A DNA stretch of 64,000 nucleotides from Tulanevirus 60ahydrpp (lineage: Duplodnaviria > Heunggongvirae > Uroviricota > Caudoviricetes > Straboviridae), in the IMG/VR virus record IMGVR_UViG_2974724359_000001, positions 83,795 through 147,794 of that record. One strand, written 5' to 3'. The notes under the pieces are model-generated. The model did no database searches, was not told the origin of the DNA, and saw nothing but the letters and a program-made list of their open reading frames with translations. The position numbers and the translations under genes were made by a program. Positions 1 through 64,000 of the stretch are shown here, piece after piece (positions within the stretch are counted from its first letter, which is position 1; each line of letters starts with the position of its first letter).

Positions 1-513
1 CTTATTCTGTCTCTTTGCTATTACGCGAAAATCACTTTCGATATGGTTCTCGGTACAATCAAGGTATGGGACTCCATCATTTTCAACTCTCTGGCTGAGC
101 AGAATATCGTCATTCCGATGACAAAGGCTAGCCCGAAACAGAGTTTCCCTGGTGCATACGTCAAAGAACCTGTGCCTGGCGCGTATAAGTATGGTTTATC
201 GTTCGACCTTACTTCGCTTTATCCGAGTATTCTGCGTCTTCTCAATATCAGCCCAGAGATGATTGCCGGAATGTTTGCACCTGCACATCTTGACGACTAT
301 ATCAATAAGACTGCTCCTAAACCATCTGAAGTTTATAGTTGTGCCCCAAATGGCATGATGTACAAACGAGGTGAAGTTGGTGTACTGCCAACCGAAACTG
401 AGAAAGTATTCTTGCAACGTAAAGCCGAAAAGAAAATGATGCTTGCTGCTATACGCAATCAGGAAGCAATTAAGAAAATTCTGGCTTCCAGGGGCGAAAA
501 GGTAGACCACTAA
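1..513 (+). CDS. 43A: DNA polymerase gp43A (N-terminal part of split B-family polymerase), 5'-partial
   Basis: Frame open from base 1; PolB motif A SFDLTSLYPSI, plus FPGAYVKEP and PNGMMY; ends in the fingers helix (RKAEKKMMLAA). Confidence 0.95.
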   Translation, partial: LILSLCYYAKITFDMVLGTIKVWDSIIFNSLAEQNIVIPMTKASPKQSFPGAYVKEPVPGAYKYGLSFDLTSLYPSILRLLNISPEMIAGMFAPAHLDDYINKTAPKPSEVYSCAPNGMMYKRGEVGVLPTETEKVFLQRKAEKKMMLAAIRNQEAIKKILASRGEKVDH

Positions 514-514
514 T

Positions 515-555
515 GTTCCACTACTGTATGGGTGTGATAATATTGCACCCATACA
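515..555 (+). promoter_or_regulatory. Early-type promoter GTTCCA-17-TAATAT with the -10 inside an inverted repeat (525-534/546-555)
   Basis: Same spacing as the other early promoters; GAGGAG RBS at 560-565 follows. Confidence 0.55.
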
Positions 556-571
556 ATTTGAGGAGATTTAT

Positions 572-1396
572 GTGGACTATTTGAAGATTTACAACGATCT
601 AGTTTATTCGAGACAAACTAGGGGTTTAAACAAAAAGAACTTGAATTTTAACTCTGAGCGACATCACATAATTCCAAGGTGTATCGGCGGCACTAATGAT
701 AAAAACAACCTAGTTCTTTTGACACCTCGCGAACATTATATTGCCCATCTATTGCTTGTTAAAATTTATCCGGATAGGCATGGGCTACACAGCGCCGTTA
801 GGCGGTTGGTTGACGTTGATTGCTTTGGCGAATTATCTTATGTCTCTAATAGCCGGAGATACCAAATATTGCGCGAAAAGGCAGCGCAAGCAAATCGTGA
901 TTGGTGGACAACCGATGATCAGCGAGTTGTTGATATCCGCAATAGACTGAAAGCCAGACGTCGAGAATACATGCTTGAATATCATAAAAATGTCGACCCG
1001 GATGTTAAACATGAAACAATAAGAAAAATAGTTGAAGCGAATAAAATAGCGGTGGCCAATAGATCTGACGAGGCCGCAAACGCTATGAAGGAGAAAATGT
1101 CAATCCGAGCAAAATCGCGAGAGAAAATTGAATGCCCATGGTGCAAGTCATATTTTCAACCTCAAGAATTGTCGATGCGGCATGGCGACAAATGCAAGAA
1201 ACACCCATCATATGTCATGACCGAAAAAGAGCAGATATTTGAAGACCTCGATGTCACCAAGCACGAAGCTATAGCATGGCAAAATCTAATTTCTAGAAAA
1301 GCTAAGAAGGGTGATATAATAGAAACAACAAAACATAACGTCGAAACGTGGCTTATTCCTTTTAGAGCCAAACGAATTAGACTTGGCCGGAGTTAA
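572..1396 (+). mobile_element. Free-standing HNH homing endonuclease (Mob-type) between 43A and 43B
   Basis: HHIIPRCIGGTNDKNNLVLLTPREHYIAHLLL motif; GTG start with RBS; C-terminal CPWC...HGDKC putative Zn motif. Confidence 0.88.
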
Positions 1397-1400
1397 AATA

Positions 1401-2576
1401 ATGAATCTTGAACTATTTCGCGACTTCAATGATGCCGAACTTGGTTATTTGAATACACTCTCAAGCGAAGAATTATACTCGTTAATTCGTCAATGCGAAA
1501 AAGAAGAGCAGAAACGAAATACAAACCAGTTAAACCGAAAGATCTTGATCAACAGTCTTTATGGGTGTTTGGGTAACAACTTCTTCCGATTCTACGATTT
1601 GCGAAATGCTGAAGCTATTACAACTTACGGTCAATTAGCAATCCGTTGGATTGAGCGCAAGCTGAACGAATACATCAACAATCTTGTTAAAACGACTGAT
1701 GTCGACTATGTGTGTTATATTGATACTGACTCAGTGTATCTCAATATGGAAGCAGTGGTTAATAAAGTAGGGATTGACAAATTCCGGGACACCAACCATC
1801 TGATCGATTTCCTTGATAATCTCGGACATAAAAAGCTCGAGCCATTTATCGACGAGTCATACAAAGAACTCGAGGAATATATGAACAATGAGCACCATCT
1901 CTTGCTCATGGACCGCGAAGCTATTTTTGGAGCTCCACTTGGTTCGGATGGGATTGGCGGGTTCTGGACTGGTAAGAAAAGATATGCACTGAATGTCTAC
2001 GACATGGAAGGCACTCGATATGCAGAACCACATCTTAAAATCATGGGTTTGGAAACTCAACGATCATCCACTCCTTTGGCTTGTCAAAAATCACTAAAAG
2101 AGTCAATTCGTCGGTTGCTGCAAGAAGGTGAATCTTCTTTGCAAAATTATTTCATTCAATTCAAGAATGAATTCAAAACGATCGATTATCAAGAGATTGC
2201 CGCAGTGTCTTCTGCGAATAATATCGCCAAAAACGCGGATTCGGCAGGATATCCAATTAAAGGAGCTCCATATCATGTGAAAGGAGCCCTTGCATATAAC
2301 CGGATTGCAAAAACTGACCAATCAATTCCAGAGATTGTTGAAGGCGAAAAGGTAATGGTTATTCCTCTTCGTGATCGCAATCCATTCAATGAAGCGTGTT
2401 TTGCGTGGCCGTCAGGAACGCAAATTCCGCCTGTCGTAGAAGCTGATGTTTTGAAGTTTATGGATATAAATAAGCTTTTTGATAAAACATTCGTTAAACC
2501 ACTTGCTTCAATTTGTGAAGCTACGAAAACAGATTATGAATTTAGGAATAATTTGTTTGACATGTTTGATATTTGA
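1401..2576 (+). CDS. 43B: DNA polymerase gp43B (C-terminal part)
   Basis: Motif B RKILINSLYG, motif C YIDTDSVY, KKRYAL, KIMGLETQRSSTP; ATG 1401 with GGAG RBS. Confidence 0.96.
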   Translation: MNLELFRDFNDAELGYLNTLSSEELYSLIRQCEKEEQKRNTNQLNRKILINSLYGCLGNNFFRFYDLRNAEAITTYGQLAIRWIERKLNEYINNLVKTTDVDYVCYIDTDSVYLNMEAVVNKVGIDKFRDTNHLIDFLDNLGHKKLEPFIDESYKELEEYMNNEHHLLLMDREAIFGAPLGSDGIGGFWTGKKRYALNVYDMEGTRYAEPHLKIMGLETQRSSTPLACQKSLKESIRRLLQEGESSLQNYFIQFKNEFKTIDYQEIAAVSSANNIAKNADSAGYPIKGAPYHVKGALAYNRIAKTDQSIPEIVEGEKVMVIPLRDRNPFNEACFAWPSGTQIPPVVEADVLKFMDINKLFDKTFVKPLASICEATKTDYEFRNNLFDMFDI

Positions 2577-2585
2577 GGAAATAGT

Positions 2586-3269
2586 ATGCGTTATATGACT
2601 GTTCAAGATATTCGTGACATCATGGTGTCAAAATACAAATCAAATGAATTTGTTACTGACAAATCCGGGGTTAAAACTGTCGAAATTGCCCCAGTTATGT
2701 TTAAGGCCGATGAAGATCTAATTTTCGGTAAACTTAATCACGATTATATTGAGCGAGAGTTGTCTTGGTATTTGAGTCAATCTCGTTATGTTGCTGATAT
2801 TCCAGGTAAAACCCCAGCAATTTGGGAAGCTGTTGCAGATTGTAACGGTATGATCAACTCCAATTATGGCTGGGCTATTTTCAGCGAAGAAAATGGAAAT
2901 CAGTTTGCAAATGTTGTCAAACATCTAATTGAAAATCCATACACTCGTCGTGCAAACATGATTTATACTCGACCGTCTATGCATACTGATTACAATGCAA
3001 ATTGTATGTCCGATTTCATGTGCACCAATAATGTCCAATACCAGATCCGGGATGGAAAACTGAATGCAGTCGTTCATATGAGGTCAAATGACGCTATTTT
3101 CGGTTATCGGAATGATTGGGCGTGGCAGGATTATGTTTTGTCTAGACTGGTTGATACTCTTCAATCCCATGAAATCATGGTAGAAAAGGGTGATATCTAC
3201 TGGTGTGCTGATTCACTCCATGTGTATGAAAGACATTTTGGCCTGATTGAACAATACATTGCTCAATAA
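2586..3269 (+). CDS. 42: dCMP hydroxymethylase (thymidylate synthase fold; a dCMP hydroxylase variant cannot be excluded)
   Basis: Close to T4 gp42 throughout: DKSGVKTVEI, RELSWY, INSNYGWAI, DFMCTN (catalytic Cys), MRSND, FGYRNDWAWQ (cytosine-specifying Asp), SLHVYERH; syntenic after 43. Confidence 0.93.
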   Translation: MRYMTVQDIRDIMVSKYKSNEFVTDKSGVKTVEIAPVMFKADEDLIFGKLNHDYIERELSWYLSQSRYVADIPGKTPAIWEAVADCNGMINSNYGWAIFSEENGNQFANVVKHLIENPYTRRANMIYTRPSMHTDYNANCMSDFMCTNNVQYQIRDGKLNAVVHMRSNDAIFGYRNDWAWQDYVLSRLVDTLQSHEIMVEKGDIYWCADSLHVYERHFGLIEQYIAQ

Positions 3270-3282
3270 TTCTCAATTTCAG

Positions 3283-3338
3283 CATAGCGAGCATAATATT
3301 GCTCGCTATGTTTAGAATCTTTATAGGGTTGATATAAT
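3283..3338 (+). promoter_or_regulatory. 11-bp hairpin (possible terminator) overlapping promoter GTTTAG-17-TATAAT upstream of gene 40
   Basis: catagcgagca/tgctcgctatg at 3283-3293/3300-3310; -35 at 3310-3315, -10 at 3333-3338. Confidence 0.55.
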
Positions 3339-3361
3339 GTCACCACACAAAGGGAACATTT

Positions 3362-3703
3362 ATGGCATCTACCACTGATGATGAAACTCCCAAAAACTTA
3401 AATGACGCTCATGCTCTTATACAGCATGCTATGGAAAACGTTAAACAAGAGCTGCTGATAATCGATAAATCGGGCAAATCACACCTTGTTTATATTTTTG
3501 ATGCTCATATACATGATGGAAAACTGCATGTAGATTACAAAGCAGTTAATGAAAATGATGAAATTCATCAGCTTGTTCATGAAGCTATGAATGCACAAGT
3601 CAAACAAATTATGAAAGATAAAGAGGCACAAAATTGGTTGAAACAATCCTTGAAAACCTTCTCTTCAACAATACGTACTTTATTTCGGCGTACCCGTACA
3701 TAA
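3362..3703 (+). CDS. 40: gp40 head vertex assembly chaperone
   Basis: AMENVKQELLI..G.SHLVYI resembles T4 gp40; immediately upstream of 41. Confidence 0.8.
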   Translation: MASTTDDETPKNLNDAHALIQHAMENVKQELLIIDKSGKSHLVYIFDAHIHDGKLHVDYKAVNENDEIHQLVHEAMNAQVKQIMKDKEAQNWLKQSLKTFSSTIRTLFRRTRT

Positions 3704-5043
3704 AAGAAGATTATTTCGACCGTGGGCCTTACCGCGAGATTTTTAAACTCATTCAAAAACATGTGAATGAGTACAATACAATCCCAACCAAAACTGCACT
3801 TGCAATTGCACTTGACAAAAAATCTATCGATCAAGTAACTCATGACGGTGTGAAGGAAGTTTTGGCTCGTCTGTCTTCTAAACCAGAAGATCATGCCTGG
3901 TTGATTAAAGAAACTGAATCTTACTGCAAAGACCAAGCGATGTATAACGCGTTGTCTAAGGCAATCGAGATACAGGAAAATGCAGCCAAACCATTCGAAG
4001 AACGAAATAAGAAATTGCCGGATGTTGGTGCAATCGAAGATTTGATGAAAGAAGCATTGGCTATTTCGTTTGATGGCTCAGTCGGACATGATTGGTTTGA
4101 AGATTATGAACGACGTTACATGCTTTATCAATCCAAAGCAAATAAAGTCCCGTTCATCTCAAATGTTCTGAATAAAATAACCAAGGGTGGTGCAGAACTT
4201 GGCACGCTAAACGTTATCATGGCGGGTGTCAACGTTGGTAAATCTCTTGGCCTTTGCTCTTTGGCCGCAGATTATCTCCAAACTGGCAAAAACGTCGTTT
4301 ATTTCTCGATGGAGATGGCTGAACATGTTGTTGCCAAACGTATAGATGCCAACTTGCTCGATGTCACACTTGACGAAATAGATGATGGCAACATGAGCTT
4401 TGCCGAGTATAAAGCTCGGATGGAGCGTCTGAAATCCAGAAATATGGGTCGTTTGATTATCAAGCAATATCCAACTTCTGGTGCAAATGCTAATCATTTC
4501 AATGCGTTTTTGAACGAGCTGAAGCTGAAGAAAAACTTCAAAGCAGATGTTGTTATTGTGGACTATCTGGGTATCTGTGCGTCCACACGAATTCGTGGAG
4601 GTTCTGAGAACTCGTATACTTTGGTAAAAGCTATTGCCGAAGAATTACGTGGTCTTGCTGTCCAACATCAAGTTGTTCTATGGACTGGTGCTCAAACTAC
4701 TCGATCTGCATGGGATTCGACCGACATCGACATGTCTGATGTAGCTGAATCTGCTGGATTACCAGCAACTGCTGATTTTATGCTCGCAGTGATGGAAACC
4801 GAAGAGTTAGCTCAAATGGGTCTCCAATTGATGAAGCAGATAAAATCGCGGTATGGAGATAAAAATTGGATTAACAAATTCAAAATGGGTGTTAAAAAGG
4901 GCAACCAGAGATGGTATGATGTAGAAGAAGAACAATCAAGGCCGGGAACGCCAAATACACCTTCTCCGAGACAAGCTGACAATACGAAGGGAAATAACTC
5001 AAGACAACATCTTGACGAACTTGCCGCTACAATGCATTTCTGA
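3634..5043 (+). CDS. 41: Replicative DnaB-like helicase gp41
   Basis: Walker A AGVNVGKS, SMEM, VVIVDYLGI, DVAESAGLPATADFM, KQIKSRYGD; TTG start. Confidence 0.96.
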   Translation: MVETILENLLFNNTYFISAYPYIKEDYFDRGPYREIFKLIQKHVNEYNTIPTKTALAIALDKKSIDQVTHDGVKEVLARLSSKPEDHAWLIKETESYCKDQAMYNALSKAIEIQENAAKPFEERNKKLPDVGAIEDLMKEALAISFDGSVGHDWFEDYERRYMLYQSKANKVPFISNVLNKITKGGAELGTLNVIMAGVNVGKSLGLCSLAADYLQTGKNVVYFSMEMAEHVVAKRIDANLLDVTLDEIDDGNMSFAEYKARMERLKSRNMGRLIIKQYPTSGANANHFNAFLNELKLKKNFKADVVIVDYLGICASTRIRGGSENSYTLVKAIAEELRGLAVQHQVVLWTGAQTTRSAWDSTDIDMSDVAESAGLPATADFMLAVMETEELAQMGLQLMKQIKSRYGDKNWINKFKMGVKKGNQRWYDVEEEQSRPGTPNTPSPRQADNTKGNNSRQHLDELAATMHF

Positions 5044-5073
5044 TGGCCTAACGGCCATCTATATAGGAAACTG

Positions 5074-5262
5074 ATGATGAAAACATTTCTAGAGTGTTCT
5101 GGTAAACAGAAAGATCAGGTCAATATGGATATACAGGTTGACGAAGATGTTGTGGCTGGTGATTCTGGAGGAGACCCAGTCAACATCGCAGCTGGTAAAA
5201 CGTCTGGCGCAGTCATTTCCCCTGGGCCTAAAGTCCTTCCTAAGAAGGAAAAGAAGAAATGA
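5074..5262 (+). CDS. 61.1: T4 61.1-like small protein
   Basis: VAGDSGGDPVNIAAGKTSGAV..GP motif as in T4 61.1. Confidence 0.75.
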   Translation: MMKTFLECSGKQKDQVNMDIQVDEDVVAGDSGGDPVNIAAGKTSGAVISPGPKVLPKKEKKK

Positions 5263-5543
5263 TTACGTTCGAAGCCGCTCAAGAAGCATGTGAGGCTTTA
5301 GGTCATGTGGCATTAAAGAATCTTAGAAATCAGCCTCATCTCAATATTCTGAAAACAGTCTACACGAATTGTTTACCGAGAATGATGAGGGATGTCGTGT
5401 ATGAGATGGCTGTTAATGCTGCAGAAATTGATTCGTACTTGGTTACGCAAGGAAAGCCATTCTCTCGTTTAGAATATGCTCAACACCGTGAAATTCTGTT
5501 GGAAGCATGTCGGCAATTGGATGCTAATGGATTTTTGTCGTAG
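5259..5543 (+). CDS. Hypothetical protein
   Basis: ATGA-coupled ORF between 61.1 and primase. Confidence 0.65.
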   Translation: MITFEAAQEACEALGHVALKNLRNQPHLNILKTVYTNCLPRMMRDVVYEMAVNAAEIDSYLVTQGKPFSRLEYAQHREILLEACRQLDANGFLS

Positions 5544-5577
5544 TATAATGGGGCCAAGAGCCCCGTTTGGAGTTATT

Positions 5578-6582
5578 ATGTTTGCTGATTTTTTGTTTGC
5601 TGAACGAGCAATGATGCATTTGCCAAAATTCAAACGAAAGAAGGGAAAGTTCAATTCAAGATGTCCAATATGTGGTGATTCCATGACGGACATGAACAAA
5701 GCCCGCTTTTGGATGTATGAGAAGAAGGGCGAGTGGCAAGTTCATTGCTTTAACTGTGGTTATCATAGCAATTTGGGCGGGTATTTAAAGGAGCGAGAAG
5801 AAGAACTTTATCGTGAATGGCTATTAGAAAGAAGGAAAGAAAGCACTGTCTTCAAGCCAGAAGCAAAACCAGTAGAAAATCTCTTCACCAAAAAGATGCC
5901 GGTGATTGAAAAGTTAAATTTTTGTGATCGTCTAGATTTGCTACCAGCGAACCATCCTATAGTAAAATACGTCGCAAACAGAAAAATACCAGAATCAGCA
6001 TATAAGCGGTTATGGTTTACTCGCGAATGGCAGAAATTGGTAAATTCTATTTCACCAGATACGTATACCCGCGAATCACCGGAAAATAGATTGGTTATCC
6101 CAATATTTGACAAAAATGGTGAAATCCAGTCTTTTCAGGGAAGAGCTCTATCAGCTAGTCCAAACAAATACATCACTATAAAGGCCCATGAAGATGCATC
6201 AAAAATTTACGGAATGGACACAATTGATGGGAACCGAACTGTATGGTTTATGGAAGGACCAATTGACTCCCTCTTCATTCCGAATTCTGGAGCTATCACT
6301 GGCGGTAGTCTTGCACTAAACGAAGTGCCGTTCAAAAGCACTCGAGTATGGGTTCTTGATAATGAGCCATTTCATCCTGACACATGCAAGCGGCTGTCTA
6401 GGCTAATAGATGCAGGTGAACGAGTTGTGATGTGGGACAGGTGCGCTTGGGCGTCAAAAGACGTAAACGATATGATAATGAAGGAAAATGCAACTGCCGA
6501 AGATATTCTCCAGTATTGCAAGGACAACACCGTGTCGGGTTTGCAAGCAAAACTGCGATTTGGCAAATGGAAGCGTTGCTAA
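5578..6582 (+). CDS. 61: DNA primase gp61
   Basis: Zn finger RCPICGDS...HCFNCGY, TOPRIM EGPIDSLF, LDNEP, KDVNDMI; ATG 5578 with GGAG RBS. Confidence 0.95.
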   Translation: MFADFLFAERAMMHLPKFKRKKGKFNSRCPICGDSMTDMNKARFWMYEKKGEWQVHCFNCGYHSNLGGYLKEREEELYREWLLERRKESTVFKPEAKPVENLFTKKMPVIEKLNFCDRLDLLPANHPIVKYVANRKIPESAYKRLWFTREWQKLVNSISPDTYTRESPENRLVIPIFDKNGEIQSFQGRALSASPNKYITIKAHEDASKIYGMDTIDGNRTVWFMEGPIDSLFIPNSGAITGGSLALNEVPFKSTRVWVLDNEPFHPDTCKRLSRLIDAGERVVMWDRCAWASKDVNDMIMKENATAEDILQYCKDNTVSGLQAKLRFGKWKRC

Positions 6583-6610
6583 GGCCTCTTCGGAGGCCTT
6601 AGTTGTTTTT
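6581..6610 (+). terminator. Rho-independent terminator
   Basis: aaggcctc-TTCG-gaggcctt followed by a T-rich tract. Confidence 0.85.
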
Positions 6611-6633
6611 ATTGAACGATGACGAACAAAACA

Positions 6634-6662
6634 GTGTACACTATCTCTAAAGATGATACTAT
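6634..6662 (+). promoter_or_regulatory. Phage early promoter GTGTAC-17-TACTAT
   Basis: Recurring T4-like early promoter consensus, followed by an A-rich leader and GGAG RBS. Confidence 0.8.
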
Positions 6663-6689
6663 AGCATCATACCAAACAAACTGATTAAA
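6652..6689 (+). repeat. 38-bp direct repeat of a promoter/leader segment (second copy 28941-28978)
   Basis: gatgatactatagcatcataccaaacaaactgattaaa is identical at both sites. Confidence 0.9.
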
Positions 6690-6704
6690 ACAACGGAGTA
6701 TATC

Positions 6705-6953
6705 ATGACTATCCAAACTAACGTTCTCAACCTCACCGAAAACGAAAAGAAATCTGGTTTCCAAATTCTTGAAACTCTGGAAAAAGGTCATTTTCGTGAT
6801 ACTTTGGAAGATGCGATCAACGGCGGTAAAATGAGTGATGCTGAACGTCAAACTCTTCGTTGTGTTTTGAACAATATTGCTGATACTCAACCATCACTGT
6901 TCAAAGTTCACAACGATTTTATTTTCGCTCTTATGGTATTTTCTGGAATTTAA
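6705..6953 (+). CDS. Hypothetical early protein
   Basis: ORF directly after early promoter and GGAG RBS. Confidence 0.75.
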   Translation: MTIQTNVLNLTENEKKSGFQILETLEKGHFRDTLEDAINGGKMSDAERQTLRCVLNNIADTQPSLFKVHNDFIFALMVFSGI

Positions 6954-6955
6954 TA

Positions 6956-6991
6956 GTTTGCAACGTGACTATTCTATGATAGAATAGTCAC
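6956..6991 (+). promoter_or_regulatory. Early promoter (-10 TAGAAT 6980-6985) within a perfect 12-bp inverted repeat
   Basis: gtgactattcta-tga-tagaatagtcac; GTTTGC upstream. Confidence 0.7.
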
Positions 6992-7010
6992 ATAAAACGG
7001 AGTAATTTAA

Positions 7011-7343
7011 ATGATCAACATCAACGCGACTATTCGCTCGAGCGATTTCGGCGGTGCGGTAGAAGAAAAGAAGTGGTGCATCACTAAACGTAAAGGTGAT
7101 ATCATCGCTGTTCAAACTCCCGAAGGTCCATCTGACGATTTTGTTTGGGAAATAGTCGCATTCAATTTCTTCACTCAATCGCAATATGTCCTCAAAACAC
7201 GTATTGTTGGTAAGATAGTTCATGACGAAGACGATTCGTATTACATGAATGGTCGTGCTTGTGCAGACAAACTGATTGAGCGTATAAAAAAGGCAGGAAA
7301 AATTGATCTCAACAATTGGGAATATGATGAAACGCCTCTCTAG
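7011..7343 (+). CDS. Hypothetical early protein
   Basis: ORF after promoter and GGAG RBS. Confidence 0.75.
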   Translation: MININATIRSSDFGGAVEEKKWCITKRKGDIIAVQTPEGPSDDFVWEIVAFNFFTQSQYVLKTRIVGKIVHDEDDSYYMNGRACADKLIERIKKAGKIDLNNWEYDETPL

Positions 7344-7509
7344 TGACCCGTATGTGAGAGGTTGGAACTGGGCGTATTCTGAATTCAAGAAGGGTACGCC
7401 TTTAAACGAAATTGAAGAAAAAGCTGACAACGCTTTTGACTTTAACGAATTCGATCGAGGCGCGTTGGAGGCTGTCCGCGATATACAAAATACGGAGAAC
7501 AAAACATGA
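7324..7509 (+). CDS. Hypothetical protein
   Basis: Short ORF tiling the operon. Confidence 0.55.
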   Translation: MMKRLSSDPYVRGWNWAYSEFKKGTPLNEIEEKADNAFDFNEFDRGALEAVRDIQNTENKT

Positions 7510-8192
7510 AAGCTCTGACTATTGCTCTATTATTCGCTGCTTCTACAGCTTCTGCTGCTAGCTTCGATTGCCAAGTAAAAAATCTGAATGCTATCGAGAA
7601 AGCTATTTGCGCTGTTCCAGAAATTTCTTTGCTGGATGATCAAATGGCAGAAGCATTTAAGGCGGTATCGCATATCCCCGGGGTTAAAGTTGACCAGCGT
7701 GCGTATATCAAAACACGGAATGCTTCAACGTCATTGTCTGAACTAAAAGACAATATGACTGACCGCATCATCGAGTTGCAGATTATTGCTGAATTGGAAG
7801 GTGTTCAGAAAAAACCACATTCTGAAATTGTCCGAACCGATTCCGCTAAAGCTACAAGTAATCGGCCTGTCGAAAAAGACACGGTGGCAGATCTCATTCG
7901 GCAAGCAAAACAAGGGGATGAACTCAACTTTCGTGGAAAAACGAGCTACACAGATTACCGTGACAAAAATGCTCCGATTTGGATGCGCGGCTGCGCGTAC
8001 AGGATAGTTCGCAACGATGTGATGGGCAGATGGGTAGCTCAAGCTCGTTCAGCTGGTCTAATTAATGAATTCAAATCTGTAGAGTATAAAATCGAAACTG
8101 GTTTTATCAATATGACCATCGATAATTTGAAAATGAATATTCAAAAAAGTCGTCAAGTCTGCGAAGCTATGGCAATAGGAACGACGTGGTAA
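7506..8192 (+). CDS. Secreted protein with N-terminal LprI/DUF1311-like domain
   Basis: Signal peptide MKALTIALLFAASTASA, then ASFDC...IEKAIC..PEISLLDDQM..Q..YIKTRN pattern. Confidence 0.7.
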   Translation: MKALTIALLFAASTASAASFDCQVKNLNAIEKAICAVPEISLLDDQMAEAFKAVSHIPGVKVDQRAYIKTRNASTSLSELKDNMTDRIIELQIIAELEGVQKKPHSEIVRTDSAKATSNRPVEKDTVADLIRQAKQGDELNFRGKTSYTDYRDKNAPIWMRGCAYRIVRNDVMGRWVAQARSAGLINEFKSVEYKIETGFINMTIDNLKMNIQKSRQVCEAMAIGTTW

Positions 8193-8249
8193 TACTGCTG
8201 TCTGTGTCGAAAAGTGATATAATTACTACAATTAACATAGGAGAACAAA

Positions 8250-8765
8250 ATGACACCCCAATTCAATGAATGCGCACAACTAACTGGTAATATGGATAAG
8301 GCAGTAAATGCGCTGTATGATTGCCTTATTGCCAACGAGAATCCTCTCAATCGAATGATTGATATGCAGCGTCAACTTCAAATTGAGCTCGCACAACGGC
8401 ACCCAAAATACAATCGCGACCCGCGAGAGCTTAAAACTTGTGGCGAAATTCTTGACTGGTGCCAAGCACAGGATGATTATATTGCAGATGAGATTCGCGA
8501 GCATTATACCGCTTTGGGTGGAATGAGTAATCCCAAACCGAATGCGATCTGGAAACCTTGGCGCGCCGAACATGATGAATATCGTAATCGACTATTTTCT
8601 GAATTGTCGCCTGAAGACCAACTCGAAGCAAAATTTGAGTTGATTGACCAAATGCATTTTGTTCTTAACAAGATCATTGCGATGGGCATGGATGGCGATG
8701 AAATCTTCAAACTCTATTATTTGAAAAATGCCGAAAACTTCGCAAGGCAGGAGAATGGATACTAA
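8250..8765 (+). CDS. 56: dCTPase/dUTPase gp56
   Basis: QFNECAQL, DMQRQLQI, SPEDQLEAKFELID, KLYYLKNAENFARQENGY match T4 gp56. Confidence 0.94.
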   Translation: MTPQFNECAQLTGNMDKAVNALYDCLIANENPLNRMIDMQRQLQIELAQRHPKYNRDPRELKTCGEILDWCQAQDDYIADEIREHYTALGGMSNPKPNAIWKPWRAEHDEYRNRLFSELSPEDQLEAKFELIDQMHFVLNKIIAMGMDGDEIFKLYYLKNAENFARQENGY

Positions 8766-8888
8766 TGCTTGAACAAGACGAAATTGATGAAATCAATCGC
8801 TTGCGCAAACTAGATGTTGAAGAAGGAAGGGCGTCTATTTACGCCCCATATATTCCATTTCAAACAATCGAATATGAGGATTTTTATT

Positions 8889-9080
8889 ATGTATGAAGTC
8901 AAATGGATTGAAATTAACAGGGACAATCATGGTGTAACATTTGCTATGAATACACCCAACGGTGTTCTAATCCGAGTTAATTACACTTTTAAATCAGAAA
9001 AGTTTGATATGACGTTCATTCCTGATATAAAAGTTGTCAGTAATCCCAATGGAAATGGATATATTTTCTGCCACGGGTGA
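8889..9080 (+). CDS. Hypothetical protein
   Basis: ATG 8889 with GAGG RBS. Confidence 0.55.
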   Translation: MYEVKWIEINRDNHGVTFAMNTPNGVLIRVNYTFKSEKFDMTFIPDIKVVSNPNGNGYIFCHG

Positions 9081-9083
9081 TTC

Positions 9084-9395
9084 ATGAAAAAATATGTAAT
9101 CCAATGGAAAGACGTCGAAGGATTCTGTCATTTTGTGGACGGCAATTTGTATGGCTCATCTAGTGGCGTTGTATTCCATAATTCGTGGGAAGATGCCAAA
9201 GCTAATATGCAGAAAGCGAAAGAAGCCATAGCAGAGTATTTGAAAGGAACAAAAGTTGTCAAAAAGCGACTATTTGGGCCTCCAACAATAGTCGCGATCA
9301 ACAAGCCGTCGGAATATTTGGCTAATACGCATAAACGAATGTGTGATACAATGCATATCGTTGATATTAATGTGATGCCAAAACAAATGAGGTAA
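9084..9395 (+). CDS. Hypothetical protein
   Basis: Tiles the operon upstream of dda. Confidence 0.65.
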   Translation: MKKYVIQWKDVEGFCHFVDGNLYGSSSGVVFHNSWEDAKANMQKAKEAIAEYLKGTKVVKKRLFGPPTIVAINKPSEYLANTHKRMCDTMHIVDINVMPKQMR

Positions 9396-9397
9396 AA

Positions 9398-10714
9398 ATG
9401 GTAACATATGATGATTTGACTGTTGGTCAAAAAGATGCTATTGAAAAAGCACTCCAAGCAATGAGAACTAAACGCCATATTACCATTCGAGGGCCTGCGG
9501 GCTCTGGTAAAACTACCATGACTCGTTTTTTGCTTGAGCGTCTTTTCCAGACCGGTCAACAAGGTATTGTTCTCACAGCACCTACACACCAAGCAAAGAA
9601 AGAATTGTCCAAGCACGCCTTGCGCAAGTCGTATACAATTCAGTCTGTCCTGAAGATTAACCCAAGCACTCTTGAAGAAAATCAAATTTTTGAGCAGAAA
9701 GGTACTCCTGACTTCTCCAAAACACGCGTGCTTATCTGTGACGAAGTGTCGTTTTATACCCGCAAATTGTTTGACATTCTGATGCGAAATGTTCCATCTC
9801 ATTGTGTTGTTATCGGCATTGGAGATAAGGCGCAAATTCGGGGAGTATCAGAAGATGATACGCATGAACTCAGTCCATTCTTTACGGACAATCGATTTGA
9901 ACAAGTTGAATTGACCGAAGTAAAGCGTCACCAAGGCCCAATCATTGAAGTTGCAACAGATATCCGAAATGGCAAATGGATTTATGAAAAGCTTGACGAT
10001 TCTGGCAATGGAGTAAAGCAATTTCATACGGTCAAAGATTTTCTTTCAAAATATTTCGAAAGAACAAAAACGCCTAATGACCTACTTGAAAATCGCATAA
10101 TGGCTTACACAAACAATTCTGTTGATAAGCTAAATTCCGTTATCCGCAAACAGCTGTATGGAGCAAACGCTGCGCCATTCTTACCGGATGAAATACTGGT
10201 CATGCAAGAACCACTCATGTTTGACATAGACATTGGTGGCCAAACTCTAAAAGAAGTCATTTTCAACAATGGACAAAACGTACGGGTTATAAACGTCAAA
10301 CCTTCTCGCAAAACGCTTAAAGCAAAAGGTGTCGGCGAAATTGAAGTCGAATGCACAATGCTCGAGTGTGAATCTTATGAAGAAGATGAAGATGACTATA
10401 GACGGGCGTGGTTTACGGTTGTTCATGACCAAAATACTCAATATGCAATAAACGAATTTTTGTCTATTATTGCTGAAAAATATAGAAGTCGTGAAGTTTT
10501 CCCCAACTGGAAAGACTTCTGGACAATAAGCAATACTTTCACCAAAGTTCGACCCTTGGGTGCAATGACATTTCATAAATCACAGGGTTCAACATTCGAT
10601 AATGCATATCTTTTTACTCCGTGTTTGCATCAATATTGCAGAGACCCGGATGTTGCACAGGAATTGATTTATGTCGGAAATACTCGTGCCCGCAAAAATG
10701 TCTGTTTCGTATAA
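9398..10714 (+). CDS. dda: Dda SF1B DNA helicase
   Basis: GPAGSGKT, APTHQAK, ICDEVS, IGDKAQI, TFHKSQGST, YVGNTRAR. Confidence 0.95.
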   Translation: MVTYDDLTVGQKDAIEKALQAMRTKRHITIRGPAGSGKTTMTRFLLERLFQTGQQGIVLTAPTHQAKKELSKHALRKSYTIQSVLKINPSTLEENQIFEQKGTPDFSKTRVLICDEVSFYTRKLFDILMRNVPSHCVVIGIGDKAQIRGVSEDDTHELSPFFTDNRFEQVELTEVKRHQGPIIEVATDIRNGKWIYEKLDDSGNGVKQFHTVKDFLSKYFERTKTPNDLLENRIMAYTNNSVDKLNSVIRKQLYGANAAPFLPDEILVMQEPLMFDIDIGGQTLKEVIFNNGQNVRVINVKPSRKTLKAKGVGEIEVECTMLECESYEEDEDDYRRAWFTVVHDQNTQYAINEFLSIIAEKYRSREVFPNWKDFWTISNTFTKVRPLGAMTFHKSQGSTFDNAYLFTPCLHQYCRDPDVAQELIYVGNTRARKNVCFV

Positions 10715-10889
10715 GTATCCTGAAAAAGCGATTTATAGACCAGGTCAACTGGTCTATTTTATCAAAAACGGGTATCGCTATAGCGGAACCGTATTACAAT
10801 ACAAATTCGGAGGTTATCGCATATTGAGTGATGCTTTTGATATGGTATTGCACATTAAACCGAACCAAGTGGAGAGTAGATTAGTATGA
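10671..10889 (+). CDS. Hypothetical protein
   Basis: Fills the dda-dexA gap; start uncertain. Confidence 0.5.
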   Translation: MSEILVPAKMSVSYKYPEKAIYRPGQLVYFIKNGYRYSGTVLQYKFGGYRILSDAFDMVLHIKPNQVESRLV

Positions 10890-11551
10890 GCAAAGTGACA
10901 GATTTTATTATTGACTGGGAAACTATGGGCAATGCTCCTGACGGTGCAGTAGTTGACCTTGCTGTTTTAGTGTTTGAGCATGACCCGTACAAACTGCCTA
11001 CGTTTGAAGATCTGTGTAAACGTGGGCGTCGATTCAAATTCAATCTCCAAGAACAAAAAGGCATGAGATTCTTTGACCAAGGCACTATCGATTGGTGGAA
11101 AAAACAAGACGCCGAAGCTCAAAAGCATCTTAAACCGTCGAACGAAGATGTCAGTGTCATGGAATTTTATGAAAGCTTCCTTGATTTTCTTGCGGCACAA
11201 GGGTTTGACAAGAAAACAGGTCAGGGCTGGTGTCGCGGTCAAAGCTTCGATTTTCCTATTATGATCGATGTTATCCGCAAAATTTACAACACCCGTGAAA
11301 CATTCAAATACGAGCCATGTTTCTTCTGGCAGCAACGCGATGTTCGTACTGCTGTAGAAGCTACTCTGCTGATGCGAGATATGACCATGTGCCCTATGCC
11401 GAAGGGTGTTTTGGATGGATTTGTTGCTCATAACGCAATTCACGATTGTGCCAAGGCTGCGCTAGAATTGCTTTATTCCAAGCGATATGCTCTCGGTCTC
11501 GACGATATTCCCACTGGTGATGATGTTGACCCGCGGAGTGTCCGTAAATGA
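10886..11551 (+). CDS. dexA: DexA 3'-5' exonuclease
   Basis: DEDDh: IIDWETMG, WCRGQSFDFPI, FWQQRDVRT, HNAIHDCA. Confidence 0.93.
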   Translation: MSKVTDFIIDWETMGNAPDGAVVDLAVLVFEHDPYKLPTFEDLCKRGRRFKFNLQEQKGMRFFDQGTIDWWKKQDAEAQKHLKPSNEDVSVMEFYESFLDFLAAQGFDKKTGQGWCRGQSFDFPIMIDVIRKIYNTRETFKYEPCFFWQQRDVRTAVEATLLMRDMTMCPMPKGVLDGFVAHNAIHDCAKAALELLYSKRYALGLDDIPTGDDVDPRSVRK

Positions 11552-11805
11552 TAGTTGTTTTCGGAGAGGGGTTGAAAAAACCCCTTCTTTTATCGCACAT
11601 CACCTGGCATGATGGCAAAATTCAAAGTGCTTATGTCATTAACGGGGCATGGGAATTTAGCAGGGTTGATGGAGTTTTGTGTGTCGAAGGTGATGTTAAT
11701 TCTCCAATGGAAGAATTCCAAATTGCAATAGATGTTCCTCAGGCGTTTGTTAGTGGTGATTACAATGCAATCATCGAATGGGCTAAAAATGAGGTATCAG
11801 AATGA
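11548..11805 (+). CDS. Hypothetical protein
   Basis: ATGA-coupled ORF. Confidence 0.6.
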   Translation: MIVVFGEGLKKPLLLSHITWHDGKIQSAYVINGAWEFSRVDGVLCVEGDVNSPMEEFQIAIDVPQAFVSGDYNAIIEWAKNEVSE

Positions 11806-12050
11806 TTTACGAACATTACGACACAGATAGCTTCTGGGGTACAACGATCCAAACAGCAATGGAAATCCGAAATCGGTTGAATTCAACGATGTTTCTGCGG
11901 TTTGTCAAACGAAAAGATTATAATGCGCGATATGAAGCGTTGATTAAATCTATTGGTGAAATGCTTGGGCAAAAACATCCGACGGCCAAAACTTGGGTAG
12001 CAAAACCCAATCCTTTCAGGGATGGTGTACTAGTGGAGATTCGAGAATGA
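11802..12050 (+). CDS. Hypothetical protein
   Basis: ATGA-coupled ORF with GAGG RBS. Confidence 0.6.
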   Translation: MIYEHYDTDSFWGTTIQTAMEIRNRLNSTMFLRFVKRKDYNARYEALIKSIGEMLGQKHPTAKTWVAKPNPFRDGVLVEIRE

Positions 12051-12436
12051 AAGAAAATTACGCTTGGCTAGCATATCACTTCGGCTTGGTTCCAGCAAAT
12101 GGTTGCAAATACGGCACACGTGGATTCACGTTTGCTAGCAATAACCCGCACTTTGCAAAATTCATTTCAACTGAAGATTTTTGTGCTATTTTGCGAGTCG
12201 CACGACACTGCTTCCTCAAGGGTCGCGAAGTTGCCGTTTATGATCATGACAGATTGATTTACGGCTGCTTGTCTGGGGCGGATGAGCTTTTTATCAGAAG
12301 TCGAGACACTCGAAAACTGAAGTTTCAGTTTTGGCTATCAAAATCAGCGACCCATCATGTTTTGAACCGCGTAATCAATACTGATTTCCGATGGATTCAA
12401 CGAACCAAACGAGGCCCAAAATGGATCAGCAAGTAA
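12047..12436 (+). CDS. Hypothetical protein
   Basis: ATGA-coupled ORF with GGAG RBS. Confidence 0.6.
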   Translation: MKENYAWLAYHFGLVPANGCKYGTRGFTFASNNPHFAKFISTEDFCAILRVARHCFLKGREVAVYDHDRLIYGCLSGADELFIRSRDTRKLKFQFWLSKSATHHVLNRVINTDFRWIQRTKRGPKWISK

Positions 12437-12900
12437 ATGAAGAGGTAGTTGTTTATCTGGATATTGATGGTGTTCTCAATACGAGTGATGATCACACGGA
12501 ATGGAGAACTGACCGGAACAGTCACTTGTATCGCGTTTCACCATACAATCGTGGCGATTTTGTCAGCAACCATAGACTCAGTTTGCTAAGGGAATGGGTA
12601 AAGAAACATGATGCTAAAGTGGTTATAATTAGCTCGTGGGTCGTTTTGCGTGATACTGGAAAAATGATATGTGATTTTCTCGAACTTCCATATCATTCAG
12701 AAGCATACGATACTGGCGGTGGAAAATCTCGTGGCGCCGGTGTTCTTCGTCATGTGGCCGATCATAATATCCATAGATGGGTGGTCTTGGATGACGCCAA
12801 GTGCATGCATGACCATGATGAGGTCCTACTTAGGCACCTGGTTCATATCCAAGGTGGTCTCAATGAATCATATTTGGAAGAGGCAGACTTCATTCTGTGA
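12421..12900 (+). CDS. HAD-family phosphatase (Swiss-Army-Knife RNA-repair-like HAD)
   Basis: YLDIDGVLN motif I, IISSW motif II, WVVLDD motif IV. Confidence 0.8.
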   Translation: MDQQVNEEVVVYLDIDGVLNTSDDHTEWRTDRNSHLYRVSPYNRGDFVSNHRLSLLREWVKKHDAKVVIISSWVVLRDTGKMICDFLELPYHSEAYDTGGGKSRGAGVLRHVADHNIHRWVVLDDAKCMHDHDEVLLRHLVHIQGGLNESYLEEADFIL

Positions 12901-12938
12901 CACTGGGTGGTCACGCCCGAGAGTCACCTGGGAAACAG

Positions 12939-13087
12939 CATAAATAAAAAGTCAGTTGAATTGATAAAACAACTGAGTGATTAACTGGAATAAAAAGAAC
13001 CGGGCTTCGCCCGTCGTGCTTGCACGAATCCAGTTTATCGTTTCATCTGATTTATATAGGGGCTCTTCGGAGCCCCTTGTTGTTTTT
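12939..13087 (+). ncRNA. Candidate structured small RNA ending in an intrinsic terminator
   Basis: ORF-free; CATAAATA late-promoter-like box; hairpin 12952-12976; three-way junction 12979-13039; terminator 13059-13087. Confidence 0.4.
13059..13087 (+). terminator. Rho-independent terminator
   Basis: ggggctc-TTCG-gagcccc followed by ttgttgttttt. Confidence 0.85.
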
Positions 13088-13096
13088 ACAAAACTA

Positions 13097-13125
13097 GTGT
13101 ACAAGATAGTGCTTCATGATAAAAT
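13097..13125 (+). promoter_or_regulatory. Early promoter GTGTAC-17-TAAAAT
   Basis: Consensus match followed by ATAGCTTCAAGTTAAAC leader and AGGAG RBS. Confidence 0.8.
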
Positions 13126-13157
13126 AGCTTCAAGTTAAACAACAAGGAGTACTTTTT

Positions 13158-13409
13158 ATGATTTACACAATTAACAAATTCGGTGTAGCATTTGCAATTG
13201 AAGCCAACATTTGTGCTTATTCGATTGCTTCTAGAGGCTGTCAAGTTTTCTCGTGTGCTGATGATATGTATGCTACTATGGATCCTCAGGCTGTCGGTTA
13301 CGAGTATCACGTCAAGCAAGATGGCGATGCTATCATTTGCGAACTCGAACAGACCAACGTTCGTGTAGAAAAAGATTTTGTTGAATTTATCTCTGAGTAC
13401 GAAATTTAA
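13158..13409 (+). CDS. Hypothetical early protein
   Basis: ORF after promoter and RBS. Confidence 0.7.
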   Translation: MIYTINKFGVAFAIEANICAYSIASRGCQVFSCADDMYATMDPQAVGYEYHVKQDGDAIICELEQTNVRVEKDFVEFISEYEI

Positions 13410-13448
13410 GTGTACAACTGATGTGGCTGTTTTATAATGGCCACATCA
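13410..13448 (+). promoter_or_regulatory. Early promoter GTGTAC-17-TATAAT with a 13-bp inverted repeat (two G-T pairs) around the -10
   Basis: tgatgtggctgtt/aatggccacatca at 13419-13431/13436-13448. Confidence 0.8.
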
Positions 13449-13463
13449 AACAAACATGGAGTA

Positions 13464-13685
13464 ATGAAAATGCGTATTTCCAAAGATTTCTTCCTTGACG
13501 TAATGTTTTCCAACAAGGTTTCTGTTGTCGAGAAATCTCACGAAGAGCATCTTTGCTATACCACTGTTCTGTATGTTTTCGAAGGCAATACTCGAATTGC
13601 TGTTCTCGAACGGGTTATCACCGCAGAAGGTACCACCTGGGTGCTGAAAGAAGGTGTCTATGAAGAACTGAAGGGTAAAATCTGA
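13464..13685 (+). CDS. cef: Cef-like protein (T4 modifier of suppressor tRNAs)
   Basis: FLDVMF...VVEKSH...TVLYVFE...RVITAEGTTW resembles T4 Cef; syntenic upstream of 39. Confidence 0.55.
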   Translation: MKMRISKDFFLDVMFSNKVSVVEKSHEEHLCYTTVLYVFEGNTRIAVLERVITAEGTTWVLKEGVYEELKGKI

Positions 13686-14005
13686 TGGGAGCTCCGAATC
13701 ATAGATTGCTGTTGTGTGAAGAAAAAAGTCATGGAGTTGAAAAGGAATTGTATGGCCTTTTCATCGAAATGAACTCCATTGGTGCAAACAATCAAGACAC
13801 TTGGGGCAAACTCTTTAAGACTAAGGCATACAATGAGTCTCAGGCTCAAATGGCTGAGTATAAAGAGAAAATTCGCAAAATCATTGCGACTAATTTTCCG
13901 CAATCTGTCACGTGCGCGTACGAGCTGATTGGTTTGAGGGGAATTGTCGATGTTTCCATGAAACGTGGACAACGAATTTTAGTGAAACTTCAATACGAGC
14001 AATAA
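13685..14005 (+). CDS. Hypothetical protein
   Basis: Coupled ORF. Confidence 0.6.
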   Translation: MGAPNHRLLLCEEKSHGVEKELYGLFIEMNSIGANNQDTWGKLFKTKAYNESQAQMAEYKEKIRKIIATNFPQSVTCAYELIGLRGIVDVSMKRGQRILVKLQYEQ

Positions 14006-14007
14006 AA

Positions 14008-14232
14008 ATGAGAATTCGTCTTGTTGATGAGAAAGGTTTCATAAATGCAAACCGCCAAGACAGTCAATCTTACAAATTGGCAAGGACTATTGTTGAATTT
14101 GCAAAAGGGAGGCAACTTCGTGTTATAGGCAATGATGGCCCCGAATGGCTTCTCAATGTCTGCGGTCGTTGTTGGCGCGGCAGAATTTCTGCGAACTGCA
14201 AGCAATATTTCGAGGTTCAAAATGAAAATTAA
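14008..14232 (+). CDS. Hypothetical protein
   Basis: Tiles the operon. Confidence 0.55.
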   Translation: MRIRLVDEKGFINANRQDSQSYKLARTIVEFAKGRQLRVIGNDGPEWLLNVCGRCWRGRISANCKQYFEVQNEN

Positions 14233-14476
14233 ATTGAAAATCCCTCTTTCCGAGTATCAACAGCGTTTTTGCAAAACGGAAGGGCAGAGGTTGTGGGCAA
14301 GTACACTTGAACTGAAATCCAAATCTGGAGAACTTGAAGTTCTCGAAACAATGCCAGATGGGACATTGAGAACAAATGCTACTTTCCTTGGATACCACAT
14401 TGGAATTCCACTCGAAGAACAACGATATTTTGAATTTGAGGAGCAAAAACGATTGATGACGTTAAAATTGATATGA
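14222..14476 (+). CDS. Hypothetical protein
   Basis: Tiles the operon, GAGG RBS. Confidence 0.55.
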   Translation: MKIKLKIPLSEYQQRFCKTEGQRLWASTLELKSKSGELEVLETMPDGTLRTNATFLGYHIGIPLEEQRYFEFEEQKRLMTLKLI

Positions 14477-14622
14477 CTAGCAGCTTTAACGCTAGCATGG
14501 CTGTTCCTGCAAGATCGATGGGTTTTGTGATGGGCAAGTTGGTGGAAGAAGTAGGTGAATTTGCCAAGTCGCTGAACCAGCCAGAACGCTGTGATGAACG
14601 CCCAGTCGGTGAAGCTGGGTAG
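14473..14622 (+). pseudogene. Truncated MazG-like NTP pyrophosphohydrolase
   Basis: 49-codon ORF with GKLVEEVGEFAKSL...GEAG then TAG where E-x-x-D is expected. Confidence 0.45.
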
Positions 14623-14821
14623 ACAGCGACCATGCCGTAGTTATCACGAAATGCAAAGGCTTAAGTTTTGATGATTTTTACAATGCGATGCGCAAGATTC
14701 GAATTGTTGAAAAAACCGAGTGTGACTCGGCAAGAGTTCGAGATATGCTTTCGGCTATCGTGGAGCGATCACAAATTCCGATAGAAAATTCTTGTGCCTT
14801 CTGGAAAGATTAAACGCGAAA

Positions 14822-14860
14822 GTTCGCAAAACACAAAGTAGTGATATAATGGGCACTACT
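14822..14860 (+). promoter_or_regulatory. Promoter GTTCGC-17-TATAAT upstream of gene 39, with a 7-bp inverted repeat around the -10
   Basis: agtagtg/cactact at 14837-14843/14854-14860. Confidence 0.65.
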
Positions 14861-14886
14861 CTATCAATTCATTATGAGGAATATTA

Positions 14887-16431
14887 ATGTCTGATGAATT
14901 CAAAGTTCTAACTCCTCGCGAACACGTAATTCTTCGCCCAAATATGTATGTAGGTTCTGTCGCATATGAACCACATGAGCGATTCTTGTTTGGTAAGTAT
15001 CAATCCGTTTCCTATGTTCCGGGTCTGGTAAAAATCATCGATGAAATCATCGATAACTCGGTTGATGAAGGTATTCGTACCGATTTTAAATTTGCAAATA
15101 AGATTGATATTCGCTTTGATTTGCTTGAAGGTTCTGTGACGGTAGTGGATAACGGCCGAGGTATTCCTCAATCGATGGTAAACACTCCAGATGGAGAAAT
15201 GCCTAAGCCTGTTGCTGCCTGGACACAAACTATGGCAGGCTCAAACTTTGATGACACCAACCGTGTATCAATGGGGATGAATGGCGTAGGTTCTTCTCTG
15301 ACAAACTTCTTCTCCAAGACTTTTATCGGTGAAACGTGTGATGGCAAAAACTTTCTCACTGTCACTTGCTCTGATGGTGCATCTCAAGTCAATTGGGAAA
15401 CCAAGCCGGGTAAAATCAAAGGAACGTCGGTATATTTCATCCCTGATGAAAAGCACTTTGAAGGAAAAACGATCGATCAGCAGATAGTAGATATCATTTC
15501 TGATCGAATCACAGCATTGTCCGTGGTGTTCCCGAAGATTAAATTCACCATCAATGGTGAAGTGGCTTCAATGAAGTTTGCAGAATATGCTAAAATGTTC
15601 GGTGATGAATCTATCATTCTCGAAAATGATAATTTTAGCATCGCAATCTGCAATTCTCCTGAAGGATTCCGTCAAGTCAGTTATGTCAATGGTTTGAATA
15701 TCAAGAATGGTGGGTCCCACATCGATTACTTGATAGATGGCATTGCCGACGAACTTATTCCATCAATCAAACGAAAGCATAAAATTGAAATAAGCAAAGC
15801 TCGAATTAAAGAATGCTTGACAATGATTGTGATTGTTCGTGGAATGAGTAATCTTCGGTTTGATTCTCAGACAAAGGAACGTTTGACTAATCCGCTCGGC
15901 GAAGTGAAATCACACATTGAGCTGGATTTCAGAAAATTAGGAAAGCAAATCATGAACAATGATGCTATCCTGATGCCAATCATCGAGGCTGCTCTTGCTC
16001 GTCATCTGGCTGCAGAAAAAGCGGCGTTGTCGAAAGCCCAAAAAGCAGCAGCAAAAACCAAAGTCGCTAAGCATATAAAGGCAGGTTCTTGGGGTGATAC
16101 CACCAAGGAGACTACGCTGTTCCTCACAGAGGGTGATTCGGCTATTGGTTATTTGTTGAGTGTTCGTGACAGCGATCTCCACGGTGGATATGCTCTTCGA
16201 GGAAAGGTTATGAACACTTGGGGAATGAAAGGTTCTGACGTGCTAAAGAACCGAGAATTGGCAGATATCTGTGCAATCATGGGTCTCGATTTAGCCGAAC
16301 CAAACCCATTCAAAAAATTGCCTGATGGAGATTTCTACGAGATTGAGCTGGATGGCGTTATGACCATAGTCAACGAGAATGACGAGGTTCTAATCGATAA
16401 CAAGTGGGTTCAAGCAAAAACACTGATATGA
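14887..16431 (+). CDS. 39: DNA topoisomerase II large subunit gp39 (ATPase plus first half of TOPRIM), T4-type truncated form
   Basis: HVILRPNMYVGS, EIIDNSVDE, DNGRGIP, GMNGVGS, FLTEGDSA, YALRGKVMN; ends with a T4-gp39-like tail (EIELDGVMTIVNENDEVLIDNKW) and lacks the DxD motif. Confidence 0.95.
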   Translation: MSDEFKVLTPREHVILRPNMYVGSVAYEPHERFLFGKYQSVSYVPGLVKIIDEIIDNSVDEGIRTDFKFANKIDIRFDLLEGSVTVVDNGRGIPQSMVNTPDGEMPKPVAAWTQTMAGSNFDDTNRVSMGMNGVGSSLTNFFSKTFIGETCDGKNFLTVTCSDGASQVNWETKPGKIKGTSVYFIPDEKHFEGKTIDQQIVDIISDRITALSVVFPKIKFTINGEVASMKFAEYAKMFGDESIILENDNFSIAICNSPEGFRQVSYVNGLNIKNGGSHIDYLIDGIADELIPSIKRKHKIEISKARIKECLTMIVIVRGMSNLRFDSQTKERLTNPLGEVKSHIELDFRKLGKQIMNNDAILMPIIEAALARHLAAEKAALSKAQKAAAKTKVAKHIKAGSWGDTTKETTLFLTEGDSAIGYLLSVRDSDLHGGYALRGKVMNTWGMKGSDVLKNRELADICAIMGLDLAEPNPFKKLPDGDFYEIELDGVMTIVNENDEVLIDNKWVQAKTLI

Positions 16432-17267
16432 ATTACAAACGTGTTTATGATGAGTTGATAAGTAGGGCGAGACATCGCCCTTCTCCAACCCCTAAAGAAA
16501 GACATCATATAGTAATGCGATCTCTCGGCGGAACTGATGAAGAATCGAATCTAGTAGATTTAACACCGAGAGAACATTTCATTGCTCATGTTTTACTGGC
16601 AAAAATCTCGCCGTGCAAAGAAACGATCTTTGCGTTCAACCGAATGTCGATGCATGGAAACTCAAAGTTGTATCAGTCACTACGAAATATGCATTCGAAA
16701 ATTGTGTCGGACTGGTCTAGAAAATTGATGAGAGATCATGTTGTCGTTAAACTCAAAGCAACAGGTAAAGCTGTTCAAATAAAGAAAACCGAGTATTATG
16801 ATAATATTCATTTATATGTCGGCTTGAATTATGGCAACAGATATGAGATAGACAAAATAAAAGGTATGGCACCGTACAGAAATAAAAGTGGTGATGTTTT
16901 ATATTTGCATAAGACGGATGCTCGTGTTTTGTCTGAGGAATTCAAAGGTATAAATGCTTGGAATCCTGAGCGAACAAGAAAAGCCACAATTGCGGCAGCT
17001 GAAAAGATTAAGTCATTGCCATGGTATCGTATGCCAAAAATTGACAAATCGATAGTTTTTGCTCTTGATGTTTATGATTGGTTTGTTTTGTATTACAATG
17101 AAAATCATCCAAAGAAAACTGGTTTATCTCGATGTATAAAAGAAATTGGAATAAACCCAACATCTACGAAATATCTCAATCGTCTGTTTAGAAAATACAA
17201 AGACGGTTACAACCCATATAGTGACAAAGAATTTGTGGAGTTCATAAATGAGCGCAAAAGCAGTTAA
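16428..17267 (+). mobile_element. MobA-like HNH homing endonuclease between 39 and 60
   Basis: RHHIVMRSLGGTDEESNLVDLTPREHFIAHVLL; ATGA overlap with the gene 39 stop; same position as T4 mobA. Confidence 0.88.
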
Positions 17268-17744
17268 AATTACAAATGTGGATATGGCCCGGTATATGGC
17301 GCAGACAAACACTCGACGGGGTGTGACTAGCAACATGAAATATAAAAACGTTGCCATCATGACTGATGCGGACCCAGACTAGCGGGGTTAATCGACGGTC
17401 AAGGTTCAATTTACCCATGTCTACTCGCGTTCTTTAGTCGTTGGCCAGAACTGTACAACCGGGGCTGCGTACGATTTGTAAAAACTCCGGTAGTCATTCT
17501 TTCTAAAGGAAAGCAGACCAAGTGGTTTTATACCATAACTGAGTTTGATGCGCAAAAGGAAAAGTACAAAGGTTGGGAACTTCGATACATCAAAGGATTG
17601 GGTTCACTTCGCGAACATGAATATTCCGAAGTTGTTAATAACCCTCAATATGATATCGTCGATCTTGGGCCCGATTGGGAAGAATTGTTCGAAATGCTGC
17701 TTGGCGATGAAGCAGAACTTCGAAAACAATGGATGTCACAATGA
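17248..17744 (+). CDS. 60: Topoisomerase II small subunit gp60, interrupted by a 17-nt coding gap (17380-17396); predicted 159 aa by ribosomal bypassing
   Basis: ORF1 17248-17379 MSAKAVKITNVDMARYMAQTNTRRGVTSNMKYKNVAIMTDADPD then TAG; ORF2 from 17397 GQGSIYPCLLAFFSRWPEL...RYIKGLGSL...LRKQWMSQ to TGA 17744; GGAG RBS at 17237; absent from the ORF track. Confidence 0.85.
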
Positions 17745-17746
17745 AA

Positions 17747-17776
17747 AAGGGCTCTTCGGAGCCCTTTGTTGTTTTT
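17747..17776 (+). terminator. Rho-independent terminator
   Basis: aagggctc-TTCG-gagccctt followed by a T tract. Confidence 0.85.
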
Positions 17777-17784
17777 GAAAAACA

Positions 17785-17814
17785 GTGTACAATGCTTAAA
17801 GAGCGTGGTATTAT
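17785..17814 (+). promoter_or_regulatory. Early promoter GTGTAC-18-TATTAT
   Basis: Consensus match; AGGAG RBS downstream. Confidence 0.7.
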
Positions 17815-17844
17815 GGCTCCATCAAATCAACTAAGGAGTACATC

Positions 17845-18096
17845 ATGAAAATCGTTCGAGTTAAATTCAAATCCCCGGAACATCGTAAAGCTTTTGCTAA
17901 ATCTGCCTCGTACAACGCCGAATTTGAGAAATTTATGCCAGACGAATTTTTGGCTCGGTTTGATCCAAACAAAATTGTTCAATACCGTTTGGTCGATTCT
18001 GATGGTGTGATGATCGAGTTGCCGGAATCAACAGGTGGCGGCGGAATCATTTTCGACGATGAAGAACTTCATTATTTCATGGAAATTATTGAATAA
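17845..18096 (+). CDS. Hypothetical early protein, 'FKSxExR' paralog family
   Basis: VKFKSPEHRKAF...EELHYFMEIIE. Confidence 0.75.
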   Translation: MKIVRVKFKSPEHRKAFAKSASYNAEFEKFMPDEFLARFDPNKIVQYRLVDSDGVMIELPESTGGGGIIFDDEELHYFMEIIE

Positions 18097-18111
18097 TTTC
18101 ACAACAAAGCA

Positions 18112-18147
18112 GTTTACAACCGTGGGGCTATGGGATACTATAGCCTT
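18112..18147 (+). promoter_or_regulatory. Early promoter GTTTAC-18-TACTAT with an 8-bp inverted repeat (two G-T pairs)
   Basis: ggggctat/atagcctt at 18124-18131/18140-18147. Confidence 0.75.
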
Positions 18148-18184
18148 AAGTTAAACGAACTGCAAAAACATGGAGTAATTTAAA

Positions 18185-18400
18185 ATGATCAACTTCACCG
18201 AAGCATTCGGCAACGTTAAATCCCACGCAATGTTCTTCTCCACGTATCTTGATACCTTTATCAATGTTTACGGTGTTGAAACTGATTCTCCGTCAGTCTT
18301 CATGAACATCAAAGGTACAAAGAAAGCAAAGCGTCTCGGCGGCAAGAAAGCTGCTTCATACATCGAATACGTTCAAATTGAATTGGCTAAAGGAGAATAA
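18185..18400 (+). CDS. Hypothetical early protein
   Basis: ORF after promoter and GGAG RBS. Confidence 0.7.
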   Translation: MINFTEAFGNVKSHAMFFSTYLDTFINVYGVETDSPSVFMNIKGTKKAKRLGGKKAASYIEYVQIELAKGE

Positions 18401-18401
18401 A

Positions 18402-18650
18402 ATGAAAGCACGTTTCAAATCTGAAGAAGCACGTCAGCAGTTCATCAACTACGGCGAAAAGCGTTGGGCAATTGGCCCTCTGGGCGACACAAATAACAAC
18501 CGTCGCATCGCTCGTCATTTGGGAATGAAAGAGTTTGACGTTGTCAAACTCAATTCTCCATTTGCTGGCTGGTTTGACATCGTCATTGATGGCGCGGTGT
18601 TCGAGTCTATCGCTAGCGACGAAACTTGCTTCTTCGAGTTCATTGATTGA
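18402..18650 (+). CDS. Hypothetical protein, 'FKSxExR' paralog family
   Basis: MKARFKSEEARQQF...CFFEFID; AGGAG RBS. Confidence 0.75.
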   Translation: MKARFKSEEARQQFINYGEKRWAIGPLGDTNNNRRIARHLGMKEFDVVKLNSPFAGWFDIVIDGAVFESIASDETCFFEFID

Positions 18651-18657
18651 TTAACTG

Positions 18658-18681
18658 GCCGGGCGGCTGCCCGGCTTTTTT
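18658..18681 (+). terminator. Rho-independent terminator
   Basis: gccgggc-GGCT-gcccggc followed by T6. Confidence 0.85.
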
Positions 18682-18696
18682 GTATCAAAACAGTTT

Positions 18697-18808
18697 GAGG
18701 CTTTGCCTCTTCGAGCGAAGCTCGAATTTATCCTTTTAGTTATAATATCTATTAAGCCATAAAGGATAAAAATGTCTAGTTCGACAGGGTCGAACCAGGT
18801 AAACCTGG
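18697..18808. repeat. Structured intergenic element, copy 1 (43-bp core 18727-18769 flanked by four mini-hairpins)
   Basis: Core identical to 43207-43249; hairpins gaggc/gcctc, ttcgagc/gctcgaa, ttcgac/gtcgaa, ccagg/cctgg. Confidence 0.85.
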
Positions 18809-18964
18809 CTGAACTCAATAGTTTAGTCAATAATACATTCACATAAGAATAAGGTATTATCCAGGTTCAACCCAGTTAATCCTAAAATTATTTTAACTTT
18901 AACTGTGTCATTGTAATGTTTACTGTGTTAGGATAACACCAGTAGAAAAACAAAGGAGGTCATT

Positions 18965-19243
18965 ATGACCCTGCATGAAGAAATATCTGAAGCTCTGGTT
19001 CGAATTTGTCGCATCAACGTACGATTCATGGGTGATGAAGAAACTGCCGATGAACTGAGCGACGAAGTTAACCCAATTATTGCTAATATCAAAGATGGTA
19101 TTGCAACCCGCAAAGAACTTGGCCGGCTGTGTCATTTGGGTCTTGTGCACGAAGCGAATCTTTATGGTTCCGATTGGGGCAAAATTGTTTCCAAAATGGA
19201 ACACCGCATGAAAAAGGAACATAGTTATGCAAATCACCTTTAA
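18965..19243 (+). CDS. Hypothetical protein
   Basis: GGAGG RBS. Confidence 0.7.
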   Translation: MTLHEEISEALVRICRINVRFMGDEETADELSDEVNPIIANIKDGIATRKELGRLCHLGLVHEANLYGSDWGKIVSKMEHRMKKEHSYANHL

Positions 19244-19493
19244 ATCCGAAGAACACCGCAAAGCATTTGCACGTATTGCCAAATGCAATGAATGGATTGC
19301 TCACACTCTCGGTATGGACACATGGGAATGCCGAGAAGAACCGGCAGATGAATATGACAAAACCCCAGTATTGGCTGTTCTTGACGGTTTCGGCAATCAG
19401 GTCGCTGGAGTGTTTGTGTATGACGGTGGTCAGTGTGAAGATCACGCATGGGTTTTCTGGGGTGAGCGCGAATATTTCGATATTACTGAATAA
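19227..19493 (+). CDS. Hypothetical protein, 'FKSxExR' paralog family
   Basis: MQITFKSEEHRKAF...EREYFDITE. Confidence 0.75.
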   Translation: MQITFKSEEHRKAFARIAKCNEWIAHTLGMDTWECREEPADEYDKTPVLAVLDGFGNQVAGVFVYDGGQCEDHAWVFWGEREYFDITE

Positions 19494-19505
19494 AGGAAAC
19501 ACATA

Positions 19506-21620
19506 ATGATTATTGGTTCTAACGAACAAGATGTGATGTTTGGTAATGCACCTTCTAAACGGACCGGGTTTAAAATCCAGGCCGGGCGGAAGGCATTCCA
19601 AGTACTTTCTGAAAAGCTTTATAAAGACAAAGCTGAAGCAGTTTTGCGCGAGCTTTCGTGTAATGCGGTTGATATCCATTGTGAACTCGGAAAAGGACAT
19701 ATTCCATTCAACGTCACTCTCCCAACTTCAATTTACCCATGGTTCGTAATCCGTGATTTCGGAACTGGGCTGACACAAGAGCAAGTTGATGAAATTTTCA
19801 CTGTCTATTTTGCTTCCACCAAAGATGGTTCCGACGATTCAATCGGCGGTTTCGGCCTTGGCTGCAAATCTCCATTTGCATACAGCGAGTCGGGGGGCGG
19901 GTTCACCGTAAAAAGCTATCAAAAAGGCATGTGTACCGTCTACAACATGTATATGGATAATGGAGAACCATTTGCTACACCGATGTCGACTACTCCGACG
20001 ACTGAAGAAGATGGTCTCGAGATTCTGGTTCCAATCCCTGAGCACGAACATGCTCGTTGGAAAGTACTAGCTCGCAAAGTGTACCGGGCATTTGATCGCT
20101 GCAAGCCTTACATCACAAATATGGATGCAAGCAGTATTGAAGAATTTCCGAATCAAGATTCGTTCTTCAATACTGACGAATTCGCCCGTCCTGGAGAAGT
20201 ATATGCCGTAATCGGTGGAGTAGTGTACCCGATCCCTCATCGTCTCCTGGAATCCGATATGGTATTTCGATATGCTGGCAAAGCCGCGTATATCAAGTGC
20301 CCCATTGGCTCAGTAGACATTGCTCCTTCTCGGGAAGAACTGTCACTGACCAAAGAAGGCGAAGATTACATCGTTTCTCGACTTCGCGATTTTTCTGATA
20401 ACTTTGCCGAATCGGTAAAGAAGGAATTTGACGGAATAACCGATAAACGAAAAGCCGTAATTAAAGCCAGCGGATACAACAACTATGTTCGCCAAGCTAT
20501 TTCAGATTTGGTCATTGACGGCGAACGAATTAACGATCTTATTGATCGATATACAAATATGTCAAAGCTTTGTGACATTACCGTTTATGCATATCGTGGC
20601 GGCAGTTTGCGTCAGCATGTTACACGCTCTGGTTATTCGTGGAGAAGTTCCAATATAGATGCAACAGAAGTCTTTGGAATCAGTCGGCGTAAAGTGCATG
20701 TTCTCATCAATGATACCGGTGAAGGCATTCCAAATATGGTTCGGGCATATCATCATCATATTGGCAATACTATTCCGGTAGTTGTGTTGAACAAAACTCG
20801 TAAGTTGAAGAAAAACGAGTACGCCCAATATGCCCGAACCATGAAAGCTATTTGTGAGAAGTTTGATGTTGGCGAACGCTCAATTCTCAAATTTAGTGAA
20901 ATGGATGATATTCGAAAAGCATTTACGGTACATAAGCGCAAAACATCTCCTCGCCGAGATCCTAAGCCAAACGTTCAACGTCATTACATTAATGATTTTG
21001 ACATTCGCGACATCGAATTAGTTTACATGACATCCGCCGAAATAAAAGCTCTTGAAGGAATTGCGGTTATTTCGTATAACGATACATTTGACAGAATTGC
21101 GCTTAAAGCTTCACCGTATACGGTGCGTAATGCCCCTAGCAAATTGATGCAGATTGGAGCAACCGAAGTTTACGTTATCGATAATGGAAAGCGTTCTGCA
21201 GCTGTAAAGGCTCCTGGCTTGAAATGCGGCTTTAAGTGGGCATATGACCAGTGCAAAGTGTCAAAAGATGCTTTTGATATTCTTAGTGCCGAGTGCCCTA
21301 ATATCAGTGACTATGAAGAAGCAATTCGTCTTAAGCAAATGGGCATTCTTGGAATTGATATAACCGAAAAGTTTGATGAAAGCAATGATGATTTCTTGAC
21401 TGACGCATCTCTATGGGTTGAAATCGGAAATCCTGATTATGCTGATTTTGCTGAAATCAAAGAATATGTTGATGAACAGAATAAAAAGTATTCCGAAATG
21501 TTCTATGACCGCATGGAGTCATTGAAAATTAAGCACCCGCTATTGTTTGCAGTTGCAGTTAGTGGTATAGAATTGACTCATGAAATCATGAAAGATATCG
21601 AAATTCTCCGGGCTCAGTAA
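19506..21620 (+). CDS. rIIA: rIIA protein
   Basis: GHKL-like N-terminus LRELSCNAVD, IRDFGTG, YFASTK, IGGFGLGCKSPFAY; DIAPSREELS. Confidence 0.93.
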   Translation: MIIGSNEQDVMFGNAPSKRTGFKIQAGRKAFQVLSEKLYKDKAEAVLRELSCNAVDIHCELGKGHIPFNVTLPTSIYPWFVIRDFGTGLTQEQVDEIFTVYFASTKDGSDDSIGGFGLGCKSPFAYSESGGGFTVKSYQKGMCTVYNMYMDNGEPFATPMSTTPTTEEDGLEILVPIPEHEHARWKVLARKVYRAFDRCKPYITNMDASSIEEFPNQDSFFNTDEFARPGEVYAVIGGVVYPIPHRLLESDMVFRYAGKAAYIKCPIGSVDIAPSREELSLTKEGEDYIVSRLRDFSDNFAESVKKEFDGITDKRKAVIKASGYNNYVRQAISDLVIDGERINDLIDRYTNMSKLCDITVYAYRGGSLRQHVTRSGYSWRSSNIDATEVFGISRRKVHVLINDTGEGIPNMVRAYHHHIGNTIPVVVLNKTRKLKKNEYAQYARTMKAICEKFDVGERSILKFSEMDDIRKAFTVHKRKTSPRRDPKPNVQRHYINDFDIRDIELVYMTSAEIKALEGIAVISYNDTFDRIALKASPYTVRNAPSKLMQIGATEVYVIDNGKRSAAVKAPGLKCGFKWAYDQCKVSKDAFDILSAECPNISDYEEAIRLKQMGILGIDITEKFDESNDDFLTDASLWVEIGNPDYADFAEIKEYVDEQNKKYSEMFYDRMESLKIKHPLLFAVAVSGIELTHEIMKDIEILRAQ

Positions 21621-21647
21621 GAGCCCTTAAAAACAAAGAGGTATGAT

Positions 21648-22586
21648 ATGGCTAAGCTTAAAATTGTTAAGTGTTTTGATAATGAAACCAAGCAACAGAT
21701 CTTTGACAAATATTCTACTGGCAGTGTGTCTCAAGCTTATTTGGCAAGCGAATATTGTGTATCGGTAGATACAATTGCTCGGGTTCTGAAAGAAGTTCGA
21801 AATTGGGATACCTCGGTTGCAACGCCGGAGGATTCACCTGCCGAGGAAGAAATTGCTGATAAGCTGGAATGTACCTGGATGGCCAATTCCAAGTTCCTTT
21901 CTGTGACCATCGGCGCCGAAACTTATAATGCTTCTGGTGATCACCCACAGTTCATGGAAATCATCGGTCTTCTTCGTGAAGAAAAATATGATGAAGCAAT
22001 GGAAATGCTGAATATCAAGCGTGGCCTTGAGCGATATGTCTCTGGCGATCTGGTTATCGAAGGCGGCACACTGAAATACAAAGATCTGATCATTGATTCT
22101 GGTCTTACTCGTCGCATCGTTGGAAAGATGCAAAACGGCGAACCTTTCGAGCCGCTCGTTGCATTCTTTGAAAATCTGATGGCTAACCCAAGTCGTCGAG
22201 CCGTATATCAGCTGTACGACTTCCTGGAACACAACGACATTGAAATCACCGATGATGGTCATTTCATTGCTTGGAAGCGTGTAGGCAGCAATTTCAAAGA
22301 CATGTACACCGGCAAATTCGATAACTCTCCTGGAACAGTGGTTAAGGTTAATCGCTTCCAAGTTGATGAAAACCCTAACGTTACCTGCTCTCATGGTCTT
22401 CATGTTGCTGCCAAGTCGTATATCCCTCATTATGGTGGTGGTTCTGGAAAAGTGATTGCGTGCAAGGTCAACCCAGCGGACGTAGTCGCTATTCCAACCG
22501 ACTACAACAATGCCAAAATGCGTTGCGCTGGCTATGAAGTTCTTTACGAAGTAACTTCTGACTTCAAAGAAATGAAGCACTACTAA
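21648..22586 (+). CDS. rIIB: rIIB protein
   Basis: N-terminal HTH; DIEITDDGHFIAWKRV, FDNSPG, VDENPNVTCSHGLHV, KMRCAGYEVL. Confidence 0.93.
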   Translation: MAKLKIVKCFDNETKQQIFDKYSTGSVSQAYLASEYCVSVDTIARVLKEVRNWDTSVATPEDSPAEEEIADKLECTWMANSKFLSVTIGAETYNASGDHPQFMEIIGLLREEKYDEAMEMLNIKRGLERYVSGDLVIEGGTLKYKDLIIDSGLTRRIVGKMQNGEPFEPLVAFFENLMANPSRRAVYQLYDFLEHNDIEITDDGHFIAWKRVGSNFKDMYTGKFDNSPGTVVKVNRFQVDENPNVTCSHGLHVAAKSYIPHYGGGSGKVIACKVNPADVVAIPTDYNNAKMRCAGYEVLYEVTSDFKEMKHY

Positions 22587-22592
22587 TTTTCA

Positions 22593-22620
22593 TAAGCCCT
22601 CTTCGGAGGGCTTATTTGTA
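22593..22620 (+). terminator. Probable terminator
   Basis: taagccctc-TTCG-gagggctta followed by tttg. Confidence 0.7.
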
Positions 22621-22629
22621 AGGGGTTGT

Positions 22630-22929
22630 ATGAGCTCACCATTTAGCATTGTATTTTACAAAGACGATGACATTGTTGGTTCGGGTTATGGAAATCATAG
22701 TTGGATTTCGCCGAATGACTTACAGAAAGCGAAGAACATAATTGCAGTTGTTGAAGGAACATCTTGGCAGTTAGGACCGCACGAGAAAGAATGGACCCAT
22801 TTCATCGCTGCTGGTCGAGCGTTTTATGCTCAAGATTACGAGAAAATGAAGCAAATCGTTTATCTTATAGAAAGCTTTGATTTATCCGATTTTTCATTGT
22901 CATATTCTGAAATTGTGAGGAAATTGTAA
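22630..22929 (+). CDS. Hypothetical protein
   Basis: ORF between rIIB and denB. Confidence 0.65.
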   Translation: MSSPFSIVFYKDDDIVGSGYGNHSWISPNDLQKAKNIIAVVEGTSWQLGPHEKEWTHFIAAGRAFYAQDYEKMKQIVYLIESFDLSDFSLSYSEIVRKL

Positions 22930-23579
22930 TGACCGTACCGATGAACGTATCCCACGACGAATTTATCGCCCTTCGTCATATCCAGCCGTTTGACGCGGAT
23001 ATTATTCGTCTTCAGATCTGCGACCAACTCAAAAAGCAGCCCGATACGAGGGATGAGCTTTTTGAAAAACGGAAAAGGCGATATGATGATACCATCCAAT
23101 ATGCTCTTGATGAAGCGGCTGGGAAGGATATTCCTCGGCAAGAGGTCATTGATAGAACGGTTCATTCACTGAATGCCGAAATGGGTGTCGCATATATCCT
23201 GGGTGGTGTCTGGGGAGTATTTGACTGGTTAGACAATGATAATATCACCTTTGATGTGCCAACACCTGGGTTCAATCTGGAAATAAAGACTTCTTTTGCT
23301 AAATGGCCAACAATGCATACCGCTGGTGCTAAACCGTACGGCAAATCAGAAGGGCTGTGCTTGTACTCTGGTTTGCGCGGAGATGCTGATGTTTACCTGG
23401 TATTGAACATCAATGAATACGCTGGCCGCGTCACATATAGACCGAATTACTTCTTCACGAAGCGAGCTATGGAAAATTATCCGTATGTGATCTGCGTTCC
23501 CAAACGCGGAGGCGGAGCATACGTCAATAGACAGCACAACAAATTTGTTTATTTTTATAACAAGTGGTGTACACTCTGA
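22929..23579 (+). CDS. denB: DenB-like endonuclease IV (cytosine-specific ssDNA nuclease)
   Basis: EVIDRTVHSLNAEMGVAYILGG, FDV..PGFNLEIKT, PYGKSEGLCL, ADVYLVLN resemble T4 DenB; syntenic after rIIB. Confidence 0.7.
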   Translation: MTVPMNVSHDEFIALRHIQPFDADIIRLQICDQLKKQPDTRDELFEKRKRRYDDTIQYALDEAAGKDIPRQEVIDRTVHSLNAEMGVAYILGGVWGVFDWLDNDNITFDVPTPGFNLEIKTSFAKWPTMHTAGAKPYGKSEGLCLYSGLRGDADVYLVLNINEYAGRVTYRPNYFFTKRAMENYPYVICVPKRGGGAYVNRQHNKFVYFYNKWCTL

Positions 23580-23595
23580 TTTTGCGTGATAAAAT
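23567..23595 (+). promoter_or_regulatory. Early promoter GTGTAC-17-TAAAAT
   Basis: Consensus match. Confidence 0.7.
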
Positions 23596-23620
23596 GTAAC
23601 AGTCATTTTGTATCAAGGAA

Positions 23621-23833
23621 ATGAAAATGAGAACTCATGAATTTCTGAAAAGACGCGCCCGGCCGGGCTGTGCCGAGCAAAAGAAAGAGCTGATAGCTGA
23701 GCATGGAATGCTTTGCGCATTGGTCGATCATCACATCATCATGTGCTATGATCGCGAAGACTCGCCTGAGCTCATTCGAGCCAAGAAAGACCGTGATGCA
23801 ATCGAAAAACTCCTAATGGAGATTACTAAATGA
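23621..23833 (+). CDS. Hypothetical protein
   Basis: ORF after promoter. Confidence 0.6.
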   Translation: MKMRTHEFLKRRARPGCAEQKKELIAEHGMLCALVDHHIIMCYDREDSPELIRAKKDRDAIEKLLMEITK

Positions 23834-24045
23834 AAAAGTGTACTTTTGATGAAGTTATGAAAGGCATCGGGTATGTTAAAGTCGACTCGTTGGCAGTTTT
23901 GGAAGATTCGCTTGAAGGTATTGAAGCACTTGTTTATGAAAACATGATCACCTTCCCCTGCTGGGTAAAACGGGTTGGGAATCACTTCGATGAGATGTAT
24001 GACGTGAACTGGGTTTTCTTTGATTTTGTTCCACTTTCTGAATAA
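23830..24045 (+). CDS. Hypothetical protein
   Basis: Coupled ORF with GGAG RBS. Confidence 0.6.
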   Translation: MKKCTFDEVMKGIGYVKVDSLAVLEDSLEGIEALVYENMITFPCWVKRVGNHFDEMYDVNWVFFDFVPLSE

Positions 24046-24050
24046 AATGT

Positions 24051-24089
24051 GTTTACAACCTTGTGGTTATAGGATACTATAGCCACAAG
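24051..24089 (+). promoter_or_regulatory. Early promoter GTTTAC-18-TACTAT with a 12-bp inverted repeat (one G-T pair)
   Basis: cttgtggttata/tatagccacaag at 24060-24071/24078-24089. Confidence 0.8.
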
Positions 24090-24119
24090 TTAAACAAATA
24101 GATAAACACGGAGTATTTT

Positions 24120-24299
24120 ATGATCAACTACACTTTCAAATGTGAAACTTCTGCTGAAACATTCAATTATGTCGTCGGCACCAAGCGTGGTAAAGCCTGG
24201 GCAAATAAAACTCTTCGTGAGTATCTGGATGAAACTGGTGATAAAGATGCAACTATCACCCTCATCAAAGAAGAAAAATGTAATTGGAGTAAGTTATGA
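24120..24299 (+). CDS. Small hypothetical early protein (59 aa, below the ORF-track cutoff)
   Basis: MINYTFKCETSAETFNYVVGTKRGKAW...; GGAG RBS; ATGA overlap with the next gene. Confidence 0.65.
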   Translation: MINYTFKCETSAETFNYVVGTKRGKAWANKTLREYLDETGDKDATITLIKEEKCNWSKL

Positions 24300-24979
24300 A
24301 CGGCCCTAAAACATTCGACAGCCAATTCAGGCTTCGCGGCGGTTTTGCGCAAGACATCGGCAACGGCGAAATCAAGAACGAGCCAATGTTTTTCAACTCA
24401 GACTTGGAATTCGCGTACGAGAACGGCGGCCCTATCACCCGCAGTTTCATCGAAAATCTCCCACTTGATTGGAAAAGCGATGTGATTTTCGATTCGCGTG
24501 TTCACATGCTTATGCCTGGGTGGTACCCCGCGATTCCCGGATATCATCATGATGACGTGCCGCGACCACCAATTCCGGTAGGCCAGCACTTTGCAACTGC
24601 AGGACAGCCGGACTATGACAATCCTCGTTATCTGTCTCGCCATATCCTTGGTTTGGTTAATGGTGATATCTGTCCTACTCATTTTGCAGTAGGACGATCG
24701 GAATTCAGCCAAATTCCTGATGGTGAACTTATCTATCGGCAATGGCATCAGGAAGTCATGGCTAAGCTCGAAACTGGCGAGTTGAGCAAGCATATTGCCC
24801 CTGATCGAACTCTTGTAGAGTTTGACTGGCAAACTTGGCACACTGGTTCAAAAGCTGTTAGCAACGGATGGCGTTGGTTTGGTCGAGTTTCTCGCAACAC
24901 TGATCGAGTTCTGACGCCATCGAATGAAATTCGACGTCAAGTTCAAGTTTACATGGAATTCCCAATGGAGGGCTGGTGA
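24296..24979 (+). CDS. Putative 2-oxoglutarate/Fe(II)-dependent dioxygenase-like protein
   Basis: H-x-D (PGYHHDD), distal His (QTWHTG) and late Arg (GWRWFGR) in DSBH-like order. Confidence 0.5.
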   Translation: MNGPKTFDSQFRLRGGFAQDIGNGEIKNEPMFFNSDLEFAYENGGPITRSFIENLPLDWKSDVIFDSRVHMLMPGWYPAIPGYHHDDVPRPPIPVGQHFATAGQPDYDNPRYLSRHILGLVNGDICPTHFAVGRSEFSQIPDGELIYRQWHQEVMAKLETGELSKHIAPDRTLVEFDWQTWHTGSKAVSNGWRWFGRVSRNTDRVLTPSNEIRRQVQVYMEFPMEGW

Positions 24980-25215
24980 TGGTCAAGTATCGTTTTGTCA
25001 GTGAAGAGCAATTCAACGCATGGGCCAAGCAAAACTACGCGCAAGAATTCGCATTTGCTTTTGACTCATGGGATACAATCTTCGAAATGGAAGACATCGA
25101 ATGTGAAGTTTGTTCTGACACTATCGAAATCGACGGTGAAATTTACATGAGTACCCAATGGTACCCGTTCAATGCAGCAGACCTTGGCACTCGCATCATC
25201 GAGGTGGAAGAATGA
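24976..25215 (+). CDS. Hypothetical protein (distant 'FxSEE' family member)
   Basis: VKYRFVSEEQFNAW; coupled to the upstream gene. Confidence 0.65.
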   Translation: MMVKYRFVSEEQFNAWAKQNYAQEFAFAFDSWDTIFEMEDIECEVCSDTIEIDGEIYMSTQWYPFNAADLGTRIIEVEE

Positions 25216-25460
25216 AGTTATTTGCATTTCGTCATAAAGGTGATAAAACTTTGGCCGAATTGTACCATCTGGCCAGCACATATCTTGTCGATAGCGGTGG
25301 CGGATACCCATTTGTTGGTACTTCTCAACACGAAATGGATGCCATAATTAATCATTGCCACGATTACGTTATCAATGATATTGACATGGATGATTATGAA
25401 ATCGTTGAATTTGAACTTAGTCACAAGTTTATAGCTGGCAATTGCATAGGAACGCCATAA
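25212..25460 (+). CDS. Hypothetical protein
   Basis: Coupled ORF. Confidence 0.6.
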   Translation: MKLFAFRHKGDKTLAELYHLASTYLVDSGGGYPFVGTSQHEMDAIINHCHDYVINDIDMDDYEIVEFELSHKFIAGNCIGTP

Positions 25461-25723
25461 TGTTTGCAGTCCAACATAAAGAAACAGGCAAATGCGTCCG
25501 CTCAATCGAATACAGTTCATCTGGGCATCTTGGAATAACTTTTCTAGAGCCTGGCGATATGCAGGAAGGCTCAAAAGTACACGTTTTTGATACGTTAGAT
25601 GATGCTGTCCGTTGTATGAGTGGGAATTTCCAAGCAACATTTCATGACTTCTGCGAATTTGAAATTGGAAGTTATGGCGAAAAAGATTATCAAGTTGTTT
25701 GCTTAACAGCTGTTTTAGTGTAA
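25460..25723 (+). CDS. Hypothetical protein
   Basis: Coupled ORF; MFAVQHK start resembles the preceding MKLFAFRHK. Confidence 0.6.
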   Translation: MFAVQHKETGKCVRSIEYSSSGHLGITFLEPGDMQEGSKVHVFDTLDDAVRCMSGNFQATFHDFCEFEIGSYGEKDYQVVCLTAVLV

Positions 25724-25758
25724 AATACAAGTCAACCAATTGAATAGAGAAAAATATC

Positions 25759-26229
25759 ATGAAAACTAATCTTACTGCTCAACGCATTGTAGTTACTGGT
25801 GCCCAACGTGTTGGTGCTTTTGAATTTGACGCAGGAAAATTCCTGGATGTGAAATTCACTTTTGCGCCTGGAAAAAATCGTGAAAGCATTAGCAAGCCCG
25901 GCATTTATGTTATCGTTAAAGATGGTGTTGCTGTAGCTCGTACTTTTGTTGGTCAACAGGAAAAGCGTGTTGGCTTTAACGAGACTATTTCGCGAGTAAT
26001 TAGCTGCTGTTGGAAATATACTGACGGTCTTCCGCGGAAGATTTATCGCTCAGTCACAGGTCAAAACAAGACCCATACGGTTTACCATATTCCGATGTCC
26101 CTGATGCCAAGACTGTTGAATATGCAACAGCTTGAGCTGTTTGAAGATAACATCAACAAATATCAGTCGCTCACTGCTGTTTCGCGTCAACTGTTTAAGG
26201 TATATAATTTCGAATATCAAAAACGATAA
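25759..26229 (+). CDS. ndd: Nucleoid disruption protein Ndd
   Basis: ISKPGIYVIV, ARTFVGQQEKRVGF, YQSLTAVSRQL..VYNFEYQ resemble T4 Ndd; syntenic before 52. Confidence 0.8.
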   Translation: MKTNLTAQRIVVTGAQRVGAFEFDAGKFLDVKFTFAPGKNRESISKPGIYVIVKDGVAVARTFVGQQEKRVGFNETISRVISCCWKYTDGLPRKIYRSVTGQNKTHTVYHIPMSLMPRLLNMQQLELFEDNINKYQSLTAVSRQLFKVYNFEYQKR

Positions 26230-26238
26230 GGAATACCC

Positions 26239-27882
26239 ATGGCATTTAGTTTAGATGATTTTTTTGATCAAGAGCCGATTTCGCCGGTTGCAAAACCGGC
26301 ATCTAATCCCGAAACTCCGCCTTGGGATGAAAGCAAAGATGATACGTGGTTTCCTCCTGCAGGAATTACCAGCAATCAGATTACTGATGAAACGGTAATC
26401 GAAACTGAAGCACTCGAGCCTTTAGTTGTCAAAGCGGTCGAAGAAACTGAAGTAATTGAAGAGCAAATCCGGCAATGCCAATCTGAAATTGATTCGGATA
26501 TCCCGGCATGGAAGAAAGCCGTATTGCAAAGTCATTTAACCAATTTGCACAATCGACATCTGCAATCGATCATCAACAATGAAGCTCTTGAATTTGCGAT
26601 GTATACGGTTGAAGAACGAGCAATCCCATCTATTATCGATGGCTTTAAACCAGTTCAACGCTTTTTCATGTATCGTGCGCTGGAATATGCGAAGCAAAAT
26701 AAGACCAAGTTTAACAAAGTAGCAGCGCTCGCAGGTGGTGTTTCTGAGGCAGGTTATCACCATGGTGAAGGTTCTGCTGCAGGTGCTGGACAACTGATTG
26801 CAAACACGTGGAACAACAATATTCCGGTATTGGAAGGAGACGGAAACTTTGGTTCTCGTCTTGTTCAACAAGCAGCCGCACCACGATATGTGTTTTGTCG
26901 TGTCCATCAGAATTTCTGGGACATCTATAAAGACATTTCTCTTTCTCCGGCGCATCCAGACCCCGAGCATTTGCCACCGCGTTTTTATCTGCCTGTTATT
27001 CCCATGGTTCTCGCGAATGGTGTAAAAGGTATTGCCACTGGCTATGCTACTACAATTTTCCCACATTCTTACGAGAGTCTGGTGAAGTGCACACTGGCTG
27101 CAGTAAAAGGCGAAGAAATCCCTGAGCCGGACGTTCAGTTCCCATGCTTTAAAGGTATTGTTCGTCGAATCAATTCAAAATCTATCGAAATCGAAGGTCT
27201 ATATGAGCTAGTTGGACAAACCAAACTCATTATTACCGAAGTTCCAGTTCGATATGATCGTCTTGAGTATGTCAGTATTCTCGATAAGCTCGAAGAACAG
27301 GGAAAAATCGTAGGTTACAAGGAACAAACAAGTGATGGATTCCGGTTTGAAGTAACTCTCAAACGTCAGGATAAATTTGGCGAATTGATGGAAAAAAATC
27401 CGGAAGTTGCACATGAGCGTATCATCAAAATGTTCAACCTTCGTCAAAATCTTTCGCAAAACATCCCCGTTCTCGACGAGAATGGAAAATTGGCAGAGTA
27501 TGAATGTGCCGCCGATCTGATTCGAGACTTTGTGGAGTATCGCAAAAAATACACCAATCAGCGTGTTATCTTCGAAAAAGAAAAGGCAGAATATTCGCGT
27601 GATTTGGCTTGGGCCAAATTTGCCTTTGTTAATGAAGTGATTGAAGAAAAAATTGTTCTTCGCGGAAAATCAAAAGCGCAACTTATTGCCGAAGTAAAGT
27701 CCAAGCCGAATATGGCAGGATTTGAAAACGAGCTAGTTGGCATGAGCATTTACCGTCTAACTGAAGACGAAACTCATAAACTTCAGGAAGAAGCTCTGAA
27801 ACAGACCAAAGAATACGACTACTGGTCGAGCACTACTCCAGAAAACGAATACGTTAAAGACCTCGAAACTTTAACAAAATAA
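26239..27882 (+). CDS. 52: Topoisomerase II medium subunit gp52 with about 100-aa acidic N-terminal extension
   Basis: RAIPSIIDGFKPVQR, YHHGE, GNFGSR, AAAPRY (catalytic Tyr), LANGVKGIATGYAT. Confidence 0.95.
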   Translation: MAFSLDDFFDQEPISPVAKPASNPETPPWDESKDDTWFPPAGITSNQITDETVIETEALEPLVVKAVEETEVIEEQIRQCQSEIDSDIPAWKKAVLQSHLTNLHNRHLQSIINNEALEFAMYTVEERAIPSIIDGFKPVQRFFMYRALEYAKQNKTKFNKVAALAGGVSEAGYHHGEGSAAGAGQLIANTWNNNIPVLEGDGNFGSRLVQQAAAPRYVFCRVHQNFWDIYKDISLSPAHPDPEHLPPRFYLPVIPMVLANGVKGIATGYATTIFPHSYESLVKCTLAAVKGEEIPEPDVQFPCFKGIVRRINSKSIEIEGLYELVGQTKLIITEVPVRYDRLEYVSILDKLEEQGKIVGYKEQTSDGFRFEVTLKRQDKFGELMEKNPEVAHERIIKMFNLRQNLSQNIPVLDENGKLAEYECAADLIRDFVEYRKKYTNQRVIFEKEKAEYSRDLAWAKFAFVNEVIEEKIVLRGKSKAQLIAEVKSKPNMAGFENELVGMSIYRLTEDETHKLQEEALKQTKEYDYWSSTTPENEYVKDLETLTK

Positions 27883-27885
27883 AAA

Positions 27886-27918
27886 CAAAGGCCTCTTCGG
27901 AGGCCTTTGTTGTTTCTT
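27886..27918 (+). terminator. Rho-independent terminator
   Basis: caaaggcctc-TTCG-gaggcctttg followed by a T-rich tract. Confidence 0.85.
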
Positions 27919-27927
27919 GACAAAAGT

Positions 27928-27956
27928 GTGTACAACTGCTTTAGATTGTATAGAAT
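27928..27956 (+). promoter_or_regulatory. Early promoter GTGTAC-17-TAGAAT
   Basis: Consensus match plus ATAGCTTCAAGTTAAAC leader. Confidence 0.8.
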
Positions 27957-27991
27957 AGCTTCAAGTTAAACAAACTGTCACGGAGCATATT

Positions 27992-28570
27992 ATGATTTCA
28001 CAAGCGCTGAAAAACAAAATCAGTCAGTATTATAAGGAACGCGTACAGTGGATGCGCGAAAATCATATCGTTGACGTTACAACTCCAACTTATACTCTCA
28101 AGTTTACAAATCACAAGGGTTATGTTGGTCAATGTCATTACTCTAACCGTGAAATCAGAATTTCAGAAAAACAAAATCAATATGCAACATGGGAGTCCAT
28201 TAAAGACACAATCAACCATGAGCTTGCTCACTGGGCAACCATAGGTCATGGCCACGACGAAGTATGGCAGCAAATGGCCGTTCGTCTTGGAGCAACTCCT
28301 GCGAAAACTTGCACCCTTGGCCAACTGCAAAAACCGTATGTCATAATGTGCAAAGGCAAAGTTGTAGGATATTCTGAGGTATTGCGAGTTGGTTCAGACG
28401 CTGCCACACGATATATCAAAGGAAAAAAGAAACAAACTCTTGGATTTTTGGAGTATAAGGTAAATCCAGAATTCATCGATAACTCCAACTGGAGCGAGCC
28501 AAGCGTCGAAATGCCAGTACGAATCAAAAAGACAAACAGCATTATCGCCGATTTTCTCAGCGATCTTTGA
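27992..28570 (+). CDS. SprT-like zinc metalloprotease
   Basis: GQCHY..REIRIS, TINHELAHW (HExxH), HGHDEVWQQMAVRLG. Confidence 0.85.
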   Translation: MISQALKNKISQYYKERVQWMRENHIVDVTTPTYTLKFTNHKGYVGQCHYSNREIRISEKQNQYATWESIKDTINHELAHWATIGHGHDEVWQQMAVRLGATPAKTCTLGQLQKPYVIMCKGKVVGYSEVLRVGSDAATRYIKGKKKQTLGFLEYKVNPEFIDNSNWSEPSVEMPVRIKKTNSIIADFLSDL

Positions 28571-28578
28571 GGAAAAAC

Positions 28579-28899
28579 ATGAAATTTTCAAAACAAGTAA
28601 TTGTCACTCGCACGTTCGAAATGACTTCCAGAGAATTTGTTGAAAAACATCTTCGAGAAATTCGAGCATACAAAAACCATGATGGCACGCATGAATACGA
28701 TTTGCTAGTTCAATGCGGTGTTAACAGTGGTTTTATCACAACAGCATTGACTCTTAAAAACATCACATTCGACATCAACGATTTCGATGTGTATGCTAGC
28801 ACTGATGCTGAGAAAAAGGCTCACAAAGAGGCATGCGAAAAGCTCGCGGTTTTGATCGATGCACACTTTGCTGATGAAAAATCTACGAACTGCAATTAA
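28579..28899 (+). CDS. Hypothetical protein
   Basis: GAGGA RBS. Confidence 0.65.
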   Translation: MKFSKQVIVTRTFEMTSREFVEKHLREIRAYKNHDGTHEYDLLVQCGVNSGFITTALTLKNITFDINDFDVYASTDAEKKAHKEACEKLAVLIDAHFADEKSTNCN

Positions 28900-28922
28900 A
28901 TCGCAAAATAATGCAAAAACTA

Positions 28923-28966
28923 GTGTACTCCGTTTGGTATGATGATACTATAGCATCATACCAAAC
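28923..28966 (+). promoter_or_regulatory. Early promoter GTGTAC-17-TACTAT with a perfect 13-bp inverted repeat around the -10
   Basis: gtttggtatgatg/catcataccaaac at 28932-28944/28954-28966. Confidence 0.85.
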
Positions 28967-28996
28967 AAACTGATTAAACACAACGGAGTATATCAA

Positions 28997-29266
28997 ATGT
29001 TCAACATCACCAAAATCCAAGTAATGCAGATCAACCTCATGAAGAAAGCTGTTGAAAATTTCCAAGGTTTTGAAATCAACGCAGTAATCATGAATCCGCT
29101 CAACAAAATGATGAACAACGAAGTTCTCGATAAGCGTGAAATGAATCGTTGTGAACAGTTCTTCAACGACATTATTCAAGACGATCTGATGTGGCAAAAC
29201 GCTGATTGTGCTAAACTCGCAAAATCCATGAAACGTAAACTTGCTGCAGCGATGAAAAAAGCTTAA
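28997..29266 (+). CDS. Hypothetical early protein
   Basis: ORF after promoter and GGAG RBS. Confidence 0.75.
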   Translation: MFNITKIQVMQINLMKKAVENFQGFEINAVIMNPLNKMMNNEVLDKREMNRCEQFFNDIIQDDLMWQNADCAKLAKSMKRKLAAAMKKA

Positions 29267-29278
29267 GTTATTTCAACA

Positions 29279-29313
29279 AAGTGGTTTACAACGCTAAACC
29301 ACTTGATTAAAAT
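29279..29313 (+). promoter_or_regulatory. motA early promoter GTTTAC-18-TAAAAT with a 10-bp inverted repeat overlapping the -35
   Basis: aagtggttta/taaaccactt at 29279-29288/29295-29304. Confidence 0.75.
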
Positions 29314-29359
29314 AGCTACAAGTTAAACAAACTACCACAAAGCAAACGGAGTATTTAAA

Positions 29360-30016
29360 ATGACCATGACCAAAATCGAAGCTATCGCAAAAGTTCTGAA
29401 CAATTCCAGCATCTCTGAAAACGCTACTTCTGTCTTCATTCAAGTTGCAAAGAAAGCTTTCGTTACTGCTGTTGAAATTGCAGAAGCCACTGAAATGAAC
29501 AAAAACGCAGTTTACTCCAATATCGGCGTGATGATGAAAAAGGGTTTGATCGAAAAATCTGGCGACGGCTACGTAACCACTGAAAGTGGTGATGCCATTC
29601 TCATCGAAGCTGCCGAAATGTGGAAAGCTGCCCAACCTGAAGTTGAAGCACCTAAGGTAGAAAAGAAAAAAGGAACTCGCAAAGCTCGCGAAATCACTGT
29701 CGAAATGACTAAAAATATCGAGCTTATCGAGCGACTGCTGTCCAACCTCGGTATCGAGCACAAGCAAGCAGTCATCAATCGTCAAAACTACGAAATCACT
29801 CTGAACAAACGCCACGCTGATGGATACCGCAAATTCGAAATTCTCAACCGCGGCATCTTCCGTATCGTTGGTTACAAAGTATCTGAAGAAATCATCAACA
29901 ACTTCAAGACTTTGGGTTGTGAAATCAAGCAAGGTCCGGCAAACTGCTACATCGACATCACCGCGAATGAAAACAACATCGTTCGTCTGATGGAAGAAAT
30001 TCAAGCCGCTAACTAA
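29360..30016 (+). CDS. motA: MotA activator of middle transcription
   Basis: SNIGVMMKKGLIEKSGDG and KKGTRKAREIT match T4 MotA. Confidence 0.93.
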   Translation: MTMTKIEAIAKVLNNSSISENATSVFIQVAKKAFVTAVEIAEATEMNKNAVYSNIGVMMKKGLIEKSGDGYVTTESGDAILIEAAEMWKAAQPEVEAPKVEKKKGTRKAREITVEMTKNIELIERLLSNLGIEHKQAVINRQNYEITLNKRHADGYRKFEILNRGIFRIVGYKVSEEIINNFKTLGCEIKQGPANCYIDITANENNIVRLMEEIQAAN

Positions 30017-30046
30017 CGTGACTAAATACTAGCAACTAAGAAAACT

Positions 30047-30080
30047 ATCAGCCATCGCATGTTATAATGTGATGGTTGAT
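30047..30080 (+). promoter_or_regulatory. Extended -10 promoter (TGtTATAAT) of the sugar operon inside a 14-bp inverted repeat (two G-T pairs)
   Basis: atcagccatcgcat/atgtgatggttgat; no clear -35. Confidence 0.6.
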
Positions 30081-30097
30081 TTCATTTGAGGAAAAAT

Positions 30098-31162
30098 ATG
30101 AAAATTTTAATTGTTGGTGCTGGTTTGACTGGAGCAACTATTGCGCGCTGTCTTGCCGAACAAGGGCATGACATCACAGTCATTGACAAACGGAAACACA
30201 TTGGCGGAAACTGCTATGACGAAGTTCGAAATGGCACGCTAGTTCATAAGTACGGACCACATCTTTTGCATCATAGCGACTTGGATGTGCACAATTTCCT
30301 TTCACGCTGGACTTCCTGGATTCCCTACGAGCACAAGGTAAAAGTTGAATATAGAGATACATTAATCTCTTTCCCAGTGAATCTGAAAACACTCCAAGAG
30401 CTCTATGGTATTGAAACGGAGCAAGAGGCCATCAAGTATTTTGAAAAGGTTCGAGATACGAAATCTCCCACCAACTGTGATGAACTTTTCGATCATTCCG
30501 TAGGAAAAGACCTTGCCGATATTTTCTTTAGACCATACACGAAGAAAATGTGGGGCACTGATCCTAAAAACATCGAATGTGCTGTTGGCGCAAGGATTCC
30601 CGTGCGCACCTCTGATGATGACCGATATTTTAGTGATAAGTACCAATATATGCCCGAAGGTGGTTACACTAAAATGTTTGAAAGAATGCTTGACCATGAA
30701 CGAATCGAGGTCAAAATTCGCACGCCATTTGAAAAGGAAATGGAAGCTCACTATGATTTCATTTTCAACTCGATGCCCATCGACGCGTACTATGACTTCA
30801 AATTTGGCAAATTGCCGTACCGTTCTTTGCGTATGGAAGTAAAAGAAGAGAAGCATGATCATGGAATTACTACCGTGAATAACTCTGCTTCTGAAGAAGG
30901 TCATACTCGTTACACTGTTTGGAAGAATATTCCAGGTCATGGTGATGGCGACATGGTGACTTACGAATATCCATGCGACTACGATGGCACAAACGAGCCG
31001 TATTATCCAGTGACTCATGGAAAAGAACTCTATGCTAAGTATGCTGAGCATGCAAAGAGTGATAAAATGATGTTTATCGGCCGTATGGGTGCATATCAGT
31101 ATATCGATATGTGGAAAGCAGTTCGTAATGGTCTTGATATCGTTTCAGATTTCAAAGCGTAA
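30098..31162 (+). CDS. glf: UDP-galactopyranose mutase (flavoenzyme)
   Basis: IVGAGLTG FAD motif, DKRKHIGGNCYD, HKYGPH, PYTKKMWG, DDRYFSDKYQYMP..GYT, LPYRSL, EPYYP, GRMGAYQYIDM. Confidence 0.95.
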   Translation: MKILIVGAGLTGATIARCLAEQGHDITVIDKRKHIGGNCYDEVRNGTLVHKYGPHLLHHSDLDVHNFLSRWTSWIPYEHKVKVEYRDTLISFPVNLKTLQELYGIETEQEAIKYFEKVRDTKSPTNCDELFDHSVGKDLADIFFRPYTKKMWGTDPKNIECAVGARIPVRTSDDDRYFSDKYQYMPEGGYTKMFERMLDHERIEVKIRTPFEKEMEAHYDFIFNSMPIDAYYDFKFGKLPYRSLRMEVKEEKHDHGITTVNNSASEEGHTRYTVWKNIPGHGDGDMVTYEYPCDYDGTNEPYYPVTHGKELYAKYAEHAKSDKMMFIGRMGAYQYIDMWKAVRNGLDIVSDFKA

Positions 31163-31167
31163 TTAAT

Positions 31168-31187
31168 GCCGACTTCGGTCGGCTTTT
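31168..31187 (+). terminator. Weak intra-operon terminator/hairpin between glf and the glycosyltransferase gene
   Basis: gccgac-TTCG-gtcggc followed by tttt. Confidence 0.6.
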
Positions 31188-31201
31188 CAAAAGGAAATAA
31201 A

Positions 31202-32278
31202 ATGAAAATTCTTGTAACTGGCACTAACAACTATCATGCTCGCCCCGATTGGCATCTGGAAAAACGTTCTCGCTATCGTCTTGTGACTGCAACTACCGGT
31301 CTTGTCGAAGCTCTCAAAGATATGGGCCACGATGTTGATCAACGCTTCGTTACTCCAGGTGAAGACCTGAGTGGCTATGACAAAGTCTTCACTGCTTATT
31401 TCGATGCTACTGGTGGCATGCAACCAGGCGGTTATGGCGTATATTGGCTTCTGGCAAATCGTCCTGACGCAATCGTTGTTATTGACGACTGGCAAACCCC
31501 CGAACGTCTGATGAAAGGCTTCAAAAAGTCTGCCACTCGTACCCGTGAACAATTCGAAGAAGTTCTGTTCCGTGAATTTATGCTCAATGATCAGCATAAA
31601 ACAGCTGTAGATGCTATTGCAGCCGATCCTTCTCTGAAAGAAGACATCGTCAAGGGTTATGCTAAGAATGTCTTCGATTCTCACCGAATTCTGTATTGTG
31701 CATTCGACAAATTCGAAGTTTCCAAGATTTTCGATTATCCGCATGAATCTTATTCGTTCTGCCCTGAATCCTATGTTCCTAGCCCAGATGATCGGCTGCG
31801 CGAAATGGGTCTTGCTCGTCAAGATATTTTCCGCGAGCGCAAATGGATTATTGCCGGCATCGGTGGTCTTCCTACAAAGAAAGCGTGCAAGTTCAAAGAC
31901 AACTTCACATGGGATGTAGAAGTATTTGGTCGTGCAACTATTGACGTTGATGCCAAACTTGCGAAAGAGCCTGAAGTAATTCAAGCCTACTCAGGCGCCC
32001 GCGCTGTTTTCTATCCAGACCAAAACAACTTCGGCTCCAACTGGTGGCGCAATCGACCACGCCAATGCGCTGATATGGGTGCTGTTCTCTTTATGATGTC
32101 TGATGAAGAAGCTTCATTGTTTGGCCCATCTTATATGGGGCTTTCGATCGAGAAGTTAGAAGCCATGACTGACGAAGAGCTCGATGATCTTGCTGCTCGT
32201 CAGAAGGCCGATTATTACAAGTCAAATCCTCTGGACAAAGAAAAAGTTAAATCTTGTCTTGATTTGATTATGGCGTGA
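31202..32278 (+). CDS. Putative GT-B fold glycosyltransferase (soluble)
   Basis: MKILVTG...LVEALKDMGHDVD N-terminal Rossmann pattern, DLSGYDKVF, VVIDDW, C-terminal WWRNRPRQCADMGAVLF; no transmembrane segment; follows glf. Confidence 0.65.
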   Translation: MKILVTGTNNYHARPDWHLEKRSRYRLVTATTGLVEALKDMGHDVDQRFVTPGEDLSGYDKVFTAYFDATGGMQPGGYGVYWLLANRPDAIVVIDDWQTPERLMKGFKKSATRTREQFEEVLFREFMLNDQHKTAVDAIAADPSLKEDIVKGYAKNVFDSHRILYCAFDKFEVSKIFDYPHESYSFCPESYVPSPDDRLREMGLARQDIFRERKWIIAGIGGLPTKKACKFKDNFTWDVEVFGRATIDVDAKLAKEPEVIQAYSGARAVFYPDQNNFGSNWWRNRPRQCADMGAVLFMMSDEEASLFGPSYMGLSIEKLEAMTDEELDDLAARQKADYYKSNPLDKEKVKSCLDLIMA

Positions 32279-32289
32279 TGAGTTTTAAC

Positions 32290-32311
32290 AAGGCGGCTTC
32301 GGCCGCCTTTT
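32290..32311 (+). terminator. Terminator-like hairpin
   Basis: aaggcggc-TTCG-gccgcctt followed by tt. Confidence 0.7.
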
Positions 32312-32320
32312 GAGGATTTT

Positions 32321-32857
32321 ATGAATTCACACTGGTCAACACATCCGGAGTTCCCTGGATATCGAATAAAAAATGATGGCACGATTGTTGGGCTTTATAA
32401 TAAAAACTTAAAGCATAGCGGCGCTAAAGGTGATTACCAAACAGTTGTTTTGTATAAAGAAGGGAAATCTAAGAAATTTAGAGTTCATCGACTAATTGCT
32501 GAAGTTTTTATACCAAATCCGCAGGGTTTGCCTGAGGTAAATCACAAAGATGGGGTAAAGGATAATAATCACGTAGATAATTTGGAATGGGTATCTTCAA
32601 GTGCAAATACTAAGCACAAATGGGATAACGGGTTAGGAAATCACAAGCAAAAAGGTGCGTCGTCTAAGTATTTTGGCGTGTGTTTTGTCACGAAGCATCA
32701 AAATTGGAAGGCACAAGTGTCATATAAAGGAAAAAAGATTTTTCTCGGGTGTTATCCGACCGAGCTTGAAGCTGCAGCTGTATATGATAACTATGTTAAA
32801 ATTAATAACTTACCGAGGCCGCTTAATAATGAAGCAAATTATTGTAAGGCTGTTTAG
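32321..32857 (+). mobile_element. HNH homing endonuclease with C-terminal AP2 DNA-binding domain
   Basis: HRLIAEVFIPNPQGLPEVNHKDGVKDNNHVDNLEW; SSKYFGVCF...WKAQV...FLGCY.TELEAA.VYD. Confidence 0.9.
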
Positions 32858-33875
32858 CCCGATTTCGCGCAACAAGAAATCACACAAAATGGCCTGGGCA
32901 CGAGTGTGGCAAGCTGCTATCGAACACCACACCGGGTTTCCATGCGAGTTGATGCATGAGGCTAAACCGTGGTCAGAATATGATCGGGTCTATGTCTATT
33001 TCAATCTTGAGCCGTATGACAGATTGAGTTTGTTTGGTGGTCCTCAGCCTCAATATGCCGAGTTTATTAAATGCGCTGAAGGATTCACCGGTGAAATTGT
33101 TGCATTAGACAAACCTTTGGCCCGTTTTGGCGAATTCTGCAAAGCACGCTGTTTCAACAAACATGGTGAACCCAACATGAAAGTTCCCGAGCTATGGAGA
33201 GGAATTGATTGGGATTCCATTCAAGCACAGTTTGATAAAGCTACTTGTTTGTCAATGGCTTCTTTGCCGCTTGAAGATGTTACACTCGGGGATTCTCACA
33301 GCATTTCGGTGTGGCAACCGGGCTATAAGGCTTATCGGTGTGACGCACAAACATTGCGTGGAGCTTTGAAAAGGGGATTGTCAAGTTTCCTTCCTGCTAA
33401 AGTTCGGAATTTGACAATTTATTTTGGAAACATCGACGTTCGGTATCATTTCGGTTTGCAAAATAACCCGGTTTCGGATGTACTAGAAAAGCTTGACGAG
33501 TATGAAAAACAATTAGTCGGGCTAAAGGAGTCTGGACAAGTTACTGGAGAAATCGAACTTGTGCACTTGCTTCCGATTGAAGATGAGTCAAGAAAAATCC
33601 CAACAAACAATATGCTTAACGGAAAATCGTTTAATGGCAGTTGGGCTGAAAGAAATTCGTGGATGAACATTTTCAATAATGGATTATCGGAAATAGCATT
33701 CAAGCACGGTTTCAAGGTTCATACTTGGCCAAACAGCTGGTATGTCGAAACGTATAAAGACCCAAAATCATTCTTTACTCGCTTGGAAGCTATGAAAGGT
33801 TTGCATCTTGCTTTACCGTTCTATCGATATGAAGGATTTAAGGATAACAAAACTCTGGAGTTGTTTGATATCTGA
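32829..33875 (+). CDS. Two-domain protein: BGT-like N-terminal segment plus SGNH/GDSL-like C-terminal domain
   Basis: WSEYDRVYVY..LSLFGG resembles T4 beta-glucosyltransferase YDRLIVV..INFFGG; LGDSHS (block I), YFGNIDVR (block III), KGLHL (block V-like). Confidence 0.5.
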   Translation: MKQIIVRLFSPISRNKKSHKMAWARVWQAAIEHHTGFPCELMHEAKPWSEYDRVYVYFNLEPYDRLSLFGGPQPQYAEFIKCAEGFTGEIVALDKPLARFGEFCKARCFNKHGEPNMKVPELWRGIDWDSIQAQFDKATCLSMASLPLEDVTLGDSHSISVWQPGYKAYRCDAQTLRGALKRGLSSFLPAKVRNLTIYFGNIDVRYHFGLQNNPVSDVLEKLDEYEKQLVGLKESGQVTGEIELVHLLPIEDESRKIPTNNMLNGKSFNGSWAERNSWMNIFNNGLSEIAFKHGFKVHTWPNSWYVETYKDPKSFFTRLEAMKGLHLALPFYRYEGFKDNKTLELFDI

Positions 33876-33914
33876 AAAGGCCTTCGGGCCTTTTTTCGTT
33901 TTTGTTGTGTACAT
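33875..33914 (+). repeat. 40-bp terminator plus early-promoter cassette, identical to 63748-63787
   Basis: aaaaggccttcgggccttttttcgtttttgttgtgtacat at both sites; -10 TATTAT at 33931-33936. Confidence 0.9.
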
Positions 33915-33964
33915 GTGTTTTTATGCTTGATATTATGGCATTGCTTGATAAAGGAGAATTGAAA

Positions 33965-34303
33965 ATGACAAACGACCAACATGTTAAAGCGACAATTAAA
34001 CGACTTGAGTACAAAAGTGCACTGTATCGCTGCCGGGCCATGGGGCTAAAGTTTCCGGGAACCGAAATTTGCGAATTTATCAGTATTGAAGCATACAACG
34101 ACTGGCTGAATCGTGAAGATGACGACGGTCTAATGAAATATGACGGCAAATTCGATCCGACTCATCCATTCGTCGTAACAGTTAAGCAGGCTGGTTCTCG
34201 GAAAATCTATGTTGACATCATTGGCGAAGATGGCCAACCTTTGGTAGATTGCGAGTACTATGCCTTTGTTCCTGAAGATTTCAGTCTCATTCGAAGAGTA
34301 TAA
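33965..34303 (+). CDS. Hypothetical protein
   Basis: AGGAG RBS, ATG 33965. Confidence 0.7.
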   Translation: MTNDQHVKATIKRLEYKSALYRCRAMGLKFPGTEICEFISIEAYNDWLNREDDDGLMKYDGKFDPTHPFVVTVKQAGSRKIYVDIIGEDGQPLVDCEYYAFVPEDFSLIRRV

Positions 34304-34348
34304 GGACACAGTATGCTTCAGAAAATGTGATAAAAAGTGAAAATAAAT

Positions 34349-34386
34349 GTGTACTCACAATGAGGCTATTGATACTATAGCCTCAT
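34349..34386 (+). promoter_or_regulatory. Early promoter GTGTAC-18-TACTAT with a perfect 10-bp inverted repeat
   Basis: atgaggctat/atagcctcat at 34360-34369/34377-34386. Confidence 0.8.
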
Positions 34387-34421
34387 CAAATAAACGAATA
34401 CACAAACACGGAGTATATAAA

Positions 34422-35396
34422 ATGCAAGTAACCATCAAAAACGGTCTTTACTTTGGTAATGTTGTTAACGGTACTTTCGAAACTAACGGAAACACCTGGT
34501 GGGATGCCGGCGAGAACGATCCTCGCGAAGGTAAAGTTAATGCCGTTCTGAAAGGTAAATCTCGGATGGTTTGGGTAAATCGCAATGACATCGTGATTAC
34601 CGAAAGTTTTGCTGGTGTTGCTCAAACTGACGTTGCTGAAGAAACTGTCGATGAAATGCGTTCTCGCATTACAAAACGATTCGATGTAATGGACAAAATG
34701 ACCGTAGGTCTTGTCAAAGGCACCATTCGTTCTCTGATTATCTCTGGTGCTCCTGGAATCGGCAAGACCTTCAGCTTGGAGAAAAAGCTGAAACAATCTG
34801 ATGAAATTGGCGACATCTCTTTCTCTTCCATCAAAGGAAAGTGCTCTCCCATCGGCCTCTACATCCACCTTTGGGAAAATCGCGATGAAGATTGTGTTGT
34901 GCTGCTTGATGACGTCGATGTGTTCTCCAACGAAGACACTCTCAACGTACTGAAAGCTGCTCTTGACACTGGCGAAGAACGCATCATCACATGGGGTACT
35001 GCCAGCAACTACTTGGCAGAACGTGATATCCCCAACAACTTCGAGTTCAAAGGTTCCATCGTCTTCATCACTAACGCTGACATCGATGCTGAAATCGATC
35101 GTGGCACTAAACTTGCTCCGCACCTCGATGCTCTGCAGTCTCGCTCCATCTACCTTGACCTTGGCGTTCACACTAGCCGCGAAATCATGGTTCGAGTGGA
35201 AGACGTAATCACTAAAACTGATATGCTGCAAAAACGCGGACTGTCTGAAGCACAAGTTGTTAACGCATTGGAATGGATGAAAGAGAACGTGGACCGCCTC
35301 CGCTCTGTATCTCTGCGGACTGCCCTCTACCTCGGCGATTTCATCAACACTGATAGTGATTGGGCCGATGTTGCTGAAGTTACACTCCTGAAGTAA
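34422..35396 (+). CDS. Early AAA+-type ATPase of unknown function
   Basis: Walker A SGAPGIGKT, Walker B VVLLDDVD, LKAALD, FITN sensor, ALQSRS Arg finger. Confidence 0.85.
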   Translation: MQVTIKNGLYFGNVVNGTFETNGNTWWDAGENDPREGKVNAVLKGKSRMVWVNRNDIVITESFAGVAQTDVAEETVDEMRSRITKRFDVMDKMTVGLVKGTIRSLIISGAPGIGKTFSLEKKLKQSDEIGDISFSSIKGKCSPIGLYIHLWENRDEDCVVLLDDVDVFSNEDTLNVLKAALDTGEERIITWGTASNYLAERDIPNNFEFKGSIVFITNADIDAEIDRGTKLAPHLDALQSRSIYLDLGVHTSREIMVRVEDVITKTDMLQKRGLSEAQVVNALEWMKENVDRLRSVSLRTALYLGDFINTDSDWADVAEVTLLK

Positions 35397-35403
35397 TACG
35401 GAT

Positions 35404-35430
35404 GAGCTGGAGGAATTCCTCCAGCTCCTT
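35404..35430 (+). terminator. Strong hairpin, probable terminator
   Basis: gagctggagg-AATT-cctccagctc. Confidence 0.6.
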
Positions 35431-35500
35431 AATATGGTTATTCATCTTAGTAAAAACAATCAAGCTGGTTCACACCAGTTAATCCAAATGGAGAAATGAA

Positions 35501-35821
35501 ATGAATCCGAAAAATGGTCTTATCATGAAATATTTTGGTAGTGCAGAAGTAAAGCCCCAAATTCCTACGGTTGAAGGTATTCGAGCAAATGCTCTTGAAA
35601 TTTTCAAGCAACTCGAAGATCGAATCGCCGCTGATTCGCAGACTCTTGACCAAATTGCTACTCGCCGACAAAACGAACTGCAAGCGCATGAACTTGCCAT
35701 CAAGAATTTGATGGAACGTCATTCGGCCATAATGAACAATTTGACCGCCGAACAAACCCTGGTGAGTGACTCCATCAAAGCTGCTCAAGTTATGAAGGCC
35801 AATATTGCTCAAATTTGCTAA
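35501..35821 (+). CDS. Hypothetical coiled-coil protein
   Basis: GGAG RBS; heptad-like composition. Confidence 0.7.
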   Translation: MNPKNGLIMKYFGSAEVKPQIPTVEGIRANALEIFKQLEDRIAADSQTLDQIATRRQNELQAHELAIKNLMERHSAIMNNLTAEQTLVSDSIKAAQVMKANIAQIC

Positions 35822-35828
35822 TAACCAG

Positions 35829-35854
35829 AGGGCTCCTGAGGAGCCCTAGTTTTT
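35829..35854 (+). terminator. Terminator
   Basis: agggctcc-TGA-ggagccct followed by agttttt. Confidence 0.7.
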
Positions 35855-35909
35855 GGAATCAATATGCATTTTTGGATGCTATTTGCGGCATGTTTGATTA
35901 GGAGAGATT

Positions 35910-36032
35910 TTGAATCCAGTTGCTAAACATGACTTCAACAAAGGTGGAGCTCATGTAGACAAGAAACGACGCTTAAAAGAAAAGCGCAAACAAAAACATA
36001 AGAAGGCGTACAATGATGGAACTAATTATTGA
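35910..36032 (+). CDS. Small basic protein, T4 asiA.1-like (40 aa, TTG start)
   Basis: NPVAKHDFNKGGAHVDKKRRLKEKRKQKHK; AGGAG RBS. Confidence 0.55.
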   Translation: MNPVAKHDFNKGGAHVDKKRRLKEKRKQKHKKAYNDGTNY

Positions 36033-36291
36033 TGTTTGGAAAATCGTAAGCGTTGCAATTGCAACGTTTATCGTAATGCGATTGATTTTAGTTGCTTTAG
36101 TTAGCAAAGGCTTTATTTCTGCAAGCGACCAAATCAACGAAATTTTAGAAAAATGGCAAAGTTTGAAATCTTCGGGTCAAGCGTTGTTTGGTAATTACAA
36201 CATTGTTGTCACCCCTTTGATCATTGCTCTCTTTCTTATTTTGATCACTCTGTTTTGGCCAATTGTGCTGTTGTATATTATCGCAAAATAA
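36013..36291 (+). CDS. Hypothetical membrane protein (two transmembrane segments)
   Basis: Two long hydrophobic stretches. Confidence 0.65.
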   Translation: MMELIIDVWKIVSVAIATFIVMRLILVALVSKGFISASDQINEILEKWQSLKSSGQALFGNYNIVVTPLIIALFLILITLFWPIVLLYIIAK

Positions 36292-36367
36292 AAAGGTATG
36301 TACTTTTTGAAAAGATTTTTGTAAAATGTAACATATCAAATTTTGCCGTATTGATAAGAGAAACAAC

Positions 36368-36643
36368 ATGTCATATAACGAAACAATAAAAGAAATCATT
36401 TCAATTGCGTCAGTTCTGATCAAATTTGGCTGTGAAGACATTCTGAACAATCAAGAACTTTTCGTATCATTCTTGAACGAATTGGGTTTAAAATCACCAA
36501 GTGGGGAAGAGTTCACTCGAGCTGGTTTTAGACAAATGATGAAGCGTCTACCAGCTGATCAGCGTGAAGAATTAGTAGAAATGTTCAACCAAGGTCATCG
36601 AGATGTTAATCATCAAATGGCCATGTACACAAACAGCAACTAA
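36368..36643 (+). CDS. asiA: AsiA anti-sigma70 / co-activator
   Basis: KEIISIASVLIKFGCEDI...FVSFLNELG...FNQG...MYTN match T4 AsiA. Confidence 0.93.
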   Translation: MSYNETIKEIISIASVLIKFGCEDILNNQELFVSFLNELGLKSPSGEEFTRAGFRQMMKRLPADQREELVEMFNQGHRDVNHQMAMYTNSN

Positions 36644-36652
36644 GGAAATATT

Positions 36653-36916
36653 ATGGAAATCGAAATCGATAAAAAGTACCGTGTAATCGACGCCTCTCGT
36701 TTTGAAAACGAGCACGGCATCAAAAATGGCCATGAATTCTTCGTGGATTCACTAGACGAGGATGGAGATATTTGGTCTCGCGGAATTGCTTGGAATGGAG
36801 TAGACGGCGACAGCAACGATGCTCCATACACCGGTTGGGCATTGCTGATGAAAGGCTATCAAGATCATTGTCCAGAAACACCAGCGGATTACTCAGGCGC
36901 TATTGAACAAGTATGA
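36653..36916 (+). CDS. Hypothetical protein
   Basis: AGGA RBS; ends at the convergent terminator. Confidence 0.7.
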   Translation: MEIEIDKKYRVIDASRFENEHGIKNGHEFFVDSLDEDGDIWSRGIAWNGVDGDSNDAPYTGWALLMKGYQDHCPETPADYSGAIEQV

Positions 36917-36947
36917 AAAAAGGGAACCGTAAGGTTCCCTTTGTTTT
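36916..36947. terminator. Bidirectional terminator where the early (+) and late (-) units converge
   Basis: A7-gggaacc-GTAA-ggttccc-tttgtttt. Confidence 0.85.
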
Positions 36948-37611
36948 ATCTAGCTCTACTCAAAAGTCTTTCGGCTTGATTGCAAATAACGAAAAGTTTG
37001 TTTTCATTAATTACTGGCTTTTTACGCCAAAACATCGATACTGCCCCAGCATAAACGTTGTCTAAGTTCACAATCGGGCAACTGTACATGTATTCAAACT
37101 CACTGTGCCCCGCAGGAAGAAACGCAAAATCCTTGTAATTGCTAAAATGTCTTCCTGACAAATGGACCATATATTCATTAGATGTTTTGTTTATTGGATA
37201 CCCGCCCTTTTCCATATCTACAAGTTCCAACGGCGTTTTCCCCTCCGTGGCGACCATGTCAACGAAATAGTTCAAGTTTCTAGGTCTAAAAGAAAATATA
37301 ACTGAAAAATCTGCTCGACTTGAAACATGTGCTATTTGAAGCTGTTCTTGTGTCGCTACCTCAAATTTTCTATCGCGTTCGGCTTGAAGAATTTCCTGGT
37401 AATTTTGAAAACGAGTATCTCGATAAACATTGAAGATTTCGTCCTTGTTGTACCAACTGAAACCAAGTATGAATACAAGGATCAGCAAAATTGCCCGATA
37501 AAATACAACTTCGCCGGTGACAGCGTCTTTGAACAATCGGTCCAGAATTTCCATCAGAATCCCCGCACGACCAGGGGTTTGAGTTCCCTGCGTTTGGTTT
37601 TCTGTACTCAT
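36946..37611 (-). CDS. t: Holin T
   Basis: LDRLFKDAVTG, single TMD, EQLQIAHVSSRADFS..FSFRP.NLNYFVD, YMYSCP, NQAERLLSRAR. Confidence 0.94.
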   Translation of the reverse strand: MSTENQTQGTQTPGRAGILMEILDRLFKDAVTGEVVFYRAILLILVFILGFSWYNKDEIFNVYRDTRFQNYQEILQAERDRKFEVATQEQLQIAHVSSRADFSVIFSFRPRNLNYFVDMVATEGKTPLELVDMEKGGYPINKTSNEYMVHLSGRHFSNYKDFAFLPAGHSEFEYMYSCPIVNLDNVYAGAVSMFWRKKPVINENKLFVICNQAERLLSRAR

Positions 37612-37674
37612 AAAGTTGTTACTCCTGTATAACAGCTCTATTTAATGCTTTCGGCACCTAACGGTGCCGAAATG

Positions 37675-38169
37675 TCATTTATAAGAATCCATTGTGCCAG
37701 TTAGTACAACTTTTGCAACTCGCATTGCCCTGTTGGGGGTTTGCTTTGCCCAAGATGAATTAAGCAATTCAGAGTATGCTTTAGACCAGTCCTTATTGGC
37801 TATGAATGCAAGTGATTTTTTGAATCCAGATAGACGAGGACCTCCCATTTGGAACATTAAGTTACAAATAGCATTTTTTCTAATAGGGTCACAAGCATCA
37901 TATGCTAATTTGATATTAGGGTATTTCTTGATTTCACTTTTGACCGTTTGAACATCAGAGTTAAACAGTGCACTACATTCACTCTCAGAGATAACCCCGT
38001 TCACCTGGCGACCAACCTGTTTACTCAATGTATGGTTTATTAAGGCCATATCAGATGTCTTCTGGGGTATAATCAGGTGACCTATCCCAATAGTAGGGTA
38101 CCCCAGATGGTCCCAATACACTTTCAAAACTCTTCCCTCATCGTAGATGAGCATGTCTTCTAACGTCAT
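37675..38169 (-). CDS. e: T4-type lysozyme (endolysin e)
   Basis: YDEG..LKVYWD..GYPTIGIGHL, NLMFQMG, SSWAKQTPNRA; ATG 38169 with GAGGAG RBS; no signal peptide. Confidence 0.9.
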   Translation of the reverse strand: MTLEDMLIYDEGRVLKVYWDHLGYPTIGIGHLIIPQKTSDMALINHTLSKQVGRQVNGVISESECSALFNSDVQTVKSEIKKYPNIKLAYDACDPIRKNAICNLMFQMGGPRLSGFKKSLAFIANKDWSKAYSELLNSSWAKQTPNRAMRVAKVVLTGTMDSYK

Positions 38170-38180
38170 ACGCTTTCTCC

Positions 38181-38882
38181 TCAATTATTTTCCGAATATT
38201 GACGTGTTTGGTGGCCAGAAAATGATTTAAACAGCTCGCCGTTATACGCCGCAAGATGGCCAGCGCCCGGCAAAGCCATATTCAAATATGGCGACCATGA
38301 CGAATTTTGACCTCTATCACCCACATCATGTTGATCAAAATCTCCATAGTTTCCGAATACTTCAAATTGTATTCGGCCTCGACCTGTCGGGTGTGCAAAG
38401 TTGAAAGTGCGCGAGCCATACCAGTCAGAAACATATTGATCTGGTGGCGTGTATACTCGAGTTTCTTGCCATGGCTGGTTATCCCATCTCCATCGTAGAT
38501 TAACGTATCCGAGATCTCCCCCGCGGTGGGAAGCCCGCCCGGTGCCAATGTACCCAACCTTTATAGTTGCACGTTGTACTTGAGTTAATTCTGTAGAGTA
38601 ACTGAAATTCTGATTGCGGTTATATGGATATCTAGAGCCAGACCACATGTAGCATCGCGAAGGTGATCTGCTTTTATTGAAATAGCGCGAAACCCATCTT
38701 CCGTTAGGACTTGCTCCTTGACCAAAATAGAACGATGACAGCTGGGGGTCTGCCGCGTTGCCTGCGGCTGATAGTCCGGCAAAGCGCCGGACGTTAGTAA
38801 ACCAATTTGGCTTTTTGATATCACCAGTATAACCAATCGCGTTATACCCTATGCTCCAAAATCGCCCATGTCGTTGAGACAT
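38181..38882 (-). CDS. Putative tail-fibre tip/adhesin protein (gp38-like position)
   Basis: Trp/Gly/Tyr-rich; downstream of the fibre; GGAGG RBS. Confidence 0.5.
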   Translation of the reverse strand: MSQRHGRFWSIGYNAIGYTGDIKKPNWFTNVRRFAGLSAAGNAADPQLSSFYFGQGASPNGRWVSRYFNKSRSPSRCYMWSGSRYPYNRNQNFSYSTELTQVQRATIKVGYIGTGRASHRGGDLGYVNLRWRWDNQPWQETRVYTPPDQYVSDWYGSRTFNFAHPTGRGRIQFEVFGNYGDFDQHDVGDRGQNSSWSPYLNMALPGAGHLAAYNGELFKSFSGHQTRQYSENN

Positions 38883-38896
38883 TTTGCCTCCTAATG

Positions 38897-39379
38897 TTAT
38901 ATAAAGTTCAACGCAGCAGTTACAGTATAAACTATTGTTCCGCCTTCAGTGGCAGCGAACTCGTAAGTTTGAGATCGAACTGTTCCCTTGTTTGGATTTA
39001 ATACGCCACGTTGCACGCCATCTACTTGATACCACCGAGCCTCTGTGCAGTTGACATATGTGATTCCACCATTTCGTATACGCACCCATGCCCTACCATT
39101 GAAAATGGGGTAAGATTTAACGGTTGTGCCATCTATATAAGTGTAGATTGTCTGATTGGTTGATGCATTATAGCTAAACGTCGCATCTGGCGGCGTATTG
39201 TTTCCAGTGACAACGGATTGTATAGAAGCAATCTTCTGAAGACGGGCCATACCAGCCAACTGCCCGAGTAAACCGGTTGTGCCAAGACCGGCTTTACTCA
39301 GAATGTTGGAGCCCCATCCATTGGCCTGGAACTCGGTGTTTGCCTGAGACAACCAGAAGGGAACGTTAGGTACGGCCAT
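38897..39379 (-). CDS. Putative gp38-like adhesin
   Basis: MAVPNVPFWLSQ...GW.S.I...AGL....LLGQLAGM resembles the N-terminal attachment domain of T2-type gp38; directly follows the S74 chaperone. Confidence 0.6.
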   Translation of the reverse strand: MAVPNVPFWLSQANTEFQANGWGSNILSKAGLGTTGLLGQLAGMARLQKIASIQSVVTGNNTPPDATFSYNASTNQTIYTYIDGTTVKSYPIFNGRAWVRIRNGGITYVNCTEARWYQVDGVQRGVLNPNKGTVRSQTYEFAATEGGTIVYTVTAALNFI

Positions 39380-42300
39380 ATTCCAACTCCTTCACCTTCT
39401 CGGAGAGTTCCTTGACTGCCCCCACCAGTAGCGCAATCAATGCGGAGTTTGATAGCGTCAGGATTTCGGTCCCGTCTTTGTTACTTGAATCCACTACACG
39501 AGTAACAGCTTCGGGTAGCACCTGCTCGACATCTTGTGCAATCAATCCGACCTCTTTTTTGTCGTACTCGGTGGCTTCAAGCGTCTGCTTCTTGTCGTAG
39601 GAGTAGGCGGTCAGCGATGACACCTTCCGCAGAGCATCCCGCACTTCCACAAGGTTCTTCTTCAATCGCCGGTCTGACCGGATGTAGACGTCATTTGCGT
39701 TCACATTTCCTGTCATAATCCCTGCATACGAACCGAATCCTTGTGTGTGGAAACGGAAGTCTCCTCCTTCCCAAAGATGCAGCGTACTGGCAAAGCGCCC
39801 TGGCATGTGGAACCCGATCCCGGGACGGCTGTCGATAGCGGTATTACCGTTCACCTCGATAGCGCACTGGTTGTAGTCGTTTCCCACAGCATTTTGTGCC
39901 ACGAACCTGTCGTTCTGTTTCACCAGCTCGTAAGGACCTCTCTGGGTACCGCCCTCCTGTCCGCCAATCCACGCTTGCGTTCCAGCAAAGTTGATAGCCA
40001 AGTATCCGAAGTATCCTGCTGCGTCTCCGTGAGCTTGGTTGAAGAGATATGTCCATCCAGTATTCGGAATGCCCGCAATGTTGGATCCTTGGAAGAAGCC
40101 CGACTGGCGGCGCAGAGGGGTGTCCCCTAGAACAGAGCCGATAACCCTGCCGTACTCTCCAAGACCGAACCCTGCCGGAGCCGCACCAACATCCGAGGCA
40201 GTGGGCTTACTCCTGTCACCGTATAAAACGCCTTGGTTAGAAGTACGAATCTTGCCAGAATAATCTATGGTAGCTATAGAAGTTTCTCCGACACCACCAG
40301 TAGAGACCTCAAACTCGCCCGCGGCGTTAACCGAAGTATGAAACCAAGCGCTATTACCATTGAAGTACCGAATTTTAGCGCCGTCAGTAACATTCAATAA
40401 ATTAGCGCTGCCACGGAATGCGACGACTCCACCCATTTCACCGCCAGCAATAGACAATGCGCCAACATCCGAGGCAGTCGGCTTGTTCCCTTCATGGTAA
40501 ATCTTGTAGGTAGCCCCACTTGCGCCACTACGCCATGTGAGAGAGTTATCAGCCCCTATCGTGCCCCCAATCCACAGGCGCCCTCGCTCAGTGCCATCAG
40601 GTGCTCTCCACACAATGTCTGCCATGTCGTCAGCAGAGGACCCTACAAGGTCAAGTATCCCTGTGACTCCTAGCATCCCGGATACAGTCCCACCAGCAAC
40701 AGGCAGAGCCCCGATTTCAGACAGCGACCAAGACACGTCACCCGCACCGTTAACGGACTTAGCAGCGTTGCCGATAGTCAGGGTGCGGGCTGTACCCCAG
40801 TTCGCCGTGGTGATGTTGCCGGAACCGTCAAAGTTGGTGCCGTTAATCTGGCGAGCCGTAGCCAGCTTGGTTGCCGTGGCCGCATTGCCAGCAAGAGCGC
40901 CCGTGAATGTCGGAGCGGTCACCCCAGCAGCCACGACCAGCCCTGTAGGCTTTAGTGACATCCAATCGGTAGTGTTCGCTCCGTTTACACTCTGCCACTT
41001 GAAGTATTCGTTACCGTTATCCCCGGTTTTGAACCACATGTAGCTGTCGGTGTCGTCGCCAGAGGCATTCTTGAAACCAATCTTCGCGTAATCAGAATTG
41101 AAGACCCAGCCCAGCTCGCAGGCAGCATCGACGAACGTAAGCCCACCGGTCATTGCATCGCCAGCTTTAGCAACCGCACCAACGTTAGTTGCAGAAATCG
41201 AAATATTCGATGTGCCATCAAATGGAACACCTGCAATAAGTCTAGCTGTCTGTAATCTAGAAGCCGTAACGGCATTTCCATTGACTGGAAGAGCTCCTAC
41301 TGCTTCTGGAGTTGGGTTATATCCGTTATCGTAAACACGATTGCTTCCGTTATAAGTACCAGAGCCTTTATCAAAATTCGCAAGAACAATGGTTTTTGTA
41401 TTTCCACTTACTTGGCCATTAACCGCAAAGATAGATGTTCCATATGTAACATCAGTTGCATAGGCGGTGACGGCTGTTTCGATATCGACTCTAACTCTTA
41501 TCGGGAAAGCACGTGTTTCAACGTAAACAACAAACCCATCTACGGCCTCAGATGGTCCGTGGATTGAGTGAATTGCTCTTTCTGATGTAGAATAAATCGT
41601 AAACTGGCCTACGGCATAACTTCCACCGTCACCCCATCCACTGGCGCGAACATTACCGGTAAATGAGCAATTGTTCATTGGATGCGACTCATGACCAGTC
41701 AAAGTATCGATGAAGACAAACGAATTGGATGTTCCATATGTTTTAAAAAGAACTGGAATATACCCGGAAGTCGGTGCTCCAGCAGGAAGTGCGATTGTCA
41801 AATCTTTCACACCTTTACCCGAAGCAGTAACGGTCGATTCAACAAAATCTCTGCGAGCAACAGAATTAGCTTCTGCTCCTTGTGCAGCAGACAAAAGAAC
41901 TTTTGGAACAGCCAAATTGCCAGACATAATGTCGCCGATTTTTTTGACGTAATCGGAGTGTGTATGACTGTCATTCGTTACGGTCACCGCCAAAGAAACG
42001 TTTGCACTACCATCGAACGATACCGAGCCAGTTGCGCCTCCAGTCAAACTGATAGTTCTTGCGGTTTGCAACTTGGATGCAGATACGGCATTTGCGCCGG
42101 CAGCTAATGCGCCAATTTCTGCAGGAGTAGGTTTATCAGCTTCGGTATAAATCTTTTGGTTTGCTAATTTAGTGCCTGCAGAGTCGTATGCGTATGTGTA
42201 CATACCATAACCGATACTTCCGTAATCGAAAGTAATACCGCGGGCATGTGCACCGTTACTGGAAGATGGAGTAGAAACGTTAATAGTCAAGTCACGGAAT

Positions 42301-43100
42301 CCGCTCAAACCATTGTGTCTGAAGAATCCAGCATAACCCATTGACAGGTTATGAGGTGTTCCCATATCAGACGATCTGCTCAGCAAATAACCAGTTGTAG
42401 CAGTATTGGTGTTCAGTCTGATGAATCTTGCGTCAGCCTCGGTCTGGTTATAGTATGGATTATCCATAGCAGAGCGTTGGATAAGACCGGTGTCGCTAAT
42501 CAAAAGTCCACCAGTCTTATTGTATACGGCGGAATCAAAGCGAATTTTAGTGGTAGTCATTCCATCTTGGGCATAACCGAGCACCAAATCAGTTCCGCCA
42601 GGTGCGCCAATGTACACGTTTTTAGACGAGTTTGCTCGAATAAACTGGACACTTCCATACTTTATATCAAAGTTTCCAGTATTAGCGGATACCAACGCTC
42701 CTTTCAGAGAAACATCGCCGTTAGATTTAGCGATTTTAAGCCCATCAAATGCCCATGAACCGTTGACGTCAGTCATTGCGACTTTAAAGTCACCAGCCGC
42801 ATCAGTTCCAACATATGACTGAAGCGTATTTCCCTTTGAAAAACGAATATAAGCAGGACCACTAACGCTTGACTTAAGCGCTAATGGGTAATCAGTGGAA
42901 GTTTCGATGTTCAGAGCACCTGACATAGTATCGCCAGCACGAGATACTACCTGAAGTTCATTTGCGCTCGGTTTATCGTTTTCCGAATAAATTCTTGCTC
43001 CCTTGTACAGGATAGCATTACCGCTTGGTACCAGTGCAAGATTGCCTTGGTGCCAAACAGGTGAACCACCGACAGTGGTTCCAACTTTTAAATCTGCCAT
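39366..43100 (-). CDS. 36/37: Long tail fibre distal subunit: gp36-like N-terminus fused to a gp37-like fibre with C-terminal intramolecular chaperone (peptidase S74)
   Basis: MADLKVGTTVGGSPVWHQGN matches the T4 gp36 start; KPT(A/P)xxVGA and TARxIxG..FDGS repeats; YIRSDRRLKKN...GLIAQDVEQVLPEAV. Confidence 0.9.
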   Translation of the reverse strand: MADLKVGTTVGGSPVWHQGNLALVPSGNAILYKGARIYSENDKPSANELQVVSRAGDTMSGALNIETSTDYPLALKSSVSGPAYIRFSKGNTLQSYVGTDAAGDFKVAMTDVNGSWAFDGLKIAKSNGDVSLKGALVSANTGNFDIKYGSVQFIRANSSKNVYIGAPGGTDLVLGYAQDGMTTTKIRFDSAVYNKTGGLLISDTGLIQRSAMDNPYYNQTEADARFIRLNTNTATTGYLLSRSSDMGTPHNLSMGYAGFFRHNGLSGFRDLTINVSTPSSSNGAHARGITFDYGSIGYGMYTYAYDSAGTKLANQKIYTEADKPTPAEIGALAAGANAVSASKLQTARTISLTGGATGSVSFDGSANVSLAVTVTNDSHTHSDYVKKIGDIMSGNLAVPKVLLSAAQGAEANSVARRDFVESTVTASGKGVKDLTIALPAGAPTSGYIPVLFKTYGTSNSFVFIDTLTGHESHPMNNCSFTGNVRASGWGDGGSYAVGQFTIYSTSERAIHSIHGPSEAVDGFVVYVETRAFPIRVRVDIETAVTAYATDVTYGTSIFAVNGQVSGNTKTIVLANFDKGSGTYNGSNRVYDNGYNPTPEAVGALPVNGNAVTASRLQTARLIAGVPFDGTSNISISATNVGAVAKAGDAMTGGLTFVDAACELGWVFNSDYAKIGFKNASGDDTDSYMWFKTGDNGNEYFKWQSVNGANTTDWMSLKPTGLVVAAGVTAPTFTGALAGNAATATKLATARQINGTNFDGSGNITTANWGTARTLTIGNAAKSVNGAGDVSWSLSEIGALPVAGGTVSGMLGVTGILDLVGSSADDMADIVWRAPDGTERGRLWIGGTIGADNSLTWRSGASGATYKIYHEGNKPTASDVGALSIAGGEMGGVVAFRGSANLLNVTDGAKIRYFNGNSAWFHTSVNAAGEFEVSTGGVGETSIATIDYSGKIRTSNQGVLYGDRSKPTASDVGAAPAGFGLGEYGRVIGSVLGDTPLRRQSGFFQGSNIAGIPNTGWTYLFNQAHGDAAGYFGYLAINFAGTQAWIGGQEGGTQRGPYELVKQNDRFVAQNAVGNDYNQCAIEVNGNTAIDSRPGIGFHMPGRFASTLHLWEGGDFRFHTQGFGSYAGIMTGNVNANDVYIRSDRRLKKNLVEVRDALRKVSSLTAYSYDKKQTLEATEYDKKEVGLIAQDVEQVLPEAVTRVVDSSNKDGTEILTLSNSALIALLVGAVKELSEKVKELEYGRT

Positions 43101-43167
43101 ATGGGCTCCCTTGTTTAACCAATGATTGGTGATTTCTTGTTATATTTAAAGCACTCAAATTAAAAGC

Positions 43168-43283
43168 AATCCTGGCTCCAGGTTCAAGCTTGCTTGAACT
43201 TATCTTTTTATCCTTTTAGTTATAATATCTATTAAGCCATAAAGGATAAGTTTTGGCGGGGCCAAAACCTGGAAGCCAGGATT
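43168..43283. repeat. Structured intergenic element, copy 2 (43-bp core 43207-43249, four mini-hairpins, 10-bp terminal inverted repeat)
   Basis: Core identical to 18727-18769; aatcctggct/agccaggatt ends. Confidence 0.85.
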
Positions 43284-43320
43284 TTATTCTATTTAAAGCA
43301 AACAAAGGGCCAAGAGGCCC

Positions 43321-44460
43321 TTATCTTTCGTTAAAATCGTTTGAAGTAATGATATTCTTCGGTTTCAGATTCAAAAGCTGTAATACAGGATTTGTGTAAT
43401 TGCCGACATTGCTTATGCTATTAGCTCTAATACCGTTCACACCAATTGCTGCATCCGCTACTTTATCATCATCGTCCCTTGTAACCCGCGTTATAGTGAC
43501 ATTTCGCACACCTGCTGTTCCAGCACTGACGTTTGACGGATACCGGTATGCCGCAGAAGCAAAAATCGTCGCCCCCGAGCTTTGATTTGGCAGTTTGAAA
43601 TAACCTTCAAATTTTGCCCACACTCCTGGAGTCGGTGTGTGTGTTCCTAGCCATATGCTGTTTTTCCATGTGCCTGAAGAGTCTTGCGTCCATATACAAA
43701 AAATACATCTTCCGCCTGCGGTGACTAACGTCTGGTCGCTGTACAGCTCACATTGGATATGATATATTGATTCCCATTGTGTTGTTATATTTTCAGACAA
43801 ATAACGCTTAAATTCGTATTGATTCCCCACTGAGAAATATTCATTTATGTCATCGATTCTTGATGGTAAACCACAAGCTCCAATATCGACAACGTCGTCA
43901 AAAACAACTTGCAAATAGGCACTTGTGTCTTCTGCGAAACTGTTAGGATTATTCCCAACAAAATTCTCGTAGCAAAAACGCTTTAACGTCGTATTGAAAA
44001 TTGCAGCATATGAACTTCTATATGCTCTCGGAGTAAAAAGAGCATCAGATTGTCGATTTAGATAACTAGAACCAGGCCACGACATAGCTCCGTACTGTTT
44101 CATGAATGCATCAAAATCTTCTGACGATCCGATAGCGTCATGCGAAACTAATACTACTGTATTGCCGGATGGTGCAGACATAAGATATGTTCTTAGAGTA
44201 CCAAGATGTTCGGGTCTAGCATATATGTCAAATGTCGCAAAATTAGACGCTACTCCGGTTGGAGAAATAGTGATAGCGTTCAAACCCCTCCCATACGAAG
44301 GCAAAACCGAAACACCATTGATTTTGACATACGGTACTCTGACACTGGAGTCATCATTGACTCCAAGTGCCTGTATCATGTACTTTATTGCGTTATTTTC
44401 ACCTAAGTGATTTGATTCAACGTAAGATGGCCCAAGATGGGCCATAAATTGTTCTGCCAT
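43321..44460 (-). CDS. 35: Long tail fibre hinge connector gp35
   Basis: MAEQFMAHLG.SYVESNHLGENNAIKY; about 380 aa between 34 and 36. Confidence 0.88.
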   Translation of the reverse strand: MAEQFMAHLGPSYVESNHLGENNAIKYMIQALGVNDDSSVRVPYVKINGVSVLPSYGRGLNAITISPTGVASNFATFDIYARPEHLGTLRTYLMSAPSGNTVVLVSHDAIGSSEDFDAFMKQYGAMSWPGSSYLNRQSDALFTPRAYRSSYAAIFNTTLKRFCYENFVGNNPNSFAEDTSAYLQVVFDDVVDIGACGLPSRIDDINEYFSVGNQYEFKRYLSENITTQWESIYHIQCELYSDQTLVTAGGRCIFCIWTQDSSGTWKNSIWLGTHTPTPGVWAKFEGYFKLPNQSSGATIFASAAYRYPSNVSAGTAGVRNVTITRVTRDDDDKVADAAIGVNGIRANSISNVGNYTNPVLQLLNLKPKNIITSNDFNER

Positions 44461-44469
44461 AACGATTCC

Positions 44470-47400
44470 TTATTCTTCCCAGATAAACTCAACTGTCTTG
44501 GTCAAGTTGTTGGCAACGATTTTCACATTACCAATTTTGATCCAATCTCTAATCGTTATATTATTGGAAGATGAACCTGTAATATCAACTGCACCTACGT
44601 CTTGAGCAGTAGGTTTGTTACCCTTGTGATAAATCTCGTACTCAAAGTTTCCGATCTTTACGATTGGATTCTGATTCGTATCAAGACACACACGGCCACT
44701 CGCTGTATCGGTATTTCCGAAAACGAAGTCATTTCCACGAGAGGTAATGTAACGATTTGAGTTTTTGAATTGCAAATACTTAACATTGTCACCGGTGTTT
44801 GACAGAAGCATTGCTCCAGTCATAGTCGATGTACCGTCACGGCGAAGATATGTCGGGTTGAGTTTTGCCTGAGCATTGGCAGTATTAATTACCGGTGAGC
44901 CATTAATTGTGAAGGCATCAGTAGAGCTTGCCAATACAGCCATTGTTGAACTAGCATTACCAACTATGAATCCGCCCGCAACAGATTGTGCAAATTGATT
45001 CGCTGCTAATTCGGTTCCACCCAGATAAATTCTCGCACCCGTGTTTTCCATAACAAGGAAACCATCAGTTGATTTTATATGCTGTGCAATTCGTACATCG
45101 CCGTCTCTATTAACTTTCAACTTACTAGAGAAAGTTGAACCGACTTTAGTTGCAATAGCGATTTCACTGCCAGAAACTTCAGAACCACCAACACCACCGG
45201 CAATAAATGCCCAATCGTTTATTGCAGCATCGCTTCCAGCCAGTATGGTGATACCATTAGCTCCACCAGCTCTAGTTTTACCTATTTGAACAGAGTTTGT
45301 CGACGTATTATCGATAATCACTCTTGAGCTAGTTGTTGTGGCATTAGTAATATCTGCAGCTACCATTGCGGCAGTAAAAGTCATTCCACCTGTTACGGTT
45401 TGTGCAACTGTTCGACGAACCCAATCATTAGCAACAACACCACCCAGAGACAGCGTGTTTTGTGCTGTAGCATTCAGCGGCAGGTAGTTTTGCAACGCAT
45501 AGTTCAATCCGCGAGGGCTAACAGCCAAACCGTCGTTTTCGTAGCTTGTGTATGCTTGAGTGGATCCGGCAGTATTGTTTCCAACGAAAGTTGACTCTAC
45601 TGTTGCTGCTTTGACAAATCCACGACGTGTTTCATTTCCTGACCAAGTTGGTTCAGTTTGCGCCATGTACTTGAAGTCTTCTGGGCTAACGACCAAATTG
45701 GTAGCTGTTCCGGTTCTAACTTCAGCAGTTGTCGCAACTCGGATAATACCGTCCAGGGTTCTTGTCGCTTTTCTTCCATCGAGTTTCTTTGGAGTTACGA
45801 TGGTATCGTCTGAACTAGATCCATTTGCCTCGATTTGAGTTGAAACACGCAATGTCCCACGTTGAGCTTCGGTTGCAAGACTTATACCGACAGAAACAGT
45901 GCTCCAAATGGTTCCAGATTGGGTCAAACCATCGGTAGCGTTTACCGAAATTCTTGCTGTATCGTTGAAACGATTCTTCAATTTCAATGGAGTGACGATA
46001 GTTAAATCGTTTGTCGCAGTATCTATTTCAGATGTATTGGCAATACGGGCAATACCAGCGAGAGTTTCTGTTGAAGTGCGATCATTCAACTTTTTGGGAG
46101 TAATAGCACGTGTATCATCAGTTCCGGCATTTGTTTCGGTCTGGGTTGCAATCTCAATCAAACCGTGATTTGATTCTGTCGCTCGGCGAGCACCCAATCT
46201 TTCGGCTGTCACAAGCAATGGACCAAGTGGATCAGATGATCCCCCGTCGACTTCCGCCTGTGTGGCAATATAACCTATACCCTTAGCTGTTTCGGTAGCC
46301 TTGAATTCATCCAGGGTTAACGGTGTGACAGCCTTCGAATGATCGGCTTTGTTATATATGCCAGTCCCTGCAGCCGAGCGAGTAGTTCCAGCTGTTCCAT
46401 TTTTAGAAACCACTGCTAAGATACCAGTCAGAGTTTCTGACGCAATACGATTATGCAACTTTTTGGGAGTCACAATTGTTATGTCGTCAGTTGAGCCGTT
46501 TGCTTCTGCTTGAGTTGCAATCTCCGCTAAACCACGCCGAGTTTCGGTAGCAGTTCTTTCATTTAACTTTTTCGGAGTGACGATAATGTCATCCAAATAA
46601 GTTGAAGTGCTTAACTGATTGACTTCAGCTGTTGTTGCCAAACGGGCAATGCCACGACGAGTTTCAGTAGCAGTTTTATTAGCTAATGTTTTCGGTGTGA
46701 CAATAGTTTCGTCATTCGGGTTATCTTCGTGATTTTTGTTTACTTCTGCTTGATCCGCGAGAGCAGCCACGCCCAGACGATCACGACGAGTTGCATCAAC
46801 ACGTTCAACTTTTGGTTGAACATTTCCGATCATCCATCCGTATTGTGAAGAAGTAACACCCACTAGGGACGGGTCTAACTGTGCGTACATTAGCTCGATA
46901 TATGGAACGTAATCTGTGTCAGCACTTATAGAAATAGATGAAACCAATTCCCACCCATTTGTCATCGGGTATTCCGAACGACGCTGGAACTGCATTTGAG
47001 CTTTCGAACCAACAATCAGCTCATTTGAATCTGGACTTACTCTGACTGTGCAAGTTTGACCTTTTCTCAGATAATCCATGGTGATTTGAACACGGTCACC
47101 TATGGCTACTTCCTCTGGAAGAGTCAGCACGGTGGTCTGACTTGGCAAATTACTGTTGCCAGTCACCAGAATGTGTTCAAACGGCAGCAGTGCTGTGTCA
47201 GTTTTGGTAACACGAATGCGTGTCCTTTGGTCTCCATCCCATACTTTCCAAGTCAAAGAAGGAAAATCGAATACGAATGATCCGTAACCAGATGTGCGTG
47301 ATTCGATTTTTGTAACACCGGTTTCATTAATATTGTGACCTGAACCTGGGTAAATCTCAAGAGTCGAGTGGTTAATCGGGTTCATCCCATCAATATCATG

Positions 47401-48132
47401 GGTTGTAATTACATCGCCATGTCTGGCGTGTTTTGGCAGAATAAGGCGAATTGTTCCTGCAGCAGTACGTCTCCAGGTAACCATCCCTGCCTGCAACTGG
47501 AATCCTTGAATCGATGGCTCAACAAAATAACTGTTCATTGTTGTAGCTGCTACATCTACTTGCCATCTGTTTCCAGCTGCTTTATAGACGAACATATATT
47601 GGCAGAATGGGACAGTTGCACGGAAGCGAGCACCGACACTGGCTGCCTTGAATTCAATGACTGCTGTTCCTATAGATACAAATTCCAGATCGTTAACACC
47701 TGGTTGACCGCCTACGTCCTTTATTACCAAAGTATCGCCATCGACTGGTGATGTTGGCAAGTTGAAAACCAGATTGTTGAATCTATTGTCAGCAGTGATA
47801 TATTGACCAGAACTCAGCTGAAGTGCGGGCCCAGTCGAGTTAATGAACTGCCATGTTGGGTCAACACGGAGACCAGTCCATTTTGTGACGTCGAAAGCTC
47901 CAGCCGGGGAAGCAATATCTGCTTTTGCGTAATAAATTCGACGCTCGAAAATTACAGCATGTTTTGCATCATACCCACGGGTGCTGTCATATTCGTAAAT
48001 TGTGTTATATTTGTGGAAAAATCCAACGCTAACGCCATCGGACAAAATTGTCTTATCGGCCATTGCAACGTTGATCAGTTTTTCGCCAGCTGCATCAAGG
48101 CCGCTTGTGGCGCGAAAGGCTTGTCCTAACAT
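44470..48132 (-). CDS. 34: Long tail fibre proximal subunit gp34
   Basis: FRATSGLDAAGEKLINVA start; multiple ATETRRG.AEIATQAE....VTPKKL repeats; C-terminal IRDWIKIGNVKI...VEFIWEE. Confidence 0.95.
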   Translation of the reverse strand: MLGQAFRATSGLDAAGEKLINVAMADKTILSDGVSVGFFHKYNTIYEYDSTRGYDAKHAVIFERRIYYAKADIASPAGAFDVTKWTGLRVDPTWQFINSTGPALQLSSGQYITADNRFNNLVFNLPTSPVDGDTLVIKDVGGQPGVNDLEFVSIGTAVIEFKAASVGARFRATVPFCQYMFVYKAAGNRWQVDVAATTMNSYFVEPSIQGFQLQAGMVTWRRTAAGTIRLILPKHARHGDVITTHDIDGMNPINHSTLEIYPGSGHNINETGVTKIESRTSGYGSFVFDFPSLTWKVWDGDQRTRIRVTKTDTALLPFEHILVTGNSNLPSQTTVLTLPEEVAIGDRVQITMDYLRKGQTCTVRVSPDSNELIVGSKAQMQFQRRSEYPMTNGWELVSSISISADTDYVPYIELMYAQLDPSLVGVTSSQYGWMIGNVQPKVERVDATRRDRLGVAALADQAEVNKNHEDNPNDETIVTPKTLANKTATETRRGIARLATTAEVNQLSTSTYLDDIIVTPKKLNERTATETRRGLAEIATQAEANGSTDDITIVTPKKLHNRIASETLTGILAVVSKNGTAGTTRSAAGTGIYNKADHSKAVTPLTLDEFKATETAKGIGYIATQAEVDGGSSDPLGPLLVTAERLGARRATESNHGLIEIATQTETNAGTDDTRAITPKKLNDRTSTETLAGIARIANTSEIDTATNDLTIVTPLKLKNRFNDTARISVNATDGLTQSGTIWSTVSVGISLATEAQRGTLRVSTQIEANGSSSDDTIVTPKKLDGRKATRTLDGIIRVATTAEVRTGTATNLVVSPEDFKYMAQTEPTWSGNETRRGFVKAATVESTFVGNNTAGSTQAYTSYENDGLAVSPRGLNYALQNYLPLNATAQNTLSLGGVVANDWVRRTVAQTVTGGMTFTAAMVAADITNATTTSSRVIIDNTSTNSVQIGKTRAGGANGITILAGSDAAINDWAFIAGGVGGSEVSGSEIAIATKVGSTFSSKLKVNRDGDVRIAQHIKSTDGFLVMENTGARIYLGGTELAANQFAQSVAGGFIVGNASSTMAVLASSTDAFTINGSPVINTANAQAKLNPTYLRRDGTSTMTGAMLLSNTGDNVKYLQFKNSNRYITSRGNDFVFGNTDTASGRVCLDTNQNPIVKIGNFEYEIYHKGNKPTAQDVGAVDITGSSSNNITIRDWIKIGNVKIVANNLTKTVEFIWEE

Positions 48133-48161
48133 TTTTGAAGCTCTCCTGTTACTAACTTAGT

Positions 48162-48169
48162 TATTTATG
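48162..48169 (-). promoter_or_regulatory. Late-promoter-like box CATAAATA upstream of gene 34
   Basis: One mismatch to the T4 late consensus TATAAATA, at the expected divergence point. Confidence 0.55.
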
Positions 48170-48204
48170 TTAGTATGTCTAGGTGTTCAATAAGAGAAAT
48201 TGAT

Positions 48205-49119
48205 ATGAACTTAAATGATTTCATGGGTGAAACCACAAAGGATGATGTCAATATTATTGACGCATCTCAATTAATTATCGCGACAATAATGGCTAACTTT
48301 ACTCCTGAAGATGTAAATGAGCGAATGCTCAGACATTTAATTCTGGATACAGTTCGAAACAACGTCAAAAAGTTCAAAAACGAATATCCTGAAACTATTA
48401 TCGCATTCGACGATTCTGCCAATGGTTATTGGAGACGCGACATTGCTTGGTATTACAAATTAAACCGAAAAGCTAATAAAGAAGAATCTCCATGGGATTG
48501 GGAACTTCTCTTTAGTATTATCAATAAAGTGGTCAGCGAAATGCTTAATATCTACCCAGGTGTTAAGATGATCAAACTTGATAAAACTGAGGCCGACGAT
48601 ATTATTGCAGTTTTGGTCAAAAAGTTCACTGAAGAAGGTCGATGTGTTATGATTTCTTCTTCTGACTCTGACTTTACCCAATTGCACAAATACAAGGGTG
48701 TCAAGCAATATTCGCCTGCTCAGAAGAAAGCAGTAAAGCCAAAATATGGCAGTCCAAAGCATGACCTGTTTGTTAAACTGATTAAGGGTGATGCAAAAGA
48801 TGGTGTTTCGGGAATAAAAGTTCGTGATACATTTGTCCTTGACCGTGTCGAAGGTGAACGTGCTCCACCTTGTTCCACCAAGTGGATCAATTCAATTGTT
48901 GAATCTGAAGACCCTCGAGCTGCGTTGGAAAATGAAGAATGGCAAAAGCGTTGGGATATGAATGTCCGGCTGCTTGATTTGGATAAAATTCCAGCACATG
49001 TTTCGGATCGAATCATTCAAGCTTATAATTCTTCAGTAGTCAATCCTCGTGGTAAATTGTACAGCTATTTTGTTAAAAATGGCTTGGTTAAACTTCTCGA
49101 TAAAGTAAATCAATTCTAA
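48205..49119 (+). CDS. rnh: RNase H (5'-3' exonuclease)
   Basis: IIDASQL, GYWRRD..YYK.NRK, EADDIIA, ISSSDSDFTQL, KGDAKDGVS. Confidence 0.95.
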   Translation: MNLNDFMGETTKDDVNIIDASQLIIATIMANFTPEDVNERMLRHLILDTVRNNVKKFKNEYPETIIAFDDSANGYWRRDIAWYYKLNRKANKEESPWDWELLFSIINKVVSEMLNIYPGVKMIKLDKTEADDIIAVLVKKFTEEGRCVMISSSDSDFTQLHKYKGVKQYSPAQKKAVKPKYGSPKHDLFVKLIKGDAKDGVSGIKVRDTFVLDRVEGERAPPCSTKWINSIVESEDPRAALENEEWQKRWDMNVRLLDLDKIPAHVSDRIIQAYNSSVVNPRGKLYSYFVKNGLVKLLDKVNQF

Positions 49120-49128
49120 GGAAATAAC

Positions 49129-49413
49129 ATGAAAGAGCAGAAGAAAAAGAAAGAAAAAGTCGAATTCAACCCGGCTGTTCATGGCGAACGTCTCCAAGAA
49201 ATTATTACCGAAGCATCAAATCTGCGCACCATGCAAGAATCTTATGCTGAAAAGGTAAAAGAGCAGCGCAATATTGCCATTACTGAATGTGGTGTTGACG
49301 GCAAACTGTTCAATCAGCTGTTCCGGATTTACCACAAGCAGGAACGTGAGCAGTTTGAAGATGCTGCCGATGAAGTTACTTCAGTGTATGACCAAACCTT
49401 TAAAGGCAAATGA
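49129..49413 (+). CDS. dsbA: DsbA dsDNA-binding protein
   Basis: VEFNPAVHGE, GVDGKLFNQL..IYHK match T4 DsbA. Confidence 0.88.
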   Translation: MKEQKKKKEKVEFNPAVHGERLQEIITEASNLRTMQESYAEKVKEQRNIAITECGVDGKLFNQLFRIYHKQEREQFEDAADEVTSVYDQTFKGK

Positions 49414-49667
49414 TGTCAAATCCGAACAATCTGAATGATAAAACCGCAAACGGGATAGAGATAGAAAATCTGGTTAAAACTGGATTGACATATCTGGAAG
49501 CATGTGTTCAGTGGTTGGAAGAAAATTCTTTAGAAATTAACTCGTGCCACAAATATATCCCGCGAGCGGTAATTGACAAACTTTCAAAAGAATGTGTCGA
49601 TTCCGACATGCTTAGACCTTCCATTGCAAAATCGATGACACGAAATAGTTTGGACTTTTTGATGTGA
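49410..49667 (+). CDS. 33: gp33 late transcription co-activator
   Basis: NGIEIE..V...LTYLEAC..WLEENS...IPRAVIDKL....D..MLRPS. Confidence 0.88.
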   Translation: MMSNPNNLNDKTANGIEIENLVKTGLTYLEACVQWLEENSLEINSCHKYIPRAVIDKLSKECVDSDMLRPSIAKSMTRNSLDFLM

Positions 49668-49674
49668 GATTTAT

Positions 49675-50334
49675 ATGATCGCTCTTCGATATCCGCCTAG
49701 ACCTGATAGATTTATTAGTGCAAAGGGCGCGTTTATGCTTTATTTGATGATGAAACAACATATGGCTGGAAAATATGACATAATCAAATATAGTTGGAAT
49801 ATGAAAGTTACTGATGCTGCGTTTAATAAACGCAGAGATAAGTACTTCTTTGATAAGATGAGCGATAAATTTCACCTTAAAGACTTGACAGAGATATTTC
49901 TGGCAACGTTTTTGGAAAATTCAAATGGCTGGGCCGGAGATCTTGTTTCTGAAGATGCAATGGCAGCCCATCGAGAATTGTTGGGAAGATACATCAGATT
50001 CCCTGAAATATACAGGGAAGACCTGAAAAACCTGGTGTATTTTTCCAATAAAGTCAATGTTCCGATAGGTAAACTATTGGAGTATAATGAAAAACAACAA
50101 ACGAGCCCAATTTTCAAATTACTCCAATCTGGCCTGATCAAAACAGAAACATTTTTGGTTATTGATTCATTCCTTGGTATAATCGACAAAATCGATGAGA
50201 AAATGTCAGCTGATATAATCTGGCAGAACTGGCATACCAAATTGGTCAATTACCGGAAATTGGTAGTAATAAATAATGACATAGCTAAAGCCAAGTTTAT
50301 TCAACACGTAAAAGAGTTTAAAGCTGAAGTTTAG
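49675..50334 (+). CDS. 59: gp59 helicase loader
   Basis: YLMMKQHMAGKYDIIKY.W, F.KRRDKYFF, IFKLLQSGLI..ETF. Confidence 0.92.
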   Translation: MIALRYPPRPDRFISAKGAFMLYLMMKQHMAGKYDIIKYSWNMKVTDAAFNKRRDKYFFDKMSDKFHLKDLTEIFLATFLENSNGWAGDLVSEDAMAAHRELLGRYIRFPEIYREDLKNLVYFSNKVNVPIGKLLEYNEKQQTSPIFKLLQSGLIKTETFLVIDSFLGIIDKIDEKMSADIIWQNWHTKLVNYRKLVVINNDIAKAKFIQHVKEFKAEV

Positions 50335-50402
50335 CTATATCAAAATTGATGTAAAATGTAAAAACGCAAAAACAACTGTCAAAATAAAATAGGAAAATAA
50401 AT

Positions 50403-51287
50403 ATGTTCAAGCGCAGCAATCCTTCTCAACTTCAAGCTCAACTGGCCGCTCTGAAAGGTAATGCAGGTGGTTTCGGTGGAGATAAGAATGAATGGAAACT
50501 GAAAACTGATGCAGCTGGTAATGGTCAAGCCGTAATTCGTTTCCTTCCAGGTAAAGGTGATGAAGGTCTTCCGTTTGTTAAGCTGATTAACCACGGCTTC
50601 AAGAAAAATAACAAATGGTATATTGAAAATTGTTCTTCTACCAACGGTGATTTTGACAACTGCCCGGTTTGCCAACATCTCAGCCGCAATGATTCTTACA
50701 ACACCAACGCTGAAGAATATAAGCTGCTGAAGCGTAAGACTTCCTATTGGGCAAACATTCTAGTAATCAAAGACCCTGCCACTCCTGAAAATGAAGGCAA
50801 GGTGATGAAGATTCGCATTGGCGCAAAGGTAATGGAAAAAATTACCGCCATGATCAACGTCGATCCGGAAATGGGCGAAACTCCAGTAGACGTGACTTGC
50901 GTTTTCGAAGGTGCAAACTTCGTTTACAAAACCAAGAAAGTTGGTGGTTTTACCAACTACGATGACTGCAAGTTCTTGGCTCAATCCGAAATTGCAAAAA
51001 TCAACGACCCCGAATTCCAAAAGTTCCTCACTGATGGCATGGAAGATTTGAGCAAAATCGTTGCTCCTTCCGAATTCAAGCCTCTTGAAGAACTGGAGAA
51101 GAAATTCAAGCAAGTAATGGGTACTTCCATCGCTGCTGGCTCTGCCGCTTCTGCCGCATCTTCTCTGTCTAGCGAACTGAATGACTTCGACGAACAGCTT
51201 ACCTCGTTCGACACTGATGTAGTTCAGCCATCCGTGCCTAATGCTTCTTCTGATCTCGATGACGATCTGGATGCTCTTCTCGGCTAA
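50403..51287 (+). CDS. 32: gp32 single-stranded DNA-binding protein
   Basis: [26 protein letters not shown]...[18 protein letters not shown], acidic tail DDDLDALL. Confidence 0.96.
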
Positions 51288-51292
51288 TATAG

Positions 51293-51319
51293 AAAAGGAA
51301 CCTTCGGGTTCCTTTTTTT
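51293..51319 (+). terminator. Rho-independent terminator
   Basis: aaaaggaacc-TTCG-ggttcctttt with T7. Confidence 0.88.
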
Positions 51320-51342
51320 GCATCAAAATCTTTCAAAAAGTA

Positions 51343-51381
51343 GTGTACAACTATGCCACATGGTGTAGAATGTCTACATCA
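51343..51381 (+). promoter_or_regulatory. Early promoter GTGTAC-17-TAGAAT with a 9-bp inverted repeat (one G-T pair)
   Basis: tggtgtaga/tctacatca at 51361-51369/51373-51381. Confidence 0.75.
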
Positions 51382-51403
51382 AATCAACCAAGGAGTAATA
51401 AAA

Positions 51404-51637
51404 ATGAAAGACATTCTCGATTATCCAATTGACACCAAGGGTTCGGATTTGCCACAAGAAATTCTGGCCTTGCATGTAAGTCGTTGTGAAAAAACGGTTG
51501 CTGCGTTTGGAGGTCAAGATGAATTTTTCGAATTCATCAAAACTAAGCCGTGCGGTGGTTGGGTTTTGGACTATAAGGCCAAGTTTGAAGAAGTAAATGA
51601 CGTCAAATTCCCCAGCAATATCAGATTCGAACTCTAA
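51404..51637 (+). CDS. Hypothetical early protein
   Basis: AGGAG RBS. Confidence 0.7.
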   Translation: MKDILDYPIDTKGSDLPQEILALHVSRCEKTVAAFGGQDEFFEFIKTKPCGGWVLDYKAKFEEVNDVKFPSNIRFEL

Positions 51638-51648
51638 GGAAAATTAAA

Positions 51649-51891
51649 ATGTCATCAAACATAGTTCTCATCAAATTCAAATCTCCTGAAGCTCGTGCTA
51701 AATTTGCAGCTTTATCTGCAGCTAATAGCGCAATTGCTGAGTATATGCAGCATTACGAGCTGACTGCTGTCAATAAAGAGAATGGTGATATTGTCATTCT
51801 CGAAGATGGCAAAGAATTTGAGCTCGATGGATACTGGACTCCCGCGATTTTTATGTCAGAGCGTCAATATTTTGACATCGAAGTGATTTAA
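51649..51891 (+). CDS. Hypothetical protein, 'FKSxExR' paralog family
   Basis: LIKFKSPEARAKF...SERQYFDIEVI. Confidence 0.75.
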   Translation: MSSNIVLIKFKSPEARAKFAALSAANSAIAEYMQHYELTAVNKENGDIVILEDGKEFELDGYWTPAIFMSERQYFDIEVI

Positions 51892-51919
51892 CTCAAAACA
51901 TTGTTCAAAAGGAAATATT

Positions 51920-52339
51920 ATGAAAATTAACACTAAATCTTGGCACTATCGTTTTCTGAAGTCTCTCGACACGAGTATCCCTAATTCTCTGTGCCCGTAT
52001 TTCTGGAAAGTCGTGTTTACGATCGCATGGATCACCGGCTCGATTTTACTGCTCATTGCTTTTTTCACATCTATTGGTGCCAGAATCTTCGAAGGAATTG
52101 GCTTTGCCCTCGATAATATGGTATTGTACTGGAGCCTTGCTGCTGTAGTAGGTACTGTCACCGTCACCTCTGCTATTGTGCTGGTTGTCGCAGTAATATT
52201 CGGATTTGTTTGGGCCAAAGAAAATTTCAAGCCACCGTACAAAGAAGAACCGTTGATTATCACCTTTGTCAAGAACAAAAAGTCTAAAATTTGTCCGCGT
52301 CTTGAATTTGAAGACATGAGCAAAAAGACTGAAGAATAA
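51920..52339 (+). CDS. Hypothetical membrane protein
   Basis: Two hydrophobic segments; SWHYR..SLCPYFWK and K.KICP..EF motifs. Confidence 0.75.
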   Translation: MKINTKSWHYRFLKSLDTSIPNSLCPYFWKVVFTIAWITGSILLLIAFFTSIGARIFEGIGFALDNMVLYWSLAAVVGTVTVTSAIVLVVAVIFGFVWAKENFKPPYKEEPLIITFVKNKKSKICPRLEFEDMSKKTEE

Positions 52340-52376
52340 GTTCGCAACTGGTGAGGTCATGATAAAATGACCTCAC
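52340..52376 (+). promoter_or_regulatory. Promoter GTTCGC-17-TAAAAT with a perfect 10-bp inverted repeat
   Basis: gtgaggtcat/atgacctcac at 52351-52360/52367-52376. Confidence 0.7.
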
Positions 52377-52430
52377 TAAAATAAAACAATCTCCGGCTTA
52401 TAATGTTTCACTAAGTAAGGAATGATTAAT

Positions 52431-53531
52431 ATGATTATTAATAATGAACGTCAGCTGGCTTCTATTCGCAAAATTGCCGATCTTCAGCCGATCCCGGGTG
52501 CTGATGCTATCGAATGCGCAACCATCGACGGCTGGGAAGTAGTTGTGAAGAAAGGTGAATTCGCAGTTGGTGATGATTGCGTATATTTCGAAATTGATTC
52601 CATGCTGCCGATGGATAATCCTGCTTTCAAATTTTTGGAATCCCGTGCCAGGATGTACGAAGGCAAAATGCGAGCTCGAGTGAAGACCATTAAACTTCGC
52701 GGCCAACTTTCTCAAGGTATTGCTTTGCCGGTTAACGCATTTACCATCGGAGAACTGCTCGGTGTTTATGAAATGGACCAAAGTCTTGACCAAATTCTCG
52801 GTATTATCAAATATGAGCCGGCTCAAGACGGTTCTGGCTGTAACCCGGCCGGTACTTTCCCTGTTTTCATTCCGAAAACTGATGAAGAACGCTGCCAAAA
52901 CATTTTCAGCAAATACAGCGCTCGTTACAAAGATGTTGTGTTCCAAAAGTCTCTGAAGCTGGATGGTAGTTCTATCACCATGGCATGGGTAACAGATCCT
53001 GACCTGTTCCTCGAGCTTGGAACCGAAGATGAACCATATGCTCACGATTACGACGACGCTCAATTTATCCTAGCTTCTCGTAATCAGGTTCTCCGCTATA
53101 ACCCCGAAAGCAAGTGGTGGATGGGTGTTGAAAACTACCAAATCATCGAACAACTGAAGAAGATGGGCAAATCTGTCGCAATTCAGGGTGAACTGATGGG
53201 TCCTGGTATCCAGAAAAACCGCGAAAACTTCGACAAGTACCGGATTTTCGCATTCCGTGCTTGGTTTATCGAAGAGCAACGTTTTGCTACCGATGAAGAG
53301 TTCCACGACCTGTGCCGTGCTCTCGGCATGGAAATGGTACCGCAGCTTGGTCGTTGCAAGCCGTTTGAACAATTTGAAACTGTCAAAGAAATGTTGGCTG
53401 ATGCGGATATTCCGTCCATCAACCACAAGATTGCTGAAGGTGTCGTTTACAAATCTGTTGACCTTGTAAATGGCCAGATGATTCACTTTAAAGCGATCAA
53501 CAACAAATTCCTGCTGAAATGCGAGGATTAA
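52431..53531 (+). CDS. RNA ligase, Rnl2-related DRB0094 family
   Basis: N-terminal OB-like RQLASIRKI...PIPGADAIE...GWEVVVKKGEF..GD.CVYFEIDS; motif I KLDGSS; IQGELMGPGIQKN; EGVVYK; FKAINNKFLLK. Confidence 0.88.
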   Translation: MIINNERQLASIRKIADLQPIPGADAIECATIDGWEVVVKKGEFAVGDDCVYFEIDSMLPMDNPAFKFLESRARMYEGKMRARVKTIKLRGQLSQGIALPVNAFTIGELLGVYEMDQSLDQILGIIKYEPAQDGSGCNPAGTFPVFIPKTDEERCQNIFSKYSARYKDVVFQKSLKLDGSSITMAWVTDPDLFLELGTEDEPYAHDYDDAQFILASRNQVLRYNPESKWWMGVENYQIIEQLKKMGKSVAIQGELMGPGIQKNRENFDKYRIFAFRAWFIEEQRFATDEEFHDLCRALGMEMVPQLGRCKPFEQFETVKEMLADADIPSINHKIAEGVVYKSVDLVNGQMIHFKAINNKFLLKCED

Positions 53532-53714
53532 CATGAAAATTAAGAAATTACAACCTTTGCAAGTCTTGTGTCCGAAATGCTGGATAAATGAAGATTATTG
53601 CAACTGCTATTGAGAATTCTATGTCTAATACGATGGGGCTGAAATGCCCCTTTTCTCTTGAAGAGATGAAACAGATATCAAGTCAATTAACCGAATCCAA
53701 CACGGAGGTCCAGT

Positions 53715-54266
53715 GTGATTAAAGCCGTATTTGCTTTAGGTGTACCGTTGGATTTTCATGAGCATGGAGTTTTTGTATTTGGTAAAGATGGCGATTTACC
53801 ATGGCCATCGATCCCCGAAGACTTTAAACTTTTCAGGGAAAAAACCGATGGGACTATCTGTGTTATGGGTGCAAAAACATTCCAGTCGCTCCCAAAGAAT
53901 CTTCCAGGAAGGGTAATGGTTGTTATTGGCGATCCTAAGCGTGAGTGCCGGAACAAATCAGGTGAACTTCCTGACAATTTCATCAATATTGATATTGACT
54001 GGATTTCTGTGGTAAAAGAACTATATCCAGAAAATGATATATCGATTATCGGTGGCCTTGGCCTGATACTGTCAGTCGCCAACAAGTGTGATGAACTCCA
54101 TATCAATTTTCTTATGCTTACTTCTGATTATGATACAATTGACCCAACAGTTTATATCACTGATACCGCACTAGGAGTTTTCCTGGGTAAACGGAAAATG
54201 AATACTATCGCGTATCGAGTTGATCGTGAACATTGCACCAACATTAAAGCAGGAATTTGGAAATGA
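53715..54266 (+). CDS. frd: Dihydrofolate reductase
   Basis: DGDLPWP..PEDFKLF, VMGAKTFQSLP..LPGR, IIGG. Confidence 0.9.
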   Translation: MIKAVFALGVPLDFHEHGVFVFGKDGDLPWPSIPEDFKLFREKTDGTICVMGAKTFQSLPKNLPGRVMVVIGDPKRECRNKSGELPDNFINIDIDWISVVKELYPENDISIIGGLGLILSVANKCDELHINFLMLTSDYDTIDPTVYITDTALGVFLGKRKMNTIAYRVDREHCTNIKAGIWK

Positions 54267-55102
54267 TTCAATACACCGATTTAGTATGCGATATTATCAC
54301 CAATGGGCGAAAGAAGACTGATCGCACTGGAGTAGGCACCCGTTCGGTATTCGGTCGAATGCTTCGCTTTGACCTCAGCAAAGGCTTCCCGGCCACCACA
54401 TGCAAACGTCTAGCATTTGTTCCAGTTGTGGGTGAATTGCTGTGGTTTATGCAAGGTTCAACCAATGTCGAACATCTGCGCAAATTGACCTATGGCGAAA
54501 ACTCTGATCGTAAAACCATCTGGGATGATAACTATAACAAGCAAGCCGTTGATCTTGGATATTCTGATGGATACCTTGGTCCCGTTTATGGCAAGCAATG
54601 GCGTATGTTCGGTAATAAAAACCCGGTCGATCAACTGCAAAATGTGATCGATCAAATCAAAGCAAACCCCGACAGTCGTCGTCTTTTGGTTGTTGCATGG
54701 AATCCTGAAGATATCGAAAAAATGGCTTTGCCTCCATGTCACTATGCGTTCCAGTTTGAAGTATATGAAGGCAAACTCAGTTTGATGTGGAGCCAACGTT
54801 CCGTTGATGTTGGTCTTGGTCTGCCATTCAATATTGCGTCCTATGCGCTTCTTGTCCATATTGTAGCTCGAATTTGCAATTTGGAAGTTGGTGAATTGGT
54901 ATTCTCTGGTGCAGATGTCCACATTTACGAAAATCACCTGAGTCATCTCGGCGGTATGCTTTCTCGTGAAGAACGCCCTTTGCCTACGTTGAGTTTCCCG
55001 GATATTGACAGTTTGAGTGATCTGCGTTTACTGGAAGCAGCCGATTTCCGCCTGGACGGGTATGACCCACACCCAACAATTAAACTACCGATGGCTGTGT
55101 AA
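54263..55102 (+). CDS. td: Thymidylate synthase (intronless)
   Basis: DRTGVGT, GELLWF, LGPVYGKQWR, DSRR, MALPPCH, QRSVDVGLGLPFNIASY, HIYENH. Confidence 0.96.
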   Translation: MIQYTDLVCDIITNGRKKTDRTGVGTRSVFGRMLRFDLSKGFPATTCKRLAFVPVVGELLWFMQGSTNVEHLRKLTYGENSDRKTIWDDNYNKQAVDLGYSDGYLGPVYGKQWRMFGNKNPVDQLQNVIDQIKANPDSRRLLVVAWNPEDIEKMALPPCHYAFQFEVYEGKLSLMWSQRSVDVGLGLPFNIASYALLVHIVARICNLEVGELVFSGADVHIYENHLSHLGGMLSREERPLPTLSFPDIDSLSDLRLLEAADFRLDGYDPHPTIKLPMAV

Positions 55103-55405
55103 ATGACTATATGCACCGTTGTAAACGTCAAGCATGAAAGATGTGACGTTCGTATACAGCGAGGCACCATATGGGGTAATCCATACGGAGAACCCCATTG
55201 GAAACGGCAGGATTATCTTGACAATTACAAAAAGCATTTAAAACACCAAATAAAAACTGGGGCTATTACTCTTGCCGATTTAGAATCACTACGAGGCAAG
55301 AAATTGGGGTGTGGTTGCAAACCATTGCCATGTCACGGAGATATTCTTGCTGATCTAGTTAATCGCATGTTTAAGGATGTGCCAAGCGTAGATGATTTCA
55401 TATGA
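55103..55405 (+). CDS. DUF4326-like protein
   Basis: VVNVK...DV.I.RGT.WGNPY...LRGK.LGC.CKP.PCHGD.LA. Confidence 0.8.
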   Translation: MTICTVVNVKHERCDVRIQRGTIWGNPYGEPHWKRQDYLDNYKKHLKHQIKTGAITLADLESLRGKKLGCGCKPLPCHGDILADLVNRMFKDVPSVDDFI

Positions 55406-55818
55406 CATTAAAAGAACACGGATTCATTCAGATAGCAGAATTGACCATAGGTAAAAACGGACGTATATCCAGAGATTTTGCTAAAGACCCATCACTAAAA
55501 CACATCATTTATTTGTTTACGATTGATGATGAAGTTGTGTATATTGGTCAAACAAAGAATTTGCACAAACGAATGGACTCATATGCTAATGGCAAGTATT
55601 GGAAAAATACGAACAAGTCGCATATCGAAAAATCCAAGTTTCTGGAAGAAGCAGTAAACTCAGGTAAGAGAGTTTGTGTTTGGATAAAGCATTGCTTCAA
55701 AATTGTTATAACTACTCCTGCTGGGTCAAACGTTATAGCTGATCTCGACGCAGAAGAGAAAAAATTTATCGGGATTTTTAATCCTGTTCTAAATTCAAAA
55801 CTGAAGGTTAAATTATGA
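55402..55818 (+). CDS. denA: Endonuclease II (GIY-YIG)
   Basis: IIYLFTIDDEVVYIGQTKNL.KR, DLDAEE..FI..FNP; syntenic before rnlA. Confidence 0.88.
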   Translation: MTLKEHGFIQIAELTIGKNGRISRDFAKDPSLKHIIYLFTIDDEVVYIGQTKNLHKRMDSYANGKYWKNTNKSHIEKSKFLEEAVNSGKRVCVWIKHCFKIVITTPAGSNVIADLDAEEKKFIGIFNPVLNSKLKVKL

Positions 55819-56966
55819 GCAGAACAATTGAACTTTTTAATAACTTGATGTCTGTTGTAGAAAAATCCGAAAAAGGCAATTTCTACTTCAAGGACGTCAT
55901 TACGAGTATGGGTACAAAAGCTCGAATTTTCAGCTATTTTATTGCTTCATATACCGATTGGCTGCAGGATGATGCTTTGGAATGTCGAGGCATTATGTTT
56001 GAGCTAAATGATAAAAACGAGCCAGTTCGAATCATGGCTCGCCCAATGCAGAAGTTCTTCAATCTGAAAGAAAACCCCATGACCATTGGGCTCGATTTAA
56101 CTAAGATGATCGGTTTGATGGAAAAAGCGGATGGGTCGCTGATTAGCAGTTATCATGATCGAGGCTACGTTTATCTGAAATCTAAAGCTGCGGTTTTCTC
56201 CGATCAAGCCAATAAAGCAATGGTGCTGTTGAATTCGCCTGCTTATAAAAAATTGCGCGATGCAATTGTACGAGCCGGTCCCGATTTTACTTTCAATATG
56301 GAATATGTTGGACCAAGCAATCGGGTTGTCCTTCCGTACGAGGAAGAAGAATTGATTGTTCTCAACGTACGTCACAATGAAACAGGTCAATATGTAGAAT
56401 TTTCTACTCTGCTGGATGACCCATTGATTCGTCATCGTATGATCGGGGTTTATCCTTGCCCGGATTGGAGTAAAGTTACTCCCGAAGAATGGGAAGCTGC
56501 GACTCGTGCCGAGACCGATATTGAAGGAGTTATCGGTATTATGCCAGATGGCCAGCTGTTCAAACTGAAGACCGACTGGTACTCCTCTTTGCATCGTACC
56601 AAAGACTCGATCAATAACAATAAGGCATTGTTCCAAGCCATCAAAGAACGTGCTTCCGACGATCTTCGTGGCCTGTTTTCCGATGATAATGTCGCTTTGG
56701 CAAAAATCGAGGCCTTTGAATCCGCTTATATTGATACTGTTGCTAAATACCACAAAATTTGCGCAGAAGTGTTTTACGATTTGCGAGGTTTTGACCGTCG
56801 AAGTTTTGCTATCGAAGCACAAGCGAGAATGAAAGACTGTCGGTATCTTTTTAGCGTAGTTATGCAACAGTACGGCCGCGATTGGGACGGCGAACTCGCT
56901 GTCGAGAAAATCGAAGAGCACATCATCAAAGAATACGCAACATACGTTCCAATGGCGTACCGTTAA
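55815..56966 (+). CDS. rnlA: RNA ligase 1
   Basis: ALECRGIMFE, RPMQKFFNL.EN, EKADGSLIS, FNMEYVGP.NR.VL, EG.I....DGQ.FKLKTDWY. Confidence 0.94.
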   Translation: MSRTIELFNNLMSVVEKSEKGNFYFKDVITSMGTKARIFSYFIASYTDWLQDDALECRGIMFELNDKNEPVRIMARPMQKFFNLKENPMTIGLDLTKMIGLMEKADGSLISSYHDRGYVYLKSKAAVFSDQANKAMVLLNSPAYKKLRDAIVRAGPDFTFNMEYVGPSNRVVLPYEEEELIVLNVRHNETGQYVEFSTLLDDPLIRHRMIGVYPCPDWSKVTPEEWEAATRAETDIEGVIGIMPDGQLFKLKTDWYSSLHRTKDSINNNKALFQAIKERASDDLRGLFSDDNVALAKIEAFESAYIDTVAKYHKICAEVFYDLRGFDRRSFAIEAQARMKDCRYLFSVVMQQYGRDWDGELAVEKIEEHIIKEYATYVPMAYR

Positions 56967-56983
56967 ATAAAGTTGCAAAAACT

Positions 56984-57013
56984 GTGTACATTTGACGGTG
57001 TAATGATTAGAAT
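56984..57013 (+). promoter_or_regulatory. Early promoter GTGTAC-18-TAGAAT (alc)
   Basis: Consensus match; GGAG RBS downstream. Confidence 0.7.
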
Positions 57014-57042
57014 AAATCCATAATCAACATGGAGTTAATCGA

Positions 57043-57591
57043 ATGAATCATTACAATTACACCGTCGAAATTCTCATCAACACGTACGCTCTCGGCGGCA
57101 GTTCGGATGGAATTCGAATTTTCGACAAAAACGGTAAAGTTGTAGGATATATTACTGATTTGCGCAAAGCTGCTCATTCTGCAGCCGAAAAGAAAGAAAA
57201 ATCCAAATCGTACTCTCGGGAATACTATCAACAAGCTAAAACTAACATTGGCCCAATGGTCAATGAAGTTGTGAACGAGTTGAAAAATGTTTTTGCAGGC
57301 ACACCCGCAAAGGTGTTTATTAACGAAACGATGCCGAATGTCAATTTTATGGGAGCCAAGTTCTATTTTATCTTGTCTCCACTGACTGACAAAATTCGTG
57401 TAAACATCACTCATAAAGATGCATGCCGCATGAAGTATGTTTTCCCACAACATGCCAAACTTGATATTCGTCAAGGCGGAAAAAGCATTTTGATTGATGG
57501 TTTGACACGGAGCGAAGGCATCGCTCTTGTCAAAGGATTCTGCGAAAATGTTGTTAACTTTGAGTTCGCTGCTCAGTTGGCTAAAAAGTAA
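57043..57591 (+). CDS. alc: Alc, inhibitor of transcription on cytosine-containing DNA
   Basis: DGIRIF....VGYITDLRK, VFINETMPNV, ILSPLT, ILIDGL match T4 Alc. Confidence 0.85.
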   Translation: MNHYNYTVEILINTYALGGSSDGIRIFDKNGKVVGYITDLRKAAHSAAEKKEKSKSYSREYYQQAKTNIGPMVNEVVNELKNVFAGTPAKVFINETMPNVNFMGAKFYFILSPLTDKIRVNITHKDACRMKYVFPQHAKLDIRQGGKSILIDGLTRSEGIALVKGFCENVVNFEFAAQLAKK

Positions 57592-57865
57592 TGCGTTATA
57601 TCTCATCATAATGGTCTTAATGGCCATTATGATGAAAAATCAACACGACGAAATCTCTACGCTAAAAAATAGTTTAGAATCGATGAAATCATTCCAAACT
57701 AAGTCGTATGAGAATGCAAAACCCGTCACTGAGGCGCTGCTGAAGTCTCCAAAAGCTACAAAGCAAATGGAAAAAATTGCGGAAAAGAAACCGCAACTAT
57801 TAGAAAAACGAATGAATATGGGCTTCCAGAAGTTAGCTGATCAACTTCAGGAGAGTACGAAATGA
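57548..57865 (+). CDS. pseT.3: Inner-membrane spanin (PseT.3/Rz-like)
   Basis: N-terminal TMD, coiled coil, KPQLLEKRMN..F.KLA. Confidence 0.8.
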   Translation: MLLTLSSLLSWLKSNALYLIIMVLMAIMMKNQHDEISTLKNSLESMKSFQTKSYENAKPVTEALLKSPKATKQMEKIAEKKPQLLEKRMNMGFQKLADQLQESTK

Positions 57866-58101
57866 GGTATATCATCATTCTACTCGGATGTCTCCTGATC
57901 ACATCCTGTGCATCTAAGCCCATGTTGCCAAAACCATCGCCGATACATAAACTCGATATAACATGGAAAGCAACCGAAAATGGAGCTTTACTAAGTTTTG
58001 AGGATTACAATAAGTTGGGTGTATGGTTAACCGATGTCAACAGATATGTCAAAGATCAAAAACAAATAATTCAAATATGTGAGGATACAATTAATGACTG
58101 A
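57862..58101 (+). CDS. pseT.2: Outer-membrane lipoprotein spanin (PseT.2/Rz1-like)
   Basis: Lipobox LITS-C, Pro-rich segment. Confidence 0.8.
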   Translation: MRYIIILLGCLLITSCASKPMLPKPSPIHKLDITWKATENGALLSFEDYNKLGVWLTDVNRYVKDQKQIIQICEDTIND

Positions 58102-58993
58102 ACGTTTCGCATCTCAACAACTCATTTTGACTGTTGGTCCTACTTGTTCCGGAAAAAGCACCTGGGCAAATGAGCAAGTTCGGGCAAACCCTACGAAATA
58201 CGTTAATTTGAATCGTGATGATTTTCGTTTTAGCCTTTTTGGCTGCCGGACTTGGTCTGATTACAAGTTCAATAAGCATAATGAGCAACTGGTAACGAAC
58301 GCTATTCAAAAAGCAGCGATCGAAGCTATTGCCATGAGCAAGACTATCATTATTTCCGACACCAATCTGAATAAGACGACTCAAGGAACTTGGAAAAATT
58401 TCGCAGATACTCATAACGTTGAGTTTGTGCTGAAATATTTTGCGCCGGGTCTTCTGTCTACTCTCATGGAGCGTAATCGCTATAAGGGCGAGCGGGCTTT
58501 GCCTGAATTCGTTGTGAAGCGTCAATATGACCAATATATGGTTGATTTTGGAGGCCAACGGGTTTATACTCCTGACTTTGCAAAACCTCGGGCAATCATT
58601 TTTGACCTGGATGGCACCTTGTTTGATAACAACCACCGCCATGCCTTTGATTGGTCGAAAGTTCTGGATGACACTCCTCGCGACTCTGTCGTAGAACTTT
58701 TCAAAATGTATGTTGATCGTGGTTATGCTTGCATTACCGTTTCTGGCCGTGATGGTGTTTCTGAAGAAGATTCTATCAAGGCTCTGAATAATGCTGGTCT
58801 TTTCCCTGCGGCCCATTATCAGCGTGCCGCAGGCGATTCTCGCTCCGACGATATCGTAAAAGAAGAAATTTTCTGGCAACAGATCGAGCCCAATTGGTGT
58901 GCTATGCGTGCAATCGATGATCGTCAAAAAGTTGTTGATATGTGGCGTCGTATCGGACTGGAATGCTGGCAAGTTCAACCTGGTGATTTCTGA
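58094..58993 (+). CDS. pseT: Polynucleotide 5'-kinase / 3'-phosphatase
   Basis: GPTCSGKSTW, NRDDFR, SDTNL; HAD IFDLDGTL, SGR, K.EIF, IDDR..VVDMWR. Confidence 0.95.
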   Translation: MTERFASQQLILTVGPTCSGKSTWANEQVRANPTKYVNLNRDDFRFSLFGCRTWSDYKFNKHNEQLVTNAIQKAAIEAIAMSKTIIISDTNLNKTTQGTWKNFADTHNVEFVLKYFAPGLLSTLMERNRYKGERALPEFVVKRQYDQYMVDFGGQRVYTPDFAKPRAIIFDLDGTLFDNNHRHAFDWSKVLDDTPRDSVVELFKMYVDRGYACITVSGRDGVSEEDSIKALNNAGLFPAAHYQRAAGDSRSDDIVKEEIFWQQIEPNWCAMRAIDDRQKVVDMWRRIGLECWQVQPGDF

Positions 58994-58996
58994 TTC

Positions 58997-59022
58997 AAAT
59001 GCCCTCTTCGGAGGGCATTTTT
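58997..59022 (+). terminator. Rho-independent terminator
   Basis: aaatgccctc-TTCG-gagggcattt. Confidence 0.85.
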
Positions 59023-59042
59023 GTAAGAAATCAATAAAAGTA

Positions 59043-59079
59043 GTGTACATGTCGGTTTAGTGTGATAATATAGTCACAT
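59043..59079 (+). promoter_or_regulatory. Early promoter GTGTAC-17-TAATAT with a short inverted repeat
   Basis: gtgtga/tcacat around the -10; GGAG RBS. Confidence 0.75.
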
Positions 59080-59099
59080 GATCAAAACGGAGTAACAAA

Positions 59100-59342
59100 A
59101 TGTTTTTTGACACCTACGAAGCTGCACTAGCAGAGTTGGAAAAGCGTTGCAGCGAATTCCAGAACAAAGTCAAAGCTCGCGACAAAAATGCGATGGTTTC
59201 AATAACTCAAATAAGCATCAACGAATTTGAGTTGATCGTCGCCAATGGTGCAGGTGGACGTGACAATTATTTGTTTGCAATTTCGTTGGCCCAACCTCCT
59301 GTGCCGAAGTTTATCATCAGTTGCTCTCGGGTAATCGCATGA
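59100..59342 (+). CDS. Hypothetical early protein
   Basis: ORF after promoter and RBS. Confidence 0.65.
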   Translation: MFFDTYEAALAELEKRCSEFQNKVKARDKNAMVSITQISINEFELIVANGAGGRDNYLFAISLAQPPVPKFIISCSRVIA

Positions 59343-59857
59343 AAGATACAAGTGTATTACAACATGCCTATATCGTTGCACAAGAATCTCATTGTGTTTC
59401 GTGGAAAGTAGGTGCTATCATTTCGAAAGATGGTCGAATTATTTCGACTGGTTATAACGGAACTCCAGCTGGGTGCAACCATGCTAATTGCGATGATCAT
59501 GCGATGAAAAGTGGTTGGCTTGATTCTCATGGTAAGTTGCGAGGAATGTATCGGCAAGCCCATAGTGAATGGTCAAAGGCAAATGAAATTCATGCAGAAT
59601 TGAACGCCATTCTGTATGCTGCGAAAACCGGGCAAAGTATTGATGGTGCTGAAATGCACGTTACTGTTTCTCCTTGTCCAGATTGCGCAAAAGCCATAGC
59701 TCAGTCGGGGATTAAGCGAGTCGTCTATAATGAGTTATATGATCGTAACCCGGACGGATGGGATGACATACTCATTAAGTCTGGAGTAGAAGTAGTGAAA
59801 AACGAACAGCCTCTCAACATTATCAAGAAAATTTACACCACAAGCAACCAAAATTGA
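59339..59857 (+). CDS. cd: dCMP deaminase
   Basis: SHCVSWKVGA, TGYNGTP, EIHAELNAI, VSPCPDCAKAI. Confidence 0.95.
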   Translation: MKDTSVLQHAYIVAQESHCVSWKVGAIISKDGRIISTGYNGTPAGCNHANCDDHAMKSGWLDSHGKLRGMYRQAHSEWSKANEIHAELNAILYAAKTGQSIDGAEMHVTVSPCPDCAKAIAQSGIKRVVYNELYDRNPDGWDDILIKSGVEVVKNEQPLNIIKKIYTTSNQN

Positions 59858-59867
59858 GGAATTTATT

Positions 59868-60185
59868 ATGATCGTTGAAGTATCTCCTAACGCCGCAGCA
59901 CTTGAAGTCAAATTCTTTGAAGTTAATAGCGTCGCAGAAGCTGCCGCTCTGGGAATCGATCCCGAATGGTTTGACGATGTCAAAGCCGTTGTCAAAGTTG
60001 ACAAAAACGAAAAGCTGTTTGGTTATTATCCACGTCTTATCGGCTTTGTCACTGGTCATCCGGATTTTGCGGATGGTAAAGTGATTCGCACTTCTACCGT
60101 AGATATGGTAATCCATACTCGCGGTGAGTTCGAAGAACGTACTATCGTTTTCACTCGCAATTCTCGTTATGAGGTAATTCGATGA
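59868..60185 (+). CDS. Hypothetical protein
   Basis: GAGGA RBS; GHPDFADG..IRTS....TRNSRY motif. Confidence 0.7.
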   Translation: MIVEVSPNAAALEVKFFEVNSVAEAAALGIDPEWFDDVKAVVKVDKNEKLFGYYPRLIGFVTGHPDFADGKVIRTSTVDMVIHTRGEFEERTIVFTRNSRYEVIR

Positions 60186-60313
60186 AAATTCAACTCGATA
60201 CTAAAGCACTTGAATCTCGGATTGTTGCTGCTTGTAAGCAAAATATGCCGGAAATCATTCGTCGCGAAATGGCGAATTATCTGAACAAACCAAATACACT
60301 GTAAGGAAATAAA

Positions 60314-60832
60314 ATGTCTAAACAATATGTGCTTCAACAAATGTTGTTCTCTATTCTGGCTGACGGCGAGCATGAACTGATTTTCCGAAAAGCAGACGAT
60401 TCACATCGAGTAATGCTCGCTACTCGTGATGCTGTCCTGATCGAAGTTGCCGAAAAAGGCGACAAAGCTTTTACGGCAGCAGAGTCTGAAGAAAAGAAAG
60501 AGCGCAAAGAAACTAATATTCTGAACGTCGTTGTTTACGACTTGGAAGCAAAAGCCTGGCGGTCGTTCCGAGTTGATCGACTCGTATCTATCAATGGTAC
60601 TGGTATGTCCACGTTGGCATCCCTTATTGGCGCGTACCATCGCAATCAACTGGAAATGGGTCACATCGAAGAGCGTTACGTTTCTACTGAAAGCAAGGGT
60701 TATGTGAATTTTAAATCCGTCGACCCCGATGAGTTGAGCGATATGGTAGAAAACTCTTCGCGATTTGAGCTTTTGTCCGACAAACATGGCACCAATACAT
60801 GGTTCCTCGTAGAAGACGAATCCAATTTTTAA
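60314..60832 (+). CDS. 31.1: T4 31.1-like SH3/WYL-like protein with C-terminal extension
   Basis: FRKADDSHRVMLATRD...VYDLEAKAWRSFRVDRLVSING. Confidence 0.7.
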   Translation: MSKQYVLQQMLFSILADGEHELIFRKADDSHRVMLATRDAVLIEVAEKGDKAFTAAESEEKKERKETNILNVVVYDLEAKAWRSFRVDRLVSINGTGMSTLASLIGAYHRNQLEMGHIEERYVSTESKGYVNFKSVDPDELSDMVENSSRFELLSDKHGTNTWFLVEDESNF

Positions 60833-60905
60833 TCTGTGCTGAAGTTTGCAATACGATGGGATAACTTATAATTATCCCATCAACAAAACAGTTAAAGAGA
60901 AAATC

Positions 60906-61229
60906 ATGACTAACGTAACACCTATTGCTCAATTTGAAAGCATTATTCTTGAATCAAAAAATTTGGCATCTGCAGGTGATGAAATCATTTCAGAGTCTGG
61001 ATTTGTTCTGGGAAAACGCGATCTTCCTGAAGTTCCTCTCACTGCTGAGATTATTTCAGTCGGTAAAGACGTACCGGACCATTTGAAAGTAGGTATGCAA
61101 GTTTTGATTCCAAATGGCCGTATGCACAATGTACCCGATCCTCGATATCTGTCCGGTGAAATCAGTGCGAAGAATAGTCGAAAGCTGTCAGCATGCCACT
61201 GGAAAGATATTCAAGTCGTGTATGCTTAA
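60906..61229 (+). CDS. 31: gp31 co-chaperonin (GroES analog)
   Basis: SAGDEIISESGFVLGKR...EVP....SVGKDVP...NVPDP. Confidence 0.92.
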   Translation: MTNVTPIAQFESIILESKNLASAGDEIISESGFVLGKRDLPEVPLTAEIISVGKDVPDHLKVGMQVLIPNGRMHNVPDPRYLSGEISAKNSRKLSACHWKDIQVVYA

Positions 61230-61270
61230 TTGATCGTCAATATAAGATTAAACAAATTAAACAAAAGGAA

Positions 61271-61468
61271 ATGAAAATGGCTAAGCAAAAGAAAGCAGTT
61301 GAGAAAAAAGTAGAAGCTCCGAAAACTGGTCGTCAAGGTTACAAACGTAAATCCAACAGCCGTGTTGATCAAGTTGGTGATGCTCTGGTAGCTCGTGTTA
61401 TTCGCCAAGTCAAACATATTGATAAGTTTGGTCAGCCTAAGCACGAGGGTCGCAAGCGCCAGAAGTGA
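61271..61468 (+). CDS. 30.9: Small basic protein, T4 30.9-like
   Basis: MAKQKKAVEKKV...GYKRKSNSR. Confidence 0.75.
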   Translation: MKMAKQKKAVEKKVEAPKTGRQGYKRKSNSRVDQVGDALVARVIRQVKHIDKFGQPKHEGRKRQK

Positions 61469-61470
61469 TT

Positions 61471-61499
61471 AATGGGACCTTCGGGTCCCATTTTATTTT
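61471..61499 (+). terminator. Rho-independent terminator
   Basis: aatgggacc-TTCG-ggtcccatt followed by a T tract. Confidence 0.85.
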
Positions 61500-61525
61500 G
61501 AAAAGCGGTTTGAAAAGGAAATATA

Positions 61526-62227
61526 ATGCAATACGAAAAACCGATTATTTTGACTGATGTCGACGGAGTTTTGGTTCAATGGACATCTGGCCTCCCATAT
61601 TTCGCTCAGAAAAATGGCATTCGGACCGACGAAATTTTGAAAACTCTGGTCGACGAACGATTCCGCACTGGTGAAGAATTGTTCGGTGTCAACGCACGAA
61701 TTGCAAATATTTTGATGCGCGAGTATAACAACTCAGATTTCATCAAATATCTTTCTGGATATGTCGATGCAATCGATGTCGTAAATCGACTGAAAGATCA
61801 ATATGACTTTATTGCCATTACCGCGCTAGGTGATTCTAACCAAGCTCTGCTCAACCGGTGTTGCAACCTGAACACACTTTTCCCGGGTGCGTTCAAAGAT
61901 ATTCTGTGTGTTGACATCGGCGAAACCAAAATGCCGCATTACATTTCCGTAAAGCAAAAATATAAAAATCGTTTGGTTTGTTTTGTCGATGATTTGGTAA
62001 GTAATCTCCAAGATTGTCACGATGCGATGTCGCAATTACCTCAAATTCATATGCTTCGAACTGAAGGCGCGCGTGAAGTAAAACATGATATCAACAAATA
62101 TCACACAGCTAAAAGTTGGTACGATGTTGAAAAGCTATTAGTTCAACTTGATCCAAAACCAAATACAATCGATTTGTCACATCATTCGACTTGGCAAGAT
62201 AAACCTACTGTCCCTGAGGTAAAATGA
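61526..62227 (+). CDS. 30.2: HAD-family hydrolase, T4 30.2-like
   Basis: ILTDVDGVL..W.SGLPYFAQK, CFVDDL. Confidence 0.8.
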   Translation: MQYEKPIILTDVDGVLVQWTSGLPYFAQKNGIRTDEILKTLVDERFRTGEELFGVNARIANILMREYNNSDFIKYLSGYVDAIDVVNRLKDQYDFIAITALGDSNQALLNRCCNLNTLFPGAFKDILCVDIGETKMPHYISVKQKYKNRLVCFVDDLVSNLQDCHDAMSQLPQIHMLRTEGAREVKHDINKYHTAKSWYDVEKLLVQLDPKPNTIDLSHHSTWQDKPTVPEVK

Positions 62228-62228
62228 A

Positions 62229-63746
62229 ATGCATATTTTAGACATTCTGAATGAAATTTCCTCAACTGATTCGTCAAAAGAAAAAGAAAAAATCCTGAAT
62301 CGCAACAAAGAAAATAACCTTCTCAAAACTGTTTTCACCCTTGCGTATAACCGTCAGTTAACGTACGGCATTACACCAAAAGGTTTGAATTTCGGCGGTT
62401 CGGTTGGACCTATGAGTTTGGAAAATTTCTGTGACGAGCTTGTCAAAAAATATTCCACACGAAATTTGACAGGTAACGCAGGTATTCACTATATGCAACA
62501 GATGCTTGACAGCATGACGAGTGCAAGTTGTGAAGTTGCCAGACGTATTCTTTCAAGGGACCTCAACTGTGGAGCATCTGTTGCTCTTGGAAACAAAACA
62601 TGGCCTGGCATTATTCCTGAACAACCGCAGTTTCTTGCAGCACCGTACAGCGAAAAGAATTTGAAGAAAATCCGTTGGCCTGCTATTGCTCAATTGAAAG
62701 CCGATGGTGCCCGTTGCATGGCTCTCGTATCTGCAGATGGCTCACAGGTATCACTGGTGTCACGGAATGGTAACGAATATCTAAAGTTATATGACATTAC
62801 ATCGCAGTTGAAGGAACTCGCCCAGGTTGTCAGAGAGACTCTGCCCCATTATGGTGATTTTGTTATAGACGGCGAACTGATTCATCGGGCGCCATTCTCT
62901 GCATCCATTAAAACGGCTAAACAACATACGCTGGATGATCTGTTTGGAATTCCTGAGACAAATGACGAAGAAGAAATCGAATCAGATCGAAACAAGTCCA
63001 ATGGTTTAAGCAATAAAGCTCTAAATGGAACAATTAGCGACGTTGAACAATCGGAAATGATTTTTAACGTATGGGATATTATTCCGCAGGAAGTTTATTA
63101 CGAGCGTGAAAAGAGCAAATTGTACTACGAGAATCGATTTGCTACTCTTGCTTGTCTGACTGAAGCTTTCGGCGGTACCCAAAAATATCAAAACATTCAG
63201 CTCATTGAATCTGAAGAAGTTGAGACATACGAGCAAGCTATAAAAATTTATCAGAGATATGTTGATCAAGACCGAGAAGGTATCATCCTCAAAAACAAAG
63301 ACGGTCTATGGGCTAATGCTCGCACAACAGATCAAATCAAATTCAAAGTTGAAGTCGAAATAGATTTGAAAATCGTCGAGGTTTATCCTCACAGAAAAGA
63401 CAAAACTAAAGTAGGTGGATTTGTTCTCGAAGATGATTCCGGTCAAATTCGAGTACGATGTGGTTCCGGCTTAAAAGACACAACCCATAAAAAGGTAAAT
63501 GGTGCTAAAGTCGAAATTCCTATCAGCGAAAGGCATGAATATGATCGTCAGGCGCTTATGCTGATAAAAAATGAGTTGATCGGTCAGATTGTCCAATGCA
63601 AATGCAATGGATTGCAAGAGAGGAAGGGTCGTAAGCCGAATGAAGCAAAATTCAAGCTGTTTCTTCCTATTTTCCAACTCATTCGACGTGACAAATCAAA
63701 ACCAAATCACATCCATGATGTTTTCCCAGATGCTATTCTGGGCTGA
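62229..63746 (+). CDS. 30: ATP-dependent DNA ligase gp30
   Basis: ILDILNEI, AQLKADGAR (motif I), IDGEL, VWDII, EGIILKN, KLFLPIF...R.DK. Confidence 0.96.
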   Translation: MHILDILNEISSTDSSKEKEKILNRNKENNLLKTVFTLAYNRQLTYGITPKGLNFGGSVGPMSLENFCDELVKKYSTRNLTGNAGIHYMQQMLDSMTSASCEVARRILSRDLNCGASVALGNKTWPGIIPEQPQFLAAPYSEKNLKKIRWPAIAQLKADGARCMALVSADGSQVSLVSRNGNEYLKLYDITSQLKELAQVVRETLPHYGDFVIDGELIHRAPFSASIKTAKQHTLDDLFGIPETNDEEEIESDRNKSNGLSNKALNGTISDVEQSEMIFNVWDIIPQEVYYEREKSKLYYENRFATLACLTEAFGGTQKYQNIQLIESEEVETYEQAIKIYQRYVDQDREGIILKNKDGLWANARTTDQIKFKVEVEIDLKIVEVYPHRKDKTKVGGFVLEDDSGQIRVRCGSGLKDTTHKKVNGAKVEIPISERHEYDRQALMLIKNELIGQIVQCKCNGLQERKGRKPNEAKFKLFLPIFQLIRRDKSKPNHIHDVFPDAILG

Positions 63747-63747
63747 A

Positions 63748-63809
63748 AAAAGGCCTTCGGGCCTTTTTTCGTTTTTGTTGTGTACATTTTGATTCGGCTT
63801 TGATAGTAT
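63748..63809 (+). promoter_or_regulatory. Terminator plus early promoter GTGTAC-18-TAGTAT (duplicate of the 33875 cassette)
   Basis: Identical 40-bp segment; -10 at 63804-63809. Confidence 0.8.
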
Positions 63810-63840
63810 GAATACGTACACAACTATTGGAGAAATTCGC

Positions 63841-64000
63841 ATGATTGTTAAAGTTCGATACAATTTTGAAGAACACACTGGCGAAGCCGACGACGCTCAA
63901 ACTGCTTTTGAGAAAGCAACTGAAGTTATGCTGTCACAGCTTCCCCAAAAACCCGAAAACACGTTTTATGCCACTGTTCCAAACGATAGCCGTTTTGGCA
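63841..64000 (+). CDS. Hypothetical protein, 3'-partial
   Basis: GGAG RBS, ATG 63841, open to the end of the window. Confidence 0.6.
   Translation, partial: MIVKVRYNFEEHTGEADDAQTAFEKATEVMLSQLPQKPENTFYATVPNDSRFG

Follow-up and report, generated by a model that had tools for sequence, protein, structure and literature searches.

The topoisomerase II large-subunit gene of a T4-like Aeromonas phage is very probably completed during translation, by a programmed bypass in which the ribosome would hop from one GAC codon to a second one across a 17-nt gap in gene 60. The gap lies in a stretch of 64,000 nucleotides (the window), which is part of a complete 165,795-bp record of an uncultured virus with terminal repeats. 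A reading of this DNA made without database searches (the sequence-only reading) had proposed the hop as a new candidate signal and a second bypass beside that of T4. Comparative evidence bears out the interpretation itself, namely a bypass of the gene 60 type whose GAC codons match, whose gap measures 17 nt and whose insertion point precedes that of T4 by one codon, whereas its novelty does not hold.

The identical 17 nt are already annotated in phages Aes012 and Aes516 (GenBank JN377895 and JN377905, respectively), where a joined CDS is accompanied by a misc_feature 'predicted 17 nt non-coding translational bypass region in mRNA'. This feature covers exactly the 17 nt in Aes012, and in Aes516 it is displaced by 2 nt with respect to the TAG...GAC span. 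Manning & Atkins (bioRxiv 10.1101/2022.08.31.505936) place the Aeromonas phages in clade 6 of the MobA element, in which the take-off and landing codons are all GAC, take-off now lies at Asp45, the stem-loop has shrunk drastically, and the bypass region is much shorter, 'just 20 nt'. The bypass prediction was made independently by the GenBank annotators and by Manning & Atkins in 2022, which supports it; the gap itself is real, and its reading as a hop is sound but already known as a prediction. We found no experimental demonstration of a bypass product across the Aeromonas gap in the literature; two other Aeromonas-phage papers that name Aes012 use 'bypass' in a different sense of the word. 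Our analysis adds another genome with the identical element, the exact absence of the 17 nt from relatives, selection on both halves of the gene, the presence of the gap in independent metagenome contigs and its co-occurrence with a gap-less allele.

Layout and origin of the split gene

The locus is the gene 39 / mobA / gene 60 region of a T4-like, Tulanevirus-type Aeromonas phage (Table 1). At the locus it shares 98-99% DNA identity with Aeromonas phages 50AhydR13PP, AS-gz, Aes516 and Aes012, which are T4-like and belong to the genus Tulanevirus. The genes form one operon that runs from a promoter-like site to a UUCG-loop terminator after gene 60. Gene 39 is intact and collinear with the uninterrupted gp39plus60 gene of Aeromonas phage 25, and its stop codon is overlapped by the ATG of the endonuclease gene at 16428 (ATGA).

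Table 1. Features of the gene 39 / mobA / gene 60 locus, in window positions
Feature	Position	Strand	Basis or detail
Sigma-70-like (early-type) promoter match upstream of gene 39	14823..14850	+	TTCGCA, 16-nt spacer, TATAAT; 10/12 matches plus TG extension; consensus match only
Gene 39, N-terminal part of topoisomerase II large subunit, 514 aa	14887..16431	+	Pfam HATPase_c, DNA_gyraseB
Cassette DNA: gp39 C-terminal extension, endonuclease gene, gp60 N-terminal extension	16306..17336	+	Gapped in the alignment rows of phage 25, avDM4 and Aes508
MobA-type HNH homing endonuclease gene	16428..17267	+	phrog_655 homing endonuclease, E 7.8e-51
GGAG ribosome-binding site of gene 60	17237..17240	+	7 nt 5' of ATG 17248
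Gene 60 ORF1, 44 codons: putative nascent-peptide signal and re-copied topoisomerase stretch KYKNVAIMTDADPD	17248..17379 (TAG to 17382)	+	Translation; phrog_19082, E 2.7e-26
Predicted take-off codon GAC (Asp44)	17377..17379	+	Sequence and alignment
17-nt coding gap: UAG stop, C, GGGG(U) candidate mini-SD, UAAUC, landing GAC	17380..17396	+	Alignment with relatives
GGGGU, Shine-Dalgarno-like candidate mini-SD	17384..17388	+	Sequence; putative anti-SD pairing
Predicted landing codon GAC	17394..17396	+	Sequence and alignment
Gene 60 ORF2, 115 codons and TGA: remaining TOPRIM and TOPRIM_C region	17397..17744	+	Translation, domain match, comparison with phage 25
Predicted interrupted hairpin enclosing the gap, take-off codon in its 5' arm	17370..17407	+	Folding
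Intrinsic terminator after gene 60: 9-bp stem, UUCG loop, T-rich tail	17746..17775	+	Sequence

Sequence comparison indicates that a MobA-type HNH homing-endonuclease cassette split the large-subunit gene. The endonuclease aligns over 96% of its length with the annotated mobA of RB55 at 36% identity (E 4e-44), and that gene, too, is placed between genes 39 and 60. The gp39 tail shares 50% identity with that of T4 gp39, and ORF1 shares 57% with residues 2-45 of T4 gp60 (E 8e-14). This is the organization of the gene 60 type, with genes 39 and 60 separated by a MobA-type HNH gene and cassette-derived tails on both halves. The ORF1 peptide was found in 72 phage records, from Escherichia, Acinetobacter, Salmonella, Aeromonas, Proteus and Shewanella groups.

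Residues V11, D12, M13, Y16, Q19, N21, R23 and R24 of T4 gp60, which the sequence-only reading had named, occupy the same positions in ORF1, as the T4 record confirms. The nascent-peptide signal of T4 (Y16, Q19, V22, R24, Y33, T40 and others) is thus recognizable, with Y16, Q19, R23 and R24 kept, Y32 and T39 of ORF1 matching Y33 and T40 of T4, and V22 replaced by T. This likeness suggests that the ORF1 peptide may act on the ribosome.

The endonuclease gene is intact in the window and in Aes516, 50AhydR13PP and AS-gz, and internally deleted in Aes012. About 650 nt are gone inside the gene of Aes012 (L002 2629-2841 = window 16428-17267), while neither the gp39 tail nor the gp60 head nor the 17-nt gap has changed, which indicates that the gap outlives the endonuclease.

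Anatomy of the gap and comparison with uninterrupted relatives

The two reading frames and the codons at the gap agree in every coordinate with the sequence-only reading, which had described a 44-codon ORF that begins at ATG 17248 behind a GGAG and closes with GAC and TAG, and a second GAC followed by a 115-codon frame with an upstream stop at 17364. The 3' end of ORF1 is GAT GCG GAC CCA GAC (peptide ...MTDADPD), followed by TAG at 17380-17382, and the gap consists of TAG CGGGGTTAATC GAC. From 17397 the sequence continues as GGT CAA GGT TCA ATT, in a frame that is -1/+2 relative to ORF1 and closes at TGA 17742-17744. This second frame is preceded by TGA 17364-17366, has its first conventional start at TTG 17598 and, as had been claimed, contains no ATG until near its end (17694).

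Between the take-off and landing codons there is no GAY triplet in any frame, and the landing GAC is the first GAY after take-off when all frames are considered. The two codons are thus matched, readable by one tRNA, and have no cognate triplet between them, as in the gene 60 type. The UAG (17380-17382) is followed by C, as in T4 and other clades. At the sequence level, an SD-like triplet appears at the distance of 5-7 nt 5' of the landing codon, since GGG (17385-17387, within GGGG 17384-17387) stands exactly 6 nt upstream of it, as previously noted. Manning & Atkins count GGG among the triplets found 5-7 nt 5' of landing sites, and for R13 they describe a mini-SD 5 nt after take-off (bioRxiv 10.1101/2022.08.31.505936).

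Some observations on coding concern the same region. The -1 frame of the gap region (17379-17399) spells LAGLIDG, an echo of the LAGLIDADG homing-endonuclease motif, and this resemblance is almost certainly a coincidence. In this genome UAG is the rarest stop among long ORFs (12/140), and GAT outnumbers GAC about 2:1, yet the take-off and landing codons of the cassette are both GAC. Outside the window (genome positions 36970-41818) there are 18 clustered tRNA genes; these include tRNA-Gly(UCC) and tRNA-Asp(GUC) (40651-40724), the latter being the species that would make the hop, and no link between this phage-encoded tRNA-Asp and the hop was found.

The window was aligned (MAFFT) with the uninterrupted gp39plus60 genes of Aeromonas phages 25, avDM4 and Aes508, relatives of the gap-less kind that the sequence-only reading had suggested looking for, together with the cassette phages in which the gap is identical. 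These three genes lack two blocks of the window: about 1 kb (16306-17336), which comprises the gp39 tail, the endonuclease and the gp60 head, and exactly the 17 nt. Gene 60 thus carries, at codon 45/46, a frame-breaking non-coding insert that is missing from uninterrupted relatives, as in the gene 60 type. At the junction the three relatives read ...DADPDGQGSIYPCLL, and the protein of phage 25 reads ...TDADPDGQGSIYPCLLAFFSRWP..., or, over a longer stretch, ...KYKNVAIMTDADPDGQGSIYPCLLAFFSRWP... This matches the proposal that skipping 17380-17396 restores DADPD-GQGSI. The junction of phage 25 is the one predicted for a GAC-to-GAC hop; this and the exact absence of the 17 nt from the three relatives indicate that the gap is more than chance.

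Where the cassette has GAC twice, the uninterrupted genes have a single GAT. The re-copied topoisomerase stretch of ORF1 carries further synonymous differences from them, such as GCG for GCC, and these differences indicate that the stretch 5' of the gap arrived with the cassette.

The 17 nt can also be compared with longer gaps. In T4, S16, Pm5461 and fHyAci03 the gap begins UAGCC-UUCG-GGCUA(U/A)UC..., versus UAGC-GGGGUUAAUC-GAC here, and the Acinetobacter and Salmonella cassettes carry a UAGCC-UUCG-GGCUAAUC stem-loop. Placed side by side with these, the Aeromonas gap looks like what remains of a take-off stem-loop, joined straight to the landing codon after loss of the AU-rich 3' half of the gap, and the GGGG, the possible mini-SD, may derive from the old loop and 3' arm.

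The public records of 50AhydR13PP and AS-gz, and their RefSeq copies, present gene 60 as two unrelated short CDSs with no bypass annotated. These correspond to the 44-codon ORF and to a 48-codon piece that starts at TTG 17598 (L005 / L006 2449-2945 = window 17248-17744), so that two thirds of ORF2 remain unannotated. The predicted hop is therefore relevant to annotation, as several public records split the gene in this way.

Coding constraint and alternative explanations

Substitutions among the five cassette phages were used to assess whether both halves of gene 60 behave as coding sequence. All six variable codons of ORF1 are synonymous, as are 14 of the 15 in ORF2, and ORF2 is open for its 115 codons in seven genomes. 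This pattern indicates that both halves are under purifying selection, although part of the signal in ORF2 could have been imported by recombination with gap-less phages. As ORF2 has no start codon of its own and evolves as coding sequence, it must be reached by recoding. All of the alternatives considered below fit the data worse than a programmed bypass.

The constraint on ORF2 bears most directly on the idea that the gap is not overcome at all, gene 60 being dead or producing the 44-aa peptide alone, in a phage that lacks its own complete topoisomerase or relies on the host enzyme. This is unlikely. No published gene 60 product was found for this gap, and several records list the pieces as separate short CDSs, but a frame of no use would not be expected to stay open in seven genomes with almost exclusively synonymous variation, nor would ORF1 be expected to vary purely synonymously. 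Gene 39 is intact as well, and the cassette persists in Aes012 after the decay of its endonuclease.

A frame relation of -1 between the two ORFs would also suit a -1 ribosomal frameshift in their 16-nt overlap (17367-17382), ORF2 being open from 17367, and the sequence C CCA would permit tRNA-Pro to re-pair partially from CCA onto CCC. Such an event is very improbable here, because the overlap contains no X XXY YYZ slippery heptamer, and no significant stimulatory structure lies downstream. Its product would be gp60 with five or six additional residues (...DADP-RLAGLID-GQGSI...), and these would interrupt the metal-binding motif DxDxDG, which is unbroken in the aligned uninterrupted relatives. 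The pair of GAC codons, the UAG, the spacing of the GGG and the homology to the T4 bypassing cassette would then all be coincidence.

The same motif argues against a large subunit made of three pieces, in which ORF2 would initiate independently at a non-canonical start near the GGGG, since the split would fall within DxDxDG. The GGGG is SD-like and AUC 17391-17393 is in the ORF2 frame, but just 3 nt separate the two and AUC initiates very poorly; the matched GAC codons and the conserved T4-like nascent peptide would be left unexplained, and we consider this explanation hardly credible.

The 17 nt are identical in five isolates (cassette-bearing phages include Aes516, Aes012, 50AhydR13PP and AS-gz) and in one other metagenome contig, the 159-kb JGI contig L015. 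Contigs from four wastewater studies, one of them from a metatranscriptome (RNA) library, also span the gap with no indel and no joint. The presence of the identical gap in isolates and in contigs from four studies shows that it is not an assembly error, a possibility that the sequence-only reading had named as one that would undo its proposal. There is a negligible chance that errors in assembly or sequencing created the 17 nt, or that the RNA loses them, given the five independently sequenced isolates and the JGI contig, the uninterrupted coverage in four studies including an RNA library, and a length far too small for a self-splicing intron.

Variants of the gap were sought in larger collections. 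A search of IMG/VR viral contigs for short-gap variants with an Asp take-off (degenerate pattern and exact gap) gave none beyond the window's own record, and a search of JGI metagenomes for variant gaps gave a single contig (L015), with the gap identical. As every copy of the gap is identical, the Aeromonas clade is without covariation or codon-pair variation.

In one wastewater run (X6), short gap-less contigs occur alongside a gap-bearing contig; the loose end CGATCCAGATGGC lies just before 17400 (window 17397-17434) and is as in phage 25 and Aes508. The occurrence of both alleles in one run indicates that donor and target phages of the homing cassette share a habitat.

The predicted hop and known bypass systems

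A stable take-off structure is the element of the T4 system that is missing. The take-off stem-loop is described as a key requirement of T4 bypass (bioRxiv 10.1101/2022.08.31.505936), and a hairpin of this type, its 5' arm holding the take-off codon and its loop a stable tetraloop, is absent as such from the Aeromonas gap. The hairpins proposed in the sequence-only reading had been called weak there, and rightly so: the folds of 17365-17400 (-6.7 kcal/mol, z +0.5) and 17377-17396 (-1.2 kcal/mol, z 0) are no better than those of shuffled sequence, versus -17.5 kcal/mol for the 10-bp UUCG take-off hairpin of T4 and stronger values still for the hairpins of S16 and fHyAci03. Folding of 17300-17376 (z -1.0) for a 5' stem-loop, and of 17397-17470 (z +2.0) for a barrier to forward slippage, revealed nothing notable.

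Among the several segments folded, one did stand out: a predicted interrupted 12-bp hairpin at 17370-17407 (-14.2 kcal/mol, 79% of the ensemble, z -2.4), whose 5' arm contains the take-off codon and whose 3' arm is formed by the first ORF2 codons. A natural GGT>GGC variant in Aes516 lowers its stability to -9.1 kcal/mol (z +0.2). The missing take-off stem-loop, the lack of a notable 5' stem-loop or slippage barrier and the weakening of the sole notable hairpin by a natural variant count against the bypass reading. The cassette-specific synonymous codons GCG GAC ... GAC (GCC GAT ... GAT in the relatives) strengthen the lower stem of this hairpin, which could reflect selection for structure or merely the codon choice of the donor.

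Besides the endonuclease gene, the cassette placed a 17-nt insert that cannot be translated within the DxDxDG (TOPRIM) codons of the gene's downstream part. The programmed bypass would proceed as follows. The ribosome would translate the 44-codon ORF1, whose nascent peptide is homologous to the bypass peptide of T4 gp60, and pause with peptidyl-tRNA-Asp on the take-off GAC while UAG(C), which is decoded slowly, occupies the A site. The tRNA would then unpair and stay in the ribosome while the mRNA slides by 17 nt, and re-pair with the landing GAC, probably aided by pairing of GGGGU with the anti-SD 6 nt upstream. Decoding would resume at GGT 17397 and yield a 159-aa gp60 with the junction ...DADPD-GQGSI... 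(TDADPDGQGSIYPC...). Over so short a gap the anticodon is expected to scan little or not at all, a point made in the preprint as well (bioRxiv 10.1101/2022.08.31.505936).

At the DNA level, the insert would destroy the endonuclease target site in the phage's own genome. By analogy with T4 MobA, it probably protects the phage from its own endonuclease; for T4, such protection by the insert was shown by Bonocora 2011, as cited in bioRxiv 10.1101/2022.08.31.505936.

How the hop could work with so little structure can be suggested tentatively. It may be a minimal bypass with no take-off stem-loop, in which the nascent peptide and the pause at UAG provide the drive, GGGGU/anti-SD pairing provides the catch, and the whole gap fits in the mRNA channel; or the hairpin that encloses the gap (17370-17407), with its coding 3' arm, may take part. 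Both versions taken together remain on the doubtful side. If true, either would be a programmed bypass that is mechanistically distinct from, and much simpler than, that of T4.

Few recoding events are as rare as programmed translational bypass. No natural gap in the gene 60 family is shorter than that of Aeromonas, which lacks the hairpin held to be key in T4. Nature thus supplies here a minimal construct that is useful for finding out which signals are needed (peptide, stop codon, matched codons or SD catch), a value already pointed out in the 2022 preprint.

Within Aeromonas clade 6 (Aes012, Aes516, 50AhydR13PP and AS-gz) the element is the same as in the window: the 17-nt gap, the GAC codons, the UAG, the GGGG, the MobA-type gene and the ORF1 peptide. 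The differences are a handful of synonymous substitutions, the origin of the present copy from an uncultured 165.8-kb record, and the length, which the preprint counts as ~20 nt, not 17.

T4 gene 60 has a 50-nt bypass within a mobA element (Huang 1988; Weiss 1990; Bonocora 2011, all as cited in bioRxiv 10.1101/2022.08.31.505936). The topoisomerase split lies at the same position as in the present gene, and the gp39 tails, endonucleases and gp60 nascent peptides of the two systems are homologous. In both, the landing codon matches the take-off codon, UAG(C) follows the latter, and 6 nt before landing there is an SD-like triplet (GAG in T4). In contrast, the gap here is 17 nt instead of 50, the codons are GAC (Asp) instead of GGA (Gly) and lie one codon earlier, both the 10-bp UUCG take-off hairpin and the AU-rich 3' half of the gap are absent, and the endonuclease is intact here and decayed in T4.

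The earlier insertion point is not unique to Aeromonas, since an Asp take-off is common to the Acinetobacter clade (also in bioRxiv 10.1101/2022.08.31.505936). The cassettes of fHyAci03, KARL-1 and AC4 have the ORF1 peptides closest to ours outside Aeromonas (67% identity), and they also take off from Asp (GAU, with landing on GAC), one codon before the Gly of T4. Their gap start, UAGCC...GGCUAAUC, resembles the UAGC-GGGGUUAAUC found here, but in them the UUCG stem-loop is complete and the AU-rich gap long.

Short stop-codon hops, in which a tRNA hops over a stop or hungry codon between matched codons, are mostly of low efficiency and unprogrammed; the introduction of bioRxiv 10.1101/2022.08.31.505936 summarizes such hops. 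With these the predicted Aeromonas hop shares the short distance between matched codons, the slow A-site codon and independence from any large RNA structure, whereas it differs in having a dedicated nascent peptide, an SD-like catch and an essential-looking gene that would depend on the hop.

Follow-up and report, generated by a model that had tools for sequence, protein, structure and literature searches.

Which acceptor is served by a sugar-ring-contracting enzyme in the genome of a T4-like phage? The question is raised by a gene block of Tulanevirus 60ahydrpp, a member of the Aeromonas phage group that includes phage 25, phiAS4 and Aes508, and we addressed it in a window of 64,000 nucleotides and, where stated, in the complete genome. 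We found that the block encodes a UDP-galactopyranose mutase (UGM), a glycosyltransferase (GT) of a new family and a chimeric protein, and the best explanation is that it holds two DNA-modification modules acting on 5-hydroxymethylcytosine (5hmC). For the first module, we give a probability of roughly 0.65 to the reading that Glf and the GT together decorate the 5hmC of phage DNA with galactofuranose, although nothing has been shown chemically. The observations behind this reading are gene content, folds, signature residues, purifying selection and gene linkage across phages.

A mutase and a glycosyltransferase of a new family

The genes lie on the + strand in the order motA, glf, GT-B-like ORF, HNH gene and chimeric ORF, and every element that a preceding sequence-only reading had listed was recovered at or near its assigned place. 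The motA gene (29360-30016, +; Pfam MotA_activ 3e-16, MotCF 2e-12) is the conserved left border of a variable locus, a border that is also found in 44RR and Erwinia FBB1. The block sits amid early and middle DNA-metabolism genes, and the phage is strictly lytic. Glf, the GT and the chimera are all soluble, and dN/dS values of 0.007-0.057 across their three genes (0.007-0.012 for glf) indicate strong purifying selection.

The glf gene (30098-31162, +; Pfam GLF 6e-54) encodes 354 aa from an ATG that agrees with the start annotated in relatives; the TTG at 30086, which had been listed, is four codons upstream. Glf scores 183 bits against the curated Pfam family PF03275 (GLF; cut-off 26.3), carries the N-terminal FAD-binding Rossmann motif (NAD_binding_8 69 bits, GAGLTG) and aligns over its full length to solved UGMs (PDB 3hdq 5e-77, 2bi7 1e-68). 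The complete set of UGM motifs that had been reported is confirmed in these alignments: GxGxxG, YGPH, Y..W, PVR, TR, PYYP and GR..Y.Y.D are all matched, with the arginine of TR aligned to the R of YTR in 2bi7, and we take the matched positions to be the conserved substrate- and flavin-site residues of bacterial UGMs. Judged by its sequence, glf looks fully functional; catalysis from UDP-Galp to UDP-Galf is inferred.

The following gene (31202-32278, +; 358 aa; phrog_14998) represents a new GT-B glycosyltransferase family and is a predicted DNA 5hmC furanosyltransferase. Its AlphaFold model is confident (pLDDT 90) and has a GT-B fold with two Rossmann domains, and the protein contains no hydrophobic segment at transmembrane level, in agreement with its previous description as soluble and GT-B-like. 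The solved fold nearest to this predicted structure is T4 BGT, with a lead of only ~1 Z unit over the unrelated SenB. No sequence match to Pfam, BGT or any solved chain was obtained, and hhalign gives the GT family a probability of 11% against BGT, in the N-terminus only. The functional assignment therefore rests on predicted fold and context. In the GT, Asp96-Trp97 is nearly invariant and follows strand 91-94, and the C-terminal domain holds an invariant R283-N-R285; the counterpart features of BGT may be its catalytic Asp100 after N-domain strand 4 and its Arg/Glu contacts to UDP, a correspondence drawn without a residue-level structural alignment.

A predicted 5hmC pathway lacking the known transferases

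The gene 42 homologue (2586-3269, +; Pfam Thymidylat_synt 61 bits) aligns with T4 gp42 and is a predicted dCMP hydroxymethylase yielding 5hm-dCMP. Alignment with td, T4 gp42 and RB69 gp48 places its RSND...RND motif such that Asp occupies both ThyA-169 and ThyA-177, where RB69 gp48 has RSQN; the catalytic Cys is present. Proven 5hodCMP synthases have Asn at ThyA-169 (PMC13326640). The T4-type Asp169/Asp177 signature thus predicts 5hmC as the DNA base rather than the 5-hydroxycytosine (5hoC) of RB69. The further pathway genes named in the sequence-only reading could also be located, all on the + strand: gene 56 (8250-8765; dCTPase/NTP pyrophosphohydrolase, phrog_173 1.6e-35, annotated as dCTPase in phiAS4), a denB-like endonuclease IV gene (22929-23579; phrog_1360 1.2e-55), alc (57043-57591; phrog_1253 2.8e-58) and the dCMP deaminase gene cd (59321-59857; phrog_174 3.7e-67). 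The gene for a 138-aa GIY-YIG nuclease (55402-55818; Pfam GIY-YIG 2e-6) is only probably denA, as judged from size, domain and position.

As had been noted, no glycosyltransferase gene lies beside gene 42. Gene 42 is located 27 kb from the glf/GT block, so that its linkage to these genes is genomic, not operonic. Nor does the complete 165.8-kb genome contain any AGT, BGT, GT1, GT2 or GT4-like Pfam match or another recognisable GT. T4 BGT corresponds to CAZy GT63 and Pfam PF09198; this profile had no match in the genome at E <= 1, while T4 itself scores 1e-99, and the AGT and BGT profile searches both recover T4's own genes as a positive control. Searches of the genome for the RB69 arabinose pathway, with RB69 gp3, 45-47, 50-53 and 55 (phmmer), returned nothing below E 0.01. 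The same gap, a 5hmC pathway with no known transferase, was left open for phages 25, 31 and 44RR (Petrov et al. 2010, PMC2993671). We found no paper on the DNA composition of these phages, no chemical or genetic datum, and no paper describing either the glf+GT module or the chimera module.

The glf/GT pair could fill this gap. By inference from T4, gp42, gp56 and dNMP kinase would replace dCTP by 5hm-dCTP, and replicated DNA would carry 5hmC. Glf would convert host UDP-galactopyranose into UDP-galactofuranose, and the BGT-shaped GT-B enzyme may flip out 5hmC and place the furanose onto its hydroxymethyl oxygen. The resulting galactofuranosyl-5hmC could protect the phage DNA from restriction enzymes and Cas nucleases, with DenA, DenB and Alc meanwhile acting against unmodified cytosine DNA. 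Every chemical step in this scheme, the identity of the sugar and the acceptor are inferred.

Sugar, acceptor and relation to known systems

A homologue of the GT directly adjoins glf in five unrelated phage lineages: Tulanevirus, Erwinia FBB1 (motA-glf-GT), the Kyanoviridae phage C48C1 (Tet_JBP-GT-glf), an actinophage-like contig that also encodes a C5 methylase and a MazG-like dUTPase_2/HNH protein, and an IMG/VR locus (L030). Erwinia FBB1 combines a gp42-type enzyme with glf and GT and has no AGT or BGT. Elsewhere, GT homologues adjoin genes for gp42-type ThyA homologues, TET dioxygenase, or C5 methylase, MazG and dCTPase, and some are separated by 2-9 kb from a ThyA homologue that carries Asp169/Asp177.

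The sugar is not fixed as galactofuranose, because UGMs can accept other UDP-sugars and the family members of arabinosylating phages must use a pentofuranose. 5hmC-DNA could instead receive arabinofuranose, made by Glf from UDP-arabinopyranose, or a pyranose from UDP-Glc or UDP-Gal, Glf being otherwise used. Bacterial UGMs are reported to interconvert the ring forms of UDP-arabinose in vitro, and Morganella and Providencia phages hold GT-family members inside an RB69-type UDP-arabinofuranose cluster without glf, which means that the family is not restricted to Galf. Nevertheless, we regard a sugar other than galactofuranose as unlikely: that five unrelated lineages have glf immediately next to the GT gene points to Glf as the source of the donor, and the genome lacks an arabinose-activation gene. 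UDP-galactose is common, whereas Aeromonas, to our knowledge, is not known to make UDP-arabinopyranose.

There is also a slim chance that the acceptor is not DNA, and that Glf and the GT remodel a host surface glycan (O-antigen, capsule or S-layer) or attach sugar to a protein of the phage or the host, which could serve to exclude superinfecting phages or to decorate the virion. The classical role of UGM is in the cell envelope, a phage UGM has been interpreted as a host-benefit gene in one paper (PMC6630229), and one GT-family member resides in a Vibrio vulnificus prophage with no visible hmC partner. The solubility of the proteins and the absence of lipid-carrier, flippase and polymerase genes and of any other recognisable GT from the genome speak against such a role, in line with the objection to O-antigen modification in the sequence-only reading. 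Moreover, the best fold match of the GT is a DNA enzyme, its family recurs near genes for gp42-type ThyA, TET dioxygenase, C5 methylases and MazG/dCTPase, and its surroundings are the DNA-metabolism genes of a strictly lytic phage.

Galactofuranosylation of 5hmC, the reading that we prefer, would resemble the T4 glucosyl-5hmC system in the active-site signature of gp42, in gp56, cd, denA/denB and alc, in a soluble GT-B enzyme with BGT as nearest solved fold, and in the expected mechanism, by which the sugar of a UDP-sugar would be moved onto the hydroxymethyl group after replication. Unlike in T4, however, the GT belongs by sequence to neither the BGT nor the AGT family and is encoded next to motA, not beside gene 42; the phage also carries an SGNH chimera that incorporates half of a BGT-like fold, and it would make its own donor via a ring-contracting mutase, where T4 draws on host UDP-glucose. 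With the arabinofuranosyl-5hoC of RB69, DLP3 and HY126, Tulanevirus would share a furanose on a C5-oxygenated cytosine in Straboviridae, and Morganella phage Rgz1 carries a full-length GT homologue (gp40, 26% identity) inside such a cluster. Yet the arabinose 5-phosphate isomerase, kinase/uridylyltransferase, phosphatase and 5hodCMP synthase of the RB69 system are all absent from this phage, whose donor would need only a single conversion of a host UDP-sugar.

The donor route, earlier suggested to be unlike those of T4 and RB69, does have a proposed precedent: in Rhizobium phage RL38J1 (Pootjesviridae), a UGM may feed galactosylation of 5hoC (Lee et al., NAR 2026, PMC13326640). There, too, a phage UGM would supply UDP-galactofuranose to a DNA GT acting on modified cytosine, but this role is itself only a proposal. 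RL38J1 belongs to another phage family with another gene arrangement, and its base is 5hoC (Asn169 in the ThyA homologue; galactosyl-glucosyl-5-hydroxycytosine), whereas the Asp of gp42 in this phage predicts 5hmC. The previous inference of a furanose on a hydroxylated cytosine is supported by all computational evidence gathered, except that the base is predicted to be 5hmC, not 5hoC. The pairing of a DNA GT with a phage enzyme that tailors its nucleotide-sugar donor is also seen in methyltransferase-TET-glycosyltransferase clusters with a partner NDP-sugar epimerase (PNAS 2021, PMC8256090; bioRxiv 10.1101/2023.12.21.572611), two papers in which neither a mutase nor a furanose is mentioned. 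C48C1 has a version of such a cluster, Tet_JBP-GT-glf, with a homologue of the Tulanevirus GT; in the present phage, however, 5hmC would come from the nucleotide pool via gp42 and not from 5mC oxidation, and a mutase takes the place of the epimerase.

The chimeric protein and the layout of the block

The last gene (32829-33875, +; 348 aa; phrog_13881) encodes a predicted 5hmC-DNA-directed acyl transferase or esterase. The BGT-like start and SGNH-like motifs that had been perceived in it are borne out: its N-terminal half is homologous to the N-half of T4 BGT, and residues 142-336 form a flavodoxin-like SGNH fold whose catalytic set, across 38 sequences, comprises an invariant Ser156 (GDSHS), Asn201 (GNID) in at least 90% and an invariant His326. 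The canonical acid of SGNH block V (DxxH) is missing: a non-acidic residue stands three positions before the His, and of the invariant acids Glu320 comes closest, six residues ahead of the catalytic His. The protein matches no Pfam family (E <= 0.1), SGNH profiles included, and no PDB sequence. By fold, sialate O-acetylesterases, carbohydrate esterases and two O-acetyltransferases of peptidoglycan, PatB and OatA, are among its best matches. The BGT-like half might bind the same base, 5hmC, in DNA, while the Ser-His esterase/acyltransferase domain could add or remove an acyl group on the hydroxymethyl or the attached sugar, which is the least certain step of the proposed mechanism.

Contrary to its previous placement in a sugar operon, the chimera does not belong to the sugar module but forms a widespread module of its own, which is separable from it and tied to hmC. 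Its family has 430 relatives in IMG/VR. A ThyA homologue was found nearby in 41 of 79 loci and was gp42-type in all 36 scorable cases, and an HMUDK/ADDT-like protein is adjacent in 21-23 of the 79; in 44RR, the chimera module is fused to an HMUDK/ADDT-like domain. Phages 44RR and 31 have the chimera without glf/GT. That it nonetheless O-acetylates or de-O-acetylates galactofuranosyl-5hmC, as a tailoring step of the sugar module, is conceivable but doubtful. Its place beside the GT in all Tulanevirus genomes and its esterase and O-acetyltransferase fold matches would fit such a role; against it, only one of the 79 loci, that of phage 25 itself, has glf/GT beside the chimera and none outside Tulanevirus does, relatives occur without visible sugar genes in the company of gp42-type enzymes and HMUDK/ADDT-like proteins, and Erwinia FBB1 has glf and GT without the chimera.

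Thymidine hypermodification in phages M6, ViI, SP10 and PhiW-14 reportedly (in work attributed to Lee et al., 2018/2022) uses 5-HMUDK, aGPT-Pplase and amino-acid:DNA transferases. Similarly, relatives of the chimera occur beside or fused to HMUDK_hel/ADDT-like proteins and near a PLP (PALP) enzyme next to a ThyA homologue, but these ThyA homologues are of the cytosine type and the chimera operons examined contain no P-loop kinase domain. Of this kinase-less hmC cassette (chimera, HMUDK/ADDT-like protein, PLP enzyme and gp42-type ThyA), the present phage lacks the ADDT-like and PLP parts: they are absent from the window, and profile searches of the genome found no ADDT/HMUDK-like partner, PALP enzyme or 44RR C-terminal domain.

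Ahead of the chimera lies the gene for a free-standing HNH homing endonuclease (32321-32857, +; Pfam HNH_3 5e-8, with an AP2-like domain). The inserted segment measures 508 bp (32321-32828) and precisely separates the chimera gene's ribosome-binding site from its ATG. The insertion that had been suspected is real, as the segment is missing from most relatives: phage 25, phiAS4 and a further 13 records align in two pieces, with 87% coverage.

The proposal that one promoter serves the block is justified only in so far as the genes are co-directional; a single transcription unit has not been shown, given a weak promoter and hairpins between the genes. The candidate promoter, an extended -10 (TGtTATAAT; 30060-30068, +) read directly from the sequence, lies in the loop of a hairpin (30047-30080) and has a poor -35 and no MotA box. 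It was not significant in a generic promoter scan, in which promoter-like sites were no commoner than in shuffles. UUCG-loop hairpins, likewise read directly, separate glf from the GT gene (31168-31183, +) and the latter, at its 3' side, from the HNH gene (32292-32307, +). After the last ORF, a strong intrinsic terminator (33874-33895, +), with a 9-bp stem followed by a T run, closes the block.

A predicted glycosyltransferase family linked to UDP-galactopyranose mutase

The block proposed in the sequence-only reading, in which glf is followed by a GT-B-like gene, an HNH gene and a gene with BGT-like and SGNH features, is indeed present in the window. Its glf gene (30098-31162, + strand) encodes a full-length UDP-galactopyranose mutase (Pfam GLF, 6e-54), which matches the Deinococcus enzyme at 5e-77 with all known motifs aligned. 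The adjoining 358-aa ORF of unknown function (31202-32278, + strand; phrog_14998), here called GT, encodes a soluble protein under purifying selection (dN/dS about 0.05). The AlphaFold model of GT, built from fourteen homologues, has a pLDDT of 90, and the Foldseek search suggested earlier returned solely GT-B glycosyltransferases. By sequence, GT is not a member of the BGT family: hhalign gave 11% for the GT family against BGT, and 0.7% against RB69 gp3. Pfam held no match for GT or for the product of the last gene of the block, the chimera, and the family profiles of these two proteins matched no solved chain.

The strongest evidence is the gene linkage of the GT family, which supports the interpretation of the block as a furanose-based DNA modification system; all chemical steps are unproven and inferred. 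In five independent lineages, namely Tulanevirus, Erwinia phage FBB1, Kyanoviridae phage C48C1, an actinophage-like contig and an IMG/VR locus (L030), glf directly adjoins a GT homologue. The FBB1 homologue is 69% identical, and the gene order motA-glf-GT is that of the window. This phage encodes a gp42-type enzyme and neither an AGT nor a BGT, so that glf and GT look like a self-sufficient module. C48C1 carries a three-gene operon of a Tet_JBP dioxygenase, the GT homologue and glf (L017:6586-10033); because its genome has no ThyA homologue, 5hmC would there derive from oxidation of 5mC. In the actinophage-like contig, glf and its neighbouring GT homologue are accompanied by genes for a C5 methylase and a MazG-type dUTPase_2/HNH protein. 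Elsewhere, one GT homologue adjoins genes for PRA-PH, a kinase, ThyA and dCMP deaminase, and several others in IMG/VR loci lie 8-9 kb from ThyA homologues. These nearby ThyA homologues all carry Asp169/Asp177 except that of Morganella phage Rgz1, whose GT homologue lies within an RB69-type arabinofuranose cluster and whose ThyA has, as expected, the 5hoC signature.

Modification of the O-antigen was rejected as the main reading, since the proteins are soluble, no lipid-carrier, flippase or polymerase gene and no other recognisable GT is present, the best fold match of GT is the DNA enzyme BGT, the GT family recurs beside DNA-modification genes, and the block sits with early and middle genes of DNA metabolism in a strictly lytic phage. 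The sole context that does not fit this pattern is a Vibrio vulnificus contig (L012:10001-11104), where neither glf nor a ThyA homologue was found within 10 kb of the GT homologue; this copy is 40% identical and lies in an apparent prophage (terminase, portal, DHFR, SegE-like nuclease).

In Rgz1, gp40 (L008:6992-8059) is a full-length GT homologue between an arabinose 5-phosphate isomerase and an NDP-sugar enzyme of the RB69-type arabinosyl-5hoC cluster, and the same placement occurs in Providencia phages PSTRCR_121/127; gp40 may be a second arabinosyltransferase there, replacing the RB69 gp3-type enzyme. In Gordonia phage Sixama (L018:7962-14376) and an actinophage contig (L010:8296-13905), the GT family is represented by one or two paralogues. 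With them occur a further GT, either a MazG-like pyrophosphatase gene or a dUTPase_2/HNH gene related to it, and, beside WhiB, a C5 DNA methylase-like gene of 430 aa; glf is present in the L010 contig and absent from Sixama.

The cytosine pathway and the missing glucosyltransferases

The genome containing the window is complete (165,795 bp, terminal repeats) and encodes two ThyA homologues, td (54257-55102) and the gene 42 homologue (2586-3269). In an alignment that includes T4 gp42 and RB69 gp48, the gene 42 product shows the T4-like residues RSND...RND, where RB69 gp48 has RSQN, and Asn at ThyA position 169 is the mark of 5-hydroxy-dCMP synthases (Lee et al., NAR 2026, PMC13326640). From these residues and this rule, the phage is predicted to make 5hmC and not 5hoC, which narrows the hydroxylated cytosine left undefined by the sequence-only reading to the hydroxymethyl form. 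Genes for dCTPase, denB, alc and cd were all found in the window, and a GIY-YIG protein occupies the place of denA.

Profiles for AGT, BGT, GT1, GT2 and GT4-like enzymes gave 0 matches in the whole genome, while the same searches recovered T4's own AGT and BGT genes at 1e-262 and 1e-99. The RB69 arabinosylation proteins, used as queries, likewise matched nothing in the genome, and a second GT or sugar-activation gene could thus be dismissed within the reach of these searches.

The system would work like T4 glucosylation, but with a furanose donor made by the phage itself. This part of the proposed departure from the T4 and RB69 routes is supported; its novelty is reduced by a precedent, the UDP-galactopyranose mutase route proposed for Rhizobium phage RL38J1, the nearest known for the donor, in which the base is 5hoC (PMC13326640). 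The TET-linked DNA glycosyltransferases described previously (PMC8256090; bioRxiv 10.1101/2023.12.21.572611) are partnered with epimerases, and these papers mention neither a mutase nor a furanose. We found no paper that deals with galactofuranosyl-5hmC, with the DNA composition of Tulanevirus or with the DNA of the Aeromonas phages concerned. One group digested the DNA of a related phage with DraI, SspI and MseI, whose sites consist of A and T only; this is only a hint at modified cytosine.

How Aeromonas phages 25, 31 and 44RR, which have gene 42 and lack glucosyltransferases, protect their hydroxymethylcytosine DNA has been an open question since 2010 (Petrov et al., PMC2993671). For the phage 25 group, the locus suggests a specific answer that can be put to the test. 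Galactofuranosyl-5hmC, should it be confirmed, would be a natural DNA base not known before, and GT would then define a new DNA furanosyltransferase family with members in at least five phage lineages. These phages are applied against Aeromonas in aquaculture, and how susceptible they are to restriction, type IV enzymes and CRISPR is governed by their DNA chemistry, which also has consequences for sequencing and engineering.

The BGT-like/SGNH chimera as a proposed second module

The chimera, a 348-aa ORF of unknown function (32829-33875, + strand; phrog_13881), combines an SGNH fold with a BGT-like N-terminal half, whose first ~100 residues can be aligned with the N-terminus of BGT, NFFGG included (probability 90.7%). 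Ser156, Asn201 and His326 vary little or not at all, and the DxxH acid is lacking. The family has 430 relatives in IMG/VR. Among the 79 loci fetched for neighbourhood counts, a ThyA homologue is visible in 41, and all 36 that could be scored bear the gp42 signature. The order chimera, protein X (a ~310-aa HMUDK_hel/ADDT-like protein), PLP enzyme, ThyA recurs in 21-23 loci (L052-L108). This conserved operon, with a PALP as the PLP enzyme and the gp42-type ThyA last, is also seen at L013:10001-14511 and L014:10001-13175. No P-loop kinase domain was seen in it, and it probably represents an undescribed non-sugar hypermodification of cytosine. Neighbours of chimera homologues were tested as possible GT-family members and are not members.

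Only in Tulanevirus does the chimera occur together with glf and GT. Although protein X and the PLP enzyme are missing from this genome, the chimera is strongly constrained (dN/dS 0.027). We therefore interpret the chimera as a second module, directed at hmC and separable from glf and GT. On this reading the block comprises two modules and is not the single pathway first envisaged, and both modules are inferred to act on hmC. The most plausible chemistry, itself a weak inference, is that an acyl group is transferred to the hydroxymethyl group or to the sugar, or is removed from one of them. A more specific and rather unlikely scenario is that flipped-out 5hmC is O-acylated by the chimera at its hydroxymethyl group. 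For most phages, the acylation would stand in for a DNA kinase and make the hydroxyl a leaving group on which amino-acid:DNA transferases could act; Tulanevirus lacks such transferases, and stable acyl-5hmC or acylated Galf-5hmC would remain there. The chimera would then be the first esterase-fold enzyme working on a DNA base, and virion DNA would carry two different modifications of cytosine, a galactofuranosyl and an acyl group, both so far undescribed.

In phage 44RR2.8t (L006:4408-8388), the place of the glf-GT-chimera block after motA is taken by a gene for a sodium:solute symporter (Pfam SSF 6e-53) and, behind it, one for a 795-aa protein in which a chimera homologue, 50% identical over 334 aa, is fused to a C-terminal domain resembling HMUDK_hel/ADDT; Aeromonas phage 31 has the same arrangement. 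There is so far no explanation for a transporter next to an enzyme of DNA modification in a lytic phage. The C-terminal 460 residues of the 44RR fusion and protein X both resemble HMUDK_hel/ADDT proteins of thymidine hypermodification pathways, and phmmer detected no direct similarity between the two. Their putative link, which rests on language-model and structural look-alikes sharing these labels, is a lead and not proof. Fusion of the chimera to this kinase/transferase-like domain may provide a second answer to the protection puzzle, for 44RR and 31. Cultured phages offer a natural test set, with glf and GT only in FBB1, the chimera only in 44RR, and both in phage 25.

Organization of the block

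The 3.8-kb block is 94-96% identical to its counterparts in Aeromonas phages Aes508, 25, phiAS4, Aes012, AS-gz and relatives, and a taxonomy look-up placed its close relatives in Straboviridae, Tulanevirus. It is headed by motA (29360-30016, + strand), and its genes are co-directional. The HNH endonuclease gene (32321-32857, + strand), which is absent from most relatives, is a mobile insertion that lies precisely in the gap separating the ribosome-binding site of the chimera ORF from its ATG. The single promoter claimed earlier could not be substantiated: upstream of glf there is only an extended -10, TGtTATAAT (30060-30068), within a hairpin, and a generic promoter scan gave no enrichment over shuffles, so that we do not claim a single operon; one shared transcript has not been shown. 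GC-rich hairpins with UUCG loops lie between glf and GT (31168-31183), between GT and the HNH gene (32292-32307) and at the end of the block, after the chimera (33874-33895). The last is a full, strong terminator, and the other two, since their T runs are short, might terminate transcription only in part or stabilise mRNA.

Two further features were observed in the window. The DNA polymerase gene upstream of gene 42 is in separate parts, and a GIY-YIG endonuclease gene lies between them (572-2576), as in the phiAS4 annotation. A 192-aa protein with an SprT-like zinc-metalloprotease domain (Pfam SprT-like 1.7e-10) is encoded at 27992-28570, within the early genes that precede motA.
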